This document shows positions 1-64,000 of a stretch of 64,000 bases of DNA, in pieces. Made by a program: the position numbers and the translations under genes. Every line of letters starts with the position of its first letter. The stretch's first letter is position 1. The notes beneath the pieces were generated by a model. That model worked only from the letters and a program-made list of their open reading frames with translations. It had not been told where the DNA came from and did not search any database. This stretch comes from Bryobacterales bacterium. GTDB taxonomy: Bacteria; Acidobacteriota; Terriglobia; Bryobacterales; Bryobacteraceae. The stretch is from contig CAWFUH010000002.1 of assembly GCA_963818855.1 (NCBI GenBank), positions 298,471-362,470 of the forward strand. Direction: 5' to 3'.

Positions 1-7
1 AGAAGCT

Positions 8-1276
8 ATGTTTTGGAAAAAGACGTTTTTAGCCTTCCTATGTTCAGTGGCGCCGCTCTCTGCACAGGCCCAGCCGGGCATGGCCGATATGAACAGCGCG
101 GGCATGGCCCTGATGGGCCTGGCATCCGGCACCTCCGCCAATCCGGCTTCCTGGCCGATGCCCATGCTTATGCAGCCGTTCGGAAATTGGAACGCGATGT
201 TCATGGGGCTGGCCTTCGTCTCCGATATCCAGCAAACCGGACCGCGGGGCGGCGATAAGCTATATTCCACCAACTGGTTCATGGCATCCGCCGAACACCG
301 CGTCGGGGCGAAGGGCGCATTCGAAGCCGTGCTGATGCTCAGCCTGGAACCGGCCACCATCACGGACCGGCGCTATCCGCTGCTGTTCCAAACAGGCGAG
401 ACGGCCTACGGAGTGCCCCTCACAGACGCGCAGCATCCGCACAATTTCATCATGGCGCTGGGATTCCATTACGTATATCAACTCAGCGAAGGCACTGTCC
501 TCGATGCCTACGCCGCACCGGTCGGCGATCCCGCGCTCGGCCCCACGGCTTTTCCGCATCGCGCTTCCGCCGCCGAACTGCCGGAGGCGCCCATTTCGCA
601 TCATTGGCAGGACTCTACGCACATCGCCGACGAGGTAGTGACGCTGGGCGTTTCGCACAAGAAGATCAAGCTGGAGGCCAGCGGCTTCCATGGCGCCGAA
701 CCGGGCGAGAACCGCTGGATCATCCAGGCCGGTCCCATCGATTCGTGGTCCGCGCGATTATGGTTCTTTCCATCGGAGAATTGGGCGGCGCAGTTCTCGG
801 CCGGCAGGCTCACGCACCCCGAGGCGCTGGAGCCGGGCGATCAGGTACGCACCACCGCGTCGCTCGCGTACACCAAACCGCTGGCGCGGGGCGCCTGGTC
901 TTCGAGCCTGATCTGGGGGCGAAACCACTCGACCGCCACCTTCCGCAATCTGAACTCCTATCTGGCGGAATCCGTGTTGCCGGTCGGGCGGCGGAATTGG
1001 ATCACGGGCCGGTGGGAGCTGGTGGACAAAGACGAGCTGTTCAGTGCCCAGCCGGAGATCGCCCAGCAACTCGATGAGATGTATGGGAGCACCTTTCGGA
1101 TCGGAGCTTATACCATCGGCTACACGCGCGATATCGATCTGTTCCGCCACATCGAGACCGGCGTGGGCGCCAACTTCACCGCATACTCGCTGCCTGCTGC
1201 GATCAAGAGTTATTACGGCGATCATCCGGCAGGCGGCAACATTTTTGTTCGTTTCCGGTTGCGGCCCGCGCCGTAA
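8..1276 (+). CDS. Secreted, probably outer-membrane beta-barrel protein of unknown function with a Met-rich N-terminal segment
   Basis: 422-aa ORF with a signal peptide (MFWKKTFLAFLCSVAPLSAQA). Met-rich stretch MADMNSAGMALMG..MPMLMQPF. C-terminal alternating-hydrophobic strands end in FVRFRLRPAP. No family recognised. Confidence 0.6.
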   Translation: MFWKKTFLAFLCSVAPLSAQAQPGMADMNSAGMALMGLASGTSANPASWPMPMLMQPFGNWNAMFMGLAFVSDIQQTGPRGGDKLYSTNWFMASAEHRVGAKGAFEAVLMLSLEPATITDRRYPLLFQTGETAYGVPLTDAQHPHNFIMALGFHYVYQLSEGTVLDAYAAPVGDPALGPTAFPHRASAAELPEAPISHHWQDSTHIADEVVTLGVSHKKIKLEASGFHGAEPGENRWIIQAGPIDSWSARLWFFPSENWAAQFSAGRLTHPEALEPGDQVRTTASLAYTKPLARGAWSSSLIWGRNHSTATFRNLNSYLAESVLPVGRRNWITGRWELVDKDELFSAQPEIAQQLDEMYGSTFRIGAYTIGYTRDIDLFRHIETGVGANFTAYSLPAAIKSYYGDHPAGGNIFVRFRLRPAP

Positions 1277-1285
1277 TGCCTTCGT

Positions 1286-1330
1286 GGGGCAGGACTCCAG
1301 TCCTGCGGCCGGCGTCCAAGCCGGCCTCTT
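1286..1330 (-). repeat. REP-like double-hairpin element, divergent copy
   Basis: Two adjacent hairpins: GCAGGACT/AGTCCTGC (1289-1306) and GGCCGGC-gtccaa-GCCGGCC (1307-1326). Same architecture as the copies at 25826, 32417 and 36167. Lies just 3' of the minus-strand TPR gene. Confidence 0.6.
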
Positions 1331-1383
1331 TCGCACACTTGTACGCTGATTCGTTACGCGCAGTAGAATCAGGCCGCGTTGCG

Positions 1384-2985
1384 TCACATCTCTTCGAGCT
1401 TCAGCTTTATATCTGCTTTGGCCCAAGCGGCCTGGAATTCCCGCCCCACCCAAGCGGCATCGTCGTCTTTCCCCTGCGCTCGCAGCGACTCCATCAGTCC
1501 AAAGAGCATGCGGCCGTTCCGCGGCGACCGCTTTATGCCCTCTCGAAACGCGCTCTCGCCCTCCGCCGCCTTCCCGGCCCGCAGCAGGGCTGCACCCAAA
1601 GACTCCCGCACGGGATAATACCAGTCCGGTGGTTCGTCATAGTTGAAGGCGTCTTGGATGGCGACCGCGCGCTGCCAGTGCGGAATCGCGTCGGCCGGTG
1701 CGTCCGCCAGACGCGCGGCGACGATTTCAAGCGCCAGCGCCACCACGTCGGCTTCCTTGTTGTACCCGAACCTCGCATCCGCCGGAAGGCCGGAACGGAT
1801 GGCCTCCAGCGCCGCTTGCTCCTGGCGCGCCGCCGTCCGGTCGCCACGCGCAACGAAGGCCACCGCGCGCGCGTAACGCCAGATCGCCACGCTGGCGTGC
1901 ATGCTCGCTTTCGGCTGGGGCGCTTCCAAAATCCAGTCCCAATCCTGAAGGCGTACGCGCCCGAACATTGTAAACGACTCGAACGCGTCCGCCATGTCGG
2001 GCATGCTTTCCTCCATCGGCGCGATGGCGGCCACGATCTCGTCGTCGGCGCGCAGCCCGTCGGCCCGGCGGCCCTGCATCCAGCGCGCGTAAGCGATGAA
2101 AGTCAGGTTGTGGACATAATACGGAAAATAACCGCTATGCGTCACCTGGGTCCGGTCCAGGTACTCGCGGTCCACCGCCACGGCCCTTTCGTTCACCGCG
2201 GCGGCCATTTCATAATCGCCCACTACCAGCCAGATATGGCCCGGCATGTGCACCATGTGTCCGGCCCACGGCATGATGCCCATCAGCCGTTGCGCGCTGG
2301 GAATGGCTCGCTCCGGCGTGGGCGAGGATTCCACTGCGTGGATATACAGATGATTCGCGCCCGGATGATCCGGCCAGCGGCGCATCACTTCCTCCAGCGC
2401 ATGCTCGGCCTTTGCTACACCGGGCGCGGGTTTGCCGTCGATGGCATACCAATGCCAGCGGACCGGAATCATAAGGCTCTCGGCGTACAGTGTGAGCGCA
2501 TCCAGATCGTCGGGCCACCGCGCCGCCAGCGCGCGCATGGCATCCGTATAAGCCTGCGGCTGATACCGCGGGCAGCGGGCCGCCACGGCGCGCACATAAG
2601 CCTGTTCGTGCTCCGGCGCGCCGGTCACCTTTAATCCCGCTTCGGCTGCCGCGCAGGATGCTTTCATGTCGTAGTCGGCATCGCCATCCATGTTGACGTA
2701 CGGACCCTGCGCCATGGCCATCCCCCAGTAAGGCATGGCCGCCGCGGGATCCAGTTCCGACGCCTTGCGGAACGAGCGCAGCGCCTCGTAGCGGTTGAAG
2801 CCGTACATCAGCGCCAGGCCCTGATTGAAGAACTTCTGCGCTTCGGTGCTGCTGGTATGGATCGGGTGATGCCATACTCCCAATCCCGAATATAGGGCTA
2901 CCGGCTTCTCTTCGCTGGCAGCGTGGTTGTGTGGCTGGGCCATCGCCACGCCCATGGTCAAGATAAAGGCAATAATCGTGCGCAT
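1384..2985 (-). CDS. Secreted TPR repeat protein
   Basis: ORF 1384..3030. The likely start is the ATG at 2985 (MRTIIAFILTMGVAMAQ signal peptide, GGAGG 5 nt upstream). TPR-like helical repeats throughout. Confidence 0.7.
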   Translation of the reverse strand: MRTIIAFILTMGVAMAQPHNHAASEEKPVALYSGLGVWHHPIHTSSTEAQKFFNQGLALMYGFNRYEALRSFRKASELDPAAAMPYWGMAMAQGPYVNMDGDADYDMKASCAAAEAGLKVTGAPEHEQAYVRAVAARCPRYQPQAYTDAMRALAARWPDDLDALTLYAESLMIPVRWHWYAIDGKPAPGVAKAEHALEEVMRRWPDHPGANHLYIHAVESSPTPERAIPSAQRLMGIMPWAGHMVHMPGHIWLVVGDYEMAAAVNERAVAVDREYLDRTQVTHSGYFPYYVHNLTFIAYARWMQGRRADGLRADDEIVAAIAPMEESMPDMADAFESFTMFGRVRLQDWDWILEAPQPKASMHASVAIWRYARAVAFVARGDRTAARQEQAALEAIRSGLPADARFGYNKEADVVALALEIVAARLADAPADAIPHWQRAVAIQDAFNYDEPPDWYYPVRESLGAALLRAGKAAEGESAFREGIKRSPRNGRMLFGLMESLRAQGKDDDAAWVGREFQAAWAKADIKLKLEEM

Positions 2986-3336
2986 AATCCTCCCCGAATG
3001 ACATCCCGTCCGATGCCAGTTCCAAATCAAAGCAAGTGCTACCGTGAAAGCGGAGTGCCCCCACCACGCCGCGCCGGAATTGGCTTTTCCGTTTTAGTAA
3101 CCTTAAGTAAATAAACATCTTATTGGCTTCGTTCGTTCACAAAAAAGCGGCCAACCGCCGCACGGCCTCCGCACCGAAAGGACTCAATAGGATAGCAGCG
3201 TGCGCAGAAGTGGTCAGTGCGGAGCAAAGAAAACGGATCGCTAGTCAACCCTGAAGCGTTCTATCATTTGGAAGCGGCAGGAAAGGCAGCACCGGCCGCA
3301 GGCCTGGAACTGCTGAGAGCCTGCCCGACAAAAATC

Positions 3337-5775
3337 ATGCGATACGCTTTTCGAGTCCTCCTGAAAAATCCCGGCTTCACCCTGGCGGCGGCCATCACCC
3401 TCGCGCTGGGCATCGGCGCCAACACGGCGATCTTTTCGGTCCTGAACGCCATGCTGCTGCACGCTATGCCGTATCGCGATCCGCAGCACCTGGTGATGGT
3501 GTGGGATGCCAACCCGGCGCTCGACAACCTGGTGGCCGAGCGCGTGCAAACGTGCCTGCAAAACTTCGTCGAATGGCGCGACCAGAACCGCGTCTTCGAC
3601 GGCATCGCCTTTTTCCGCTACCTCAGCTTCGATATTACCGGTGGCGACAAGCCGGAGGAGGTCAATGCCGCGGGTATCTCGCCCGGCTTCTTCGACGTTT
3701 TGGGGGCGCAAGGCGTAGCCGGCCGCACGTTCGCCGCACAGGAATCCGAGCCGGGCCGAAATCGGGTGGTGATCCTGAGCCAGGGTATCTATCAGCGGCG
3801 CTTCGGCGGGAATCCGCGCATATTAGGGCAGTCGATCGTTCTGAACGGCGCCGGTTACACGGTCGTCGGCGTACTGCCGCGGGAATTTCACCTGCCCTCG
3901 CTGCGCGGCGGCATGGAGGAGTTCAAACCGGAAGTTTGGGTGCCGGCCGACGTCGATCCCAAACGCGCCGGTCCGGACCTGACGGCCCGCGGGCTCTACA
4001 CGTTCGCGCGGCTGAAGCCAGGCGTGTCGATTGCACGGGCGCGCGCGGATATGGCGGTGATCGCCCGGCGCCTGGAAGAGAAGTATCCGCGCCTGGACCG
4101 GACCTGGCGCTCCAGCGTCTTTCCGATATCCGCCGAAGACATGGGGCCGGAGATGCACCGCACCTTGCTGGTGCTCGAATGCGCGGTGGCTTTCGTGCTG
4201 TTGATTGCCTGCGCCAACGTGATTAACCTGCAACTCACCCGCGCCGCTGCGCGGGAGAAAGAGATGGCCGTCCGTGCGGCGCTGGGTGCCAACCGCTGGC
4301 GCATGGCGCGGCAGATGCTGGGTGAAAGCCTGCTGCTCAGCGCGCTCGGTGGCGGCGCCGGTATTCTGCTGGCGCATTGGGCGGTCGCCGGCATGGTGTC
4401 GCTGGCGCCCTCCGATCTGCACCACATACAGGATCTGCAGATCGATGGCGGCGTGTTGCTCTTTACCGTGTTGGTTACCATTCTGACCGGTGTGTTGTTC
4501 GGTCTCGCCCCTGCCATTCTGGCCGCGCGCCAGGATCCTAACGCGGCATTGCGCCGTGGAGGACGGGCGGGCGAAGGCGGAATCTCCGCGCGCATCCGGC
4601 GCGCACTGGTGGTAGCGGAAGTGGCGCTGTCGCTAGTGCTGCTGGCGGGCGCCGGCCTCATGATTCGCAGTTTGAGTTCGGTCTTGCGGATCAGCCCCGG
4701 CTTCCGCAGCGATCATTTGCTGACCATGCAAATCGATCTGCGCAGCGACCGCTATACCAAGCCGGAACAGGGCGCCGCCTTCGTGAAAGACCTGTTGGAG
4801 CGCGTGTCGAGGCTGCCGGGAATTCTTTCCGCGGCGGTGGTGAACGATCTGCCCATGGAACGCATCCAGATGGCGCCCTTGCACGTGGAAGGGCGACCCG
4901 TGCCGCCGCCGGGACAGGCCACCGTGGCCGATTACCGCGAAGTGACGGAGGGCTACGTTCCCACCATGGGCATGCGCCTGATCGCCGGGCGCAATTTCAC
5001 GCGCGCGGAAGCCGAGAGACAGAATCCCACCGAGGTCATCGTCAACGAAAGCCTGGCACGCAGGCTGTGGCCGAGGGGAGATCCGCTGCAGAAGGTTCTG
5101 GATTCCGGCTATGACCTCGGCGCCGGCCGGACCCCATGGCGGCGCGTGGTCGTCGGTGTGGTCGCCGACACACGGCAGCTCGGCCTCGATAGCCCGCCGC
5201 GTTCCGAGATGTTCATCCCGTCCCGCAGCCAGTTTCCCAGGCTGGCGCTGATCGTGCGCACCGCGGGCGATCCGCTGCGTATGGCATCCGCCGTTACCGC
5301 GCAGGTGTGGGGCATCGATAAAGATCAATCCGTGCACGATGTCCAGGGCATGGACCACGTGGTGGACGACACCATCTCGCAGCGGCGCTTCAACATGCTG
5401 CTGTTGGCTGTTTTCGCGGCCACCGCGCTGCTAATGGCGGCCGTGGGGATCTACGGCGTGCTGGCCTATGCGGTGAGCCGGCGCACGCAGGAGATCGGTA
5501 TCCGCATGGCTTTGGGCGCGCAGACCGGCGATGTGCTCCGGCTGGTGGGGCGCGAGGGCCTGGTGCTGGCGGCGGCCGGCATCGGCGTGGGGCTCGCGGG
5601 AGCCCTGGTATTGACCCGGCTCATGAGCAGCCTGCTATTCGGCGTCAGCCCTACTGACCCAATCACTTTCGCGGCCGTGCCCGCCATGCTCGCCGCAGTG
5701 GCACTGGCGGCCTGTTACCTGCCAGCACGACGAGCCGCGCGCGTGGATCCGACGGTCGCCTTAAAATACGATTAG
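3337..5775 (+). CDS. ADOP-family duplicated MacB/FtsX-like ABC permease (orphan, no adjacent ATPase)
   Basis: The N-terminus [35 protein letters not shown] is the typical family start. Two MacB_PCD/FtsX halves are present. ORF 3217..5775; the internal ATG at 3337 is preferred. Confidence 0.85.
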
Positions 5776-5799
5776 CGCGTAGTTCTAGCTGTGGAATAT

Positions 5800-5829
5800 A
5801 CCACCTTCCGCCGGTGGTGATAGCTTTTT
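5800..5829 (+). terminator. Weak candidate intrinsic terminator after the ADOP permease gene
   Basis: Stem ACCACC/GGTGGT (5800-5818) with a 7-nt loop, then gatagcTTTTT. The short stem and the spacer before the T-run make it weak. Confidence 0.3.
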
Positions 5830-5835
5830 CAACGA

Positions 5836-6065
5836 GACTGTGGAAAAAGCTGTGAAAAGAAGCACTGGATTTGCGACAACTGCAATGTTCGTAAAGACTT
5901 CGTAACAAAGTGCACAGTGATACAGCACCGCTCTTTGCCGGTCTATAAGTTATAGATTCGCAGCTGGTTAGCTAACTCCGCAGGCAGCACCTCGATTTTG
6001 AAAATGCCAATACAGAGTCGAAATCGCCTGTCCACCGCAAATCCTCCTGCGAGGTTGTGAGTAAC
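5836..6065 (+). repeat. Non-coding module A, paralogous to 8824-9054
   Basis: Shares three collinear blocks with module B at the same offsets: GACTGTGGAAAARGCTGTGRAAA, GACTTCGTAAsAAA...ATACAGCA and TGTGAGTAAC. AT-richer than the flanking genes. Confidence 0.7.
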
Positions 6066-6101
6066 CTGCAGGGGAATGCCGTCTTAGGCGATAATCGGCT
6101 G

Positions 6102-6491
6102 ATGCATGTGCGCATCCTAGATTCCAGGCCCGGCGCTGGCGCGGTGGCGCGAGAGTGGGATTTCGACGCGGCCCGAATCACGCTGCGCGAGCTGATCCGC
6201 CAGCGAGTCTGCCGCGAGGTGGAGCAGTTCAATCGCGAACGGCCGGAGATTTTTGAAGGCTTGGTGCAGCCGGAAGAATCCGAGCAGATCCTGAACGGCT
6301 ATCGGGTGAAGTTCCATTACTTACGGGAACTCGATCCTGAACGGCAAGTCGAACGCGCCCTCCGGGCGTTCGAGCAACAAGGGTTCCTGGTGATCGCCGG
6401 CGGGTGCCAGGTTGAATCCATAGATGACGAAATCGATCTCGCCGCCGGTGAAGTCGAATTTATTAAGCTTGTGCCGCTTGTCGGAGGATAA
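6102..6491 (+). CDS. Small hypothetical protein ending in Gly-Gly; possible ubiquitin-like beta-grasp (ThiS/MoaD-like C-terminus)
   Basis: ORF 6057..6491 (GTG); the ATG at 6102 gives MHVRILD.... The C-terminus is ...FLVIAGGCQVESIDDEIDLAAGEVEFIKLVPLVGG-stop. No family recognised with certainty. Confidence 0.6.
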   Translation: MHVRILDSRPGAGAVAREWDFDAARITLRELIRQRVCREVEQFNRERPEIFEGLVQPEESEQILNGYRVKFHYLRELDPERQVERALRAFEQQGFLVIAGGCQVESIDDEIDLAAGEVEFIKLVPLVGG

Positions 6492-6514
6492 ATCGGAGGA
6501 TAAAGAGGATAAAT
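6481..6514 (+). repeat. Tandem 12-bp repeat TCGGAGGATAAA (two perfect units plus a degenerate third)
   Basis: Units at 6481-6492 and 6493-6504 are identical; 6505-6514 reads GAGGATAAAT. Unit 1 encodes the Gly-Gly-stop of the small gene. Unit 3 supplies a Shine-Dalgarno for the ATG at 6515. Confidence 0.9.
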
Positions 6515-6578
6515 ATGCCCGCGCCGCCTCGCAGCCTGCTGGAAGCTCTATTCCAGGCCGGCCTACGAAAACCCTCAA

Positions 6579-8795
6579 ATGAAGTCGCGGAAGAAGTCAA
6601 GAAACTCACGCCTCAACAACAGGTGGACTACGTCATGGAGGCGTTGCCGGCGCTTGTCAGATCGTACGAACCTTTCTGCCGCTAACGTCGTAGCTCCAAT
6701 CAGCGCCCTGCTGCGCCGGAAGTTGCCCTTCACATCCGATCAGATCCTCAGAATGGTTCAGCTCGGCGGAGATCCCAGCTACTATTTTCCTTTTCCTTCC
6801 GTGCTGCGCCTGGCGGAATCCGTTCCGATGACGCCGGAACTGGCAGAGGCGTTGCGCCGGATGCGCGGCGCCCGCGTGCTGGTGACCGGCCAGATGTCGG
6901 GCCATACGGCGATACAGGCTCGCATTGACGAGCTGCTCAATCCGAAGGATGCCGGCGCGCCCTTCGCGCCTGCGGGTGCCTGGAGCCGCCAGATCGCGGC
7001 GGAAGTGACGCCCGCCTGGCGCAGCGTCCTCGAAGCCGGCCGCGAAATCTCTGGGCGCGAACCTACCCGGAAGTGGCGGGAAGCGGCCGCGGCACGCGTC
7101 GCCGCAATCGGCCGCGAGCGGTTTCGCGAAACGTCCATGAAGTGGTTGGAGCTTGGCCCCAGTCCGGGTGAAGCCAATCAGCCGACCACCGTGCAGGAAT
7201 CCGATTATCAACGCGGCCTGCTGTGGTCGCTCATCGAAATATCGGACGCCGAGACGACGGCCGCCATAGCGCGTTTTGCGGAACAGTGCCTGCGCAAGAT
7301 TCCGGCGATCGGTCCGGTATCACAGCGCGCCGGCAATGCCTGCGTGGGTGTGCTGGCGGCCATGAGCGGCCCTGAGGCAGTGGCGCAACTCGCGCGCCTG
7401 GCGCTGCGGATTAAGTATCAGACCGCGCAACGCCTGGTACAGGAAGCGCTTGAAGAGGCGGCGAAAAGGCAGGGGCTGTCGCGGGAGGAACTTGAAGAAA
7501 TCACTGTGCCAACTTTCGGCCTGGACGGCAGCGGCAGCCGCGAAGAGCGCTGTGGCGAGCATGTTCTGGTACTCACCGCGCGCGGAGATGTTACATGCCG
7601 GGGCGCGGACGGCGCGAACCTGAAAGGCATGCCGGAAGTGGTAAAGCGAGATTTCGCCGCGGAATTAAAAGAGCTGAAGCAGGCAGCCAAAGAGATTGCT
7701 CCGCTGCGACAGGCGCATCGCGTGCGCCTGGAGCGCTTGCTGCTTACCGGACGAGCCATTCCTATCGAAACATGGCGCACGGCATATCTCGATCATCCGC
7801 TGATTGGCGGCATGGCGCGGCGCCTGATTTGGCAATTCTCCAATGGCACGACCGCCATCTGGCATAACGCCATGATGCGGGATTGGGGCGGAGTGGAAAT
7901 CGCGCCAACCGGTCCGGTGCGCCTTTGGCATCCTATCCATTCCGACGTGCAGACGGTGCTGAGCTGGCGCTGCTGGCTCGAGGATCGCCAGGTGCAGCAG
8001 CCGTTCAAGCAGGCGCATCGGGAGGTCTATCTCGTAACGGACGCCGAGCGCGCCGCCGGCAGCCAAAGCCAGCGCTTTGCGGGGCACATCCTGCGCCAGC
8101 ACCAGTTTGCCGCTCTGTGCGGCGAGCGCGGTTGGCACTTTCAATTGATGGGGCAGTGGGATTCACACAACACGCCCTATGTGGAGATCGCGCACGCCGG
8201 TTTACGCGCCGAGTATGAGGTGGATTTCCCTCGCGATGATGCGGTTACCGCGCACGCCATTTATATGTACCTGGAAACCCGCCAGGTGCGATTCCTCAAA
8301 GCGGGACTTCCTTGCCCCCTCGAATCTGTGCCGCCCGCGGTCTTCTCAGAAACCATGCGCGATGTGGACCTGTTTGTCAGCGTCACCAGCATCGGTAACG
8401 ATCCGGAATGGGGAATACGTCCAAATGCGCCGTTTCTCCAGTACTGGAACAAAATGTCATTCGGCGAGCTTTCGGCTTCCGGGGATCAACGCCGCCAGAT
8501 CGTCGCGGGGCTGCTCCCTAAGCTCGCCATTCGCGACCGGTGCCGGCTGGAGGATCGCCACCTTTTGGTGCGCGGCGACCTGGCTACTTACAAGATCCAC
8601 CTTGGGAGCGGCAGCGTGATGATCGAACCGGGCAGCCGCTATCTCTGCATCGTACGCAGCGGCGCCGCGAACGTATTCCTGCCCTTTGACGGCGACGCCA
8701 TGCTGTCGCTGATCCTGAGCAAGGCGTTTATGCTGGCAGCCGATATCAGGATCAAGGACATGAGCATCCTCCGCCAGATCCAGATTGCGACGTAA
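6579..8795 (+). CDS. DUF4132 (MolR-like) domain protein; 5' region frame-disrupted, with the probable original start at ATG 6515
   Basis: C-terminal half motifs as I recall for DUF4132: FKQAHREVYLVTDAER, RFAGHILRQHQFAAL, VFSETMRDVDLFVSVTSIGNDPEW, YKIHLGSGSVMIEPGSRYLCIV, FLPFDGDAMLSLILSKA. The first ~30 residues of the listed ORF look out of frame (Arg-rich). A 56-codon ORF from 6515 has a strong SD and a protein-like sequence, and stops at 6683-6685. Confidence 0.7.
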   Translation: MKSRKKSRNSRLNNRWTTSWRRCRRLSDRTNLSAANVVAPISALLRRKLPFTSDQILRMVQLGGDPSYYFPFPSVLRLAESVPMTPELAEALRRMRGARVLVTGQMSGHTAIQARIDELLNPKDAGAPFAPAGAWSRQIAAEVTPAWRSVLEAGREISGREPTRKWREAAAARVAAIGRERFRETSMKWLELGPSPGEANQPTTVQESDYQRGLLWSLIEISDAETTAAIARFAEQCLRKIPAIGPVSQRAGNACVGVLAAMSGPEAVAQLARLALRIKYQTAQRLVQEALEEAAKRQGLSREELEEITVPTFGLDGSGSREERCGEHVLVLTARGDVTCRGADGANLKGMPEVVKRDFAAELKELKQAAKEIAPLRQAHRVRLERLLLTGRAIPIETWRTAYLDHPLIGGMARRLIWQFSNGTTAIWHNAMMRDWGGVEIAPTGPVRLWHPIHSDVQTVLSWRCWLEDRQVQQPFKQAHREVYLVTDAERAAGSQSQRFAGHILRQHQFAALCGERGWHFQLMGQWDSHNTPYVEIAHAGLRAEYEVDFPRDDAVTAHAIYMYLETRQVRFLKAGLPCPLESVPPAVFSETMRDVDLFVSVTSIGNDPEWGIRPNAPFLQYWNKMSFGELSASGDQRRQIVAGLLPKLAIRDRCRLEDRHLLVRGDLATYKIHLGSGSVMIEPGSRYLCIVRSGAANVFLPFDGDAMLSLILSKAFMLAADIRIKDMSILRQIQIAT

Positions 8796-8823
8796 AGTCC
8801 GGGCGCACGGGGCACGCCAGGCG

Positions 8824-9054
8824 GACTGTGGAAAAGGCTGTGGAAATGAACGGCGATTCGGTACAAGTCTACGTCTTCTCAATGACTTCGTAAGAAATTG
8901 CCCCGCCATACAGCAGAGGCCTGAGAACAGCCTTAAATAATTGGTTTGAAACGCACTTAGCAAACAGAGATTGGTGTTTCGAGCGGCGTGTACACTAATT
9001 GAATTCCTTCTCGCACGCGGCGTAACGGCAAGCTCCGGCCACCCTGTGAGTAAC
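8824..9054 (+). repeat. Non-coding module B, paralogous to 5836-6065
   Basis: Same three conserved blocks at offsets 0, 58 and 221 nt. Starts inside a hairpin (8796-8827) that follows the DUF4132 stop. Ends on the stop codon of the convergent GH32 gene. Confidence 0.7.
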
Positions 9055-10517
9055 TAAGAGGTCAGCCGATCCGGCGAGATGGGCCGCATTTCCCAAGCTT
9101 CGAACGACAGCATGTTCGCCGTGCCGCTGCTTGCATATAACGCGATTCCGGTGCTTCGTGGGCCGGCCGGATACACCCGCGCGCTCAAACAGAACCGGTC
9201 GTTGGCGAATATTTCGATCACGGATCCATCCAGGAAGATATGTAACCGCAAATGCTCGCCGCGGCCCAAAAGGAACGGCCCGGATTGCATGGACTTATCC
9301 GCGGTGCGATCGGTGCTCGACTGGCTGCGGTCCACGCAGATCAACCGCTGGTCGCGATCGTAGTACACCAGCGTCTGCTCGCTGCGGTCCGGTGCAATGC
9401 GCAGCTTCAAGCCGGCAAGCGGCGCATCCGCCGGATCGATCTCCGCCCGGATCTCCAGGCAATCACCTGCGGCGTCGCCGCCCAGCCGCTTGCCGCGCAA
9501 GCTTTCCAGTTCCGGTGCCGGGCGCGTTTGCAACTGGCTGCCAAACAACTTCAACTCGCGCGGAAGCGACATTACACCGCTCCAACCGGCCGCCCGTTGC
9601 GCTTCGACCGGGCGGCCCTCGGTCAGCCATCCCCAGAGAATGCGCCGCCCGCTGGTGTTCGTCATGGTGCGCGCCGCGTAATACGAACCGAAGTCGATGC
9701 CACCCATGGTCTCCGCATAGAATTGGCGATCAGTATATGAGCCGAGCATATACTGGACTACGCGTTCGGTAGAGACGATGAGCAGATACTTGTTGTCGAT
9801 CGGGAAGAAATCCGGGCACTCCCACATTTCGCCGCTATCCACCGGATCTTTGGCGCCGGCACCGGAGTGAAACCTGCGGGTGATCAGCGGATGCAGGTAG
9901 TTCCACTTGCGCAAGTCCTTCGATTCGTACAAGAGCACCGTGCCGCCTTTGCCGCGAAAGCCGGCGCCCAGGCCCATCAGCCAGGTGTCGCCCTCTTTCC
10001 ACACGGCGGGGTCGCGGAAACCCGTCACCTCCAGGCCGGCGGGTGGCGCCGCGATCACCGGATTGCCCGCAAACTTCTTCCAGTCCGTCAGGTTGCCGCT
10101 GCTGGTCGCGATCGACTGGGTTTCCGGATTCACGCCGGTATATATCGCGGTGACGGTCTGGCCGTCGATCACCGCGCAGCCGCTGAATACCCCGTCCTTG
10201 TCGGGCCCGCCCGGCGTGGGCGCGAGCGCCATCGGCAGATGCTTCCAGCGCACGATGTCCTCGCTGACGGCGTGGCCCCAGTGCATGTCTCCCCAAAACG
10301 CCCCATTGGGATTGTACTGATAAAACATGTGATACTGGCCCTGCCAGTAGATGGGGCCGTTGGGATCGTTCATCCAGTTGGCGGGGGGCAGCAGGTGATA
10401 TTGCGGCCGGTGCGGATCGGCCGCCAGCTTGGAAGCCGGGACTGCGGGGCCGCCGCCGACTAGCGGGAGGGCGCCCGCCAACGCCAGGAATTCACGCCGA
10501 CGCATTACAGGCTGCAT
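9054..10517 (-). CDS. Glycoside hydrolase family 32 (beta-fructofuranosidase/levanase-like), Tat-exported
   Basis: Motifs WMNDPNGP, FYQYNP, WGHAVS, FRDP and WECPDF. Twin-arginine signal MRRREFLALAGALPLVGG. Confidence 0.9.
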   Translation of the reverse strand: MQPVMRRREFLALAGALPLVGGGPAVPASKLAADPHRPQYHLLPPANWMNDPNGPIYWQGQYHMFYQYNPNGAFWGDMHWGHAVSEDIVRWKHLPMALAPTPGGPDKDGVFSGCAVIDGQTVTAIYTGVNPETQSIATSSGNLTDWKKFAGNPVIAAPPAGLEVTGFRDPAVWKEGDTWLMGLGAGFRGKGGTVLLYESKDLRKWNYLHPLITRRFHSGAGAKDPVDSGEMWECPDFFPIDNKYLLIVSTERVVQYMLGSYTDRQFYAETMGGIDFGSYYAARTMTNTSGRRILWGWLTEGRPVEAQRAAGWSGVMSLPRELKLFGSQLQTRPAPELESLRGKRLGGDAAGDCLEIRAEIDPADAPLAGLKLRIAPDRSEQTLVYYDRDQRLICVDRSQSSTDRTADKSMQSGPFLLGRGEHLRLHIFLDGSVIEIFANDRFCLSARVYPAGPRSTGIALYASSGTANMLSFEAWEMRPISPDRLTS

Positions 10518-10605
10518 AATTGTTCATGTTAACCGGATGCGCGGCTCGGGATGCAAGGCGCAAGCGAACCATTTCCGATTGTGCTACTATCAGGGCAGGT
10601 CTAAC

Positions 10606-10785
10606 ATGATTGAAGATCTGCTCCAACCCAGGCACCTGATTATTATCTTGGCTATCGCCTTGTTGTTCTTCGGCCCGCAAAAGCTGCCCGAACTCGGCAA
10701 GGGACTGGCCCAAGGCATTCGCAGTTTTAAAGACTCGCTGAAGAGCGTGAATTCAGACGACACTCCGGCGCCGCACAAGGATTAG
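10606..10785 (+). CDS. tatA: Twin-arginine translocase subunit TatA/E
   Basis: 59-aa protein MIEDLLQPRHLIIILAIALLFFGPQKLPELGKGLAQGIRSFKDSL (TM helix, FG hinge, amphipathic helix). Internal ATG of ORF 10429..10785. Confidence 0.85.
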   Translation: MIEDLLQPRHLIIILAIALLFFGPQKLPELGKGLAQGIRSFKDSLKSVNSDDTPAPHKD

Positions 10786-11134
10786 TTCCGCCCGGAAAAT
10801 CTGGTCCTCACGAAGAGACGCCCTCGATTGATCGCGGGCTGTCTCGGTGCGTCTGGTCCTCGCCAAAGCAGCAGTTCTCCCAGATCCCTTCAAATAGAAC
10901 AGTTTTATAAGGTCAGTCCGCCCCGTGGCGCGTGCCACAGGGCCTCGTCAAGAGGCACCGCATATAGTTTTACTGGACTAGGGGTGGATAGCAATTCAAA
11001 GCTAACCGGGCGAAATCCGAAGATTTCGCCCGGGTCGCGTCGAAAATATTTGACCCTGTATTTGTAACTTCTTGGTCCCCTTCTGATCGGGGTTATCGCT
11101 AATATATCATAGAGGCGCTATTCAGGCGAAGAAC

Positions 11135-11734
11135 GTGGTACTGAAATACGCTACCTTCGACGAGGAGTACGTGCAGAGGCTGACGGACGGAGAATCCGCC
11201 GCCTGCGACCACTTCGTGTCGTATTTTGAGAACGTTTTATTCCTAAAGCTGCGCGTGCGGCTGCGCTCTGCACAGTTGATTGAGGATATCCGCCAGGAGA
11301 CCTTCATGCGCGTGCTGTTCATTTTGCGCCAGGGCTCCGGCGTGGATCGCCCGGAACGCTTCGGGGCCTTCGTTAACGGCGTATGCAACAATGTGTTACG
11401 GGAGTTCCGCCGCTTGGACGACCGGGCCGTGCTGTGGGACGAACACAATATGGAGGAACCCGTAGATCCTGCCACAGACCTGGACGCCGGCCTGCTCAGC
11501 CACGATCTGCAGCGGGAGATCAGGCGCGTCCTTGAAACCATGTCCGAGAGGGATCGCCGGATTCTGAAAGCGGTCTATCTTGATGAAATGAGCAGAAACG
11601 ATATCTGCCGGCTGTTTCAGATAGATCCGGGTTACTTGCGCGTCATGCTCTACCGCGCAAAGGAACAGTTCCGCAAAATCTACTGCCTCACGGTTGCCCA
11701 GGTTCCGTTTGCCCTCGAAGACGAAGAAGAGTGA
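11135..11734 (+). CDS. ECF-type RNA polymerase sigma-70 family factor
   Basis: Region 2 (DIRQETFMRVL) and region 4 HTH (SERDRRILKAVYLDEMSRNDICRLFQIDPGYLRVMLYRAKEQF). GTG start. Confidence 0.8.
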   Translation: MVLKYATFDEEYVQRLTDGESAACDHFVSYFENVLFLKLRVRLRSAQLIEDIRQETFMRVLFILRQGSGVDRPERFGAFVNGVCNNVLREFRRLDDRAVLWDEHNMEEPVDPATDLDAGLLSHDLQREIRRVLETMSERDRRILKAVYLDEMSRNDICRLFQIDPGYLRVMLYRAKEQFRKIYCLTVAQVPFALEDEEE

Positions 11735-12197
11735 CAATAGCCTGAGCCTCCGCCGACCGGCCTTCACCAACCGGGCCGACGCCCTCCGCGGTCTTGAACT
11801 TCAGGGACACGCGGTCCAGATCGAGTTCCAGGGTTGCGGCGAGTTGGCGGCGGATGGCGTCCCGATAATCTTTTAGCTTGGGACGTTCCAGAATCACGGT
11901 GGAATCCACGTTCACGATCCGGTAACCGCGGCCCATCGCCAGATCGCGCGCGTGGACCAGGAATTGAAGACTGCCGGCGCCTTGCCATCGCGGGTCGGTA
12001 TCGGGAAAGTGCATGCCGATGTCCCCTAGTGCGGCCGCGCCCAGGATGGCGTCTGTAATGGCGTGCGCCAGAACATCGGCGTCGGAATGGCCTTCGAGGC
12101 CGTACGGGGCGGGGATAGCGACTCCGCCCAGGATCAGGGGACGATCGGGTGCCAGCCGGTGCGCATCCCAGCCGAGACCCGTGCGGTATTCGCTCAC
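11688..12197 (-). CDS. ispF: 2-C-methyl-D-erythritol 2,4-cyclodiphosphate synthase
   Basis: GLGWDAHRL...GHSDADVLAHAITDAILGAAALGDIGMHFPDTDPRWQGA closely matches E. coli IspF motifs. Confidence 0.95.
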   Translation of the reverse strand: MSEYRTGLGWDAHRLAPDRPLILGGVAIPAPYGLEGHSDADVLAHAITDAILGAAALGDIGMHFPDTDPRWQGAGSLQFLVHARDLAMGRGYRIVNVDSTVILERPKLKDYRDAIRRQLAATLELDLDRVSLKFKTAEGVGPVGEGRSAEAQAIVTLLRLRGQTEPGQP

Positions 12198-12928
12198 AGT
12201 TCGCGGGGCGCGGTTTCCTCTTCCAGGAACAGCCGCGCCAGGTCCATATCGCTGGGCTTAGTGATCTTGATGTTGCGGTCGCTGCCCAGCACCACGCTGA
12301 CTTCCACTTCCAGCCGCTCCACCAGGCTCGATTCATCGGTGGCGGTGAAGCCGTCGCTCTGTGCGGCGGCGAAGGCCCGCACCAGCAGATCGTAGCGGAA
12401 AACCTGCGGCGTTTGCGCCAGCACCAGCTTTTCGCGCGGCAGCGTGGCGCGGATCTTGGCTTTGCTGGTCTGGGCGCGGGTCACCTGCTTCACCGTATCT
12501 ACCGGCACGATTCCCACAATAGCCGCGCCGGTTTCGGCGGCTTCGTCGATTACCTTTTCGATGGTTTCCAGATCGATGAAGGGCCGCACGGCGTCGTGCA
12601 CCGCTACCAGCGTGGTATCGGGATCGAGCGCCGCCAGGGCGTTTTCCACGGATTGCTGCCGCGAATTGCCGCCTTCCACCACGCGCATTTTCTTGCCGGA
12701 TACTTCGCGCTGGAGCATTTCCGCGACCCAATCCAGATCCTCGTGCCGCACGGCCACCACGATCTCGGCGACGCGCGGTATCGCGGCAAACTTGCGCACC
12801 GAATGCAGCAGGATGGGAGCGCCATCCAGCAGCATGAACTGCTTCCTACTGGTGCCCGCTTTCTCGGCGGACGTCCGGCCCATGCGGGTACCAAGCCCCG
12901 CCGCGGGCAGAATCACAGCCACTTTCAT
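12194..12928 (-). CDS. ispD: 2-C-methyl-D-erythritol 4-phosphate cytidylyltransferase
   Basis: N-terminal AVILPAAGLGTRMG...KQFMLLDGAPIL. 4-nt overlap with ispF. Confidence 0.9.
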   Translation of the reverse strand: MKVAVILPAAGLGTRMGRTSAEKAGTSRKQFMLLDGAPILLHSVRKFAAIPRVAEIVVAVRHEDLDWVAEMLQREVSGKKMRVVEGGNSRQQSVENALAALDPDTTLVAVHDAVRPFIDLETIEKVIDEAAETGAAIVGIVPVDTVKQVTRAQTSKAKIRATLPREKLVLAQTPQVFRYDLLVRAFAAAQSDGFTATDESSLVERLEVEVSVVLGSDRNIKITKPSDMDLARLFLEEETAPREL

Positions 12929-12937
12929 AGAGTCGCT

Positions 12938-14035
12938 CTACGATTCTATCGTGGTTTTCTCGGTGGTGAGGGGCTCGGTCTTGCGCGGCAACCGGTCGTG
13001 CCGCTCGGCGCCGGCCGCGGCCACGGCGTGCATGCGCTCGTCGAACTTGCCGAATATCATCTTGCCCGCGGTAGTTTGTAACACGCTCGTAACTGAGATA
13101 TCGATGGTCTTGGAGATCATCTTGCGCGCGTTGTCTACCACCACCATGGTGCCGTCATCGAGATAGGCGACGCCCTGGTTATACTCTTTGCCTTCTTTCA
13201 GGATGAACACACGCATGGTCTCGCCGGGCAGCACAATGGGCTTCAGCGCATTGGCCAGTTCGTTGATGTTGAGCACTTGCACGCCGTGCAGTTGCGCGAC
13301 CTTATTCAGATTGAAATCGTTGGTGATGATCTTCGAGTCGTAGACCTTGCCCAGTTCTATCAGCTTCATATCCACTTCGCGCACGTGCGGGAAATCGTCT
13401 TCGACAATCTGCACGTTCAGGTGCGCCATCTTCTGGATGCGCTGCAGAATATCCAGCCCGCGGCGCCCGCGGTTGCGCTTCATGGAATCGGCGGAATCGG
13501 CCACCAGTTGCAGCTCGCGCAAAACAAACTGCGGGATAACCAGCACGCCATCGAGAAAGCCGGTCTCGGCGATATCGGCGATGCGGCCGTCGATAATGAC
13601 GCTGGTGTCCAGGATTTTGAAGGATTTCTTCGATGCCTTCTCGCCGCCGAAAACCCCACCCAACGCGGACAAGTTGAGCATGTCGCCCTTCTGGGCGCCA
13701 ACGATCAGGCCGACGTAAGTCATCCAGAGCAGCAGGCTCACTTGTATAAAAGGAATCAACTGGGAGCCGGTGCCCCCCTCCACGCGCACCCAGTTCAGCA
13801 CCAGCGACATGAAAAAAGCTCCGATGATGCCGAGTACCGATCCGAAGGCCGCCCCGATCAGCCGCTTCAGGCTGACTTGTTCCAGGCGCACTTCGAAGAA
13901 GATAATACAACCGCCGAGGATTAGTCCCGCCAATGCCGCCCAAGGTGAAGGAGCCGGGAAAAAGGGATGCAGCAGGTAGCCGGACGCAGTTAATACGAGC
14001 ACGAATATGATGCGAACGATAGTTAAATCGAACAT
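12938..14035 (-). CDS. PIN/TRAM domain membrane protein (YacL-like)
   Basis: N-terminal TM helices, a PIN core (ILDTSVIIDGRIADI...VIPQFVLRELQ) and a C-terminal TRAM-like segment. The yacL-ispD-ispF order matches that known in Firmicutes. Confidence 0.8.
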   Translation of the reverse strand: MFDLTIVRIIFVLVLTASGYLLHPFFPAPSPWAALAGLILGGCIIFFEVRLEQVSLKRLIGAAFGSVLGIIGAFFMSLVLNWVRVEGGTGSQLIPFIQVSLLLWMTYVGLIVGAQKGDMLNLSALGGVFGGEKASKKSFKILDTSVIIDGRIADIAETGFLDGVLVIPQFVLRELQLVADSADSMKRNRGRRGLDILQRIQKMAHLNVQIVEDDFPHVREVDMKLIELGKVYDSKIITNDFNLNKVAQLHGVQVLNINELANALKPIVLPGETMRVFILKEGKEYNQGVAYLDDGTMVVVDNARKMISKTIDISVTSVLQTTAGKMIFGKFDERMHAVAAAGAERHDRLPRKTEPLTTEKTTIES

Positions 14036-14092
14036 GAGAACACCACTTTCCGGGTGAATTCGAGAGAGCGCAGGAAAGCCGATCCGTCCTCT

Positions 14093-14119
14093 CGACCCTG
14101 ATCGCGAACAACAGGGTCG
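14093..14119 (-). terminator. Hairpin downstream of the PQQ dehydrogenase gene (possible terminator, no U-tract)
   Basis: CGACCCTG-11 nt-CAGGGTCG, 74 nt past the stop at 14193. There is no T-run on the minus strand. Confidence 0.25.
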
Positions 14120-14192
14120 CGCGAAGATTATAGCATTGAAATCGACGCCGCGCTGCTCACTCAGTTAGTTTTTGGATAGCCGGCCCACGACA

Positions 14193-16295
14193 CTAAAGGC
14201 CGTCCTGCGGTAAGGCAAATGCAACGTAGTTCCCGCCCGATGGGGCGCCGCACTTGCCTCCGCCGGCGGCAACCACCACGAACTGGCGCCCGTTCACTTC
14301 GTAAGTGGCGGGCGTGGCGTTACCCCCCGCGGGCAGCGTAGCTTCCCACAGCAACTTACCCGTGGATTTATCGTACGCGTGAAACTTGCGGTCGTGCACC
14401 GTCGCGGCAATGAATAACAAGCCACCCGCGGTCACGACAGGCCCGCCGTAGTTCTCGCTGCCGGTTTGGTGTTGGCCTTGCGCGGCCAATTCGGGATACT
14501 CGCCGAATGGGATTTTCCAGGCGATTTCACCCTGGTTCAGGTCGATGGCGTTAAGCGTTCCCCAGGGCGGTTCGACAGCCGGGTAACCATCCGGATCGAG
14601 AAACTTGTTGTAGCCGTCAATCCGATATTTCTGTTCAATCGGCCACGGACTCGGTGCCACGCCCGCTAAAGGCGCGCTTTTGCCGGTGGTCACATACGTA
14701 ACGATGGCGGCTAGAGCCACAGGCGCCAATTGCGCGAACGCCGGCATGCGTCCGCTTCCGTCATGTATGATGGCAGCGATCTGCGCAGGAGTGCGGCGGG
14801 TGGAGATGTCGATCAAGGAAGGAAATTCCGGCGGAGTGCCTTGCCGATCCTGGCGGTGACACCCGGCGCAGCGCGCCTCATACAAGCCTCGGCTGGTATT
14901 CCGGCTGGCCGGTGCATCCACGAGCCGCAGAATCCAGGGCATCTCGTTGGCATTCACGTAGAGCAACCCGGTGGCTGGATCGAATGCCGCACCGCCCCAC
15001 TCGGCGCCGCCATCGAAGCCGGGAAAGATAACGGTGCCTTCCAGGCTGGGCGGCACAAACTGGCCGGCGCTGCGCACCTGCCGCAATCGCGCGAGCACCG
15101 CGGCGTGCGCTTCGGGCGTGCGGTTGGTGACCATGTCGTCCGTGAAGATCTGGCGGGCGAACGGAGGCGGCTTCAACGGCAGCGGCTGGCGTCCTACGGC
15201 AACCTCACCTTCGGCTTCCGAAGCGGGCACGGACCGCTCCTCAATCGGAAACAGCGGCTGGCCGGACGCACGATCGAACAGGAACACATGGCCGGACTTG
15301 GTGATTTGCGCCACCGCATCCACCGCGCGGCCATCGTGACGAACTGTCACCAGGTTGGGAGGAGCCGGAAAATCGCGGTCCCAAAGATCGTGGTGGACCG
15401 CCTGAAAATGCCACACGCGCTCGCCGGTATCCGCCTTCAGTGCTAGCAAAGTGTTGGCGAACAGGTCATCGCCTTTGCGATTCGCGCCGTAGAAATCGAA
15501 CGCCGCCGAGCCGGTCGGAACATATACCAGGCCGCGCTTCTCGTCGAGGCTCATGCCCGCCCAGTTATTGGCCGCGCCGATGTACTGCCAGGCGTCCTTC
15601 GGCCACGTGTCGTAACCATACTCGCCGGGGTGCGGGATGGTGTGGAATGTCCAGCGGATTTTGCCGGTGCGGACATCATAAGCACGGATGTCTCCGGGTG
15701 ATGCGGGCAGGGTTTCGGGAACAATGCTGCCCATGATCAGCAGATCTTTATAAATAATGCCGGGGCTGGTCGCCGAAATGGACATCTCCGCGGCAGGCCG
15801 GCCGAGCCCCTCACGCAGGTCTACGCGGCCGGCGTCGCCGAATGCTTTGATGGGGGTGCCCGTGCCCGCATCGATGGCGTAAAGCCAGTGACCGGCAGCG
15901 AAGAAAATGCGCTGATCGGCGCCATCCCCCCAATAAGTGACGCCGCGGTTGCGGGCTTTGCCGAAATCGCGCTGGTGCTGCCGCGGATCGAAAGACCAGC
16001 GCAGTTTGCCGCTGGCCGCGTCCAGCGCAATCAGCCGCAGCTTGGGCGAGGTCGCATACAGCACCCCATCCACGATGATGGGATTGCATTCCATTTCGGA
16101 ATCGACGGAGGCATCCCCGGTCTCGAAGGTCCAGGCCACCTGGAGATGCGCAACGTTGCTTCTATTGATCTGATCGAGCGCCGAATAGCGGATGCTGTCG
16201 GGGCCGCCGCCATAGACGGTCCACTCGCGATACGGTCCGGCGGCATTGAGGGCGACGCCGAGCAGAGCGGCGCTAGCGGCAATTGCGGCTGGCAT
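14193..16295 (-). CDS. PQQ-dependent dehydrogenase beta-propeller with an embedded c-type cytochrome domain
   Basis: PQQ-propeller W-motif repeats ([52 protein letters not shown]). Heme motif CAGCH encoded at 14856-14870. Signal peptide from the ATG at 16295 (ORF extends to 16346). Confidence 0.8.
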
Positions 16296-16519
16296 TCGCA
16301 CGATGATTCTCAATATAGCGCGAGTCGCGGACCAGACCCGCGGCAAATTTTAGAACTCCGAGCAAGGCTGAAGCGTTTGATCGGCATGAGAACCCACATC
16401 CCCGCCTTTTGCCGTGCTTGCTGCTGCATCCTGACCCGCCGCGAATCTGGAGGTCTGCCCGACATACTTGCATTTCCCTTTTTCTTCGCCCACAATAATA
16501 CAGAGAGGAGAATGCGTGT

Positions 16520-17146
16520 ATGGCTCTGACCCGCCGCCAAAAGCAAGTGATCGACTTAATTGCGAAATTTGTGGACGACAACGGCTACAGCCCCAGCTAC
16601 GAAGAACTGGCGCAAGGCCTGCAGTTGGCTTCGCTCGCCACCGTGCATAAACACATCTCCGCGCTGACGGAGAAGAACTATTTGAAGCGCGGCGTGAATC
16701 AGAGCCGTTCGCTCGAATTGGGACCGAAGTACATTCAGGAGAACCGCCGCCATCGGGAGACCGCAGCGCTGGAGGTGCCGCTGCTGGGACGGATCGCGGC
16801 GGGGCTACCGGTGGAATCGGTAGAGCAGCGGGCCACGCTCAGCTTCGCCGACTTCGTGGGCAACCCGGATACGTTCGCGCTGGAAGTGCGCGGCGAGTCG
16901 ATGATCGGCGATCACATTTGCAATGGAGACATGGTTCTTCTGCAGCGCACCAGTGAAGTGCGCGACGGCGAAATTGTGGTGGCGCTGGTGGAAGGCGCGG
17001 AGACCACGCTGAAACGTTTTTATCGCGAACCGGGAGGCAAGGTTCGGCTACAGCCCGCCAACCCCGCTCTGCAGCCGATCATCGTGCCGGCCGCGGACGT
17101 AGAGATACAGGGGCGCTTACTCGCCGTGTTGCGCAAGTATAAATAA
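16520..17146 (+). CDS. lexA: LexA repressor
   Basis: N-terminal wHTH (LTRRQKQVIDLIAKFVDDNGYSPSYEELAQGL). S24 peptidase core (GESMIGDHICNGDMVLLQ...VALVEGAETTLKRFY). Confidence 0.95.
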   Translation: MALTRRQKQVIDLIAKFVDDNGYSPSYEELAQGLQLASLATVHKHISALTEKNYLKRGVNQSRSLELGPKYIQENRRHRETAALEVPLLGRIAAGLPVESVEQRATLSFADFVGNPDTFALEVRGESMIGDHICNGDMVLLQRTSEVRDGEIVVALVEGAETTLKRFYREPGGKVRLQPANPALQPIIVPAADVEIQGRLLAVLRKYK

Positions 17147-17219
17147 CTTGACTTATCGCGTAATTGAACTTAGCCGAGGCCGCAGCATTCAGGCCTGACT
17201 ATCCGTGGCCCGTACGGGC

Positions 17220-17513
17220 TTAGTTTGTGGCTGCCATGGCCAGGGCGCCGCTTAACTCCTGCTCGGCGCGCAGCCAGTCATCTTCGGAAGAGCCGCCTTG
17301 ATAGCCGCGTGCTTCCCAATAGGAATATGCTAGTTGGGCTATCTCATCGAACGTCGGACCGGGGCGTTGGCTCAATGCGGACGAAGAACTTATGGCACTC
17401 CCGGATGTTTCAGTAACGACGGAGTTCCTGTGCTTACGTGTACTCTTGGCGCGCGCGGGTGCGGCGGCGGAAGAGACTACCGGCTCGGAACTGGTACTTC
17501 TTTTAGTTGCCAT
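17220..17513 (-). CDS. DUF2934 domain protein
   Basis: Motif FDEIAQLAYSYWEARGYQGGSSEDDWLRAEQEL. The ORF extends to a TTG at 17534; the ATG at 17513 is preferred. Confidence 0.7.
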   Translation of the reverse strand: MATKRSTSSEPVVSSAAAPARAKSTRKHRNSVVTETSGSAISSSSALSQRPGPTFDEIAQLAYSYWEARGYQGGSSEDDWLRAEQELSGALAMAATN

Positions 17514-17678
17514 ACAAGGATATTTCACTCCCAAGGTTTGAGCTTAACTCTCTCGATTTTACCAAATTTCACGCCGCGCACCGTAAAAAGTTTTTATGAA
17601 TTCCATCACGATTTCGGGGGCGTGCTGTTTCAGACAAAGAGTATCTACACGCGTGCAACGAGGTATATTAAGGTTATC

Positions 17679-18977
17679 GTGCGATCGCGACTGGCGAGTC
17701 TGCTCCTGTTGATAATTTCGGCAGCGAGCGTAAGCGCTGCGGCGCCGCGAGTACTGGCGGTGGACGTGGATGGCATGATCCATCCAGTAACTGCCGATAT
17801 ACTGGCTCGCGCCATTCAACAGGCCAAACAAGAAAACGCGGCGGTGCTGCTGGTACGCCTGAATACGCCGGGCGGGTTGATGGACGCCATGCGCAAATCG
17901 ATTGAAGAAATCATTGCCGCGCCTATGCCGGTAGTAACCTACGTAGCTCCCAGCGGCGCGCGGGCGGCGTCGGCGGGCTTCTTCATTCTGGAGGCGGGCG
18001 ATGTGGCGGCGATGGCGCCGGGCACCAATACGGGCGCGGCGCATCCGGTGATGATTGGCGGCGAGATGGACGCCATCATGAAGCAGAAGGTGGAAAACGA
18101 CGCGGCGGCTTCGCTGCGCAGCGTCGTGGCCAAACGCGGGCGCAACAGCGCGGTGGCCGAGAAAGCCATTCGTGAGAGCCAATCGTTCACCGACAAAGAA
18201 GCACTCGACAACCACCTGATCGAGTTAGTCGCGAACGACGACCAGGACCTGCTAGACAAACTCGACGGCCGCGAGGTCACGCGCCTCGACGGCAGCAAGA
18301 CCGTGCTGCATACGCGCGGCGCCAGCGTCGAAGTCTACGAAAAAAATCTGCGCGAGAGAATCATATCGGCGATTGCCGATCCTAACTTGGCGTTGGTTCT
18401 GCTGGTGCTGGGCGTGCTCGGCATATACGTCGAATTCACTTCACCGGGGCTGATCGTACCCGGCATTCTGGGAGCTATCCTGGCGCTGCTGGGTCTCTCG
18501 GCTCTGTCAGTGCTGCCAATCAATTGGCTGGGCGCGGCGCTGTTGCTGCTGTCATTCACGCTGTTTGTGCTGGAGGCTAAGTTCGCCACGCACGGCATAC
18601 TCGGGGCCGGGGGAGCGTTGTCGATGGTTTTGGGCGCGGTGATGCTGATCAACAGTCCCGTGCCGGAAATGCGGATTCATCTTGCTACAGCGATCGCTCT
18701 GGCATTGCCCTTTTCGCTGATCACGATGGTGCTGGTCTCGCTGGTGATCCGGGCGCGCCGTAATAAGGTGGTCACGGGCAGTGAGGGCATGATTGGTGAA
18801 ATCGGCACGGCTGTCACGCCGCTCGCGCCGGATGGGAAAGTTTTCGTGCGCGGCGAATACTGGAATGCACTGGCGCCGGCGCAGGTGGCGGCGGGCGGGC
18901 AGGTGCGGGTAGTGGGCATGGATCAACTCAAACTCAAGGTGGAAGCTCTTCCGCCGCGGAACGGAGCCGCAACATGA
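17679..18977 (+). CDS. NfeD-family membrane-bound ClpP-class serine protease
   Basis: Signal peptide, then [18 protein letters not shown]. Central TM segments and a C-terminal OB-like NfeD domain ([10 protein letters not shown]). GTG at 17679 within ORF 17334..18977. Overlaps the stomatin gene by 4 nt. Confidence 0.85.
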
Positions 18978-19765
18978 TCGACTTCACGAGCTTTACCACG
19001 ATCGTGATTATTATCGTGGTGCTGTACCTGCTGTCCTCCATCAAGATCCTGCGCGAGTATGAGCGCGGCGTCATCTTCCGGCTGGGCCGCCTGCTGGATC
19101 AACCCAAGGGGCCGGGCATCATCCTGGTGTTCGCACCTATCGACCGCATGGTACGGGTTTCGCTGCGGGTGGAAACGCTGGAAGTGCCGCCGCAGGACGT
19201 AATCACGCGCGACAACGTCACGGTGAAAGTAAACGCGGTGATTTATTTTCGTGTGCTGGAGCCGCGGCTGGCAATCGTGGAGGTAGCCAATTTCCTGAAC
19301 GCTACGTCGCAACTGGCGCAAACCACGCTGCGCAGCGTGCTGGGCGAGGTGGAATTGGACGAGCTTCTGAGCCAGCGCGAAAAGCTCAACCTGCGGCTGC
19401 AATCCATCCTCGACCAGCACACCTCGCCTTGGGGCGTGAAAGTGACCGTGGTGGAAGTGAAGCAGGTGGACTTAGCCGAGCAGATGATTCGTGCCATCGC
19501 CCGCCAGGCGGAGGCCGAGCGCGAGCGGCGTGCCAAGATCATTCATGCGGAAGGCGAATACAGCGCGGCGGAGAAACTGGCAATGGCTGCCGAGGTGATT
19601 CAGCACCAGCCGGCCGCCATCCAATTGCGCTATCTGCAAACATTGGTGGAAATCGGCGTGGAGAAAAACACGACCATTATTTTCCCTCTGCCAATCGATA
19701 TACTGTCATCTTTGGAGCGTGCGTTGAGCAAGCTGGGCGAGCCATCCAAACCTGCTAATTCATGA
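18974..19765 (+). CDS. SPFH/band-7 (stomatin-like, slipin) protein
   Basis: [17 protein letters not shown]... and [16 protein letters not shown]. Classic NfeD-stomatin operon. Confidence 0.9.
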
Positions 19766-20358
19766 AGAACAACGAAACCGGCGAGTTCGAACTGGTGCTG
19801 GGCAACCGGCAACTGTTGAGCGGATTTTTCGTAGTGGTGATCCTGTTCGCGGTGTTTTTCGTGATGGGGTACATCGTGGGGCGCAATTCCGCACCCACGA
19901 CGCAGCTGGCGGCGAGTCACGATCAAAACTCGGCGCCGGGCGGGCGGCCGCAGGCGGCTTCGGGGACTGCTCCGGCGACGCAGAATCCGCCAGCGGCTGC
20001 CGAGGAGCCGGCCAAGAAGGAAGAGGCCGGCGGCACCGCGGCAGCCCAGCCGCCCGCCACGCAGCCGGCACAGCCGACGGAGACGAAGCCGGTGTCGCCC
20101 GCTCCGGCTACTCCCGCCGCAGCCGCTGCAGTCGAACCGGCGCCTGGTGAGATCTACCTGCAAGTGACATCCGTCAAGCCGGACGTAGCCGACACGGTCG
20201 TGCGCGGGTTGAAGGACAAAGGCTTCCCGGCGGTGCTCGCTCCGGGTGTGCCGGGCCAGACGCGCGTGTTGGTGGGGCCTTACACCGATCGCGCCAAACT
20301 CGGACAGGCCAAAGCGGAACTGGAGCGTTTGGGATTCTCCCCATTTGTGAAAAGATAA
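19762..20358 (+). CDS. SPOR domain protein with an N-terminal TM helix and a Pro/Ala-rich linker
   Basis: C-terminal [31 protein letters not shown]...[25 protein letters not shown]. Confidence 0.75.
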
Positions 20359-20363
20359 ATAAC

Positions 20364-21284
20364 GTGAGCGATACGTTAGTGCGCATCGGTGGAATAATTG
20401 GCCGCCCGGCGCGCCTGCCCGAGTGGGCCCGCAAGAGCGCTACGCACTATGAAGCGCTGCACCGCCTGAAAACCGGCTTCCGCGAACTGAATCTGCACAC
20501 GGTCTGCGAATCCGCGCGCTGCCCGAATATCCATGAATGCTTCGCGCGCGGTGCGGCCACTTTCATGATTCTGGGCAACCTGTGCACGCGGGGCTGCGGA
20601 TTCTGTTCCGTGCCCAAAGGATCGCCCGCGCGGCAGGATATGCAACTCGATCCGGCGGAGCCTGCCAATGTGGCGCGCATGGCCGCCAGCATGCAGCTGC
20701 AATATGTGGTGATCACCAGCGTAAATCGCGACGATTTGCGCGATGGCGGATCCGCGCATTTTGCCGAAACGGTGCGCGCGGTACGCGAGGCTTTGCCGGA
20801 CGCGCGCGTGGAAGTGCTGACGCCCGATTTTTGCGGAGACCTGCAGGCCGTGGCGCGTGTGCTGGATGCCGGGCCGCACGTGTTCAATCACAACATCGAA
20901 ACCGTGCCGCGCCTGTACAGCCGTGTGCGTCCGCAGGCCAATTATCAACAATCGCTCGATGTGCTGGATTTCGCGCGCCGCTACCGTCCGGCGATCCTTA
21001 CGAAATCCGGCCTGATGGCGGGCCTGGGCGAGACCGAAGCGGAGGTGCAGGCGGTGCTGCGCGATCTGCGGGCCGTGGACACGGCGGTGGCGACGATCGG
21101 GCAGTACTTGCGTCCCACGCGCCGCAACCTGCCGGTGGCGGCGTATATCGAGCCGCGGCAATTCGATGCGTATCGCGATTATGGCCTCGCGATCGGTTTC
21201 CGAATGGTGTTCAGCGGCCCACTGGTGCGTAGTTCGTACATGGCGGATCGGGTGAGCAACGAAGCACGGCGGTCCCCAAATTGA
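20364..21284 (+). CDS. lipA: Lipoyl synthase
   Basis: CESARCPNIHEC and the radical-SAM motif CTRGCGFCSV. GTG start. Confidence 0.95.
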   Translation: MSDTLVRIGGIIGRPARLPEWARKSATHYEALHRLKTGFRELNLHTVCESARCPNIHECFARGAATFMILGNLCTRGCGFCSVPKGSPARQDMQLDPAEPANVARMAASMQLQYVVITSVNRDDLRDGGSAHFAETVRAVREALPDARVEVLTPDFCGDLQAVARVLDAGPHVFNHNIETVPRLYSRVRPQANYQQSLDVLDFARRYRPAILTKSGLMAGLGETEAEVQAVLRDLRAVDTAVATIGQYLRPTRRNLPVAAYIEPRQFDAYRDYGLAIGFRMVFSGPLVRSSYMADRVSNEARRSPN

Positions 21285-22732
21285 AATATCTCGGGGCGCT
21301 CGTCACCGCCATCCTGCTGGTGCTGGCGTTTCCGACCTTCAATTTCGTCTGGTGCGCGCCGGTGGCGCTGGCGCCGCTGCTGATCGCCGTGGCCGTCGAG
21401 CCGCGCCCGTGGCGCAGATTTCTGCTGGGACACCTGGCAGGGGTGGTTTATTGGTTCGGCGTCTGTTATTGGATTGAAGCGGTGCTGGCCAACTACGGGG
21501 GGCTGAACATGCCGCTGGCGTGGCTGGCGCTTTTGCTCTTCTGCCTCATCAAGGCGCTGCACATGGGCGTATTCGCGCTGCTGGCCGGCATGCTGATGCG
21601 CAAGTGGTGGGCGGTGCCGGCGGTGGCGGCGCTGTGGGTGGCGATCGAGGCCACCCACGGAATGCTGGGGTTCGCGTGGCTCGCGTTGGGCAACGCAGGC
21701 ATCGACATGGGACTGCCGATGCGCCTGGCACCCATCACCAGCGTGTACGGTCTGTCGTTCGTCTTTATGATGATGGCCACGGCGCTGGCGCTGGCTGCGC
21801 TGCGGCGTCCGCGCGTGGAACTGATGTGGCTGCTACTGCTGCCATTTTTGATCTTCCTGCCGGCGCTGCCCGATGCGCGGCGCGGGCGGGAGACGGCCGT
21901 GCTGGTGCAGCCGAACATATCCGAAGATACCCAGTGGACGCCCGAATCGGTGGACCGCATGCAGCGTAATCTGGCGGCGCTTTCGCTGCGGACGGCGATG
22001 ACGGGCGGAACGGAGCATCCCGCGCTGATCGTTTGGCCGGAGGTGCCCGCGCCGCTCTATTACGATGCGGACCCGCGGTTCCGCGGCTATGTGGAGGATC
22101 TGGCGCGCGCCGCCGATACGTATCTTCTGCTGGGGGTGGTGGCCCATACGCCGCAAGGCGCGCCGCTGAATTCGGCCATATTGGTTGCGCCGGATGGGCG
22201 GCTGGTGACGCGCTATGACAAGGTCAACCTGGTGCCTTTCGGCGAGTTCGTGCCCTGGCCGTTCGATTTCGTCAAGCGCATTACCACGGAAGTCGGCGAT
22301 TTCACACCTGGCAAGCAGGTGGTGGTTTCGCCCATCGGCGGCCATAAATTGGGTGTCTTCATTTGTTATGAATCGGTGTTCCCCAACTTCGTGCGGCGTT
22401 TCGCGGCAGGGGGCGCCGGGGTGTTGTTCAACATCTCGAACGACGGCTACTTCGGCAGGAGCAACGCGCGCTGGCAGCATCTGGAGATTGTGCGCATGCG
22501 GGCGGCGGAGAACCGGCGCTGGATTTTGCGATCGACGAACGATGGCATTACCGGGACGATCGATCCGGCGGGACGCATCCGCGGCACTTTGCCGCTTTAT
22601 ATGGAGGGGGCTTCGCGCACGGGGTTTTCGTATATTGACGAGCGCACTATTTATACGCGCTACGGCGATTGGTTTCCGATTCTGTGTGGGGTGGTGTCGT
22701 TGGGGCTGCTGATGATTGGTTTGCGACGTTAA
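21281..22732 (+). CDS. lnt: Apolipoprotein N-acyltransferase
   Basis: Multi-TM N-terminal half plus a CN-hydrolase domain (IVWPE, VFICYESVFP). TTG start overlapping the lipA stop. Confidence 0.9.
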   Translation: MKYLGALVTAILLVLAFPTFNFVWCAPVALAPLLIAVAVEPRPWRRFLLGHLAGVVYWFGVCYWIEAVLANYGGLNMPLAWLALLLFCLIKALHMGVFALLAGMLMRKWWAVPAVAALWVAIEATHGMLGFAWLALGNAGIDMGLPMRLAPITSVYGLSFVFMMMATALALAALRRPRVELMWLLLLPFLIFLPALPDARRGRETAVLVQPNISEDTQWTPESVDRMQRNLAALSLRTAMTGGTEHPALIVWPEVPAPLYYDADPRFRGYVEDLARAADTYLLLGVVAHTPQGAPLNSAILVAPDGRLVTRYDKVNLVPFGEFVPWPFDFVKRITTEVGDFTPGKQVVVSPIGGHKLGVFICYESVFPNFVRRFAAGGAGVLFNISNDGYFGRSNARWQHLEIVRMRAAENRRWILRSTNDGITGTIDPAGRIRGTLPLYMEGASRTGFSYIDERTIYTRYGDWFPILCGVVSLGLLMIGLRR

Positions 22733-22885
22733 GCTACTCCTCGAACGGCATCATCAATATCATTTGCGTGACTGGCATTCAACCAGAATTCTCTGGGTAA
22801 CAACGCCAATCCAAAACCATTTATCTGGACGGCTCGCGCACCAATATTCTGGGAAAGGTAAACCGCGCTCGCACAGGCCTACGCA

Positions 22886-23305
22886 ATGTCGCTAAAGATT
22901 CGCTTCACAAACAAGATGGATTACGAGCCAGATCTCGCGCTAGGCGAGATTACGCTGGACGACTTCGTCGAGACGTTTGAAACACCCCTGACATTCTGGA
23001 AGGCAGACCGTTACGAACGCCAGTGGCGAGAAGACATTGACCGATTGTTGAAGGGAGCCCTGAGGTCATGCCTAATTACATCGATGCTTGACCCCAGATC
23101 CGAGGTGTTTGGGGTCTGGTGGAAGCTCTACCGTGAAGGGGACCACGTCGTCGTGCAGAACCAATTGCTCCTGACAGAAGTACTCGGCGGAGACTTGGAC
23201 CCAGATGAGCCGTACCGCTCCATCCCGGAACGGCTACCGTTTAACGCCGAGGGAGCACTGGTATCCGAATGGCTTCTTGAATTCAGCGAAATCGGAGCTC
23301 TCTGA
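22886..23305 (+). CDS. Small acidic Trp-rich hypothetical protein; possibly a CdiI-like (polymorphic-toxin) immunity protein
   Basis: 139 aa. The pattern GEITLDDFVETFETPLTFWKADRYERQWRE...LITSMLDP...GVWWKLYREGDHVVVQNQLLL...IPER...GALVSEW resembles, from memory, the Enterobacter cloacae-type CdiI family. Lower-GC surroundings. Confidence 0.35.
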   Translation: MSLKIRFTNKMDYEPDLALGEITLDDFVETFETPLTFWKADRYERQWREDIDRLLKGALRSCLITSMLDPRSEVFGVWWKLYREGDHVVVQNQLLLTEVLGGDLDPDEPYRSIPERLPFNAEGALVSEWLLEFSEIGAL

Positions 23306-23392
23306 AACCCGTACGGGCGCGTTAAAGGCCAATCTGCCTAGCGCACTACACTCTAGGGTGCCCCAAAGTCCGGTCAGTCGGATCGCCTGTCA

Positions 23393-24028
23393 TCACTGAA
23401 TCGTCGGCTCGAAACCAGCGCCATTCGGGTCGGCCTCGGCCGTTCCCGACCGCAGATCCCACTCCGCAGCCAGAACGTCAGCGGTCGAGTCCAGTAGCTC
23501 CAGCAGAGCGTCCAGCCTTCGTGCAAACTTCCGCAAGTCGAAAGAATCCCGAGCTTCGGTTTCGCCGGGAAAGCGGAACACGTACTGGCCGGGATCAACT
23601 TCGTTGACGCTCTCAATGATCGCTTTAAAATCGTCCAGGTTCTCAATGCCCTGGCACTTGAATTCCTGTTGCCACCCCAACGCTGTCACAATCTGGCACA
23701 CGAACTGCGCCAGCCAGGACACCGAGTGCGTCTTGCCAATCGAGATCCGGTCGGGCCTGGTCCGCAGAAAATTGCCGCCTTCAGCGAGAACAATCGCCTT
23801 TAGGTAAAGCTCTAAGGCGTGGCGGTACATGAAGACGACCGGACCGGCTGCGAGGGGGGTATACGGGCCGGAATGGAGGTCGGTCGCTTCCGCCAGATTC
23901 TTCGCAGCCGCATGAAAGGAGCGGGCGAAGAGCCACAAATCCTGCTCCGGGATGTTGCGCCGACCCAGCGTTTTATTGCGTAACGCGGGATTTGGCGCGG
24001 AATGACGACGACGGCTCCGCTTCTGCAT
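23393..24028 (-). CDS. Hypothetical protein, weakly HEPN-like
   Basis: 211 aa, predicted all-helical (VVFMYRHALELYLKAIVL). A candidate Rx6H motif (DRISIGKTHSVSWL). No confident family. Confidence 0.3.
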   Translation of the reverse strand: MQKRSRRRHSAPNPALRNKTLGRRNIPEQDLWLFARSFHAAAKNLAEATDLHSGPYTPLAAGPVVFMYRHALELYLKAIVLAEGGNFLRTRPDRISIGKTHSVSWLAQFVCQIVTALGWQQEFKCQGIENLDDFKAIIESVNEVDPGQYVFRFPGETEARDSFDLRKFARRLDALLELLDSTADVLAAEWDLRSGTAEADPNGAGFEPTIQ

Positions 24029-24238
24029 GCCTATTTCAGTTTAGTGCCAACGCTGCGAGCCGTCACTACCTTTACTAAACCTCAAATAGCGAGACGGCCC
24101 ACCCAGTGTGTGCCGTGTTCGTGGCAGGTTGGCTACAAGGCAGCATGAGTACGATGATTATCGTGTCACACCGCCTGGCGCGAACTGCCGGCCGCGTGAT
24201 TGCCGGTGCCTCAGGGCTGAAAAGTAGAGCAATCCGAG

Positions 24239-24796
24239 TTACGAACCCTCTACCCGCAGGTTATTCGTCACGGAAAAAACGTTCGGCACGCCATTAGCCC
24301 GCAGGTTACACAAGTTCTTATCCATCTCGTTGGCCACTACGCCCTCCAAGGTGACGTGGCCGTTTTCGACGATGATGTGAATCGAAGGCACGGCGCGGAA
24401 GCCATAGCGCGTGGATAACGCGGGATCGCCGTAAATCGCGCGGTAGACGGCCCGGCGGATCTGGTCATCCATAGGCGAGAGCGGCAATACTTTGATCTCG
24501 TTGGTCACTTGGGTAACGCCTTCGATGCGCTTCACGACGTTTTCGGCATCCGATTTCAATGTGGGACGCACAACCGCGCCCAGCAGCGTAACAGTGCTGC
24601 CCTCGACGCGAAAGGCGAGGTCGTCGAAGACGCCGTAGTAGGGCAGCATTACGAGTTGATGGCGCACCTGTTGCGCGATATGGCTCTCGTTGGGACTGCC
24701 CGCCACGAACGCGTCATCATGCTGTTTCTGCGCAGCCCGTCCCGTGGCGATGACGAGGCATCCCGCTAGAATCAACCGGCTTACTCGACCTGACAT
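24239..24796 (-). CDS. BON domain periplasmic protein (OsmY-like)
   Basis: Signal peptide plus two BON units (FRVEGSTVTLLGAVVRPTLKSDAENVVKRIEGVTQVTNEIKV; IIVENGHVTLEGVVANEMDKN). Confidence 0.8.
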   Translation of the reverse strand: MSGRVSRLILAGCLVIATGRAAQKQHDDAFVAGSPNESHIAQQVRHQLVMLPYYGVFDDLAFRVEGSTVTLLGAVVRPTLKSDAENVVKRIEGVTQVTNEIKVLPLSPMDDQIRRAVYRAIYGDPALSTRYGFRAVPSIHIIVENGHVTLEGVVANEMDKNLCNLRANGVPNVFSVTNNLRVEGS

Positions 24797-24884
24797 ACAT
24801 CCTCCTCTAAGTCCAGTGTAAGTGGACGGCCGTGTTCGGGGTTAGCGGTAACATCAAGGTGGATCGTCGGGTTTGTGAGGTTTT

Positions 24885-25778
24885 TCACCGAATCGTTGCC
24901 AGCCACTCGCGCGCCACCGCAGCGACCGGCTGATGCGCACCATCCACTTTGTGATTCATGTCACGCATAGCTGCGGCCGTAATCTTGCCCGCGAGTTGGT
25001 TGAGCGCCGCGCGGAGGCCCGGATGGGCTTGCAGACTTTCGGAGCGCACGATGACTGCGGCCTGGTACGGCGGAAAATAGTGCCGGTCGTCGCGCAGGAC
25101 CTGTACGTCCAGCACGGACAGCATGCCGTCGGTGGCATTCGCCGCGGCCATATCCACCTGCTTCTGTTCGAGTGCGCTGTAGAGCAGTCCCAGATCCATG
25201 CTCTTGGGGGCGCCGGCCAGAGGCAAATGGTAGGTGCGGAGCAAGCCGGCTAAGCCGTCGGGACGCTGTAAGAATTCGTAACCCACGCCGAGCGTCCAGC
25301 CTTGTTTGCGGCGGGCGGCGTCGGAGAGTGTGGCGATTCCCTCCGCGCGCGCCTGGGGACCGCGTACCACCATGGCGAACGTGTTGTCGAAGCCGAGGGG
25401 ATCCAGCCACTCGAGTCCCCAGCGCCTCCGGTACTCCGTGCGCACGGTTTCCAGCACGGCGGCTGGGTCGGACGAAGGGGGGAGTTTCAGCACCGCGGTG
25501 AGGGCAGTGCCGGTGTATTCGGGGTACATGTCGATCTCGCCGTTACGCAAGGCCTGCTGCGCCAGGAGCGTGCCGCCCAAATCCAGTTTGCGGGCTACCT
25601 TAACGTGGAGGCTGCGTTCCAATTGTTGGGCGACGATCTCGCCCAGGATGATCTGCTCGGTGAAGTTCTTGGAGCCGACGGTCAGCGGGTGGGTGCGCGA
25701 ACAGCCTAGCGCGGGTAAAATGAGCAGGGCGCAGGCCGCGATGTATGCGAAGGAAGGCCTCTTCGGCGGAACATTCAT
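24885..25778 (-). CDS. Glycine betaine/osmoprotectant ABC-type substrate-binding lipoprotein (orphan)
   Basis: Lipobox LILPALGCS, then VGSKNFTEQIILGEIVAQQLE...GEIDMYPEYTGTAL. The listed ORF (to 26039) is extended upstream through a REP-like element; the ATG at 25778 is preferred. Confidence 0.8.
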   Translation of the reverse strand: MNVPPKRPSFAYIAACALLILPALGCSRTHPLTVGSKNFTEQIILGEIVAQQLERSLHVKVARKLDLGGTLLAQQALRNGEIDMYPEYTGTALTAVLKLPPSSDPAAVLETVRTEYRRRWGLEWLDPLGFDNTFAMVVRGPQARAEGIATLSDAARRKQGWTLGVGYEFLQRPDGLAGLLRTYHLPLAGAPKSMDLGLLYSALEQKQVDMAAANATDGMLSVLDVQVLRDDRHYFPPYQAAVIVRSESLQAHPGLRAALNQLAGKITAAAMRDMNHKVDGAHQPVAAVAREWLATIR

Positions 25779-25825
25779 CGCTACGATTCTACACAAATCG
25801 CGGCCGCAACAATGGGTTCGCTGTA

Positions 25826-25864
25826 GCGGGGCTGAAGCCCCGCGCCGGCTAAAGCCCGCCTTCC
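25826..25864 (-). repeat. REP-like double-hairpin element
   Basis: GCGGGGC-tgaa-GCCCCGC (25826-25843) plus GCCGGC-taaa-GCCCGC (25844-25859). This is the reverse complement of the core at 32420 and 36170. Confidence 0.8.
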
Positions 25865-25900
25865 ACGGGCCGCACACACTGGGAGAATTTGGAAGTCGGA

Positions 25901-27409
25901 TTATTGCGCGGCGGTCAGTTCTGCATCGGCCAACAGGGTGGGCGCCGCCGTGTACTGGCGCGCAACCTGCGGCGTCACTACATAGCGCATGGCCTGTTCG
26001 GCTATTTTGCGGAATTGCGGATCGCCGCTGGCGCGCCACACGGAGTTCGCAGCGCGAGCCAAGGCGACGTTTTCATCCCGTTCGGGATGCGGGCGGTAAG
26101 CGGCATCGGTGGCCGTGCGCGCGGTGACATAGCCCGCGCCGGCGGTGTCAGGAAAATTGGCGGCGATGAACGCGAGGCCGTGCTCCGCACGTTCCAGCCA
26201 CTTCCGATCCTGGGTTGCGGAGTAGAGGCTGAGAAACGCGCGGGTCATGGCCAGTGTGTCACCCAGGTACGGCCCGGCGGAGTCTGTCTCGTCGTGCCGG
26301 AATCCGCCGTCGCCCAGCGCACGGTGCGCCATCACCCAGCGCGCCGCACGCTCCGCCTCAGCCAGACAGGCGGGGTCCGGAACCGCCTGAGACAACACCG
26401 TCAGCGCCGTGATGGCCCATCCGTTTTCGCGCGCGTAAATGTGCCGGTCGACGCGCGGCACACCCAGCCGGCGGCGGCCGGCGTCGTTCAATTTGAAGTA
26501 CGCCGCGCTGTGCCGGCCATCGATCAAATCGGCGTCCTGGCTGGTGTAGAACGCGCCGTCGGGCGAGGTCAGGAAGGACTGCAGAAACCGGCGAATATCC
26601 CGGGCCGCCTGGAGATACTCGGGCTTATGGAATTGCTGCCAGGCCATGGCGTAGATGCGCAGATTTTCGGCCTGAAACTGCATGATTTTTTCAAAATGCG
26701 GATGCTTCCAATCGCCGTCGGTCGAATACTGATAAACGCCGCCCCACACCGGATCGATCAAGTTGAGCTGCGCAGTCAGCGTCTCGAGCGCCATCTTCTC
26801 GGCCTGCGCGTCACCCTGGCGGGCCAACAGCATGGCGTACTCTACGCCGTCCCAATCGAGAAACTTCTGATTGAATCCCCAACTGCCGTTTTTCGAATCG
26901 TAGCGGAGGCGGTAGTTGGCCGCGAGCTGCTCGCGCATCTCGGCGGGCAGCGTGGGACTGGACGCGAACTGGATCGGCTCTTCGGCGACGACGGACGGCC
27001 CCGGTGCGGGATCGGCGATGATGGCCCGCAGCATGGCAATCATCTCCCGCGGCGCGATGTAGCCTGCGCGCTTGACGATTTCGTGACCCGCGGGGTCGAA
27101 TACGATGGTGGCCGGCCAGCCGTAATCCTCATAGCGGCTGGAAAGATCCGGCCGGGAATCCTGGTCCACCTTCACCAGGACATACTTGGATTTCAATAGC
27201 GCCACCGCGGTGGGGTCTTGATACGTGGTGGCATCCATCACGTGGCACCAGTGGCACCAGACGGCTTCCAGATCGAGCAGGACGAAACGGTCTTCGCGTT
27301 TGGCGCGCGCGAAAACGTCGTCGGACCACTGGTTCCATTCGAGCGGTGGCGGCGGGGTGCCGGCCCAGGCGGAAACGGCCAGGAGCAGAGCGGGTAATAG
27401 CTGCCTCAT
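25901..27409 (-). CDS. DUF255 thioredoxin-domain protein (YyaL/SSP411-like)
   Basis: Signal peptide. FVLLDLEAVWCHWCHVMD thioredoxin-like N-domain. A long alpha/alpha-toroid-like C-terminal region. Confidence 0.8.
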   Translation of the reverse strand: MRQLLPALLLAVSAWAGTPPPPLEWNQWSDDVFARAKREDRFVLLDLEAVWCHWCHVMDATTYQDPTAVALLKSKYVLVKVDQDSRPDLSSRYEDYGWPATIVFDPAGHEIVKRAGYIAPREMIAMLRAIIADPAPGPSVVAEEPIQFASSPTLPAEMREQLAANYRLRYDSKNGSWGFNQKFLDWDGVEYAMLLARQGDAQAEKMALETLTAQLNLIDPVWGGVYQYSTDGDWKHPHFEKIMQFQAENLRIYAMAWQQFHKPEYLQAARDIRRFLQSFLTSPDGAFYTSQDADLIDGRHSAAYFKLNDAGRRRLGVPRVDRHIYARENGWAITALTVLSQAVPDPACLAEAERAARWVMAHRALGDGGFRHDETDSAGPYLGDTLAMTRAFLSLYSATQDRKWLERAEHGLAFIAANFPDTAGAGYVTARTATDAAYRPHPERDENVALARAANSVWRASGDPQFRKIAEQAMRYVVTPQVARQYTAAPTLLADAELTAAQ

Positions 27410-27447
27410 AACCTATGTTACGGGCAGCGGTAACGACTTGGATTGCT

Positions 27448-27750
27448 TTACCGGCGCATCCAGTGGCCGCGTACGAAGCGGTAGTGGCGGCCATTCGGGA
27501 CCCAGTGGGCGGGGACCCAACGCGCACCGGGCCTTGGCGCCCGCAGCCAGCTTCCAGGGACCCAGCCCCAGCTTCCACCACGCCAATCCCAGTACCCGTC
27601 GGCCCACACAAAGCCTGGCCCGGGTGCCACGCCCACAACTCCGTAGCGTGGGGGAGGCGGCGGCGCAGCGATATAGACGCCTCCGGAGCAAGCGCCGAGT
27701 ACCAGCAGGGCGGGCGCGGCCAACCATGACAACCTAAGTTTTCGGTTCAT
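27448..27750 (-). CDS. Small lipoprotein with YxWxxGxW repeats
   Basis: Lipobox LLVLGACS. Repeats WADGYWDWRGGSWGWVPGSW and WVPAHWV. Confidence 0.7.
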   Translation of the reverse strand: MNRKLRLSWLAAPALLVLGACSGGVYIAAPPPPPRYGVVGVAPGPGFVWADGYWDWRGGSWGWVPGSWLRAPRPGARWVPAHWVPNGRHYRFVRGHWMRR

Positions 27751-27905
27751 TTGTGCACCTCCCTATCTCAAACGCACATATGGCGTACCGGGTTGCGGTG
27801 AAGGTGCCAAATTGAACGGGATTTAATGTCCACGGTCCGTTTGGCATGACCGTTTGCATTCGGCTTCCGCCGCGATAGATAATATCCGGAACACGGAGGC
27901 ACCCT

Positions 27906-28523
27906 ATGACAAAACGCATTCTCCTGGCCGGATTGCTGGGCGGAATCGCCATGTACGTCTGGACGTCAGTGGCCCATCTCGCGCTACCTTTGGGCCAAGC
28001 TGGAATCAAAGAGATTCCGAACGAAACCGCGGTACTCAGCGCCCTGAGATCGTCGCTGGGCGAGAGTGCCGGCTTGTACTTCTTCCCCGGCACGGGACTC
28101 GGCCCGGATGCCACGGCGCAACAGAAGCAAGCCGCCATGCAGCAGCAGGAGCAGAGGGTGGCTACCGAACCGGGGGGCATCCTGATGTACAATCCTCCGG
28201 GGGCGCTGGCTTTCTCGCCCAGTAAGTTGATCATCGAGTTTGTAAAGGAGCTGATCCAAGCGTTGCTGGTAGTAATTCTGCTGGCCCAGACCCGACTGGC
28301 GAGCTTTGCCGCGCGTCTTGGATTTGTGGTTATGGCAGGCGTGATGGTGGCTATCGGAACGAATGTGTCCTATTGGAACTGGTACGGCTTCCCAACGACA
28401 TACACTCTCGCATACATTACGACAGAAATCGTGGGATTCGTTTGCGTCGGGCTGATCGCTGCCGCCATCATCAAGCCGGATCAAGCCGGCGCGATGAATG
28501 CGCCACCCCAGGCGAGGGGGTAA
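27906..28523 (+). CDS. Integral membrane protein of unknown function
   Basis: 205 aa with about four predicted TM helices. SD GGAGG upstream. Confidence 0.6.
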   Translation: MTKRILLAGLLGGIAMYVWTSVAHLALPLGQAGIKEIPNETAVLSALRSSLGESAGLYFFPGTGLGPDATAQQKQAAMQQQEQRVATEPGGILMYNPPGALAFSPSKLIIEFVKELIQALLVVILLAQTRLASFAARLGFVVMAGVMVAIGTNVSYWNWYGFPTTYTLAYITTEIVGFVCVGLIAAAIIKPDQAGAMNAPPQARG

Positions 28524-28552
28524 GATAGTCTGTTCCAATTGGGGAGGATTCC

Positions 28553-29839
28553 ATGCAATTATCGCGGCGGGATTATCTGGCGCTGCTCGGCGCCGGCGCG
28601 GCATTAGCGGCCACACCCGGCGGCGATGCGGACCGCGAGCAGCGCATGCAATGGTGGCACCAGGCCAGATTCGGCATGTTCATCCACTGGGGCCTTTACA
28701 GCGTGCTGGGACGCCACGAGTGGGCCATGGAGGAGGAGGGCATTCCGGTGGCCGAATATCAACTGCTGGCCAAGCGCTTCACACCCAAGCCGAACGCCGC
28801 GCGCGACTGGGCGCGGCTGGCCAAACAGGCCGGCCAAAAATACATGGTGATGACCACCAAGCATCACGAAGGTTTCTGCCTGTTCAACACCCAGTACACC
28901 GACTATTGCGCGCCCAAACAAGCCTGCGGCCGCGACCTGGTGAAGGAGTTCGTGGAAGCCGTCCGCGGCGAGGGGCTGCGCGTGGGTTTTTATCATTCCC
29001 TGATGGACTGGCATCATCCCGATGGCGCGCGCTGCCTGCATGACGAAGACGCGCGCCGCCGGTTCGTCGATTACGTGCATGGTGAGATCCGCGAGTTGAT
29101 GACCAATTACGGCAAGATCGACGTGCTGTGGTATGACGTGGACTGGCCGCTGGACGCCGCCGGATGGGAATCCGAAAAGATGAACAAGATGGTGTTCGAC
29201 CTGCAGCCCGGCATCATCGTGAATAACCGCAACGGACTGCCGGGCGACTTCTCCACGCCGGAGCAGGAAATCAGCGCGGCGAAGGGAGGGCGCGCCTGGG
29301 AGTCGTGCATGACCATGAACGATAGCTGGGGATACCAGGCGGCCGACGATGCCTGGAAGACGCCCAAACAGATTGTGCGCAACCTGGGTTTGTGCGCGCG
29401 GGATGGCGGGAATTACCTGTTGAATATCGGTCCCCGCGGCGACGGTTCGATTCCCGAGGATTCGGTGCGAATTCTAAGTGAAGTGGGCCGCTGGGTGGAG
29501 CGCAACGGCCAGACCATCTACCAGGCGGAACCCTGCCGCGTGCATTCATCCGAATTCGCCGGCTTTACCCGCAAAGGCAACACGCTTTATATGCACGTGC
29601 ATTTCTGGCCCGGCGAAACGGTCGCGCTCGGCGGGTTGAAGACCAAGGTGGTCTCCGCCAAGCTACTGGCCAGCGGACAGGCGGTGGAATTCGAGCAGGA
29701 GCAGTTCCGCGTGCGTTTCAAAGGTCTGCCGAAGACTGCGCCGGACCATCCGGTGACCGTGCTGGCCATCGAATGCGATGCCGAACCGGTGCAGGATACG
29801 GGCGCGGTGCGGCGTGAGCGGCCGCGATTGAAGGCGTAG
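28553..29839 (+). CDS. Alpha-L-fucosidase (GH29), Tat-exported
   Basis: Tat signal SRRDYLALLGAGAALAA. FGMFIHWGLYSV and YMVMTTKHHEGFCLFNT. Confidence 0.9.
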   Translation: MQLSRRDYLALLGAGAALAATPGGDADREQRMQWWHQARFGMFIHWGLYSVLGRHEWAMEEEGIPVAEYQLLAKRFTPKPNAARDWARLAKQAGQKYMVMTTKHHEGFCLFNTQYTDYCAPKQACGRDLVKEFVEAVRGEGLRVGFYHSLMDWHHPDGARCLHDEDARRRFVDYVHGEIRELMTNYGKIDVLWYDVDWPLDAAGWESEKMNKMVFDLQPGIIVNNRNGLPGDFSTPEQEISAAKGGRAWESCMTMNDSWGYQAADDAWKTPKQIVRNLGLCARDGGNYLLNIGPRGDGSIPEDSVRILSEVGRWVERNGQTIYQAEPCRVHSSEFAGFTRKGNTLYMHVHFWPGETVALGGLKTKVVSAKLLASGQAVEFEQEQFRVRFKGLPKTAPDHPVTVLAIECDAEPVQDTGAVRRERPRLKA

Positions 29840-29855
29840 GCGGGCGCGTTCCGTT

Positions 29856-31245
29856 ATGGGGATTGCCAAAGAATACAGCCTCGTGCCACGGGCCGTTCCG
29901 TGCGTCGAAACGCCATTCCGCCGGATCGTAACGGATTTGCCGGTGCCCGAGTCGCTACCTATATTGGAGCGCCTGCACGCATACGAACCGGTCGCAATGC
30001 GCGGGCAGCCGCCCATTGTCTGGGATCGCGCCGAAGGCTTTCAGGTTTTCGATGCTTGGGGCAACCAGTGGATCGATTGGTCCGCCGGGGTGCTGATCGC
30101 CAACGCCGGCCATGGCCGGCAGGAGATTGTCGACGCCATCGCGGCGCAGGCCAACGCGCGTCTGCTCACGAATTATTGCTTTCCGAGTGAAATCCGCGCG
30201 CGCCTGGTGGAAAAGCTGGCCTCCATTCTGCCCGCGCCGCTGAAGAAAGTCTTCCTGCTGACCACCGGCTCGGAAACCGTGGAGACCGCCATCAAGCTGT
30301 GCCGCACGCACGGTGTCAAATGCGGCGGACGCTCGAAAAACGTCATCGTCTCCTTCGACCAGGCATTCCACGGCCGCACGCTGGGCGCGCAACAGGCGGG
30401 CGGAATCCCTGCGCTGAAGGAATGGATCGTGAATTTTGACGCGGGCTTCATGCAAGTACCGTTTCCGGATGGCTATCGCACGCCGGACACTTCCTTCGCG
30501 CTTATTCGAGCGCAGCCTGCGCGACCATGCCATCGAACCGCAGAACGTGGCTGGCGTAATGATCGAGACTTACCAGGGCGGTAGCGCCGCTTTTGCGCCC
30601 GCCGCTTACATGCGCGATTTACGGTCTTGGTGCAGCGGGCACAAAGCGCTGCTGGTGTGCGACGAAGTGCAGGCCGGCTTCGGCCGCACGGGTACGCTTT
30701 GGGGATTCGAGCACTACGGCATCGTTCCGGACCTGGCGCTCTTCGGAAAGGGCATATCGAGTTCGCTGCCGCTGGCCGCGGTGGCCGGGCGTCCCGATGT
30801 GATGGATCTGCAGCCCGCCGGCAGCATGACCTCGACGCATACCGGCAATCCGGTCTGTTGCGCCGCGGCGCTGGCTTCCATCGATTTAGTGCTGCGCGAG
30901 AATCTCGCGGAGAACTCCCGCCGCGTGGGCGCGGTGTTGCATCAGAAACTGTGCGCGCTGGCAGCCCGCACGCCGCAGATCGGGCGCGTGGATGGCAAAG
31001 GACTGGTGGCCGGCATCGCGTGTGTGATCCCCGGAACGAAAGAGCCGGATGCCGCGCTGGCCTGGGATGTGGTACGGCGCGCGGTGGAGAAGGGCGTTCT
31101 GATGTTCGCCCCGGTGGGACATGGCGGCGCCACCATCAAAATCTGCCCGCCGCTGGTGATCACCGAGGCCGCGATCCTCGATAGTATGGCCGGCTTTGAG
31201 GAGGCGTTCGCGGAAGCCCTGGGCGCGCGGGCCGCGGCTGCGTAA
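29856..31245 (+). pseudogene. Class-III (PLP-dependent) aminotransferase with a single +1 frame disruption near 30495-30505
   Basis: ORF 29856..30584 carries the N-terminal half (GNQWIDWSAGVLIANAGHG, LTTGSETVETAIK, SFDQAFHGRT). ORF 30436..31245 in the next frame carries the rest (VAGVMIETYQGG, LLVCDEVQAGFGRTG, GKGISSSLPLAA). The sensible join is ...PDTSFA/LFERSL.... Confidence 0.8.
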
Positions 31246-32435
31246 TGGCCGGCCCCGAAGTCCTGATCGTGGGCGGCGGCATGATCACGCACGATCAACT
31301 GCTGCCCTCGCTCTATCATATGCAGCGGCAGGGCCGGATCGGGGCACTGGCGGTGTGCGCGTCGCGATTCAGCACGGTGGAGGCGCTGGCAGGCGCTGAA
31401 ACGCTGCTGCGCGCCTTTCCCGGACAATCGTTCCGCGCCTGGCCGGACCGCGCCGGGGCGCCGCAGCCGGAGTTGTATCGCGAAGCCATCGCCGCGCTTG
31501 CGCCGCGCCAGATCGTGGTGGTGGCGGTGCCCGATCAACTGCATTATGAAGTGGTGATGGCCGCGCTGGCCCGCGATCAACATGTGCTGTGCGTCAAACC
31601 GCTGGCGCTCTTATACCGGCATGCGGTAGAGATCGAGAGGGCCGCCCGCGCCCGCAAGCTGCTGGTAGCCGTCGAATATCACAAAAGATTCGACGACCGC
31701 AGCCTGCTGGCCCGCCGCAAATATCGTGCGGGCATGTTCGGCGAATTCCGCCTGGGGTCGGCGCGGCTGTTCGAGAAATGGTATTACCGCCACTCTAATT
31801 TCCAGAATTGGATGACTGCCGAACATTCCGATGCCTTCACGTATATCGGCTGCCATTACGTGGACCTGGTTCATTTCATTACCGGCCTGCTGCCGGTTGC
31901 GGTCAGTGTGTATGGTGTGCGCGACCGTTTTCCTAATGGGAACGAAGGCTTTCTCTGGACTGATGCGCGCGTGATCTGGAGCAACGGCGCGTGCCTGAAT
32001 GTGCAGAACGGCCTCGGCTTTCCGGACGACGCTCCGGGCACAAATACGCAGGGCCTGACGCTCTATTGCGGTGGCGATGACAGGGGCGGGTTGCTGGAGC
32101 ACTCGGATCAGTATCGAGGCCTGAAGTACAGTTACACGAGTAAACCGGATTCGCCGGGTGCAACTGTCTACGCCGAGCCTAGCCCGGATTACTTCCAGTA
32201 TGTGGACTTAGGCGGCGGGGGACTGACTCCGACCGGTTATGGCTATCGCTCAGTGGAGCACATAGTATCGAGCATCATGCGGGTGGAATCCGAGCCGGAG
32301 TTATTCGACGAAATCGAACGTGCCGGACTAATCGCCACAGCGCGTAACAGCAGCTATAACGAGCGGGTGATCGAAGCAGGCCGCCGGTCGATCCTGAGCG
32401 GCGGCCGGGAAGTGACATTGGAGGGCGGGCTTTAG
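31245..32435 (+). CDS. Gfo/Idh/MocA family oxidoreductase
   Basis: Rossmann start VLIVGGGMI. VVVAVPDQLHYEVVMAALARDQHVLCVKPL. Its ATG overlaps the aminotransferase stop (TAATG). Confidence 0.8.
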   Translation: MAGPEVLIVGGGMITHDQLLPSLYHMQRQGRIGALAVCASRFSTVEALAGAETLLRAFPGQSFRAWPDRAGAPQPELYREAIAALAPRQIVVVAVPDQLHYEVVMAALARDQHVLCVKPLALLYRHAVEIERAARARKLLVAVEYHKRFDDRSLLARRKYRAGMFGEFRLGSARLFEKWYYRHSNFQNWMTAEHSDAFTYIGCHYVDLVHFITGLLPVAVSVYGVRDRFPNGNEGFLWTDARVIWSNGACLNVQNGLGFPDDAPGTNTQGLTLYCGGDDRGGLLEHSDQYRGLKYSYTSKPDSPGATVYAEPSPDYFQYVDLGGGGLTPTGYGYRSVEHIVSSIMRVESEPELFDEIERAGLIATARNSSYNERVIEAGRRSILSGGREVTLEGGL

Positions 32436-32458
32436 CCGGCGCGGGGCTTTAGCCCCGC
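32417..32458 (+). repeat. REP-like double-hairpin element
   Basis: ATTGGAGGGCGGGC-ttta-GCCGGC, then GCGGGGC-ttta-GCCCCGC. It contains the TAG stop (32433-32435) of the oxidoreductase gene. Confidence 0.85.
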
Positions 32459-32501
32459 CTGAGCCGCGAGCAAAACGTTCGGTGCATACTACAATCGTTT
32501 C

Positions 32502-33545
32502 GTGAGCAAACGACGGATTTTGGTAACGGGCGGGGCGGGCTATATCGGGTCGCACACGGCGCGGATGCTGTTGCGGCGCGGCTATGACGTCACTGTGGTG
32601 GACGATCTTTCGCGTGGGTACCGGCACAACGTGGAGACGCCAATTTTCCATCAAATGCGCGTGCAGCAGACCGATGAACTGGCGGAGGTGCTGGCCGGAC
32701 ATGACGCAGTGATTCACTTTGCGGCGTTTATCTCGGTGGGCGAATCGATGCAGGCGCCGGAGATGTATTTCGAGAACAACACGGCGGGGTCGCTGTCGGT
32801 GGCGATGGCGATGCTGCGGGCAGGCGTGAAGCACCTGGTATTCTCCTCGACCGCCGCGGTATATGGCATACCGCAGACTTCGCCGATTCCGGAGAGCGCG
32901 GCCATCTTGCCGGTGAATCCGTACGGCGAATCGAAGGTTATGGTGGAGACGATGCTCCGCTGGTTCGATAGCATACACGGGCTGCGCAGCGTATGTTTGC
33001 GCTACTTTAACGCTTGCGGAGCAGACCCGGCGGGTGGGCTGGGCGAGGAGCACGATCCCGAGACGCATCTGCTTCCGCTGATGCTGCGGGCGGTCGCGAC
33101 GGGCGAGCCGTTTACCGTGTTTGGAACCGACTACAATACGCCGGATGGCACTTGCATACGGGATTACATTCACGTGAACGATCTGGCGGAAGCGCATATT
33201 CTGGCGCTGGAGGCGCTGCTGGCAGGCGGCGCATCGGATCAGTTCAACGCAGGCATTGGAAGCGGGCATTCGGTGCTGGAGATGATTCGCAGTGTGGAGG
33301 AAGTGACTGGACGGAAGGTGCCATATAAGAAGGGTGCGCGGCGGGAAGGCGATCCGCCGGCGCTGGTGGCGAATGCGGACAAACTGCGGAGAGTGTTAGG
33401 TTGGAAGCCGAAGTATGAGGCGGTGCGGGAGATCGTGGCCACGGCTTGGAAGTTTGAGATCGCTACGCGCGCACGGGGCCGGGGGCCAGGGGACGGGGGG
33501 CGGGGTTGTGTTTCTCCCACCCAGTCCGGGGAGCATGAACAATGA
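32502..33545 (+). CDS. galE: UDP-glucose 4-epimerase
   Basis: ILVTGGAGYIGSH, SSTAAVYG, YGESK and RYFNACGADP. GTG start. Unusual Gly/Arg-rich C-terminal tail encoded by a G-tract. Confidence 0.9.
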   Translation: MSKRRILVTGGAGYIGSHTARMLLRRGYDVTVVDDLSRGYRHNVETPIFHQMRVQQTDELAEVLAGHDAVIHFAAFISVGESMQAPEMYFENNTAGSLSVAMAMLRAGVKHLVFSSTAAVYGIPQTSPIPESAAILPVNPYGESKVMVETMLRWFDSIHGLRSVCLRYFNACGADPAGGLGEEHDPETHLLPLMLRAVATGEPFTVFGTDYNTPDGTCIRDYIHVNDLAEAHILALEALLAGGASDQFNAGIGSGHSVLEMIRSVEEVTGRKVPYKKGARREGDPPALVANADKLRRVLGWKPKYEAVREIVATAWKFEIATRARGRGPGDGGRGCVSPTQSGEHEQ

Positions 33546-34825
33546 AGTGGTTTGCGGCATTTTTATTGGTTGACTGCATGTTTGCACAATCGTCTTATGA
33601 CTTACTGCTGAAGGGCGGCCATGTTATCGATGGCAAGAACAAGATCAGCTCCGTGATGGATGTGGCAATTGCCGATGGTAAAATTGCGGCGGTCGCCGCG
33701 GATATCCCGGCGGCCAAGGCCCTGAAAGTCGTGGATGTCTCCGGGCTGTATGTCACTCCGGGGCTGATCGATATGCATGTGCATGTCTATGCTGGCACCG
33801 GGCAGCGGGGCGCCTATTGCGGCGACAACAGCGTTTACCCGGATGGCTTCACGTTCCGCTCGGGCGTAACCACGGTGGCGGATGCAGGCAGCTCCGGCTG
33901 GCGCAATTTTCCGGATTTCAAGGACCGGGTAATCGACCGCGCGCGTACCCGCGTGTTGGCGTTTCTGAATATCGTGGGCGCCGGAATGGGCGGCGCCGTC
34001 GAACAGGACACCGGCCAGATGGACGCCAAGTCCGCCGCCGATATGGCTATGCAATACAAAGACACGATTGTGGGCATCAAAACGGCGCACTACGCCGGTC
34101 CGGAATGGATAGCCGTGGAGCGGGCAGTGGAAGCGGGCACGCTGGCGAATATCCCGGTGATGGTGGACTTCGGGACCTTCCGGCCGGAGCGCCCGTTTCA
34201 GGATCTGGTGATGAAGAAGCTGCGTCCGGGGGACATCTACACGCACACGTATTTGAGCTGGGTGCCGATGCTGAACGATCACGGGCGGATCCTGCCGTAC
34301 CTGTTCGAAGCGCGGAAGCGTGGGGTGATCTTCGATGTGGGCCACGGAGGCGGCAGTTTCCTGTTCCGACAGGCGGTTCCGGCGATGCGGCAAGGGTTCG
34401 GGCCGGATTCGATTTCGACGGATTTGCATATCGGCAGCATGAACGCGGGCATGAAGGATATGCTGAACGTCATGTCGAAGTTCCTGAATATCGGAATGCC
34501 GCTCGACGAAGTGATCTTGCGGTCGACGTGGACGCCGGCGCGGGAGATCCGGCACGAGGAGTTGGGAAGTTTATCGGTGGGGGCGGCGGCGGATGTGGCG
34601 GTGCTGCGGGTGGAGGAAGGGCATTTCGGATATGTGGACACCTACGGCGCGCGCATGCAGGGCACGCGCAAGCTGGAGTGCGAATTGACGGTGCGCAACG
34701 GGCGCGTGGTGTGGGATCTGAACGGGATTACGCGGGAGGATTGGGAGGGCTTGGGGAACTACCTGGCGCAGGGGGACGGCAGATGGGACGGCACGCTGGC
34801 GGGGGAAGTGCGCAAGAGGAAATAG
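33542..34825 (+). CDS. Amidohydrolase/deacetylase family metallohydrolase (dihydroorotase-like fold)
   Basis: Signal peptide. LLLKGGHVIDG...VTPGLIDMHVHVY metal-binding motif. Confidence 0.8.
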   Translation: MKWFAAFLLVDCMFAQSSYDLLLKGGHVIDGKNKISSVMDVAIADGKIAAVAADIPAAKALKVVDVSGLYVTPGLIDMHVHVYAGTGQRGAYCGDNSVYPDGFTFRSGVTTVADAGSSGWRNFPDFKDRVIDRARTRVLAFLNIVGAGMGGAVEQDTGQMDAKSAADMAMQYKDTIVGIKTAHYAGPEWIAVERAVEAGTLANIPVMVDFGTFRPERPFQDLVMKKLRPGDIYTHTYLSWVPMLNDHGRILPYLFEARKRGVIFDVGHGGGSFLFRQAVPAMRQGFGPDSISTDLHIGSMNAGMKDMLNVMSKFLNIGMPLDEVILRSTWTPAREIRHEELGSLSVGAAADVAVLRVEEGHFGYVDTYGARMQGTRKLECELTVRNGRVVWDLNGITREDWEGLGNYLAQGDGRWDGTLAGEVRKRK

Positions 34826-34829
34826 GCCG

Positions 34830-36143
34830 GTGACGCGGGATCGGCGGTGGGTGCCAGGCGCTGGGTGGTGGGTGCTGGCTTTAGGGACCTGCGGCGTCTC
34901 AGCCTTATCCGGGCAGACTACGCTGACTCTTACCTTGGACGATGCTTTGGCGCGGGCGCGCCAGGTGGCCCAGCAGTATCAGTCGGCGGTGATTACGGCG
35001 GAACTGGCGCGCGAGGACAAGGTGCAGGCCAAGGCGGCGCTGCTGCCCACGGTTACCTGGTTCAACCAATACATCTACACGCAGGGGAACGGCACACCAT
35101 CGGGCATTTTCGTAGCGAATGACGGCGTGCACATCTACAACAATCAGGCGTTGGTGCATGAGGATCTTTTTGCGCCGGGCAAGCGGGCGGACTATCAGCG
35201 GGCCATCGCGGCGGAAGCGGCGGCGCGGGCCAGGGCGGATATCGCGGCGCGGGGAATGGCGGCTACCGTTATACAGAATTACTACACCCTGCTGGCGGCG
35301 CAGCGGAAGTATACGAACGCGCAGCAAAGCCTGAAGGAAGCGCGGGATTTTGCGAACATCACACGCAAGCTGGAGGCGGGCGGCGAGGCCGCGCATTCCG
35401 ACGCGGTGAAGGCGGAGATTCTGCTGGAGCAGCGGCAGCGCGATGTGCAGGATGCGCAACTGGCGATCGAGCGGACGCGGATCGGATTCGCGGTTTTGTT
35501 GTTTACCGACTACACAAAGGAGTTTGCGGTGGAGGATAATCTGGCGACAGCTCCGGTCTTGCCGGTCCGGGCGGACGTGCAGCAGATGGCGGGACGCAAC
35601 AATCCGGACATACGCGCGGCGCAGGCCACCGTGCGGATCGAAGAGTGGGACCTGAAGTCTGCACGGGCGGCCTATTTCCCGATCTTGTCGCTCGACTATT
35701 TTTATGGCATCGACGCCAACCAGTACGCCATCTGGAACCAGCACAATGAGCGCAACCTGGGATCGGTAGCGCAGGCCACCTTGACGATTCCGGTATGGAA
35801 CTGGGGCGCCACGCGGAGCAAGGTGCGGCAGAGCGATCTGCGGCTGCAGCAGGCGCGGTTGGACTTGAGCCTGGCGCAGCGGCAGTTGCTGGCGAATCTG
35901 GACTCGTTCTACCTGGAGGCGGAGGCGGCGCATGCGCAGCTCGATTCATTACGGCGGTCGGAGGAACTGGCGGCGGAGAGTTTGCGGCTGACGCTGCTGC
36001 GGTACCAGGCGGGCGAGGTTACGGTGCTGGAGGTGGTGGATGCGCAGAGCACCCTGGCACAGGCGCGCAATGCGTACGACGATGGGTTGGTGCGGTATCG
36101 GGTGGGGCTGGCGGCCCTGCAGACTTTGACGGGGGCATTTTGA
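34830..36143 (+). CDS. TolC-family outer membrane efflux protein
   Basis: Two OEP repeats (LTLDDALARARQ...; LSLAQRQLLANLDSFYLE...). First gene of the efflux operon. Confidence 0.85.
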   Translation: MTRDRRWVPGAGWWVLALGTCGVSALSGQTTLTLTLDDALARARQVAQQYQSAVITAELAREDKVQAKAALLPTVTWFNQYIYTQGNGTPSGIFVANDGVHIYNNQALVHEDLFAPGKRADYQRAIAAEAAARARADIAARGMAATVIQNYYTLLAAQRKYTNAQQSLKEARDFANITRKLEAGGEAAHSDAVKAEILLEQRQRDVQDAQLAIERTRIGFAVLLFTDYTKEFAVEDNLATAPVLPVRADVQQMAGRNNPDIRAAQATVRIEEWDLKSARAAYFPILSLDYFYGIDANQYAIWNQHNERNLGSVAQATLTIPVWNWGATRSKVRQSDLRLQQARLDLSLAQRQLLANLDSFYLEAEAAHAQLDSLRRSEELAAESLRLTLLRYQAGEVTVLEVVDAQSTLAQARNAYDDGLVRYRVGLAALQTLTGAF

Positions 36144-36144
36144 G

Positions 36145-37491
36145 ATGAGCCGGCGCAGCCATTTGTATTGGAGGGCGGGCTTTAGCCGGCGCGGGGCTTC
36201 AGCCCCGCTGCAAAGAGCGGGTCTGGAGACCCGGACCCAGAGGGTACCCCGGCGTAGACGCCTGCCCCACCTTGTCCTGCTGCTGTCGGCATTGGTTCTG
36301 CTGGCGGGGTGCGGGAAGAAGGAGGAGAAAGAGGCGGAGCCGGTCGCGCCGGTGCAAACCGCGGAGGTGCGCACCGATTCGATACGCCGGGTGATCGAAG
36401 CCGATGGGATCCTCTATCCCCGGAACCAGGCTTCGGTGGTGCCGAAGATCAGCGCGCCGGTGAAGACGTTTTATGTGACTCGCGGGGATCATGTGCGCGA
36501 AGGCCAGTTGCTGGCTCTTCTGGAGAACCGCGATCTGGCGGCCGCGGCCGAGGAGAGCAAGGGACAGTTCGACCAGGCGGAAGCGAATTATCGCAGCACT
36601 ACATCGGCGGCAGTGCCGGAACAGGTGGTGAAGGCGCAGACCGACGCGCAGGCCAGCAAGGAGGCCATGGACGCGGCCAAGAAGGTGCTCGACAGCCGGC
36701 AGAAGCTGTTCCAGGAAGGCGCGCTGGCGCGCAAGCTCGTGGACGACGCGCAGGTGGCCTATGTACAGGCGCGCAGCCAGAACGAGGCTGCGCAGCAGCA
36801 TCTGGAAGCCTTGCAGAGCGTGGGCAAAGAGGAGCAGATCAAGTCGGCGGCCGCGCAGGTAGATACGGCGAAGGCGCACTATCAGGGGTCACAGGCGCAG
36901 TTGGCGTATTCGGAAGTGCGCAGCCCGATAGCCGGGGTGATCGCGGACCGCCCCGTGTATCCGGGCGAGATGGCGACGGCCGGAGCGCCGCTATTGACCG
37001 TGATGGATAACACGCGGGTGGTGGCGCGGGCCAATGTGCCGCAGGGGCAGGCCGGCTACCTGAGAGTGGGCGATGCGGCGGCGGTGAAGCAGGCGGACAT
37101 GACGGACGCCGTGGCCGGGAAGGTGATCGTAGTGAGTCCGGCGGTGGACCCGAACAGCACGACGGTGCAGGTTTGGGTGGAGACGGCGAACCCCGGAGAA
37201 CGGCTCAAGCCCGGCGTGTCGGTGCATGTGACGATCGTCGCGCGCACCATCAAGGATGCCCTGGTGGTGCCCGCGGCGGCGCTGCTGCCGGCGGAGGAAG
37301 GCGGCACACAGGCGGACGTGGTGGGCACCGATGGCGTAGTCCATGTGCGCAAGATTGAGACGGGCGTGCGCGATGGGGACAACGTGCAGGTGTTGAGTGG
37401 ATTGAAGCCGGGAGAGCGGGTGGTCACGGTGGGCGGGCTCGGCCTGGAGGATGGCGCCCACGTAAAGGTAGAGCGGGAGAAGGAACGCTAG
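36145..37491 (+). CDS. Efflux RND periplasmic adaptor (MFP/HlyD family) lipoprotein
   Basis: Lipobox LVLLAGCG, coiled-coil hairpin and beta-barrel domains. The only in-frame canonical start upstream of the lipobox is the ATG at 36145, so the REP-like element would be translated. Confidence 0.8.
   Translation: MSRRSHLYWRAGFSRRGASAPLQRAGLETRTQRVPRRRRLPHLVLLLSALVLLAGCGKKEEKEAEPVAPVQTAEVRTDSIRRVIEADGILYPRNQASVVPKISAPVKTFYVTRGDHVREGQLLALLENRDLAAAAEESKGQFDQAEANYRSTTSAAVPEQVVKAQTDAQASKEAMDAAKKVLDSRQKLFQEGALARKLVDDAQVAYVQARSQNEAAQQHLEALQSVGKEEQIKSAAAQVDTAKAHYQGSQAQLAYSEVRSPIAGVIADRPVYPGEMATAGAPLLTVMDNTRVVARANVPQGQAGYLRVGDAAAVKQADMTDAVAGKVIVVSPAVDPNSTTVQVWVETANPGERLKPGVSVHVTIVARTIKDALVVPAAALLPAEEGGTQADVVGTDGVVHVRKIETGVRDGDNVQVLSGLKPGERVVTVGGLGLEDGAHVKVEREKER
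36167..36208 (+). repeat. REP-like double-hairpin element
   Basis: ATTGGAGGGCGGGC-ttta-GCCGGC, then GCGGGGC-ttca-GCCCCGC. Followed by a further small hairpin GGGTCTGGAGACCC (36219-36232). Confidence 0.85.
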
Positions 37492-40400
37492 TGACCAGCG
37501 GCGGCGGCGAGCATTGGACGGCGCGGCACGCCAAGCCGGTGATCTTCGTCATCGTGACCCTGGTGGGTGTGGGGATCTACATGGCGAACGCGATACCGGT
37601 GTCGGTGTTTCCATCGACGGATTTTCCGCGCGTGGTTATCGGCGTGGATAACGGTGTGGCGCCCATCGACCAGATGCTGGTAACGGTAACGCGGCCGATT
37701 GAAGAAGCCGTGAACGCCGTGCAGGGCGTGGAGAAGGTGCAATCCATCACCAGCCGCGGGCAGGTGGAAGTAGACTTGTTCTTTTCGTGGAAGGTGGAGA
37801 TGTACCGCACGCTGGAACTGGTTAACGCGGCGCTGGCGCGGGTGCAGCCCACCCTGCCGCCCACGGCGAAAATCTCTGCGAACCGGCTCACTTTCGCGGC
37901 ATTCCCGATCATGGGCTACAGCCTGACGTCGGACACCATTCCGCAAACGCAGCTCTGGGAGATGGCCACGTACGAATTGAAGCCGCGGCTGAACCGGCTG
38001 GCGGGCGTCTCCACAGTGGTGATCCAAGGGGGGCAGGAGCCGGAGTTTGAAGTGCGGCCGGACCCTGCCAAGCTGCTGGAAAGCGCGGTCAGCCCGCCGG
38101 GGCTGCTGGACGCTATTGGACGCAGCAACCTGATCGATTCGCCGGGGCTGATCGAAAACCGGCATGAGCTGGTGCTTAGCCTGGTAAGCGGCCAGGTGCG
38201 GACGCCCGAGGAGATCTCGAACATCGTGGTGCGGACCACGCCCGCCGGAGCGCCTATCCGCATAGGCGATCTGGGGCAGGTGCTGCCATCGGTGAAACCG
38301 GTGTACACGATTGTGACCGGCAACGATAAGCCGGCCGTGCTGCTGAATATCTACCGCCAGATGGACAGCAACACGGTGGCCGTGGCCGACGCGGTGCACG
38401 CCGAGTTGGAGAAACTCCGCCGGACCATGCCGCGCGGGGCGATATTGATGCCCTTCTACGATCAATCCGAGATCGTCACCGAGTCGATCCAGAGCGTGCG
38501 CGACGCCATCCTGGTCGGGCTGGTGCTGGCCTCTCTGATCCTGGTGCTGTTTCTGCGGGACTGGGGGACCTCGCTGGTGGCCGGCCTGGTCATCCCGGCG
38601 ACGGTGGCGATCACCTTCATCTTTCTGCGCGTGCTGGGCGAGAGCTTCAACCTGATGACGCTGGGCGGACTGGCCGCCGCCGTGGGGTTGGTGATCGACG
38701 ATGCCATTGTGGTGGTGGAGAACATCGTGGCGCATCGCGATGCGGGCGAAAACCGCGGCGATGCCATTCGAGCGGCGCTGCGAGAGATTCGCACGCCGCT
38801 GGTGGGTTCGACCATCACCCCCATCGTGGTCTTGCTGCCTTTGATCTCCATCACGGGCGTTACCGGCGTGTTCTTCCGGGCGCTGGCGCTGACCGTAGGG
38901 GTGGCGTTGCTGACCTCGCTGGCGCTGGCCCTGACCTGGACGCCGACGTTGAGCCACTACTTCATCCGTGCACAGAGTGCAAGCGGGGCCAAAAGGGAGG
39001 AAAGTGAGCGGGGACGGTCGCGGGCGATACGAATCTACGAACGCGTGCTGCGAAGCATGCTGGAGCATCCGCTGTTGTTCGTAATGTTCGGATTGGGTGT
39101 AATTGCCGGCTCTTACTTGTGCTATCAGGCGCTTGGTTCCGACCTGCTGCCCAACATGGATGAGGGTGGATTCATCGTCGATTACATCATGCCGGCGGGA
39201 TCGTCGCTTGAGGATACGAACCGGGTGGTGTCGACGGTGCTGAAGATCCTGCATCAGACGCCTGAGGTGGAGAGCACTTCGCGGCGTACAGGCCTGCAAC
39301 TGGGCCTGGCGGCGGTGACGGAGGCGAACAGGGGCGACATCTCGGTGAAGCTGAAGCGCAAGAGGACCCGCAGTGCGGAGGAAGTGGTCGCCGAAGTGCG
39401 CGCGAAGGTCACCGAGCGGGAGCCTATGCTGCAGGTGGAATTTCCGCAGTTGCTGCAGGACATGATCGGGGACCTGACCAGCGCGCCGGAGCCGGTTGTG
39501 ATCAAGCTGTTTGCCCAGGACCCGGCGGTGTTGCGGGCGTGGGCACCGAAGGTGGCGGATGCGATTAAGAAGATCCCCGGCGTGGTCGACATTCTGAACG
39601 GCATCGACGACACCATTAGCGGTCCGGCGTTGGTCTTTCAGGTGGACCCGGGGGTGGCGGCGCGCGCTGGATTCACGCCGCAGGAAGTCGAACTGGACAC
39701 CAGCGTGATTTTGCAGGGCGAGCCGGCGCCGACGCCCGTGGTGGTGAACGATCGGTCTTATACTATCCGTGTACGTTTTCCGGAGCAGGCCCGGGCATCC
39801 CTGGAAGCTATCCGGAATACGCTGCTGGTGAGTTCGACCGGGAAGACCGGAACGCTGGGAACATTGGCTACCGCGACGGAGGAGCCCGGGCAAACGGAGA
39901 TTCGCCGCGAGAACCTGCAGCGCGATGTGACCGTGACTGCGCGCCTGGAAGGGCTGAACCTGGGGGCCGGCATGGCGGCGGTGCAGAAGACGGTGAACGG
40001 ATTGGGACTCCCGGCGGACATTCGGGTAGCCTACGGCGGCGGCTACGAAGAGCAGCAGCGTTCGTTCCGGGACCTGATGTTCGTGCTGGTGCTGGCGGTG
40101 TTGCTGGTCTTCATCGTGCTGCTGTTCGAATTCGGCAGCTTCGCCGCGCCCGTGGCGATTCTGGCGTCGGCGCTGCTTTCGACATCCGGCGTTTTTCTGG
40201 CGCTACTGGTGACCGGGACCACGTTCAACATCTCTTCGTTCATGGGACTGATCATGGTGATCGGGATCGTGGCGAAGAATGGCATCCTGCTGTTGGATGC
40301 GGACCAGCGATTTCGCCGCGAGGGGATGGCGGCCGAAGAGAGCATGATTCAGGCGGGCGAGCGGCGGCTGCGGCCCATCATGATGACGGCGCTGGCCACC

Positions 40401-40571
40401 ATGGCCGGCATGATTCCGCTGGCGCTGGCGTGGGGCTCGGGATCGCAGATGCTGCAACCGCTGGCGATCGCGGTCATCGGAGGGATACTGGCGTCGATGG
40501 TGCTATCGCTGGTGGTGACGCCGGCCGTACATTTCTACCTGGCGGATCGATGGCGGGTGCGGCGGGCGTAG
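37491..40571 (+). CDS. Efflux RND transporter permease (AcrB/CzcA superfamily)
   Basis: 1026 aa, 12-TM architecture with two large periplasmic loops. GTG overlaps the MFP stop. Confidence 0.9.
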   Translation: MTSGGGEHWTARHAKPVIFVIVTLVGVGIYMANAIPVSVFPSTDFPRVVIGVDNGVAPIDQMLVTVTRPIEEAVNAVQGVEKVQSITSRGQVEVDLFFSWKVEMYRTLELVNAALARVQPTLPPTAKISANRLTFAAFPIMGYSLTSDTIPQTQLWEMATYELKPRLNRLAGVSTVVIQGGQEPEFEVRPDPAKLLESAVSPPGLLDAIGRSNLIDSPGLIENRHELVLSLVSGQVRTPEEISNIVVRTTPAGAPIRIGDLGQVLPSVKPVYTIVTGNDKPAVLLNIYRQMDSNTVAVADAVHAELEKLRRTMPRGAILMPFYDQSEIVTESIQSVRDAILVGLVLASLILVLFLRDWGTSLVAGLVIPATVAITFIFLRVLGESFNLMTLGGLAAAVGLVIDDAIVVVENIVAHRDAGENRGDAIRAALREIRTPLVGSTITPIVVLLPLISITGVTGVFFRALALTVGVALLTSLALALTWTPTLSHYFIRAQSASGAKREESERGRSRAIRIYERVLRSMLEHPLLFVMFGLGVIAGSYLCYQALGSDLLPNMDEGGFIVDYIMPAGSSLEDTNRVVSTVLKILHQTPEVESTSRRTGLQLGLAAVTEANRGDISVKLKRKRTRSAEEVVAEVRAKVTEREPMLQVEFPQLLQDMIGDLTSAPEPVVIKLFAQDPAVLRAWAPKVADAIKKIPGVVDILNGIDDTISGPALVFQVDPGVAARAGFTPQEVELDTSVILQGEPAPTPVVVNDRSYTIRVRFPEQARASLEAIRNTLLVSSTGKTGTLGTLATATEEPGQTEIRRENLQRDVTVTARLEGLNLGAGMAAVQKTVNGLGLPADIRVAYGGGYEEQQRSFRDLMFVLVLAVLLVFIVLLFEFGSFAAPVAILASALLSTSGVFLALLVTGTTFNISSFMGLIMVIGIVAKNGILLLDADQRFRREGMAAEESMIQAGERRLRPIMMTALATMAGMIPLALAWGSGSQMLQPLAIAVIGGILASMVLSLVVTPAVHFYLADRWRVRRA

Positions 40572-40755
40572 CCCCGCCCAGACACATCACGTTGACATCG
40601 TCGTTGGCGGCCAGGCGAGCACCCGCGCCACTGCCGCATAGCGGCCCTGTCGGCATGCCCGCCCGCCACTATCACCTTCATGGCCTCTTGTGATAGCGCT
40701 ATACTGCCATAGTGGCGCCGTGAGAATTTGTGCAGGGGGCGGCGTCTATTAGCAT

Positions 40756-41754
40756 ATGCAAACTGGCAGACTGATTATCGTGCTGGGCGCGCTGGCCCTA
40801 CGGGGCTGGGCGCAACCATCCGCCGCAGTGGCCGGACCGATCACCGGCTTTGTTTTCGATACGCAACTGGGTGCGGTGCGGCCGATGTTGGGCATTCCTG
40901 GTGCCGCGTATCTGGGCAAGGTAGTTGCCACCGGAATGGACGCAGCATCCATCGCTCCGGATGGCTCCGCAGCTTTGGCCGTCGAACGAACCGGCAAACT
41001 GGTCCTTTACGGCGCACTACGCAGCGGAACACCTGCAGCTTTGCCCATTACCGGCGCGATCGCGGGGGCCGACCATTTTGCATGGGCCGCCAACAGCGCA
41101 ACTGCGGCCGTTTACTCTTCGGGCGCGGGCCAAGTGCAAATCCTCACCAGCCTGGCGGCATCGCCGACAGCCGGCGCGCCGATCGACTTGGCGGGTCTGC
41201 CTGGACCGGTAACGGCGCTGGCTTTCGACGGACAGCACCTGCTGCTAGGCGTGGCCGCCGCCACTTCTGGCGGTATTTACGTGGCTAGCGCTGCGTCGGG
41301 ACCGCAACTGATTGCGGCCGCCGCCAGCCCCTCCGCCATCGTGCTGGCGAGCAGCAGCCTGTACTTCGCCGACAGCCAATCGCAGCAGATCTTCCACGTA
41401 CAGAACTACGCCGGCACGCCCGCCGCTACCGTCTTTGCCAACGACAGCAGCATTAACTCACCTGCCGGCCTGCAGGTATCCGCTGACGGGCAGCGGCTTT
41501 ACGCGGCCAATGCGGGCAACCAGAAGCTGGGGGTCTACGATATCGTGTCGCGCTCGCCGGTCCAGACTCTCGATCTCAGCTTCACACCCACGCGGCTGGA
41601 CATCTTCGGCGACTCCTCCGTGTTTCTGATGAATGGCAACGGATCGGGACCGCTTTACGTAGTGCGCGACGGCGGGGCGGGAAAAGCCGCTGTCTATTTC
41701 GTCCCGGTGCCGCGCAAGGCGCGTCCGGTCAGGCCGCCGGTCCGTCCGGCCTAG
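40756..41754 (+). CDS. Secreted beta-propeller repeat protein (YVTN/YncE-like)
   Basis: Signal peptide. Repeats such as SADGQRLYAANAGNQKLGVYDI. Confidence 0.55.
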   Translation: MQTGRLIIVLGALALRGWAQPSAAVAGPITGFVFDTQLGAVRPMLGIPGAAYLGKVVATGMDAASIAPDGSAALAVERTGKLVLYGALRSGTPAALPITGAIAGADHFAWAANSATAAVYSSGAGQVQILTSLAASPTAGAPIDLAGLPGPVTALAFDGQHLLLGVAAATSGGIYVASAASGPQLIAAAASPSAIVLASSSLYFADSQSQQIFHVQNYAGTPAATVFANDSSINSPAGLQVSADGQRLYAANAGNQKLGVYDIVSRSPVQTLDLSFTPTRLDIFGDSSVFLMNGNGSGPLYVVRDGGAGKAAVYFVPVPRKARPVRPPVRPA

Positions 41755-41806
41755 AGCGTACCAGGGGCGCGAGCGATTTCCGCCATTTCAGTCACTGCCT
41801 GCCTCC

Positions 41807-43012
41807 TCAGAGTGCGGCCACTCGCCGCTGCACCAGCAGGAAGTAACATCCGACCGCCACTAAAAGTAACCCATTCACCGCGAGCACGTGCGGCGCCGAA
41901 TAGATTGGCACCAGGTATCCGGTGATGATACTGCCTAAGGGCATGCCGCCCCGGAAAGCCACGTTGTACACGCTCATCACCCGCCCGCGCATTTCATTGG
42001 CGGTGATGAGCTGCACTAGCGAGCTGATCATCGAAAAGACTCCCATCATAGCCGCGCCCGAGACGAACAGGATGGCGCAGCTGAGCACCAGGGATTTGGA
42101 TAGTGCGAAGCCCGTCATGCCGCAGCCCAATAGAAGCAGCGTCACCAGTGCGAACAGTCCTTTCTTTCGGACGTTGCCAAAGGCGGCCACGATCAATGCG
42201 CCCGCCACCGAACCCGCGCCCGAGCTTGAAAGCAAAACCGTAAAGGCCGTCGGACCGCGGTGGAATACGTCTTTGGCAAAGACCGGCAGGAAGGTGAGCA
42301 TCGGGATGGCCAGCCCTGTCATCAGAAACGCCAGCACGATCAGTCCCACCATGGCGCCCTGCGTCCGAATAAAGCCAATGCCTTGCTGGATACCGGTAAG
42401 AATGGATTCGCCCGTCTTGCGCGGGATGAACTTGACATTCAGCAGAAGCAGCGAAATAATGACCGCCACGAATGAGAGCCCGTTAAGACCAAAACACCAG
42501 GCGGCGCCCAAACCGGTGAGCGCCAGTCCGCCCAGCATGGGTCCGATCACACGCGCCAGGTTGAACTGAATGGAATTCAGTGCGATGGCGTTGGGCAAAT
42601 CCTCCTTTTCGACTAGCGTAGGGACCAGCGCCGAATACGCGGGACCTCCAAAAGATTGCGCGCAGCCCACTACAAATGACAGCGTGAGGATGTGCCAGAC
42701 TTTCACCACCTTCAGTGCAAAGAGCAGCGTGAGCAGGAAGGCGCAGCTCATCTGCACGTATTGCGACCCGAGCAGCACGCGGCGGCGGTCGATGCGGTCG
42801 GCGATCACGCCGCCAATCAGCGAAAACATTACGATGGGAATCTGGCCGAGGAAACCGTCGAGGCCCAGCAGAAATGCCGAGCCGGAGATGGAGAGCACCA
42901 GCCAGCTCTGCGCCACGCTCTGCATCCAGGTGCCGATCGAAGACGTGCAGGCGCCGAACCAAAGCAGACGGAACTCGCGGTAATGGAAAGCCTTGAAGAC
43001 CCGGCGCAGCAC
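41807..43012 (-). CDS. MFS transporter (EntS/MFS_3-like)
   Basis: FHYREFRLLWFGACTSSIGTWMQSVAQSWLV and GGVIADRIDRRRVLL. 12 TM helices. Confidence 0.85.
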   Translation of the reverse strand: MLRRVFKAFHYREFRLLWFGACTSSIGTWMQSVAQSWLVLSISGSAFLLGLDGFLGQIPIVMFSLIGGVIADRIDRRRVLLGSQYVQMSCAFLLTLLFALKVVKVWHILTLSFVVGCAQSFGGPAYSALVPTLVEKEDLPNAIALNSIQFNLARVIGPMLGGLALTGLGAAWCFGLNGLSFVAVIISLLLLNVKFIPRKTGESILTGIQQGIGFIRTQGAMVGLIVLAFLMTGLAIPMLTFLPVFAKDVFHRGPTAFTVLLSSSGAGSVAGALIVAAFGNVRKKGLFALVTLLLLGCGMTGFALSKSLVLSCAILFVSGAAMMGVFSMISSLVQLITANEMRGRVMSVYNVAFRGGMPLGSIITGYLVPIYSAPHVLAVNGLLLVAVGCYFLLVQRRVAAL

Positions 43013-43016
43013 AAAT

Positions 43017-43391
43017 TTACGGCAACGGCCTTTCCCTCTGGATCAGATGCAGGATGTTGCCGTCGTGGTCCGCAAAAAACAAAAGCCGGTTTCCTTGTTT
43101 GTTCATCGGCTCGCTCAGGAAGCGCACGCCAGCGGCCTGCAGGCGCTGGTGCGCGGCGTCGAAATCGTCAACGTCAATGGCCAGGTGGCGGATACCGGGA
43201 TCATCGAGCTGCGGAGGCGGAAGCGGGCCTTTACCGGGAATGATCTCCAACATGCTGCCATTGGCAGCGCGCACAAAGTAGTTGCCGGCGTACTCGTAAT
43301 TGATGACGAATTCCAGATGCGCGGCGTACCACTCGGCCAGCGCGCGCGGGTTGGGTGAGGCAATAGCCGTATGCTCCAATCCTCTAAACAT
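43017..43391 (-). CDS. VOC family (glyoxalase/bleomycin-resistance fold) protein
   Basis: LEHTAIASPNP...IRHLAIDVDDFDAAHQRLQAAGVRF...FFADHDGNILHL. Confidence 0.8.
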   Translation of the reverse strand: MFRGLEHTAIASPNPRALAEWYAAHLEFVINYEYAGNYFVRAANGSMLEIIPGKGPLPPPQLDDPGIRHLAIDVDDFDAAHQRLQAAGVRFLSEPMNKQGNRLLFFADHDGNILHLIQRERPLP

Positions 43392-43415
43392 AGGGCGATT
43401 GTAGCAGGATTGAAC

Positions 43416-43910
43416 TTAAGTCTTGCTTTTGGACTTCTTCAGATCATTCTGCAGCGCCCGGACCTCGTCCGGCATATCGCCGGCATTCTTGGCGTGGTTT
43501 AGTTCCCGCCGGCAAGTGGCGGTATCGCCGGTCAGGAACGCGATCTTGGCCAGGAAGTAACACCGGTAACTATTTCCGTTCGGCGCATCGTGTGCCTTCT
43601 TTGCCTCATCCAGCGCACCGGTGAGGTTGCCGAGTTGAAGCTGCGCATAAGCCATCAGGATGCGCAGGGAGGAATTGTTCGGGTTCGAATTCGTGAGGGT
43701 GGAAAGCCTGGCCAACGCAGCCGCATTTTCGCCGGCACGTATCAGTTGGGCCGCCTGATCCACAATCATGCGGTCGGCGTCACTTAACAAGGTCAAAGCA
43801 CTCGCCAGCCGGTCGTAGCGCAGTTCCATGGTGGGCGCGGAGACCGGGGCAGCCGGGGTCGATGCCGCCGTGAAGGTAAAGATCAGGAAAAGATTTCGGA
43901 TCGCACGCAT
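43416..43910 (-). CDS. Secreted TPR-like protein
   Basis: Signal peptide plus TPR-like helices (ILMAYAQLQLGNLTGALDEAKKA). Confidence 0.6.
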   Translation of the reverse strand: MRAIRNLFLIFTFTAASTPAAPVSAPTMELRYDRLASALTLLSDADRMIVDQAAQLIRAGENAAALARLSTLTNSNPNNSSLRILMAYAQLQLGNLTGALDEAKKAHDAPNGNSYRCYFLAKIAFLTGDTATCRRELNHAKNAGDMPDEVRALQNDLKKSKSKT

Positions 43911-43953
43911 ATACTGTTGATGTTCAGTATACGCCCGCGGGTTCCGGTTGGAT

Positions 43954-44475
43954 TCACCGCACCAGCCAGGTCACCCCACACGCTAAGCTGGAGCCGATCA
44001 AGGCGCCGGCTACCACGTCACTCAAAAAATGCAGGCCGAGCAGGATGCGAGACAGCGCGATACTGGCGGCGCAGAAGAGCAACCCGGGCAGCAAGTTGGG
44101 ATAGAATGCCGCCAACGAGAGTGCTACCGCAAACGCCGTGATGGTATGGCCGGACGGGAAGGAGAAACGATCGGGCGGTAATAGTTTGGCCCAACAGTGC
44201 GGCTCGATGGCACAAGGGCGTTTGCGGTTAGTGCGCTTCTTCAGGAAAAGGAATGCTGCGATTCCCAAACCCGCGGCCACAGCCGACGTGGACACGGCCG
44301 CGAATCGCTCGGGACCGCCGAACAACAGGATGATGATACCCATGGCATACCACAGCCAGCCGTCACCGCCGCGCGTAGCACAGATCATCCACACGCGTAC
44401 CCAGCGCGGCGCGGGCCAACGATGGACGCGGCGCATCAGCTTATAGTCGCGAGCTGTGATGAACTCTAACACCAT
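43954..44475 (-). CDS. PAP2 family phosphatase
   Basis: KRTNRKRP, PSGH and SRILLGLHFLSD signature motifs. Confidence 0.85.
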   Translation of the reverse strand: MVLEFITARDYKLMRRVHRWPAPRWVRVWMICATRGGDGWLWYAMGIIILLFGGPERFAAVSTSAVAAGLGIAAFLFLKKRTNRKRPCAIEPHCWAKLLPPDRFSFPSGHTITAFAVALSLAAFYPNLLPGLLFCAASIALSRILLGLHFLSDVVAGALIGSSLACGVTWLVR

Positions 44476-44547
44476 CCCAATCTAAGTTATAGTTCCTAAA
44501 TCCTACAAGAGCATGACATTTGCTTAAAAGCTTGATGAAATCATAGT

Positions 44548-45699
44548 GTGAAAAAGTTCGATTTTATCTATTTCGATGCGGGAGGCGGGCATCGCAGCGC
44601 AGCCATGGCCCTCCAGCAAGTGATTGCGCAACAAGGCCGGCCATGGGAAATTCGCATGGTGAACCTGCAGGAACAGCTCGATAACCTGGATGTTTTTCGC
44701 CGCATCACTGGAATCCGCTTGCAAGACTATTATAATCTGCTGCTGAAAAAGGGCTGGACACTGGGCTCGGGCGAGCTGTTGAAGGGACTACATATTATCA
44801 TCCGTTTGTTTCAGCCCGCGCTGGTGCGCATGTTAAGCGATTTCTGGCGGGCGGGCCGTCCGGATATGGTCGTGTCGTTGATCCCGAATTTCAATCGCGC
44901 CCTGAAGCTCAGCCTGGAGGCCGCGTTGCCGGGCACACCATTGGTGACCATTCTTACCGACATCGCCGATTACCCGCCGCACTTTTGGATCGAACGGCAA
45001 CAGCAGCACCTGATTTGCGGGTCGGATCGAGCGGTCGCCCAGGCCCGCGAATTGGGGTACGAGACGAGTCGCATCTGGCGCGCTTCGGGCATGATCCTGA
45101 ACCCGAGCTTTTATAATCCGATTAGAGCCGATCGCGGCGCGGAGAGGCAGCGTATCGGACTGGACCCGCAACTGCCGGTTGGACTCGTGCTCTTCGGCGG
45201 CGAGGGTTCGGCGGTGATGGTCGAAATCGTGCGCCGCCTCGCTGCCGCGGCACGGCCAATGCAATTGATCCTGATCTGCGGCCGGAACGAGAAATTGGCG
45301 GGCCAACTGCGCGCGATGCCCGCTCGCATCCCGATCTTCGTGGAAGGCTTCACCCGTGAAGTACCCTATTACATGCATCTCTCGGACTTCTTTATTGGCA
45401 AGCCGGGGCCGGGCAGCCTCAGCGAGGCCGTGGCCATGAACCTGCCCGTGATTGTGGAGCGAAACGCCTGGAACCTGCCGCAGGAGCGGTATAACTGCGA
45501 TTGGGTACGGGAGCAGGACATCGGCTTGGTGTTGCGCAACTTCCGCGGCATCGCCGGTGCGGTCGATAAGTTGCTGGAGCCGGCCAACTACGCCCGCATG
45601 CGCGCGAATGCCGCTACGCTGACGAATCGCGCGGTATTCGAGATCCCGAATATGTTGGAGGCGATCCTGGCGCAAGACTGCGCAATTTCAAAAGTCTGA
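44548..45699 (+). CDS. GT-B glycosyltransferase, MGDG-synthase/UgtP-like (GT28)
   Basis: N-terminal DAGGGHRSAAMAL. C-terminal GKPGPGSLSEAVAMNLPVIV. GTG start, divergent from the PAP2 gene. Confidence 0.75.
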   Translation: MKKFDFIYFDAGGGHRSAAMALQQVIAQQGRPWEIRMVNLQEQLDNLDVFRRITGIRLQDYYNLLLKKGWTLGSGELLKGLHIIIRLFQPALVRMLSDFWRAGRPDMVVSLIPNFNRALKLSLEAALPGTPLVTILTDIADYPPHFWIERQQQHLICGSDRAVAQARELGYETSRIWRASGMILNPSFYNPIRADRGAERQRIGLDPQLPVGLVLFGGEGSAVMVEIVRRLAAAARPMQLILICGRNEKLAGQLRAMPARIPIFVEGFTREVPYYMHLSDFFIGKPGPGSLSEAVAMNLPVIVERNAWNLPQERYNCDWVREQDIGLVLRNFRGIAGAVDKLLEPANYARMRANAATLTNRAVFEIPNMLEAILAQDCAISKV

Positions 45700-45801
45700 G
45701 AGAAGCTGATTTTTCGCTGGGTCCATTGAACGGAATGGTCGGAACATTGCTCTTGCGCCCATGTTGGGTCTCGTTCCCGTAGTGATGAAGCAGCAAATCT
45801 G

Positions 45802-47038
45802 ATGACGGCTGGCAACGTCCTCGACTTACACGGCTCGAACCTCTCCGCCTGGCTTTCGCCCGTAATCGCAGTGGTTGCGCGAGATGTCTTTCCGGAAATC
45901 CGAGACCGTTCGACCGAACAATCGATTGTTCTATTGAAGAATACGGACGGACAGTTGCCGCTGTCCCCGCGCGTGAAGACTATCGCCGTAATCGGATCGC
46001 ACGGCGATGTATGGTGTTCTCTCGGGCGGTGGCTCGGCGCAGGTCCATCGAATGGGCGGCAACGCGGTGCTCCGGCCCGCCGGTACGCCGTTCTTCGAAA
46101 GGGTGGTTTGGCATCGCTCCGCGCCGCTGACCGCGATTCGCGCCAAAGCGCCACATGCCGATGTCGGTGCGCAGTACGACGCCGGAACGGATCCGGCCGC
46201 CGCGACGTCTGGCGAAAGCGTCCGACGTGGCCATCGTGTTCCTCAACAGCCTCCGAGTTAAGGCAGCGACCACCCGAGCCTATCGCTGCCGGACAACCAA
46301 GACGGGTTAGTGAATGCAGTGGCCGCTGCTAATCCGGATAGAGTCAGGTGCGCGAAACCGGCGGCGCGGTGACCATGCCATGGATCGGCCAGGTAAGCGC
46401 GGCTTGGAGATGCAGTATCCAGGCATTCGCGGGGCCGAAGCCTCGCTAACATCATCTTCGTAGACATGAATCCATCCGCCAAGCTGCCGTTGACCTTCGC
46501 CAGATCGGAAGCCGATCTTCCGCAGCCGCAGCTTACGAAACAGCCGCCTCGGGCGAGTGCCGCCGATCTGGTAGGGATTTTTCCCGATTTCAAGGACAGT
46601 ACCAGAAAGTTCGATGTCACGTACGATGAGGGACTGAAGGTCGGCTACAAGTGGTATGACGCAGAGAAGAAGGAAATCCTTTATCCATTAGGTTTCGGAC
46701 CGTCTTATACGACTTACAAACATTCGGGGCTGAAGGCCTTTAGTGGCAGTGTCGGCTTTCGTGTGGCGAACACCGGCGAGCGCGCCTGCGTGGAAATTGC
46801 CGAGGATGCCGCGCTGCCTCGCGGGGCAGGCGAGCCGATCAAGCGCTTGGTGGCATGGCAAAACGTGAAGCTGGCGCCGGGTGAAGTCGGCACAGGTGAC
46901 ATTACATCTCGATGCGCAGTATCTTTCGGTTTTCCATGCCGAGAAAAATGCGTGGGAAAGGGTTCCCGGCGAGTATGTGATTCAAGCCGGCGCTTCATTG
47001 CGCGACTTGCCCCTGCGGGCCTCATGCATCTCGACTGA
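45802..47038 (+). pseudogene. Decayed, 5'-truncated GH3 beta-glucosidase remnant
   Basis: GH3 motifs are scattered over all three plus frames: SIVLLKNTDGQLPL..KTIAVIGSHGD, VLSGGGSAQV, AKASDVAIVFLNS, SLSLPDNQDGLVNAVAAANPDRV, ETGGAVTMPWIGQVSAA, MNPSAKLPLTF, GYKWYD..LGFGPSYTTY, VANTGERA, WERVPGEYVIQAGAS. The N-terminal catalytic domain is absent. Confidence 0.8.
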
Positions 47039-47167
47039 ACTCACGAATCGGATTCGTCGCGCTCGGGCGCCTCCATCACCCGGTTGACGAACTGCACCCT
47101 CACGGAACAATTCCCCTAACAGACGCGGAGAGATTTTCGCCGGCCTGGCCACTAATCTTGCTGTTCT

Positions 47168-47788
47168 ATGCGTAAATCTCTGCCATCCACGGTGGCTGTT
47201 ACTGCCCCAAGAAGGCGCTTAGCGGCGCCAGCCCAATCTCGACCGGTCCCGGCCGAATCGATTGAACAAAGAATCTACGTAATCCGCGGCCAGAAGGTCA
47301 TGCTCGATTCCGACCTGGCCGCTTTGTATCGTGTGCCCACCTTCCGCCTGAACGAAGCGGTCAAGCGCAATCTCGACCGCTTCCCCAAAGACTTCATGTT
47401 TCAACTCGCCAAGAAAGAAACCGCATCTTTGACATCGCAAATTGCGATGTCAAACAGAGGCCGCGGCGGACGGCGCACTTTTCCCTATGCCTTCACCGAA
47501 CACGGTATCGCGATGCTCTCGTCTGTTTTGAACAGTGAGCGCGCCGTGCAGATGAACATCTTGATCATCCGGGCATTCGTTAAACTGCGGGAAGCGCTGG
47601 CCGCGCATCGTGATCTGGCGCGGAAAATCGAACGCCTGGAACTCACCCAGAAGGACCAGGCGCACGCCCTCACATTTGTGATCGAAGAGATTCAGAATCT
47701 CGACAAGAAGGTGAGCCAGGAATTCAGGAGTCTGACCGCCCCGCCCCGCCGCAAGCGGCGCATCGGCTTCATCACCGGACCGCGATAG
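47168..47788 (+). CDS. ORF6N (KilA-N related) DNA-binding domain protein
   Basis: IYVIRGQKVMLDSDLAALYRVPTFRLNEAVKRNLDRFPKDFMFQL...PYAFTEHGIAMLSSVLNSERAVQMNI. Confidence 0.85.
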   Translation: MRKSLPSTVAVTAPRRRLAAPAQSRPVPAESIEQRIYVIRGQKVMLDSDLAALYRVPTFRLNEAVKRNLDRFPKDFMFQLAKKETASLTSQIAMSNRGRGGRRTFPYAFTEHGIAMLSSVLNSERAVQMNILIIRAFVKLREALAAHRDLARKIERLELTQKDQAHALTFVIEEIQNLDKKVSQEFRSLTAPPRRKRRIGFITGPR

Positions 47789-47792
47789 CGCC

Positions 47793-50336
47793 ATGCAACA
47801 CCCGCTGCTCCCGCCGCTGGCCGCTCTCGCGACGGGCATTTTTGTCTCCCGATTGGCCAGTTTTGGGATTACCGAGTTGCTCACCGTGATCGCGGCATTC
47901 GCAATCCTGTGCGCGATATCGCTCTGGCGACGGGCGCGCGTGTTGGCTGGCGCCTGCTGCTTGTTCGGTTTCGTATTTGCAGGCTCGCTGGTGGACCTGG
48001 CGCGCCGCCCTGCTCCCCGTCCCGAGTTGGACGCAGAAGGCCGCGAGCCAGTGATCCTGAGCGGCTGTGTGATCCGCCCGCCCGCGCTGTCGGCGGACCG
48101 CGAGCGGTTCGTGGTGGAACTGGAGCCGGGCGCGCGCGTACAGGTCACTGCCTACGCGGTGGAAGGCCAGGCGCCGCCCGTCTTGCACTACGGCCAGCTC
48201 GTGGAGTTTGAGGCGCGCGTGCGGCGCCCGCGTAATTTCGGCAATCCCGGCGCGTTCGACAATGCGCGCTATCTAGCGCGCCGCAGCATTTATTGGACCG
48301 CCTCCATGAGCACGGGCGCCGAAGTCACCGTTTTACCAGGCCAGTGCGGATCGCGCTTCGAAGCCGGCATCATGGGCCTGCGCGTTACAGCTCTCGATCG
48401 GCTGGCGCATCTCTACCGGGGCAGGCCGTACGAGAGCGGCATGATGCAGGCCGTCATGATCGGCGAGACTTACCAGGTCGAGCGCGTCTGGACCGAGCAG
48501 TTCCGCAACACCGGCACCTATCACGCGCTGGTGATCTCGGGCACGCACACCGCGGTGCTGGCGGCGTTCCTGATGGTGGTGCTGCGGCTCTGCTTCGTGC
48601 GGCGCGAGCCTGCCCTGTTCATCACCGCGGCGCTGCTGTGGCTGTATGCCTTGGTCACTGGCTTTGGATCGCCGTGTGTACGCTGCGCTGCCGGGTTCAC
48701 CATATTCGCGATCGCCACCTACTTCGCGCGCGAGCGGCGCATCTTGAATATTCTCGCGGCCGTGGCCATCGGATTCCTGCTGCTCGATCCCGAGCAGATG
48801 TTCGAGGCCAGCTTTCAGCTTACCTTCCTGGCCGTGGGCTTCATCGGTGCGTTTGCCACGCCTCTACTGGAACGAACCTCGTATCCGCGTGCCCGCGCGC
48901 TGGCCGATCTGCCGGACACCGGCCGCGACATGCACATCGCGCCCGCGGCCGCCCAGTTCCGCGTGGAGATGCGGCTGCTGGCCGAAACCCTGCGGCATTG
49001 GACCCGGCTGCCGGAGCGCGCCAGTTGCCTGGCAGTCAGTATCCCGGCGCGCGTGCTGCTGTACGCATTCCAGCTAGCGGTCGTATCGGCCATCGTGCAA
49101 GTGGGGCTGGCGCTGCCGATGGTGGCGTACTTTCATCGCATTGGATTCTCGGGCGTATCTGCCAATGTGATCGTGGTGCCGCTGATGTGCGCCGTAATTC
49201 CGGTGGGCTTTATCGCTATTTTCACCGGCTGGACATGGGTCGCCAAAGCGGCCGGATGGCTGCTGGCAGCATCGCACGTCGCGGTCGATTGGCATATGCA
49301 CCTGGAACCCAACTGGCGTATTCCGGACCCGCCGCTATGGCTGGGTATCGCGATCTGTGCAGCGTTCCTGGTCGTGGCGCTGGCGAAACGCGCCGGCCGG
49401 GCCGCGTTCACTGTGGCCGCGGGTTCCCTGGCGGTACTGCTGGCACTGCTGATTTGGCATCCCTTCCCGCCCGAAATCAAGCCCCGCGAACTGGAGATGA
49501 CCGTCGTCGATGTGGGACAAGGCGACAGCATCCTGCTCACGTTCCCGGATGGCAGGCTGATGATGGTGGATGGCGGTGGCATTCCTACCTTTGGCCGGCA
49601 CGCGCCCGCCCAGATGAACATCGGCGAGGACGTGGTATCGCCCTACTTGTGGAACCGGTCCATCAAACGCATCGACGTGATGGCGTGTACGCACGCGCAT
49701 GCGGACCATATCGGCGGCTTGCCGGCGCTGCTCGAAAATTTTCACGCCCGGGAATTGTGGACTGGAGCGAACTCGGAGAACCCTGCGTGGTGCGCCTTGC
49801 GGGACCAGGCGCAGCGCGATGGCGTACGAATTGTGCCGCTCTATCGCGGCCAGTCGTTCAACTACGGCGGCGCCCGGCTGGAAGTGCTGGCTCCCTCCCG
49901 GGACTACGAACCGAAAGACGCGCCGCACAACAACGATTCACTGGCATTCCGCGTCAGCTTCGGACGGCATTCATTCCTGCTGAGCGGAGATATCGAGCGG
50001 CAGATCGAAGCCGAGTTGGTCGCCGAGGGTTTGATCGCCCACACGGACGTGGTCAAGGTGCCGCATCACGGCAGCCACACATCCAGTACCGCCGCGTTTC
50101 TGGATCTGCTGCACCCGGCGTTCGCGGTCATCTCCGCGGGTTTTGAAAACTCCTACGGGCACCCGCACGCCGACGTACTGGAGCGTTACGAAGAGCGGCA
50201 GGCATGTGTGCTGCGTACCGACCTGGATGGTTACGTCACGGTGCGCACCGACGGCCGGCGGCTACACATGGATATGGGCCGCTGGTCGGGCGATTTGGGC
50301 AGCGCCGATGGCGCACTTCTTCCGCGCGAGTTCTGA
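47793..50336 (+). CDS. comEC: DNA internalization competence protein ComEC/Rec2
   Basis: OB-like N-domain and a multi-TM competence domain. C-terminal metallo-beta-lactamase domain (VVDVGQGDSILL...MVDGGG, CTHAHADHIGG, KVPHHGS). Confidence 0.9.
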   Translation: MQHPLLPPLAALATGIFVSRLASFGITELLTVIAAFAILCAISLWRRARVLAGACCLFGFVFAGSLVDLARRPAPRPELDAEGREPVILSGCVIRPPALSADRERFVVELEPGARVQVTAYAVEGQAPPVLHYGQLVEFEARVRRPRNFGNPGAFDNARYLARRSIYWTASMSTGAEVTVLPGQCGSRFEAGIMGLRVTALDRLAHLYRGRPYESGMMQAVMIGETYQVERVWTEQFRNTGTYHALVISGTHTAVLAAFLMVVLRLCFVRREPALFITAALLWLYALVTGFGSPCVRCAAGFTIFAIATYFARERRILNILAAVAIGFLLLDPEQMFEASFQLTFLAVGFIGAFATPLLERTSYPRARALADLPDTGRDMHIAPAAAQFRVEMRLLAETLRHWTRLPERASCLAVSIPARVLLYAFQLAVVSAIVQVGLALPMVAYFHRIGFSGVSANVIVVPLMCAVIPVGFIAIFTGWTWVAKAAGWLLAASHVAVDWHMHLEPNWRIPDPPLWLGIAICAAFLVVALAKRAGRAAFTVAAGSLAVLLALLIWHPFPPEIKPRELEMTVVDVGQGDSILLTFPDGRLMMVDGGGIPTFGRHAPAQMNIGEDVVSPYLWNRSIKRIDVMACTHAHADHIGGLPALLENFHARELWTGANSENPAWCALRDQAQRDGVRIVPLYRGQSFNYGGARLEVLAPSRDYEPKDAPHNNDSLAFRVSFGRHSFLLSGDIERQIEAELVAEGLIAHTDVVKVPHHGSHTSSTAAFLDLLHPAFAVISAGFENSYGHPHADVLERYEERQACVLRTDLDGYVTVRTDGRRLHMDMGRWSGDLGSADGALLPREF

Positions 50337-50360
50337 GCGGCGCCCAGGTTGACTCCGGGC

Positions 50361-51458
50361 TTAATCCGATTCCGGCTCCGTCTCTTCCACCAACTGCGAT
50401 ACGTGAATCTTATAGATTGCCGGCTTGCCATCCCGGTCGCTCGAAAAAAAGATCTGCTGGCTGTCGGCCGAAAAGATCGGCGCCACCATCGCCGGATTGC
50501 TGGCGTGGTGCTCGCACAGCGTAAGCTCACGGCGCGTCAGACGCAGCAGAATCAGGATGTAGGGCGCGCCGCGGTTCTGGCTGGCGCCCACGAAGACCGA
50601 GGTATTCGTATTGCATCCGAAGTGGGCAAACTGGCTCGTGCGCGCCACCAGCTTGTCGGTATTCTGGTCCGGGGAACATTCGCGGACAGTGTGCAGCTGC
50701 GCTCGATCCTCCGGGTAGCTCAGATACAATACGGTGTGCCCATCCGGCGACCAGCGCGCCGGGCCGATGCGCCCATCCCCCAGCGGCAGCTTGCGGTTTT
50801 GCGTGCCATCCGAGTTGACCAGCCACAGCGCATCGTCCGCCTGCCGGTACAGGATCTGCGCACGCTTGGGACGCGCCTGCGGGTGAGACAGAACGAACTG
50901 AGTTTCCGTAACCGTGCGCGCGCCTCCTTTTTGCAGGCCGATAACCCTCAGACGCGATGCGCCATCCCGGCTTTCGCCCATCAGTGCCGTGCCGTCATCC
51001 GCTACGCTCGATCCGGGACAACGCTCCCAGCCCTCGGCCACCTCATAGATCCGCCGCGTGCGCAGATTGCCCATCGTCATCTGATGCAGCGCTGGACCAT
51101 CGAAGTAGCAGAGGCTGTGTTCGTCCGGCAGCATCGCGATCGAGGATGCGTCCAGCCGTGCGGCATCGGTCAATTGGTGCGATTCGCCGCTATGCAGGTC
51201 CATGCGGCAGGCTTGCGGCGCGCCGGCGGCGTCATTCGCGTATATCAGGAATCCACCATGCCGTGCGATGGTCCGGTTGTAATAAGCCGGAAGCCATGAG
51301 GAGTGCGCGGGATCGGTGAGCCGCAGCACTTCAAATTCGGTCGTGGGGTCGGAGTAGCGATGCCAGGAAGGCGGCAGCAGCGTGCCCTTCTGCTCGGCAA
51401 ACGCCAGGGGGGCCAGGCTGGAAGCCAGAAAAGCGCGTCGCGTCGGCACAGCCCCCAT
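50361..51458 (-). CDS. PD40/TolB-like beta-propeller protein (oligogalacturonate-lyase-like)
   Basis: Tat-like signal RRAFLASS. YSDPTTEFEVLRLTDP...YYN...DLHSGESHQLTD and SPDGHTVLY. Confidence 0.6.
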   Translation of the reverse strand: MGAVPTRRAFLASSLAPLAFAEQKGTLLPPSWHRYSDPTTEFEVLRLTDPAHSSWLPAYYNRTIARHGGFLIYANDAAGAPQACRMDLHSGESHQLTDAARLDASSIAMLPDEHSLCYFDGPALHQMTMGNLRTRRIYEVAEGWERCPGSSVADDGTALMGESRDGASRLRVIGLQKGGARTVTETQFVLSHPQARPKRAQILYRQADDALWLVNSDGTQNRKLPLGDGRIGPARWSPDGHTVLYLSYPEDRAQLHTVRECSPDQNTDKLVARTSQFAHFGCNTNTSVFVGASQNRGAPYILILLRLTRRELTLCEHHASNPAMVAPIFSADSQQIFFSSDRDGKPAIYKIHVSQLVEETEPESD

Positions 51459-51488
51459 AAGAAAATCGTAGCAGAGGCGGCCGCCTGT

Positions 51489-52517
51489 TTATTGATGGCT
51501 GGTTTGGTAGTGTAGCTTCAGCAGATCCTCGCCAAAGTCCCCGTTGAAGTCCCGCCACACCGAATGGATATGGTTCGCGTTATTCTGCGTGTCGTCGTAC
51601 TCGATCAGGAACGACGCCGTCTGCACTCGATAGTAATGCGGGTCGCCCTTCTCGGTACCGCCGGCCCAAGCGAAGTAGATGTCTTTGCCCGCCTTCCGGA
51701 TTTGCTCTTCGCGGGCTTCCGCGATCTGGTCCGGCATGTTGCGCGCATATTCTTCGAGCAACGCCATCAGCAGGTCGAACTGCTTGGCGTTCATCTGCGA
51801 AGCCATCAATCCGGATGGCTGGCCCTTCAGCGCAGCTTTGCGGCTGTCGAACGTTATGATGTCTTTGTACGCGTTCGGATCGACAATCGCGATCTTGCGC
51901 TGCCCGGCATCCAGCGACTGAATGACGGCCCGGCCAAGATCCTCCTCGGCGCCTAACGCGCGCAGTCCCTTGCGCGGGCCCTCTCGTACCTCCGCCGGAT
52001 TGGCGCCGAAGAAACTGGGCGCGCCCGCTACATGGCCGCCGGCTACCGTGTAGTTCTGGCTCAGATGATGGCCCTCGACACGATATCCCCAGGTTCCGTC
52101 TGCGGACGGTGTGCCGAATATGGATACGTAGTATTTCTCGGGATCGCGTTCCGGACCCGTGCCATGCTCCATTACGCGCAGCACGTCTTCCAGACTCATG
52201 ATGGTTTCGGCCTTGAAGTAGCCTTGCTGGCTGAGTCCGGCGGAGAGTAGAGCCGTGGCCAAATGCTTCTGTGCAGACGTCATTTCGCGCAACGCCAGTC
52301 CCTTGCGCTCGATGGGCACAAAATGCCAGTTCTGGCGTTCATCCACGGTGAATTCGAAGGTAGCCTTGGCGCGTTGTTCGGGCGTGAGAGAAGCCAGAAA
52401 GCGATTGGCCGCTTCGGCCATCAAAGACGAGGAGTTCAATCGGTGGTAAGCCGAAGTCAGCAACATGACGCTAAGAGCCGCTGCACCGAGGCGAAAACAG
52501 AGAGACTTCATGGGCAC
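51489..52517 (-). CDS. DUF3500 domain protein
   Basis: Signal peptide. ERQNWHFVPIERKGL, YYVSIFGTPS, WGYRVEGHHLSQNY and HIHSVWRD. Confidence 0.75.
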   Translation of the reverse strand: MPMKSLCFRLGAAALSVMLLTSAYHRLNSSSLMAEAANRFLASLTPEQRAKATFEFTVDERQNWHFVPIERKGLALREMTSAQKHLATALLSAGLSQQGYFKAETIMSLEDVLRVMEHGTGPERDPEKYYVSIFGTPSADGTWGYRVEGHHLSQNYTVAGGHVAGAPSFFGANPAEVREGPRKGLRALGAEEDLGRAVIQSLDAGQRKIAIVDPNAYKDIITFDSRKAALKGQPSGLMASQMNAKQFDLLMALLEEYARNMPDQIAEAREEQIRKAGKDIYFAWAGGTEKGDPHYYRVQTASFLIEYDDTQNNANHIHSVWRDFNGDFGEDLLKLHYQTSHQ

Positions 52518-52539
52518 CTCCGCGGCAGCCGTGCCGCCA

Positions 52540-53418
52540 TCAGAAGGGAAAATCCTTTTTGACCATCTGCACCACTCCGGCCCGCGCCAGATACGTGTGG
52601 GGATTCACCGGAGCGCCGCCGATACGAACTTCGTAATGCAGATGCGGGGCCGTCACGCGGCCAGTGCTGCCCACCGCGCCCACCTGATCGCCGCGCCGCA
52701 CTTCCTGACCTTCCACCACGCTGAAGCGGGATAGGTGCGCGTAGTAAGTTTCATAGCCGCCGCCATGATTCACAATTACCAGTTGGCCGTAGCCGCTGTA
52801 CCAGGCCGCGAAGGATACGATACCGTCGGCTGTGGCGCGCACGGGTGTGCCGGTAGGCGCCGAAATGTCCACGCCCGTATGCATGGCGCCTTCACCGGAG
52901 AACGGATCGGTGCGCTCGCCGAAGCCGCCCATCAGGCGGCCTTCCACCGGCCAGATGCTGGGCTGCACGTTGGTATGGAAGCGGCGCACGAAGCTGTTTT
53001 CAGAGCCGTGGTAGCTGCGCAATACGCGGTAGGCCGCCACCGAGTCGGAGAACGTGGGGAGCAAACGGCCTTCTTCCGCAATGCCGGCAGGGCCTTCCAA
53101 TTTCTGCTTGATGCCGTAAGCGATCGAAACTTCGTTGGCGAACATCTCCAGGCTGGCCATCTGCTGGTTGGTCTGGTTGGTCACCTTCTGTAGCTTTTGG
53201 TAGCGCGCGCGCAGCGCATCCACCTCACTGCGCAGTGCGTTGTAGTTGGCCACTTTCCAGGCCATTCGCGCATAACTCGAGATGAAGCCGAATATCGAAA
53301 AACAGCCCAGAAGCGCCAGGGCCATCACCGCGTAGACCACGGTTAACGGAACGCGGATGCGGCGCAGCTTGCCGCGGAGGGAATGGGCCAACACCAAAAT
53401 AAAATAATTCTGCTGCAT
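52540..53418 (-). CDS. M23 family metallopeptidase
   Basis: HTGVDISAPTGTPV...YYAHLS...GSTGRVTAPHLHYEV. N-terminal TM helix and coiled coil. The ORF extends to a TTG at 53445. Confidence 0.9.
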   Translation of the reverse strand: MQQNYFILVLAHSLRGKLRRIRVPLTVVYAVMALALLGCFSIFGFISSYARMAWKVANYNALRSEVDALRARYQKLQKVTNQTNQQMASLEMFANEVSIAYGIKQKLEGPAGIAEEGRLLPTFSDSVAAYRVLRSYHGSENSFVRRFHTNVQPSIWPVEGRLMGGFGERTDPFSGEGAMHTGVDISAPTGTPVRATADGIVSFAAWYSGYGQLVIVNHGGGYETYYAHLSRFSVVEGQEVRRGDQVGAVGSTGRVTAPHLHYEVRIGGAPVNPHTYLARAGVVQMVKKDFPF

Positions 53419-53576
53419 AGTCTTCTCAGCCGAACCTGGTCTCAAACAGCTTTTGCCGGGTCCGGAGGGCTATTGCGATTGGCGAATTAGTGACTGTAAC
53501 AGGACCTACGCATCCGTGTCAAGCGCATGTTTTGCTTGCAAGTTATTGAAAAAATTGGTAGTGTTGCGGTTGAGCC

Positions 53577-54389
53577 ATGTCTTTTCGGTTTCCGGGTGCT
53601 CGTTTTCTCCGAAATCTGGTAGAGAGGCGCAGCCTGCTGTTCCAACTCGTGCGGCGCGATTTCGAGCAACGCTTCGTGGGATCGGCAGTCGGCTGGATAT
53701 GGGGCATCATCCATCCCCTGGTGCTGCTGGCGAGTTGGACCTTCGTGTTCAGCATCTGTCTGCATCAGAAAATGCCGGCCGGCGAAGTGACTGGAAACTA
53801 CCCGCTGTTTCTCTTCGCGGGTATGCTGCCGTGGCTGTTGTTCAGTGAAACGGTGCAGCGCTCGACATCGAGTCTGCTGGATCAGGCCAACCTGATCACA
53901 AAGACCGTGTTCCCGGCCGAGATCGTGCCGGTTTCGATTTTCCTCTCCTCCCTTGTGAGCCACCTGATTGCGCTCGGACTGGCAGTGGCCGCGGTGGGCA
54001 TCTGGCTGAATCACATCGGCCCCGGCCTGATGTTACTGCCGCTGTACATGCTGCTGCTGGGCATGTTCGCCGTGGGTCTCGGCTGGATCCTGGCGAGCCT
54101 GCAAGTGTACCTGCGGGATACGGCTCAAGTGTTGACTGTGATCCTGACGTTCTGGTTCTGGCTGACACCCATTTTTATCACCGAACAGCAGTTTCCGTCG
54201 CGATTGCGCTTTCTGCTGGCGGGCAATCCGCTCGCGTACCTGGTGCGGGCGTATCGCGAGTTGCTGCTATCGGCGCGATGGCCGGGGCCGGACGAAATAG
54301 GAATCATGGCGGTGTTCGCGATGGCGATGTTCCTGGTGGGCGGGCTGTTCTTCCGGCATATGAAGCGCGGTTTCGCGGACGTACTGTAG
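53577..54389 (+). CDS. ABC-2 type polysaccharide/O-antigen export permease (Wzm/TagG/KpsM-like), no adjacent ATPase
   Basis: LLFQLVRRDFEQRFVGSAVGWIWGIIHPLV and six TM helices. Confidence 0.8.
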   Translation: MSFRFPGARFLRNLVERRSLLFQLVRRDFEQRFVGSAVGWIWGIIHPLVLLASWTFVFSICLHQKMPAGEVTGNYPLFLFAGMLPWLLFSETVQRSTSSLLDQANLITKTVFPAEIVPVSIFLSSLVSHLIALGLAVAAVGIWLNHIGPGLMLLPLYMLLLGMFAVGLGWILASLQVYLRDTAQVLTVILTFWFWLTPIFITEQQFPSRLRFLLAGNPLAYLVRAYRELLLSARWPGPDEIGIMAVFAMAMFLVGGLFFRHMKRGFADVL

Positions 54390-54410
54390 GGCCGTTTGTA
54401 GGGCCGTATC

Positions 54411-56033
54411 TTAATCGGCCATCAAGGGGCCTTCTCCGCGCGATAGCTCCGCCAGTATGGTTTCGCGTCGGCTGTGCGCGGCCGCCACTGCCGATTCGAG
54501 CGCCATCCAATAAATCGCCACGCCCAGCGCGGCGGCCAAAGCCAGCGTCACATAGAAAACGGTTTGGCTATCCAGCGCGTAGCGCGCCAGGAAGGCTAGA
54601 AAGACAGGCAGCATCGCGACAGGATAGAGAAGGAACAGCAGTCCTTGCGTGCGACCGGCGCCGCCGCCTCCGGAAACGCGCTCCCCTTTCATGGCGCGCG
54701 GATAGTTGACCGAGCTCAAATTACCGACGCTCAGCAGATACAACGCGGCGATAGCCGTAACCAGAAATGCCTCTACAATCTGTCCAGGCGACACCCCCAG
54801 GCGCAGCAGCGAACAGGCGGCGGCCACCGCGGCGACTTCCAGGAAGATGAAGATGGCCGCGGCGATATTTTTGCCGGCCAGTACGCGGGAGATAGCGACC
54901 GGCGCGGCATAGTAGAGTTGCGCCGCGGAACGGTCGAATCCGAACGCATTGCCGTAAGTGACTTGGGCCAGCAGAAACAGGGCGTACAGGCTGACCACCG
55001 TCAGGAAATTGCCCGATACGCCGGACTGCACCATCCGGCCGTTCAGCATCGCAGGAAGCCAAACTACGAGGCCGAAGGAGAAGCCCATCACGAAGACGAG
55101 CCGGAAGCGCGGCGTGCGGACCAGCGAATGCAGCTCCTTTTCGACAATGGCGGCCAGCGGATCGGGCAGGAGCAGCCCGGGCAGCCGGTACAGCCGCGCG
55201 GTGAAAGCACGGTCCCTGGCGGAAGCCACCGTCGCCTGTGCCTCCTGGAAGTCATATCGCAAGCTGCGCGCGAACTGCCAGCGGCCGAACAAGTACGCCG
55301 CGCTTGTCCAACTCAACAGAATGGCGATGGTGGCGTAGAGATCTCCAGCCGATGGCGCGAGCATGAAATGCGCCGCGGCGCCCCAGGGCCAGATCGTGTT
55401 TGCAGCCGCGGGCAAAACTGGCCCGAATCGCCGCCCGGTGACGCCCGTCACCATCAGCAAGCGCGGCAGCACTCCGATGGTCATCAGCAGCAGCGCCAGC
55501 ACTTCACGGATGCCCTTGCGGCTCAAGAGCCGGTCCAGCAAGTTACGCAATCCGGCCGCCAGCATCAGGTTGAATGCCGCGAAGAGAATGACGGCCAGGG
55601 GAATGCGCACGATCGGGATCGATCCGCCGAATGCCGGATTCCGCAGCAGTCCGATGGCGGTGCCCGCCAACAGCAGCAGCAGTTCCGCGCAGGTGGTGAT
55701 GCGCAGCAGCACTTCGGCCAGGAACAGCGATCGCCGCGGCACGGGGTAGATCAGCAACTTGCGCAGGTCGAGCGAGGCTCCCATGGTGGCCGACGCCAGC
55801 GGCGCCAGTTGCCAGTACGCGAAGACGGCCAGCAGGCCGGCAGGCAAAAAGCTCACAATCTGCTTGCGCAGTTCGGGCGTGGCCGTGAGTTCCTCGGCTA
55901 CCGCGGCGAGAAGCGTCCAGAAGCCGTACCACAGGACTCCCACGATTATGGAAAACGCGGCGCCGCGGCGGCCGGATGCCCGCCGGAACAGGCGCATGCT
56001 GAGCCACTGCACGCGCAGGATGGCCCGCATCAT
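54411..56033 (-). CDS. Large multi-TM permease of a putative ABC exporter
   Basis: 540 aa starting MMRAILRVQWLSMRLF, about 12 TM helices. Its start overlaps the stop of the ATPase gene (AAATGATG). The listed 810-aa ORF is this gene plus an out-of-frame read-through of the ATPase gene. Confidence 0.7.
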   Translation of the reverse strand: MMRAILRVQWLSMRLFRRASGRRGAAFSIIVGVLWYGFWTLLAAVAEELTATPELRKQIVSFLPAGLLAVFAYWQLAPLASATMGASLDLRKLLIYPVPRRSLFLAEVLLRITTCAELLLLLAGTAIGLLRNPAFGGSIPIVRIPLAVILFAAFNLMLAAGLRNLLDRLLSRKGIREVLALLLMTIGVLPRLLMVTGVTGRRFGPVLPAAANTIWPWGAAAHFMLAPSAGDLYATIAILLSWTSAAYLFGRWQFARSLRYDFQEAQATVASARDRAFTARLYRLPGLLLPDPLAAIVEKELHSLVRTPRFRLVFVMGFSFGLVVWLPAMLNGRMVQSGVSGNFLTVVSLYALFLLAQVTYGNAFGFDRSAAQLYYAAPVAISRVLAGKNIAAAIFIFLEVAAVAAACSLLRLGVSPGQIVEAFLVTAIAALYLLSVGNLSSVNYPRAMKGERVSGGGGAGRTQGLLFLLYPVAMLPVFLAFLARYALDSQTVFYVTLALAAALGVAIYWMALESAVAAAHSRRETILAELSRGEGPLMAD

Positions 56034-56788
56034 TTGAGCCACTCCAGTTCGTGGAACTCGTGCCCTGCGCCCACCACGCGCACAAAAACATCTTCCAGCG
56101 ATTCTGTTCCAGCGCGCAATTCGTCCATGGCGCCCTCGCGCACGATCTTGCCCTTGTCGATGATGGCCACGCGGTCGCACAGCCGTTCGACCACTTCCAG
56201 CACGTGCGAGGTTAGGAAGATGGTGGCCCCGCGGCGCACCTGGTCGAGCAGAATGTCCTTCATCAGGCGGGCGCCCACCGCATCGACGCCCTCGAAGGGT
56301 TCGTCCATCAGGAACAGATCCGGATGATGGATCAGCGAAGCGGCCATGGCCAGGCGCTTGCGCATGCCCTTGGAATACTCGGCGATCAGTTTGCGCTTCT
56401 CGCGCAGTTCGAACAAGTCCAACAGCGACTGGGCGCGCTCGATGGCCATCGGCCGTGCCAGCCCATACATGCGGCCCACGAACTCCAGGAACTCGGCGCC
56501 CGTCAGCCGGTCGAACAACAGGGACTCGTCGGGCACCAGTCCGATGCGCCGCTTGATCGCCAGTTCGTCCTCCGCAAGTGCCATGCCGAGCAGTTCGATG
56601 GAGCCGGAAGTAGGCGGGATCAGGCCCGTCAGCATGCGAATGGTGGTGGATTTGCCCGCGCCGTTGGGACCCAGAAATCCGAAAAAACATCCGCGCGGCA
56701 CCACCAGGTCGACACCGTCTACCGCGGCCTTGTCTCCGTAAACCTTGCGGAGGTTGTGAACGGCGATGGCCGGGCCGGAGTCCGTCAT
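56030..56788 (-). CDS. ABC transporter ATP-binding protein
   Basis: Walker A GPNGAGKST, signature motif SKGMRKRL, Walker B LFLMDEP. Confidence 0.9.
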   Translation of the reverse strand: MTDSGPAIAVHNLRKVYGDKAAVDGVDLVVPRGCFFGFLGPNGAGKSTTIRMLTGLIPPTSGSIELLGMALAEDELAIKRRIGLVPDESLLFDRLTGAEFLEFVGRMYGLARPMAIERAQSLLDLFELREKRKLIAEYSKGMRKRLAMAASLIHHPDLFLMDEPFEGVDAVGARLMKDILLDQVRRGATIFLTSHVLEVVERLCDRVAIIDKGKIVREGAMDELRAGTESLEDVFVRVVGAGHEFHELEWLK

Positions 56789-56800
56789 GCAACCACGCCC

Positions 56801-57517
56801 CTAACCGAAGAACTTCACCGCCATGCGCTGCCACCACTGCCAATCGTGGCCCGTCCCGTCGCCCCAGACGTCCAGCCAGTGCGGAATCTGCTTGCCGCTC
56901 ATTATGCCGGCCAGACGCAGATTCTCACTCAAGCAGATATCGGTTTCGCCGGTGGCCAACACCATGCTCATGCCGGTCCGGTACTCGTTCAAATAGCGCT
57001 CATCGGTGAGATTCGGCAGAAAATCCGGCGGGCAGTTGAAATAGCAGTTCTCGTCATAATATCCGTTAAGGAATTGATGTATGTCGAACGCGCCGCCCAT
57101 ACTGACGCAGGGACCCACCAGGTCAGGATGGCGTAGAGCGAAATTGACGCAATGATAACCGCCGAAACTGCATCCGGTGACCGCCACGCGCGCTTGGGGA
57201 TTGCGGGCCTGGATAAACGGCAACGCTTCGTAGATTACGTAGCTCTCGTACTGCAGGTGCCGCAGCACGCGTTCGCGCGGCGGAATGCCGCGGTTATACC
57301 AGCTTTCCGCGTCCACGCTATCGAGGCAGAAAGCTTGCAGGCGGCCGGCGTCGTACTGGTAGCCGATGGCCCCGATCATACCCCGGTCTTCATAATCGTA
57401 AAAGCGACCCATGGAGGTGGGGAAAACGATGACAGGCATGCCCGCGTGCCCGAACACCAGTAGCTGCATGTCTCTTTGCAAATGAGGGCTGTACCACTTA
57501 TGATATTCGCGGTTCAC
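56801..57517 (-). CDS. Esterase family (alpha/beta hydrolase, putative esterase PF00756-like) protein
   Basis: REYHKWYSPHLQRDMQLLVFGHAGMPVIVFPTSMGRFYDYED and the nucleophile elbow GCSFGG. GTG at 57517 is preferred; the ORF extends to 57616 and would overlap ptrB. Confidence 0.7.
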   Translation of the reverse strand: MNREYHKWYSPHLQRDMQLLVFGHAGMPVIVFPTSMGRFYDYEDRGMIGAIGYQYDAGRLQAFCLDSVDAESWYNRGIPPRERVLRHLQYESYVIYEALPFIQARNPQARVAVTGCSFGGYHCVNFALRHPDLVGPCVSMGGAFDIHQFLNGYYDENCYFNCPPDFLPNLTDERYLNEYRTGMSMVLATGETDICLSENLRLAGIMSGKQIPHWLDVWGDGTGHDWQWWQRMAVKFFG

Positions 57518-57582
57518 TCGGAACAGTATAGCGTGGGGCAGGCGTCCACGCCTGCGCGGGATGTTCACGTCCCGCCCCCGAG

Positions 57583-59703
57583 CTACCTGGTGATTCCGAC
57601 CTGCGTCAGCAGCCACGCATATTCGAATGCCTGATCCTTCATGCGATCGTACCTGCCCGATGCTCCGCCATGCCCGGCGGGCTCCATTTTGATCTTCAAC
57701 AGCAGCGGCGTATCATTGGTCTTCAGCGCCCGCATTCTTGCTACATACTTCGCCGGCTCCCAATACATCACCTGGCTGTCGTTGAAACTGGTCGTCACTA
57801 AGATTGCCGGATAAGCGCGTTTCTCGAGATTGTCATAAGGGCTGTAAGTCTTCATATAGTCATACGCCTCTTTCTCGTTGGGGTTGCCCCACTCCAGATA
57901 CTCGCCCACGGTCAGTGGCAGAGATGCATCCATCATGGTATTCATGACATCCACGAAGGGCACGGCGGCGTGCACCGCGTGAAATAGATCCGGGCGCATG
58001 TTGACTACTGCGCCCATCAGCAGGCCGCCGGCGCTGCCGCCCTCGATCACCAGGCGCTCCTTTGACGTCCACTTTTCCGCGATCAGAAATTCGGCGCAAT
58101 CGATGAAATCCCAGAAGGTGTTTTTCTTCTTCATCAGCATGCCGTCTTCTCGCCACTGCTCACCCATCTCGTTGCCGCCGCGGATGTGGGCGATGGCATA
58201 CGCCATCCCTCTGTCGAGCAGGCTCAAGCGATTGCTGGAAAAGCTGGGAGGCGTGCCGATTCCGTAAGAGCCGTAGGCGTAGAGAAACAGCGGCGCGTGT
58301 CCGTCGCGCACGAAGCCCTTGCGGTAGACGATCGAGATCGGCACTTTGACGCCGTCGCGCGCGGTAGCCCACAGCCGCTCGCAGGCGTATTGTGTGGGAT
58401 CGTAGCCGCCCAGTACGTCCTGGCGCTTCAGCAACGCGGACTGGCCGCTGTGCACGTCGTAATCGAACACGCTGGGCGGCGTGATGAAGCTTTGGTAGTT
58501 ATAGCGATAGGTGTGCGAGGCGAACTCAGGCGTGCCGCCGGGTGATGCGGCGTAGACTGGTTCGGGAAACGGAATGGCCGTCCATTTGGCGTTGTGGAAG
58601 TCATACACGCGCAGGTGGTCGAGTGCGCTCGACCGTTCCACCGAGACGGCGAAATCCTGGAATAGATCCAGGTGCTCGAGCAGCACGTCGTCCCGCTGCG
58701 CGATGAAAACCTTCCAGTTCCTGGGCGCCGGATCGTTTTCGGGCGCGGTCATGATAGCGAAGTTACGCCCATCCTTATTCGTGCGTATATAGAATAGATT
58801 TTCGCGATGATCCACATAGTAACGATGCTTCTTTTCGCGCGGCAGGAAGACCGTAAAATCGCCCTGCGGATGGTCCGCGCGCAGGCAGCGGTACTCGGTG
58901 GTGTCCTTACTGTCGATTCCGAGAAGCAGGTATTTCTGGTCGCGGGTTTTCTGGATGCGGATATCGTAGAGCTCATCTTTCTCGTCGTAGAGCGGCTCGA
59001 ATTGAGCGGCGCCCAATACATGCCGCCACAGTTTGTCGGACCGCTTGGTGACTTCGTCTTCGGTGGTCAGGAAGAGCGTCTTGTTGTCCGCCGCCCAAGC
59101 AACCGCGGTCACACGCGCGGTGGTGTCCGGCAGCGTATCGCCCGAGCGCAGATCTTTCACTTGCAGCCCATACTGGCGGAAGCCGGTGAAATCGACGGTG
59201 TAGGCGAGCATGTTCTGATCGTCACTGACCACAAAAGCTCCCAGACCCACGAACTTGTGGGATTTCGCCAGCTCGTTCGGATCGAGCAGGATTTCCTCAG
59301 CCGCCTCCATGCTGCCCTTGCGGCGGCATTGGATCGGATACTGCTGGCCCTCGACGGTGCGCGAATAATACAGGTAATCGCCGCGGCGAAGGGGCACGGA
59401 GAGGTCGGTCTGTTTCACGTGGCCGAGCATCTCTTTGTAGAGCGCATCCTGGAACGGCGCCAGGTTGCCGGTCATGGCCGCCGTGTAGGCGTTTTCGGCT
59501 TCCAAATAAGCGACCACCTTGGGATTAGACTTCTCGCGCAGCCAGTAGTAATTGTCCACCACGGTAGCGTCATGGCGCACTTCGCGATGATCGACCGTGG
59601 GAGCGACGGGCGGCGTGGGATCAGCGGCGCTGACAATCAACGTGGAGAGAAGGAACAACGGAAGCGCCAGTTGGATGATGTGGTGGACTTGGGTGGGATA
59701 CAT
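57583..59703 (-). CDS. ptrB: Oligopeptidase B / S9A prolyl oligopeptidase family protease, secreted
   Basis: Signal peptide and an N-terminal propeller. Catalytic GGSAGGLLMG, with the D and H regions (TSFNDSQV, PAGHGG). Confidence 0.85.
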   Translation of the reverse strand: MYPTQVHHIIQLALPLFLLSTLIVSAADPTPPVAPTVDHREVRHDATVVDNYYWLREKSNPKVVAYLEAENAYTAAMTGNLAPFQDALYKEMLGHVKQTDLSVPLRRGDYLYYSRTVEGQQYPIQCRRKGSMEAAEEILLDPNELAKSHKFVGLGAFVVSDDQNMLAYTVDFTGFRQYGLQVKDLRSGDTLPDTTARVTAVAWAADNKTLFLTTEDEVTKRSDKLWRHVLGAAQFEPLYDEKDELYDIRIQKTRDQKYLLLGIDSKDTTEYRCLRADHPQGDFTVFLPREKKHRYYVDHRENLFYIRTNKDGRNFAIMTAPENDPAPRNWKVFIAQRDDVLLEHLDLFQDFAVSVERSSALDHLRVYDFHNAKWTAIPFPEPVYAASPGGTPEFASHTYRYNYQSFITPPSVFDYDVHSGQSALLKRQDVLGGYDPTQYACERLWATARDGVKVPISIVYRKGFVRDGHAPLFLYAYGSYGIGTPPSFSSNRLSLLDRGMAYAIAHIRGGNEMGEQWREDGMLMKKKNTFWDFIDCAEFLIAEKWTSKERLVIEGGSAGGLLMGAVVNMRPDLFHAVHAAVPFVDVMNTMMDASLPLTVGEYLEWGNPNEKEAYDYMKTYSPYDNLEKRAYPAILVTTSFNDSQVMYWEPAKYVARMRALKTNDTPLLLKIKMEPAGHGGASGRYDRMKDQAFEYAWLLTQVGITR

Positions 59704-59896
59704 GCAGCCGATTATATCGCGCAGGTCGCCGCTTGCTCCGCGCGACGCGTTGGGATAGTCTGATTCCTGGGTATTGCCGCTGTCCGTCCGCTAAAAGTCG
59801 ATTCACCGCGATCCGTCTGAGCCATCGCTCGTAGACTGGGCGCGGTGAATTTTATACGTTCTAACCCCAAACAACTCTTTCCCAAGGAGATATGGA

Positions 59897-60967
59897 ATGC
59901 AGGAGTGTTTCGACTTGACGGCCATCGGCGCGACCCCCACGTTAGTGTCCGCCTTTCGGCCATATGAATTGCGCGGCCTGCTGCTGGGACGCGTGTCCGT
60001 GGTGCACGGCGATCGGTACAGGATTTACACGGCGCGCGGGGAGATGGCCGCCGAAGCCATCGGGGCGCTGCTCTACCGCGCAGAGCGTTCCGCATGGCCC
60101 GCGGTGGGCGACTGGGTGGCGGCGCAGGCGGTCGGGCCCGGGGAAACCCTGATACACGCGGTGCTGCCGCGGCATACGATGTTCTCGCGGCGTGCCGCCG
60201 GGAGCCGCGAAGAGGAGCAGGTGATCGCCGCCAACATCGATCTGGCGCTGATCGTCTGCGGCCTCGATCAGGATTTCAACGTGCGCCGTATCGAGCGCTA
60301 CCTCACGCTGGCGCACGCGAGCGGCGTGGACGCAGCCATCGTGCTGAACAAATCCGATCTGTGCGCGGACCTGGATGCGCACCTGGGAGAAGCTGCGCGC
60401 GTGGCAGGGCGTTCCCCGGTGGTGGCCATCGCCGCGCGCGGGGCAGGCGACATCGACCCGGTAGTGCGGCTGCTGCGCCCGGAACTGACAGTGGCGCTGC
60501 TGGGGTCCTCCGGCGCTGGAAAATCGACGCTGGTGAATCGGCTCCTGGGCCAGCAACGGCAACGCGTCCAGGCAGTTCGGGAATGTGACAGCCGCGGCCG
60601 GCACACCACCACGTATCGGGAACTGCTGCCGTTGCCGCAGGGCGGCGCGCTCATCGACACGCCCGGAATGCGCGAGCTGCAATTGTGGGCGGACCAGGAC
60701 AGCCTGGATTCCGCCTTCGCGGAAATCGCGTCGTTCGCGGCGCAGTGCCGTTTCCGCGATTGCAGCCACTTGGTGGAAGAAGGCTGCGCGGTCCGGGCGG
60801 CTGTTGAAACAGGGGAGTTGGATGCGCGCCGCTGGGAAAGCTATCGCAAGCTGCGCGCCGAAATCGCCTGGCACACGCGCCAGACCGATATGCAGGCCGC
60901 ACAGGCCCAGAAGAAAAAATGGAAAGCGATCCACAAAGCCATGCGGGTGGATCACAAGCGCGGGTGA
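59897..60967 (+). CDS. rsgA: Ribosome small-subunit-dependent GTPase A
   Basis: Circularly permuted GTPase (LNKSDL ... GSSGAGKSTLVNRL ... DTPGMREL) and a zinc knuckle CRFRDCSHLVEEGCAV. Confidence 0.9.
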   Translation: MQECFDLTAIGATPTLVSAFRPYELRGLLLGRVSVVHGDRYRIYTARGEMAAEAIGALLYRAERSAWPAVGDWVAAQAVGPGETLIHAVLPRHTMFSRRAAGSREEEQVIAANIDLALIVCGLDQDFNVRRIERYLTLAHASGVDAAIVLNKSDLCADLDAHLGEAARVAGRSPVVAIAARGAGDIDPVVRLLRPELTVALLGSSGAGKSTLVNRLLGQQRQRVQAVRECDSRGRHTTTYRELLPLPQGGALIDTPGMRELQLWADQDSLDSAFAEIASFAAQCRFRDCSHLVEEGCAVRAAVETGELDARRWESYRKLRAEIAWHTRQTDMQAAQAQKKKWKAIHKAMRVDHKRG

Positions 60968-60987
60968 GTCTTTCGGCGCGAAGGTCT

Positions 60988-61422
60988 CTACGCCTGTGAA
61001 AAGCCGGCGGGCCGTTCGCCCATTTTATAGGCAATGTAGGTCAGCACGCCGGCCATTTCGTCCAGTGCGCGCCGGGCCTGCCGGGCGGATGCGTTGCGCG
61101 TCAAACAAAACCACAGATGCATAATCCGGTAGTCCAGCATCAAAAGGTGATGCGCCGCCGGGCGAGGCTCCATATCGCTCGCATGGTTCAACAGAAAGCA
61201 AAGCATCCGGTAATCTTTATCGAGAGCGCGGTGCAGGCGATCGAGTGGGATGTCCACGACGGGTTGCCGCAGGGCTTCCCGAACCTCCAAGACACTCAAC
61301 TGCGAGATTACAGTACTATGCTCTCCGACCTGTTCTTCGCTCAGCAGGAGGAGGATCGTGTAGCGCAACCAGTACGCGAACAACGCAACCGAAAACGTGA
61401 GAATCAGTATTGTCTCAACCAT
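60988..61422 (-). CDS. Hypothetical protein with an N-terminal TM helix
   Basis: 144 aa, MVETILILTFSVALFAYWLRYTILLLL. A good sigma-70-like promoter lies upstream. Confidence 0.55.
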   Translation of the reverse strand: MVETILILTFSVALFAYWLRYTILLLLSEEQVGEHSTVISQLSVLEVREALRQPVVDIPLDRLHRALDKDYRMLCFLLNHASDMEPRPAAHHLLMLDYRIMHLWFCLTRNASARQARRALDEMAGVLTYIAYKMGERPAGFSQA

Positions 61423-61460
61423 CAGCCCTGCGACACGGCGTAATAGGAAACCGTCGAGTA

Positions 61461-61489
61461 ATTATATCACCCACGAATCCCAGGTGCAA
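61461..61489 (-). promoter_or_regulatory. Sigma-70-like promoter (TTGCAC-17 nt-TATAAT) for the 60988..61422 gene
   Basis: The minus strand reads TTGCAC (61489-61484), a 17-nt spacer, then TATAAT (61466-61461). It lies about 40 nt upstream of the ATG at 61422, in an AT-rich spacer. Confidence 0.5.
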
Positions 61490-61579
61490 CGGTTTTTGAT
61501 AAGATTTCTAGTACGCCTGTTACCAAAGATATTTATTTATTTTTTGCGTTCCGGCCATCCCTAGGTAAAGTATTGAAAA

Positions 61580-62464
61580 CTAAAGGTTAAGTGTTCTGAG
61601 GTATTCCCGGAACGGGCCACCCAAGTCATGTCGCCGGAGGGCAAATTCGACTGTAGCCTTAAGAAATCCGAGTTTATCGCCTGCATCGTAGCGGGTACCT
61701 TCGAACCGGTACGCATAGATAGGCCGCGTGCGCAGCAGGTGGCGCAGCGCATCGGTCAACTGGATCTCCGCTCCGGTCCCCGGTTCCACCATCTGCAGGG
61801 ATTGAAAAATCTCTGGAATCAAGACGTACCGGCCAATGATGGCGAGGTTGGAGGGGGCCTCTGAGGGCTTAGGTTTTTCTACCAGGTCGCGGACGCGATA
61901 TACCCGGTCGCGCGAGCCGTTGTGGGAGATCGGCTCGGCGTCGATGGCGCCATAGGACGAAATTTGCTCGGGCGGGACCTCCATTACGGCCACAACGGGC
62001 GAGCAGAAGAACTCGTAGACATCCAACAACTGCCGCAGGCAGGGTGTTTCGGCATCAATCACGTCATCGGCCAGCACAACCGCGAAGGGCTCCTCTCCTA
62101 CCAACTCCATGGCGCGCAAGACCGCATGCCCCAACCCCAAGGCCTCCTTCTGCCGGGTGTACGACACATTGATCATGTCGGAGACGCTGCGCACGATCGA
62201 AAGCAGGTCCTTCTTGCCGCGGGATTCAAGCAGGTTTTCCAGCTCGAAGCTGACGTCGAAATGATCCTCGATGGCGCTCTTGCCGCGGCCGGTGACTATG
62301 ATAATGTTCTGAATTCCGGAATGCAGCGCTTCTTCGACGCCGTACTGAATGAGAGGTTTGTCCACCAGCGGCAGCATTTCCTTGGGCTGTGCCTTGGTGG
62401 CAGGGAGGAAGCGGGTGCCCAGACCCGCAGCCGGAAACACGGCTTTACGAACCTTGGAAGCCAT
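61580..62464 (-). CDS. galU: UTP-glucose-1-phosphate uridylyltransferase
   Basis: KAVFPAAGLGTRFLPATKAQPKEMLPLVDKPLIQY and VEKP. Confidence 0.95.
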   Translation of the reverse strand: MASKVRKAVFPAAGLGTRFLPATKAQPKEMLPLVDKPLIQYGVEEALHSGIQNIIIVTGRGKSAIEDHFDVSFELENLLESRGKKDLLSIVRSVSDMINVSYTRQKEALGLGHAVLRAMELVGEEPFAVVLADDVIDAETPCLRQLLDVYEFFCSPVVAVMEVPPEQISSYGAIDAEPISHNGSRDRVYRVRDLVEKPKPSEAPSNLAIIGRYVLIPEIFQSLQMVEPGTGAEIQLTDALRHLLRTRPIYAYRFEGTRYDAGDKLGFLKATVEFALRRHDLGGPFREYLRTLNL

Positions 62465-62846
62465 TCCTTTACAGTTTGCGTTTTCAGGGCCGGAATAGCA
62501 ACTGGCTGAAAGTTAAGGAACGCACTTGCCGCGCGGCGAGGCCGGCTACATCGCCGTCTATATCGAGGGAAGCCAGGGCGCCGAAGTGGTGGCCGCGGCC
62601 CGGCGAGGACCTTTCGCCGTCTTGCACTTTTGGTACACTGAAGCTGGCCAGGCGATTCGCTGGCCCACTGACATACAGATGTAATACTTCCGCCTGCCTG
62701 AACCAGGTTGTGATCGCATCACTCGGATAAACGGTATCAATGCATACTTACTGTTCAATAGTAGAGTAGATTACTAACTACTTCAATGGCAGACTAATGA
62801 CAGACAATGGGCCGGCTCTGGTAGCCAAACATTAACGGAGATTGAC

Positions 62847-64000
62847 ATGCGCTTACGACTTGGTTTACTTGGCTGGTTGCTCCCCCTGATGCCCGTGGCG
62901 GCGCAGCACAATGTGCTGACGATTCACAATGACCTGGCTCGCACGGGACAATATCTCACGGAAACGATTCTAGCCCCTTCCAATCTAAGTTCGACCACGT
63001 TCGGCAAGCGGTTTCAGATTACCTTGGACGGCGTCGTGGATGCAGAACCACTCTATGTGGCCAGCGTTCCGATCCCTAACCAGGGAACCCACAACGTGCT
63101 GATCGTGGCCACGGAAAACGACAGCCTATACGCGCTGGATGCGGATACCGGGTCGCAGCTATGGAAATCAGCGCTGCTCGGCAGCAACGAGACGCCTTCC
63201 GACGACCGCGGTTGCGACCAGGTTACGCCGCAAATCGGCATCACCTCGACGCCAACGATCGGGCTGAATCCCGGCGCGACGGGAGGCGCCATTTTTGCAG
63301 TGGCGATGAGCAAAGACTCATCTGGGAATTACCATCAACGATTGCACAAGGTAGATCTGACCACGGGAGGACCGCTCGCGACCCCGGTGGAGATTAAAGC
63401 CAAGTATCCGGGGACCGGAGAAGGCAGCGAAGGCGGTTACGTACAGTTCGACCCTGCGCAGTATAAAGAACGTGCCGGACTACTGCTGCTGGGCAACGCT
63501 CTATTTTTGTCGTGGGCGTCGCACTGCGATATTCCGCCATACACCGGTTGGATTATGGCTTACCGTCCCCAGAACCTTAAGCAGATCACTGTAATTAACG
63601 TGACCCCCAATGGCGGCGGGGGAGCGATCTGGGGAGCCGGGGCCGGTTTGGCGGCGGATCTCAGCGGACACGTCTATTTTCTGGACGCTAACGGCCAATT
63701 TGACACGACGCTCAATGCGCAAGGCTTTCCCAACAGCGGCGACTACGGCAACGCCTTCATAAAGATTTCGACTGCGAGGGGCAAACTAAGCGTGGCGGAT
63801 TATTTCACCATGTACGATACGACCAGCGAATCCGACGCGGATGTCGACTTAGGATCGGGCGGCGCGCTGCTGTTACCGGACATGACCGACGCCAACGGCA
63901 AGGTGCGGCATCTGGCAATCGGAGCCGGAAAGGATGGCAACATCTACCTGGTGAACCGCGAGAACATGGGTAAATTCAATCCGAATAATGACAGCGCTAT
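62847..64000 (+). CDS. Secreted PQQ-like beta-propeller repeat protein (3' end outside the window)
   Basis: Not in the ORF track because it has no stop in the window. I translated it by hand from the ATG at 62847 and found no stop codon through 64000. Signal peptide MRLRLGLLGWLLPLMPVAAQ. Motifs VLIVATENDSLYALDADTGSQLWK and DVDLGSGGALLLP. Confidence 0.75.
   Translation, partial: MRLRLGLLGWLLPLMPVAAQHNVLTIHNDLARTGQYLTETILAPSNLSSTTFGKRFQITLDGVVDAEPLYVASVPIPNQGTHNVLIVATENDSLYALDADTGSQLWKSALLGSNETPSDDRGCDQVTPQIGITSTPTIGLNPGATGGAIFAVAMSKDSSGNYHQRLHKVDLTTGGPLATPVEIKAKYPGTGEGSEGGYVQFDPAQYKERAGLLLLGNALFLSWASHCDIPPYTGWIMAYRPQNLKQITVINVTPNGGGGAIWGAGAGLAADLSGHVYFLDANGQFDTTLNAQGFPNSGDYGNAFIKISTARGKLSVADYFTMYDTTSESDADVDLGSGGALLLPDMTDANGKVRHLAIGAGKDGNIYLVNRENMGKFNPNNDSA

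Follow-up and report, generated by a model that had tools for sequence, protein, structure and literature searches.

A small gene whose product ends in Gly-Gly lies directly before a gene for a DUF4132 protein in the stretch of 64,000 nucleotides analysed here (the window). Beta-grasp proteins with this ending are the common root of the sulfur carriers and ubiquitin, and the preliminary description of the locus took the small product to be ThiS/MoaD-like and the two genes to be a candidate ubiquitin-like system. This raises the questions of whether the pairing and the Gly-Gly end are conserved, whether the small protein has a beta-grasp fold, and what its C-terminal glycines could do beside a DUF4132 protein. 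The features of the locus are given in Table 1.

Table 1. Positions, in window coordinates, of the features of the two-gene locus
Feature	Position	Strand	Basis
Stem-loop resembling a terminator, behind the MacB/FtsX permease gene that lies upstream	5799..5819	+	Consensus scan only
Gene for the 129-aa small protein with the end PLVGG-stop	6102..6491	+	ORF, sequence, family alignments
Tandem duplication of the 3' end of the small gene (TCGGAGGATAAA x2, GAGGATAAA x2)	6481..6513	+	Tandem Repeats Finder, sequence
DUF4132/DUF7737 partner gene, frameshifted by one inserted nucleotide (G near 6652)	6515..8795	+	ORF list, contig comparison
N-terminal all-helical repeat region, HEAT/ARM-like	6654..7523	+	AF2 helices 10-283; weak Foldseek HEAT/ARM matches
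DUF4132 domain (PF13569)	7611..8135	+	Pfam E 2.3e-45; conservation over 73 orthologues and distant members
Conserved alpha/beta region between the Pfam domains, with invariant acidic SE..RD.DLFV.V.S....DP.	8136..8486	+	Conservation
DUF7737 domain (PF24879): helix, five beta strands, two helices	8487..8780	+	Pfam E 1.6e-35; AF2; conservation

The small gene, its Gly-Gly end and its neighbour

The 129-residue ORF with a Gly-Gly end was confirmed. Its product terminates in ...FIKLVPLVGG, the end reading FLVIAGGCQVESIDDEIDLAAGEVEFIKLVPLVGG-TAA. A GTG at 6057 is an alternative start that would yield 144 residues, however all homologues begin at the methionine encoded at 6102. The family comprises 2225 clusters at 50% identity, counted as cluster representatives matching the profile of the small protein at E<=1e-3, and the ORF is therefore far from a chance occurrence. 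This family carries no annotation and has no Pfam or NCBIfam model; a Pfam search with the window protein itself gave nothing at E<=1. Conservation inside the protein is highest in an acidic loop, GLVQPEESE, and the near-invariant loop GLVQPEESEQILNG sits in an insert at residues ~47-92.

The Gly-Gly terminus is kept in orthologues, being exact in 257 of 268 family members and read as GG-stop in all of the 80 genome loci (80/80). Three of the 268 carry two further residues after the GG; the remaining exceptions are fragments or frameshifts. Across 126 diverse members G128 and G129 are invariant and make up two of only four invariant columns. The glycine codons vary synonymously (GGA GGA, GGT GGC, GGC GGT, GGT GGG). 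This argues for selection on the amino acids and not on a Shine-Dalgarno motif alone, and the possibility that the GG is a mere by-product of an embedded Shine-Dalgarno is rejected as the sole cause.

A DUF4132 gene is directly downstream of the small gene in 78 of the 80 genome loci and in three plasmid or chromid loci from other phyla, so that a small ORF does recur beside DUF4132 genes. At the paired loci the partner is of the DUF4132 plus DUF7737 type. The pair was found in Acidobacteriota, Actinomycetota, Bacteroidota and Alphaproteobacteria, thus spanning at least four bacterial phyla, with the same gene order in the Bacteroidota and Alphaproteobacteria loci. The small gene and the DUF4132 gene are the only genes conserved across phyla at these loci. 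Their neighbours are ordinary metabolic genes in the Acidobacteriota and unrelated genes in the six contexts examined. A cluster of SdhA-sized ORFs is found downstream in 41 of 55 actinomycete loci and was identified as SdhA in one of them (L013); such synteny speaks for a stable role in the cell rather than for a mobile defence island. A protein of 969 residues (P0293) that looked like a fusion of the small protein to a DUF4132-type protein is a frameshifted read-through. The searchable literature gave no account of the pairing, which appears to be undescribed so far, as had been supposed.

The stop codon of the small gene (6489-6491) is 23 nt from the ATG at 6515, as described, and this ATG is preceded by the Shine-Dalgarno-like motifs GGAGG and GAGGA. 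The spacer of 23 nt, with the Shine-Dalgarno motifs that serve the downstream gene, is formed by the tandem duplication listed in Table 1. In other lineages the stop-to-start spacing is mostly -4 to +8 nt, and the coupling of the two genes is conserved along with their pairing. The stem-loop after the permease gene likely marks the 5' boundary of a two-gene transcription unit. A consensus scan of 5700-9100 identified no sigma-70-like promoter, and no riboswitch or known RNA was found upstream of the pair.

Predicted structure of the two proteins

The AF2 model of the small protein (pLDDT 83.7, pTM 0.81) has a beta-beta-alpha...beta-beta-beta order of secondary structure that fits a beta-grasp. 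An insert between the two halves of the fold had been noted at about 50 residues; it is present in the model, at ~45 residues. In the PDB and BFVD, almost all of the top Foldseek matches are to ubiquitin, SUMO, ISG15 or other beta-grasp domains, none of them significant (best E-value 8e-3; target-normalised TM-scores 0.43-0.57). No solved structure matched by sequence or profile search. Residues 127-129 have a pLDDT below 50 on the otherwise confident model, which predicts a flexible tail that does not pack on the fold.

The segment V.G.QV..LD...L....E..F..L.PLVGG can be aligned with MoaD ...AVNQTLVSFDHPLTDGDEVAFFPPVTGG, and E. coli ThiS does end in ...DQILLFQVIAGG, as had been stated for comparison. 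With hhalign, the small protein and MoaD gave a probability of 1.3-2.2% over the last 24-31 columns only, a profile-profile comparison that is weak because the MoaD profile was built from close enterobacterial sequences only. Among sub-threshold Pfam matches, ThiS (PF02597) is tied as the most frequent with UvrA_inter, each in 5 of 126 members, with a best E-value for ThiS of 0.063. Neither by sequence nor by profile does the small protein match the ThiS/MoaD family (PF02597) significantly. The beta-grasp fold first proposed from the sequence layout is therefore weakly supported, by the order of the modelled elements and by the ubiquitin-fold matches, against which stand Foldseek E-values of 8e-3 or more and a non-significant profile similarity to ThiS/MoaD.

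The ATG at 6515 had been correctly placed as the start of the DUF4132 gene, but the 1-nt frameshift near 6652 was missed. In the window this ATG opens an ORF of only 56 aa (6515-6685), and the long DUF4132 ORF lies in another frame (6579/6654-8795), the remainder reading from a TTG at 6654. One G near 6652 is missing from three near-identical metagenome contigs (L081-L083), in which the gene is intact and encodes 759 aa from the equivalent of the ATG; in L081 it occupies 10459-12735. The deposited annotation has a 713-aa product (P0121). Either a sequencing or assembly error or a recent mutation accounts for the frameshift.

The two Pfam domains of the partner are matched at 155.2 bits (PF13569) and, at the C-terminus, 121.6 bits (PF24879), against gathering cutoffs of 27 in both cases. 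PF13569 is matched above its cutoff in orthologues from four phyla as well, and DUF7737 is found in 37 of 37 orthologues scanned. Invariant sequence in DUF4132 is the block W-H-P ... QPFKQAHREVY..T.AE....S.RFA.H...Q....L...RGW, and in DUF7737 the motifs Y.(I/L)H.GS, PF...D and SK...L; no Pfam model covers the alpha/beta region between them. Invariant polar residues are numerous in this core (K452, R456, E457, H478, E566, R569, D570, D572, D583, H649, D681 and K690), and their conservation suggests an active site. In the N-terminal part, whole-chain Foldseek matched only helical repeats, weakly of HEAT/ARM type, and the Kitasatospora orthologue (L077) has TPR repeats in an N-terminal extension (TPR_12, E 2e-27).

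Sequence, profile and whole-chain Foldseek searches gave no detectable similarity of the partner to any solved structure, and it is unlike the known sulfurtransferases, synthases, E1s and E2s. The idea of an E2/UBC-like domain in DUF4132 arose from a four-strand meander with W-H-P and a cysteine after it in the sequence. It was rejected, as hhalign of the C-terminal half against three E2 sequences gave a probability of 0.08% and the candidate Cys440 is not conserved, being Asp in Streptomyces. Likewise, C630 and C665 of DUF7737 are invariant in 73 close orthologues but lost in Bacteroidota or DUF5724 relatives, and they were rejected as a catalytic pair. In the searchable literature DUF4132 is mentioned in four papers, none of which deals with its function, and there is no mention of DUF7737 or of the accession numbers.

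Possible functions of the pair

The window had been said to contain no E1-like adenylyltransferase, JAB/MPN peptidase or thi/moa genes, and this holds: tblastn with E. coli MoeB, ThiF, ThiG, MoaE, ThiS and MoaD gave no match in it, and there is no JAMM motif in any of its frames. No homologue of E1 (MoeB/ThiF), MoaE or ThiG was found within 8-10 kb of any of the 84 loci. In the six contexts examined, no E1, E2 or JAB family is present among the annotated or Pfam-scanned neighbours, nor were sulfur-mobilising genes or a cofactor riboswitch found near the pair. A ubiquitin-like system in the conjugation sense thus finds no support in the gene context. The pair does not fit pupylation. Pup is a disordered modifier of ~64 aa that ends in GGQ or GGE and has a PafA/Dop ligase; the small protein is predicted to be folded and ends in GG, and no Pup-ligase family is present among the Pfam-annotated or scanned neighbours.

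The tentatively preferred reading is of a carrier and its partner, built like MoaD-MoaE and activated by an unlinked E1. The two genes would form an obligate pair with the logic of MoaD-MoaE or ThiS-ThiG, and translational coupling would have the small protein made in fixed proportion to the large one. The free Gly-Gly carboxylate on the flexible tail of the small beta-grasp protein would be the functional group. A housekeeping E1 of the MoeB/MoeZ/ThiF type, encoded elsewhere, may activate it to an acyl-adenylate or thiocarboxylate, and the C-terminal core of the partner, made of DUF4132, the alpha/beta region and DUF7737, may receive the tail. With the variable HEAT- or TPR-type repeats of its N-terminus the DUF4132 protein could then select a substrate and apply the activated tail to it. 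The fold, the docking of the tail, the chemistry at the C-terminus and the identity of the activating enzyme are what we infer in this scheme. Against a carrier are the ~290 residues of helical repeats, which would be less expected of a biosynthetic enzyme than of a scaffold or sensor, as well as the lack of a significant link to ThiS/MoaD, of likeness between the partner and known enzymes of sulfur transfer, synthase, E1 or E2 type, and of sulfur genes nearby.

Possible too, and nearly as likely as a carrier with its partner, is that the small protein belongs to the DUF4132 protein as a permanent, purely non-covalent subunit with a structural or regulatory role. The acidic loop and the GG tail would then serve in docking only, with no adenylation, thiocarboxylation or conjugation. 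Tight translational coupling, strict conservation of just two genes and the lack of a linked activating enzyme at 84 loci would be expected of such a subunit; the conserved acidic loop would face a partner rich in invariant arginines, and the N-terminus of that partner is scaffold-like in its helical repeats. This is harder to reconcile with a GG kept at the extreme C-terminus in four phyla while its codons vary, and with a tail that is predicted to be flexible and unpacked. To our knowledge the non-covalent beta-grasp subunits TmoB, YukD and RnfH do not keep a terminal Gly-Gly, which counts against this reading.

It is unlikely that the small protein is a protein modifier joined through its C-terminal glycine to target lysines, in the manner of sampylation or urmylation. 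Its activation would then fall to an unlinked E1, and the DUF4132 protein would be either an E3-like specificity factor, its repeats selecting targets, or the main target. The GG terminus and the ubiquitin-like fold matches are consistent with this, the N-termini with their variable HEAT or TPR repeats look like modules for substrate recognition, and the two-residue extension of three members would need processing. The conjugation of SAMPs and TtuB with an unlinked E1 provides a precedent. However, known Bil/Bub operons keep their conjugation genes together, whereas here no E1 homologue is near the 84 loci and no E2 or JAB/DUB is among the neighbours examined. The partner lacks similarity to E2, and its cysteines are not conserved in distant members, which is against a thioester relay.

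Somewhat more doubtful still is that the DUF4132-DUF7737 protein is itself a new Gly-Gly-activating or ligating enzyme in place of E1, with catalysis by its invariant acidic/His/Arg core (SE..RD.D, H.GS, PF..D). Were this so, the two-gene cassette would be a minimal ubiquitin-like modification system independent of E1 and E2, present in at least four phyla.

Least probable is a conflict or defence module, with the DUF4132 protein as sensor (the repeats) and effector (the conserved acidic/His core, e.g. a nuclease-like enzyme) and the small protein as regulator or inhibitor, for while the pair is patchily distributed across phyla and occurs also on plasmids and chromids, the Novosphingobium copy adjoins IS21 and Mrr genes, Uma2 endonuclease genes flank a Streptomyces copy, the E. 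coli DUF4132 genes adjoin a MoxR/VWA/SWIM cluster, and decay is seen (deletion in L050, TnpB insertion in L052, the frameshift in the window), PADLOC models gave no match of meaningful score, 50,697 phage records contain no homologues, the pair keeps a stable, syntenic position in many Streptomyces species, and the Acidobacteriota copies have metabolic neighbours.

Comparison with known systems

The pair resembles MoaD-MoaE: the small protein has its Gly-Gly end on a flexible tail, its C-terminus follows the MoaD-type motif V.G..V....L..G/sE V.F..(P)P..GG, and its gene directly precedes, and is coupled to, the gene for the protein that would use it. In E. coli moaD and moaE are adjacent with a 1-nt gap and moeB is unlinked, therefore the E1 of a carrier can be unlinked. 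ThiS-ThiG and CysO-CysM are further sulfur-carrier/partner pairs. The small protein differs from MoaD and ThiS in its length, 129 aa and not 66-95, and in the ~45-residue insert with its invariant acidic loop. The partner, a repeat-containing protein of ~760 aa, is unrelated to MoaE and ThiG, and the vicinity of the pair contains neither thi, moa or cys genes nor a riboswitch.

Bil/Bub-type conjugation operons of bacteria encode a ubiquitin-like protein, E1, E2 and JAB/DUB together. A beta-grasp-like protein with a C-terminal Gly-Gly in a compact operon is common to these and to the present locus. The pair differs in lacking a linked E1 (84 loci), a JAMM motif (window), E2 or JAB (neighbours examined) and a PADLOC match, and its locus keeps its synteny across Streptomyces and does not resemble an island.

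The E. coli proteins YehI and YehH (MolR) share with the partner the DUF4132 domain and its H-P and P-F-(K/R)-Q motifs; YehI matches Pfam DUF4132 at E 2e-47 and an orthologue of the window protein by BLASTP at E 2e-11. YehI is without DUF7737 and the acidic SE..RD.D region, has no GG-ended partner, and adjoins WGR and MoxR/VWA/SWIM genes that are absent at the window pair. YehK, the small protein beside yehI, was considered as a counterpart and is unrelated to the window small protein. The family profile of the latter (A3) found nothing in YehI, YehH, YehF, a DUF5724 protein or paralogues. DUF4132 has no assigned function even in E. coli, and its tie to a large unannotated family of more than 2000 clusters would provide the first functional handle on DUF4132/DUF7737, through any complex that the two proteins form and the fate of the C-terminal glycine.

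The archaeal SAMPs and Thermus TtuB are both sulfur carriers and protein modifiers, conjugated with an unlinked E1. They too are GG-ended beta-grasp proteins, a fold that is predicted for the window small protein, and since their E1 is encoded elsewhere the missing linked E1 does not exclude C-terminal chemistry here. They match ThiS/MoaD by sequence, unlike the window small protein, which is also distinct in having a DUF4132 partner of its own that is translated together with it. Each new bacterial family of GG-ended beta-grasp proteins has clarified the evolution of protein tagging, and the present family may show either the MoaD/ThiS logic put to a new use or a new way of activating a ubiquitin-like tail.

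Organisation of the gene pair in the window

The small gene is followed on the same strand by the DUF4132/DUF7737 gene; coordinates are collected in the table. An alternative start of the small gene, GTG 6057, adds 15 residues and is used by one public annotation (P0002), whereas in the alignment the Met of 6102 is the start in all homologues. The ATG at 6515 lies 23 nt past the small gene's end, with GGAGG and GAGGA motifs just 5'. The Sulfopaludibacter orthologue (L001) has a gap of 1 nt here; the duplication in the spacer widens such a gap to 23 nt, with the Shine-Dalgarno motifs kept.

The reading frame from ATG 6515 ends at 6685, and the long ORF is in a different frame. A 1 nt insertion (G near 6652; region 6640–6690) disrupts the DUF4132 frame in the window. 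Three near-identical metagenome contigs (L081–L083) are without this G and encode an unbroken 759 aa protein; three SNPs (6520, 6534, and 6589) near the frameshift also separate the window from these contigs. The deposited annotation of the window has a 713 aa product from TTG 6654 (P0121). Either the frameshift arose in assembly, as an error, or it reflects a mutation of recent date. ATG 6515, the gene start given in the preliminary description, is right, because the intact gene of the three contigs starts at the equivalent position, although the window copy itself is frameshifted. The downstream GH32 gene encodes 487 aa in the window versus 334 aa as called in L081, which suggests more indel differences between the assemblies of this organism.

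Features of the window, of the two proteins and of the compared loci
Feature	Position	Strand	Description
Small-protein gene, window	6102-6491	+	ORF, 129 aa, ends ...FIKLVPLVGG then TAA
Inter-gene spacer, window	6481-6513	+	Tandem duplication of small gene's last codons and stop: TCGGAGGATAAA x2, GAGGATAAA x2
Long DUF4132/DUF7737 ORF, window	6579/6654-8795	+	Pfam DUF4132 E 2e-45, DUF7737 E 2e-35
GH32 gene, window	9054-10517	-	
GH32 gene, L081	12997-14001		
Strands, small protein (residues)	2-8, 14-20, 25-27, 95-99, 110-112, 117-122		AlphaFold2
Helices, small protein (residues)	28-46, 79-91		AlphaFold2
Hairpin, small protein (residues)	60-69		AlphaFold2
Conserved block 1, partner			QP.KQ..RE.Y..T..E....S.R.A.H....L...RGW
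Conserved block 2, partner			SE..RD.D..V.V.....DP
Conserved block 3, partner			Y..H.GS ... PF...D ... SK
Deletion, Streptomyces L050	8360-8400		
TnpB insertion, Streptomyces L052	8357-9871		
Partner orthologue, Kitasatospora L077	4210-8643		
Second DUF4132/DUF7737-like gene, Actinacidiphila L031	5309-7819	-	
Second DUF4132/DUF7737-like gene, Fulvitalea L092	2935-8049	-	
Uma2 genes, Streptomyces sp. GQFP L013	6382-7479, 11642-12613		
yehH/yehI region, E. coli K-12 L085	2196474-2210944		

Distribution and neighbourhood

With one genome scanned per species, 564 loci came up; the best 80 were retrieved, 25 from Acidobacteriota and 55 from Streptomyces, Kitasatospora, or Actinacidiphila. In 78 of these best 80, the gene directly next on the same strand encodes a homologue of the DUF4132 protein in the window. 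The partner start is mostly at -4 to +8 nt from the small-gene stop, a spacing that marks translational coupling. When all ORFs of the 80 loci were stringently clustered, the pair alone was common to the phyla. Four further records came from a plasmid and chromid collection, and all three examined have the same arrangement: Chondrinema and Fulvitalea (Bacteroidota; tails LTPLVGG and LVSLVGG) and Novosphingobium (Alphaproteobacteria; LTPLKGG). The census thus bears out a recurrent pairing of the small ORF with DUF4132. No small-gene copies were found in 50,697 phage records. An SdhA-sized ORF cluster lies a few kb downstream in 41 of the 55 actinomycete loci, and in L013 it was identified as SdhA; the actinomycete locus is thus stably syntenic, unlike a mobile island. 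In L013 (Streptomyces sp. GQFP), genes for Uma2-family putative endonucleases lie on both sides of the pair.

The large gene is cleanly deleted in L050, leaving the small gene orphaned, and in L052 a Cas12f1-like TnpB/IS605 OrfB is inserted into it. The L077 partner has 1477 aa with TPR repeats at its N-terminus; the N-terminal repeat region is therefore variable and the C-terminal core fixed. Divergently beside the pair in L031 and L092 is a second DUF4132/DUF7737-like gene without its own small gene, a paralogue in the former and annotated DUF5724 in the latter. Two partners may thus share a single small protein. An apparent fusion of DUF4132 to the small protein (P0293, 969 aa) is a frameshifted read-through with an out-of-frame Arg/Pro/Gly-rich middle; in that organism the small gene is preceded by a DUF4132 gene.

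E. coli MoeB, ThiF, ThiG, MoaE, ThiS, and MoaD gave no tblastn match in the window or the 84 loci, and no JAMM motif is present in any frame of the window, in agreement with the earlier statement that it has no E1-like, JAB, or thi/moa genes. In six contexts, annotation and Pfam scans identified unrelated neighbours: ABC permease, GH32, response regulators, MMPL, TetR, Uma2, succinate dehydrogenase, T9SS proteins, IS21, and Mrr. No riboswitch was found upstream of the pair.

The two proteins

Neither Pfam nor NCBIfam has a model that matches the small protein. By word-index search, 123 homologues were recovered, each of about 129 aa and each named 'hypothetical', as in every source that names the protein. 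When 1.84 billion cluster representatives were searched with a profile, 2225 matched at E<=1e-3, 1115 of them at E<=1e-10, and the profile nearly always ends where the protein does. These matches indicate a real, large, unannotated family. GG is the terminus in 257 of the 268 members retrieved, as the preliminary description would have it; three carry two residues beyond it (GGSR, GGSL, and GGIR) and eight are fragments or frameshift products. An alignment of 126 diverse members, with a mean column identity of 40%, has just four invariant columns, including both terminal glycines; strong conservation is also seen in the acidic loop, GLVQPEESEQILNG, and in the tail, F(I/L)KLVPLVGG. The glycine codons differ, being commonly GGA GGA in Acidobacteriota (where they also serve as Shine-Dalgarno sequence), usually GGT GGC in Streptomyces, and several other combinations. 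Selection on the terminal GG is therefore at the level of the protein.

AlphaFold2 on the family alignment gave pLDDT 83.7 and pTM 0.81, with tail residues 127–129 disordered. The predicted element order is beta-beta-alpha ... beta-beta-beta, as in a beta-grasp with an insert of about 45 residues. Top Foldseek matches (PDB and viral models) are almost only ubiquitin, SUMO, ISG15, archaeal ubiquitin, and staphylococcal beta-grasp domains, with target-normalised TM-scores of 0.43–0.57 and none at E<=1e-3. The beta-grasp layout proposed earlier thus fits in element order but lacks a significant structural match, and the fold is compatible with beta-grasp, not proven. In sequence, the C-terminal 24–31 residues align with MoaD (...AVNQTLVSFDHPLTDGDEVAFFPPVTGG), but membership of the ThiS/MoaD family is not established, since hhalign probability is only 1–2% and ThiS PF02597 is sub-threshold in 5 of 126 members.

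For the partner, the AlphaFold2 model (pLDDT 81.5, pTM 0.55) predicts about 290 residues of helical repeats, then mixed alpha/beta domains. Whole-chain Foldseek gave weak HEAT/ARM-type matches only, and neither by sequence nor by profile did the PDB give a match. Many invariant polar residues fall in three blocks across 73 orthologues and distant members, and these look like a putative active site in which an acidic cluster would bind metal. The cysteines are not universally conserved. A test of the partner against E2 enzymes was negative.

Possible function and comparison with known systems

A terminal Gly-Gly on the flexible tail of a beta-grasp protein is the hallmark of a C-terminal carboxylate as working group, and the small protein is a probable beta-grasp with such a tail kept across four phyla. 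In bacterial conjugation operons the genes for E1, E2, and JAB stay together, whereas none is conserved beside this pair. MoaD-MoaE and comparable sulfur-carrier pairs are likewise adjacent, coupled two-gene units, and there the E1 can lie elsewhere. For these two reasons a carrier with its partner is tentatively ranked first: an unlinked E1 would activate the tail, and the DUF4132/DUF7737 core would receive it. Nearly as likely is that the small protein is a purely non-covalent subunit, because its C-terminal chemistry is so far a proposal only. Conjugation of the small protein through an unlinked E1 is unlikely, and slightly less likely again is a DUF4132/DUF7737 core that activates the tail itself, as a new enzyme. 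A conflict module is the least probable; PADLOC gave no meaningful match.

In the literature searched, four papers mention DUF4132, without functional work on it, and there is no mention of 'DUF7737' or the Pfam/InterPro accession numbers. Within the reach of these searches, no description of the pairing turned up, as first supposed.

In E. coli K-12, yehI and the pseudogene yehH (molR) are DUF4132 genes, flanked by the WGR-domain gene yehF and the MoxR/DUF5682/VWA/SWIM cluster yehLMPQ. YehI has only the DUF4132 domain in common with the partner, without DUF7737, and its small neighbour YehK is unrelated to the small protein. The E. coli setting is a different, likewise uncharacterised DUF4132 context. 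Beta-grasp proteins that end in GG and have a dedicated partner are already known as a kind; new here would be the type of partner.
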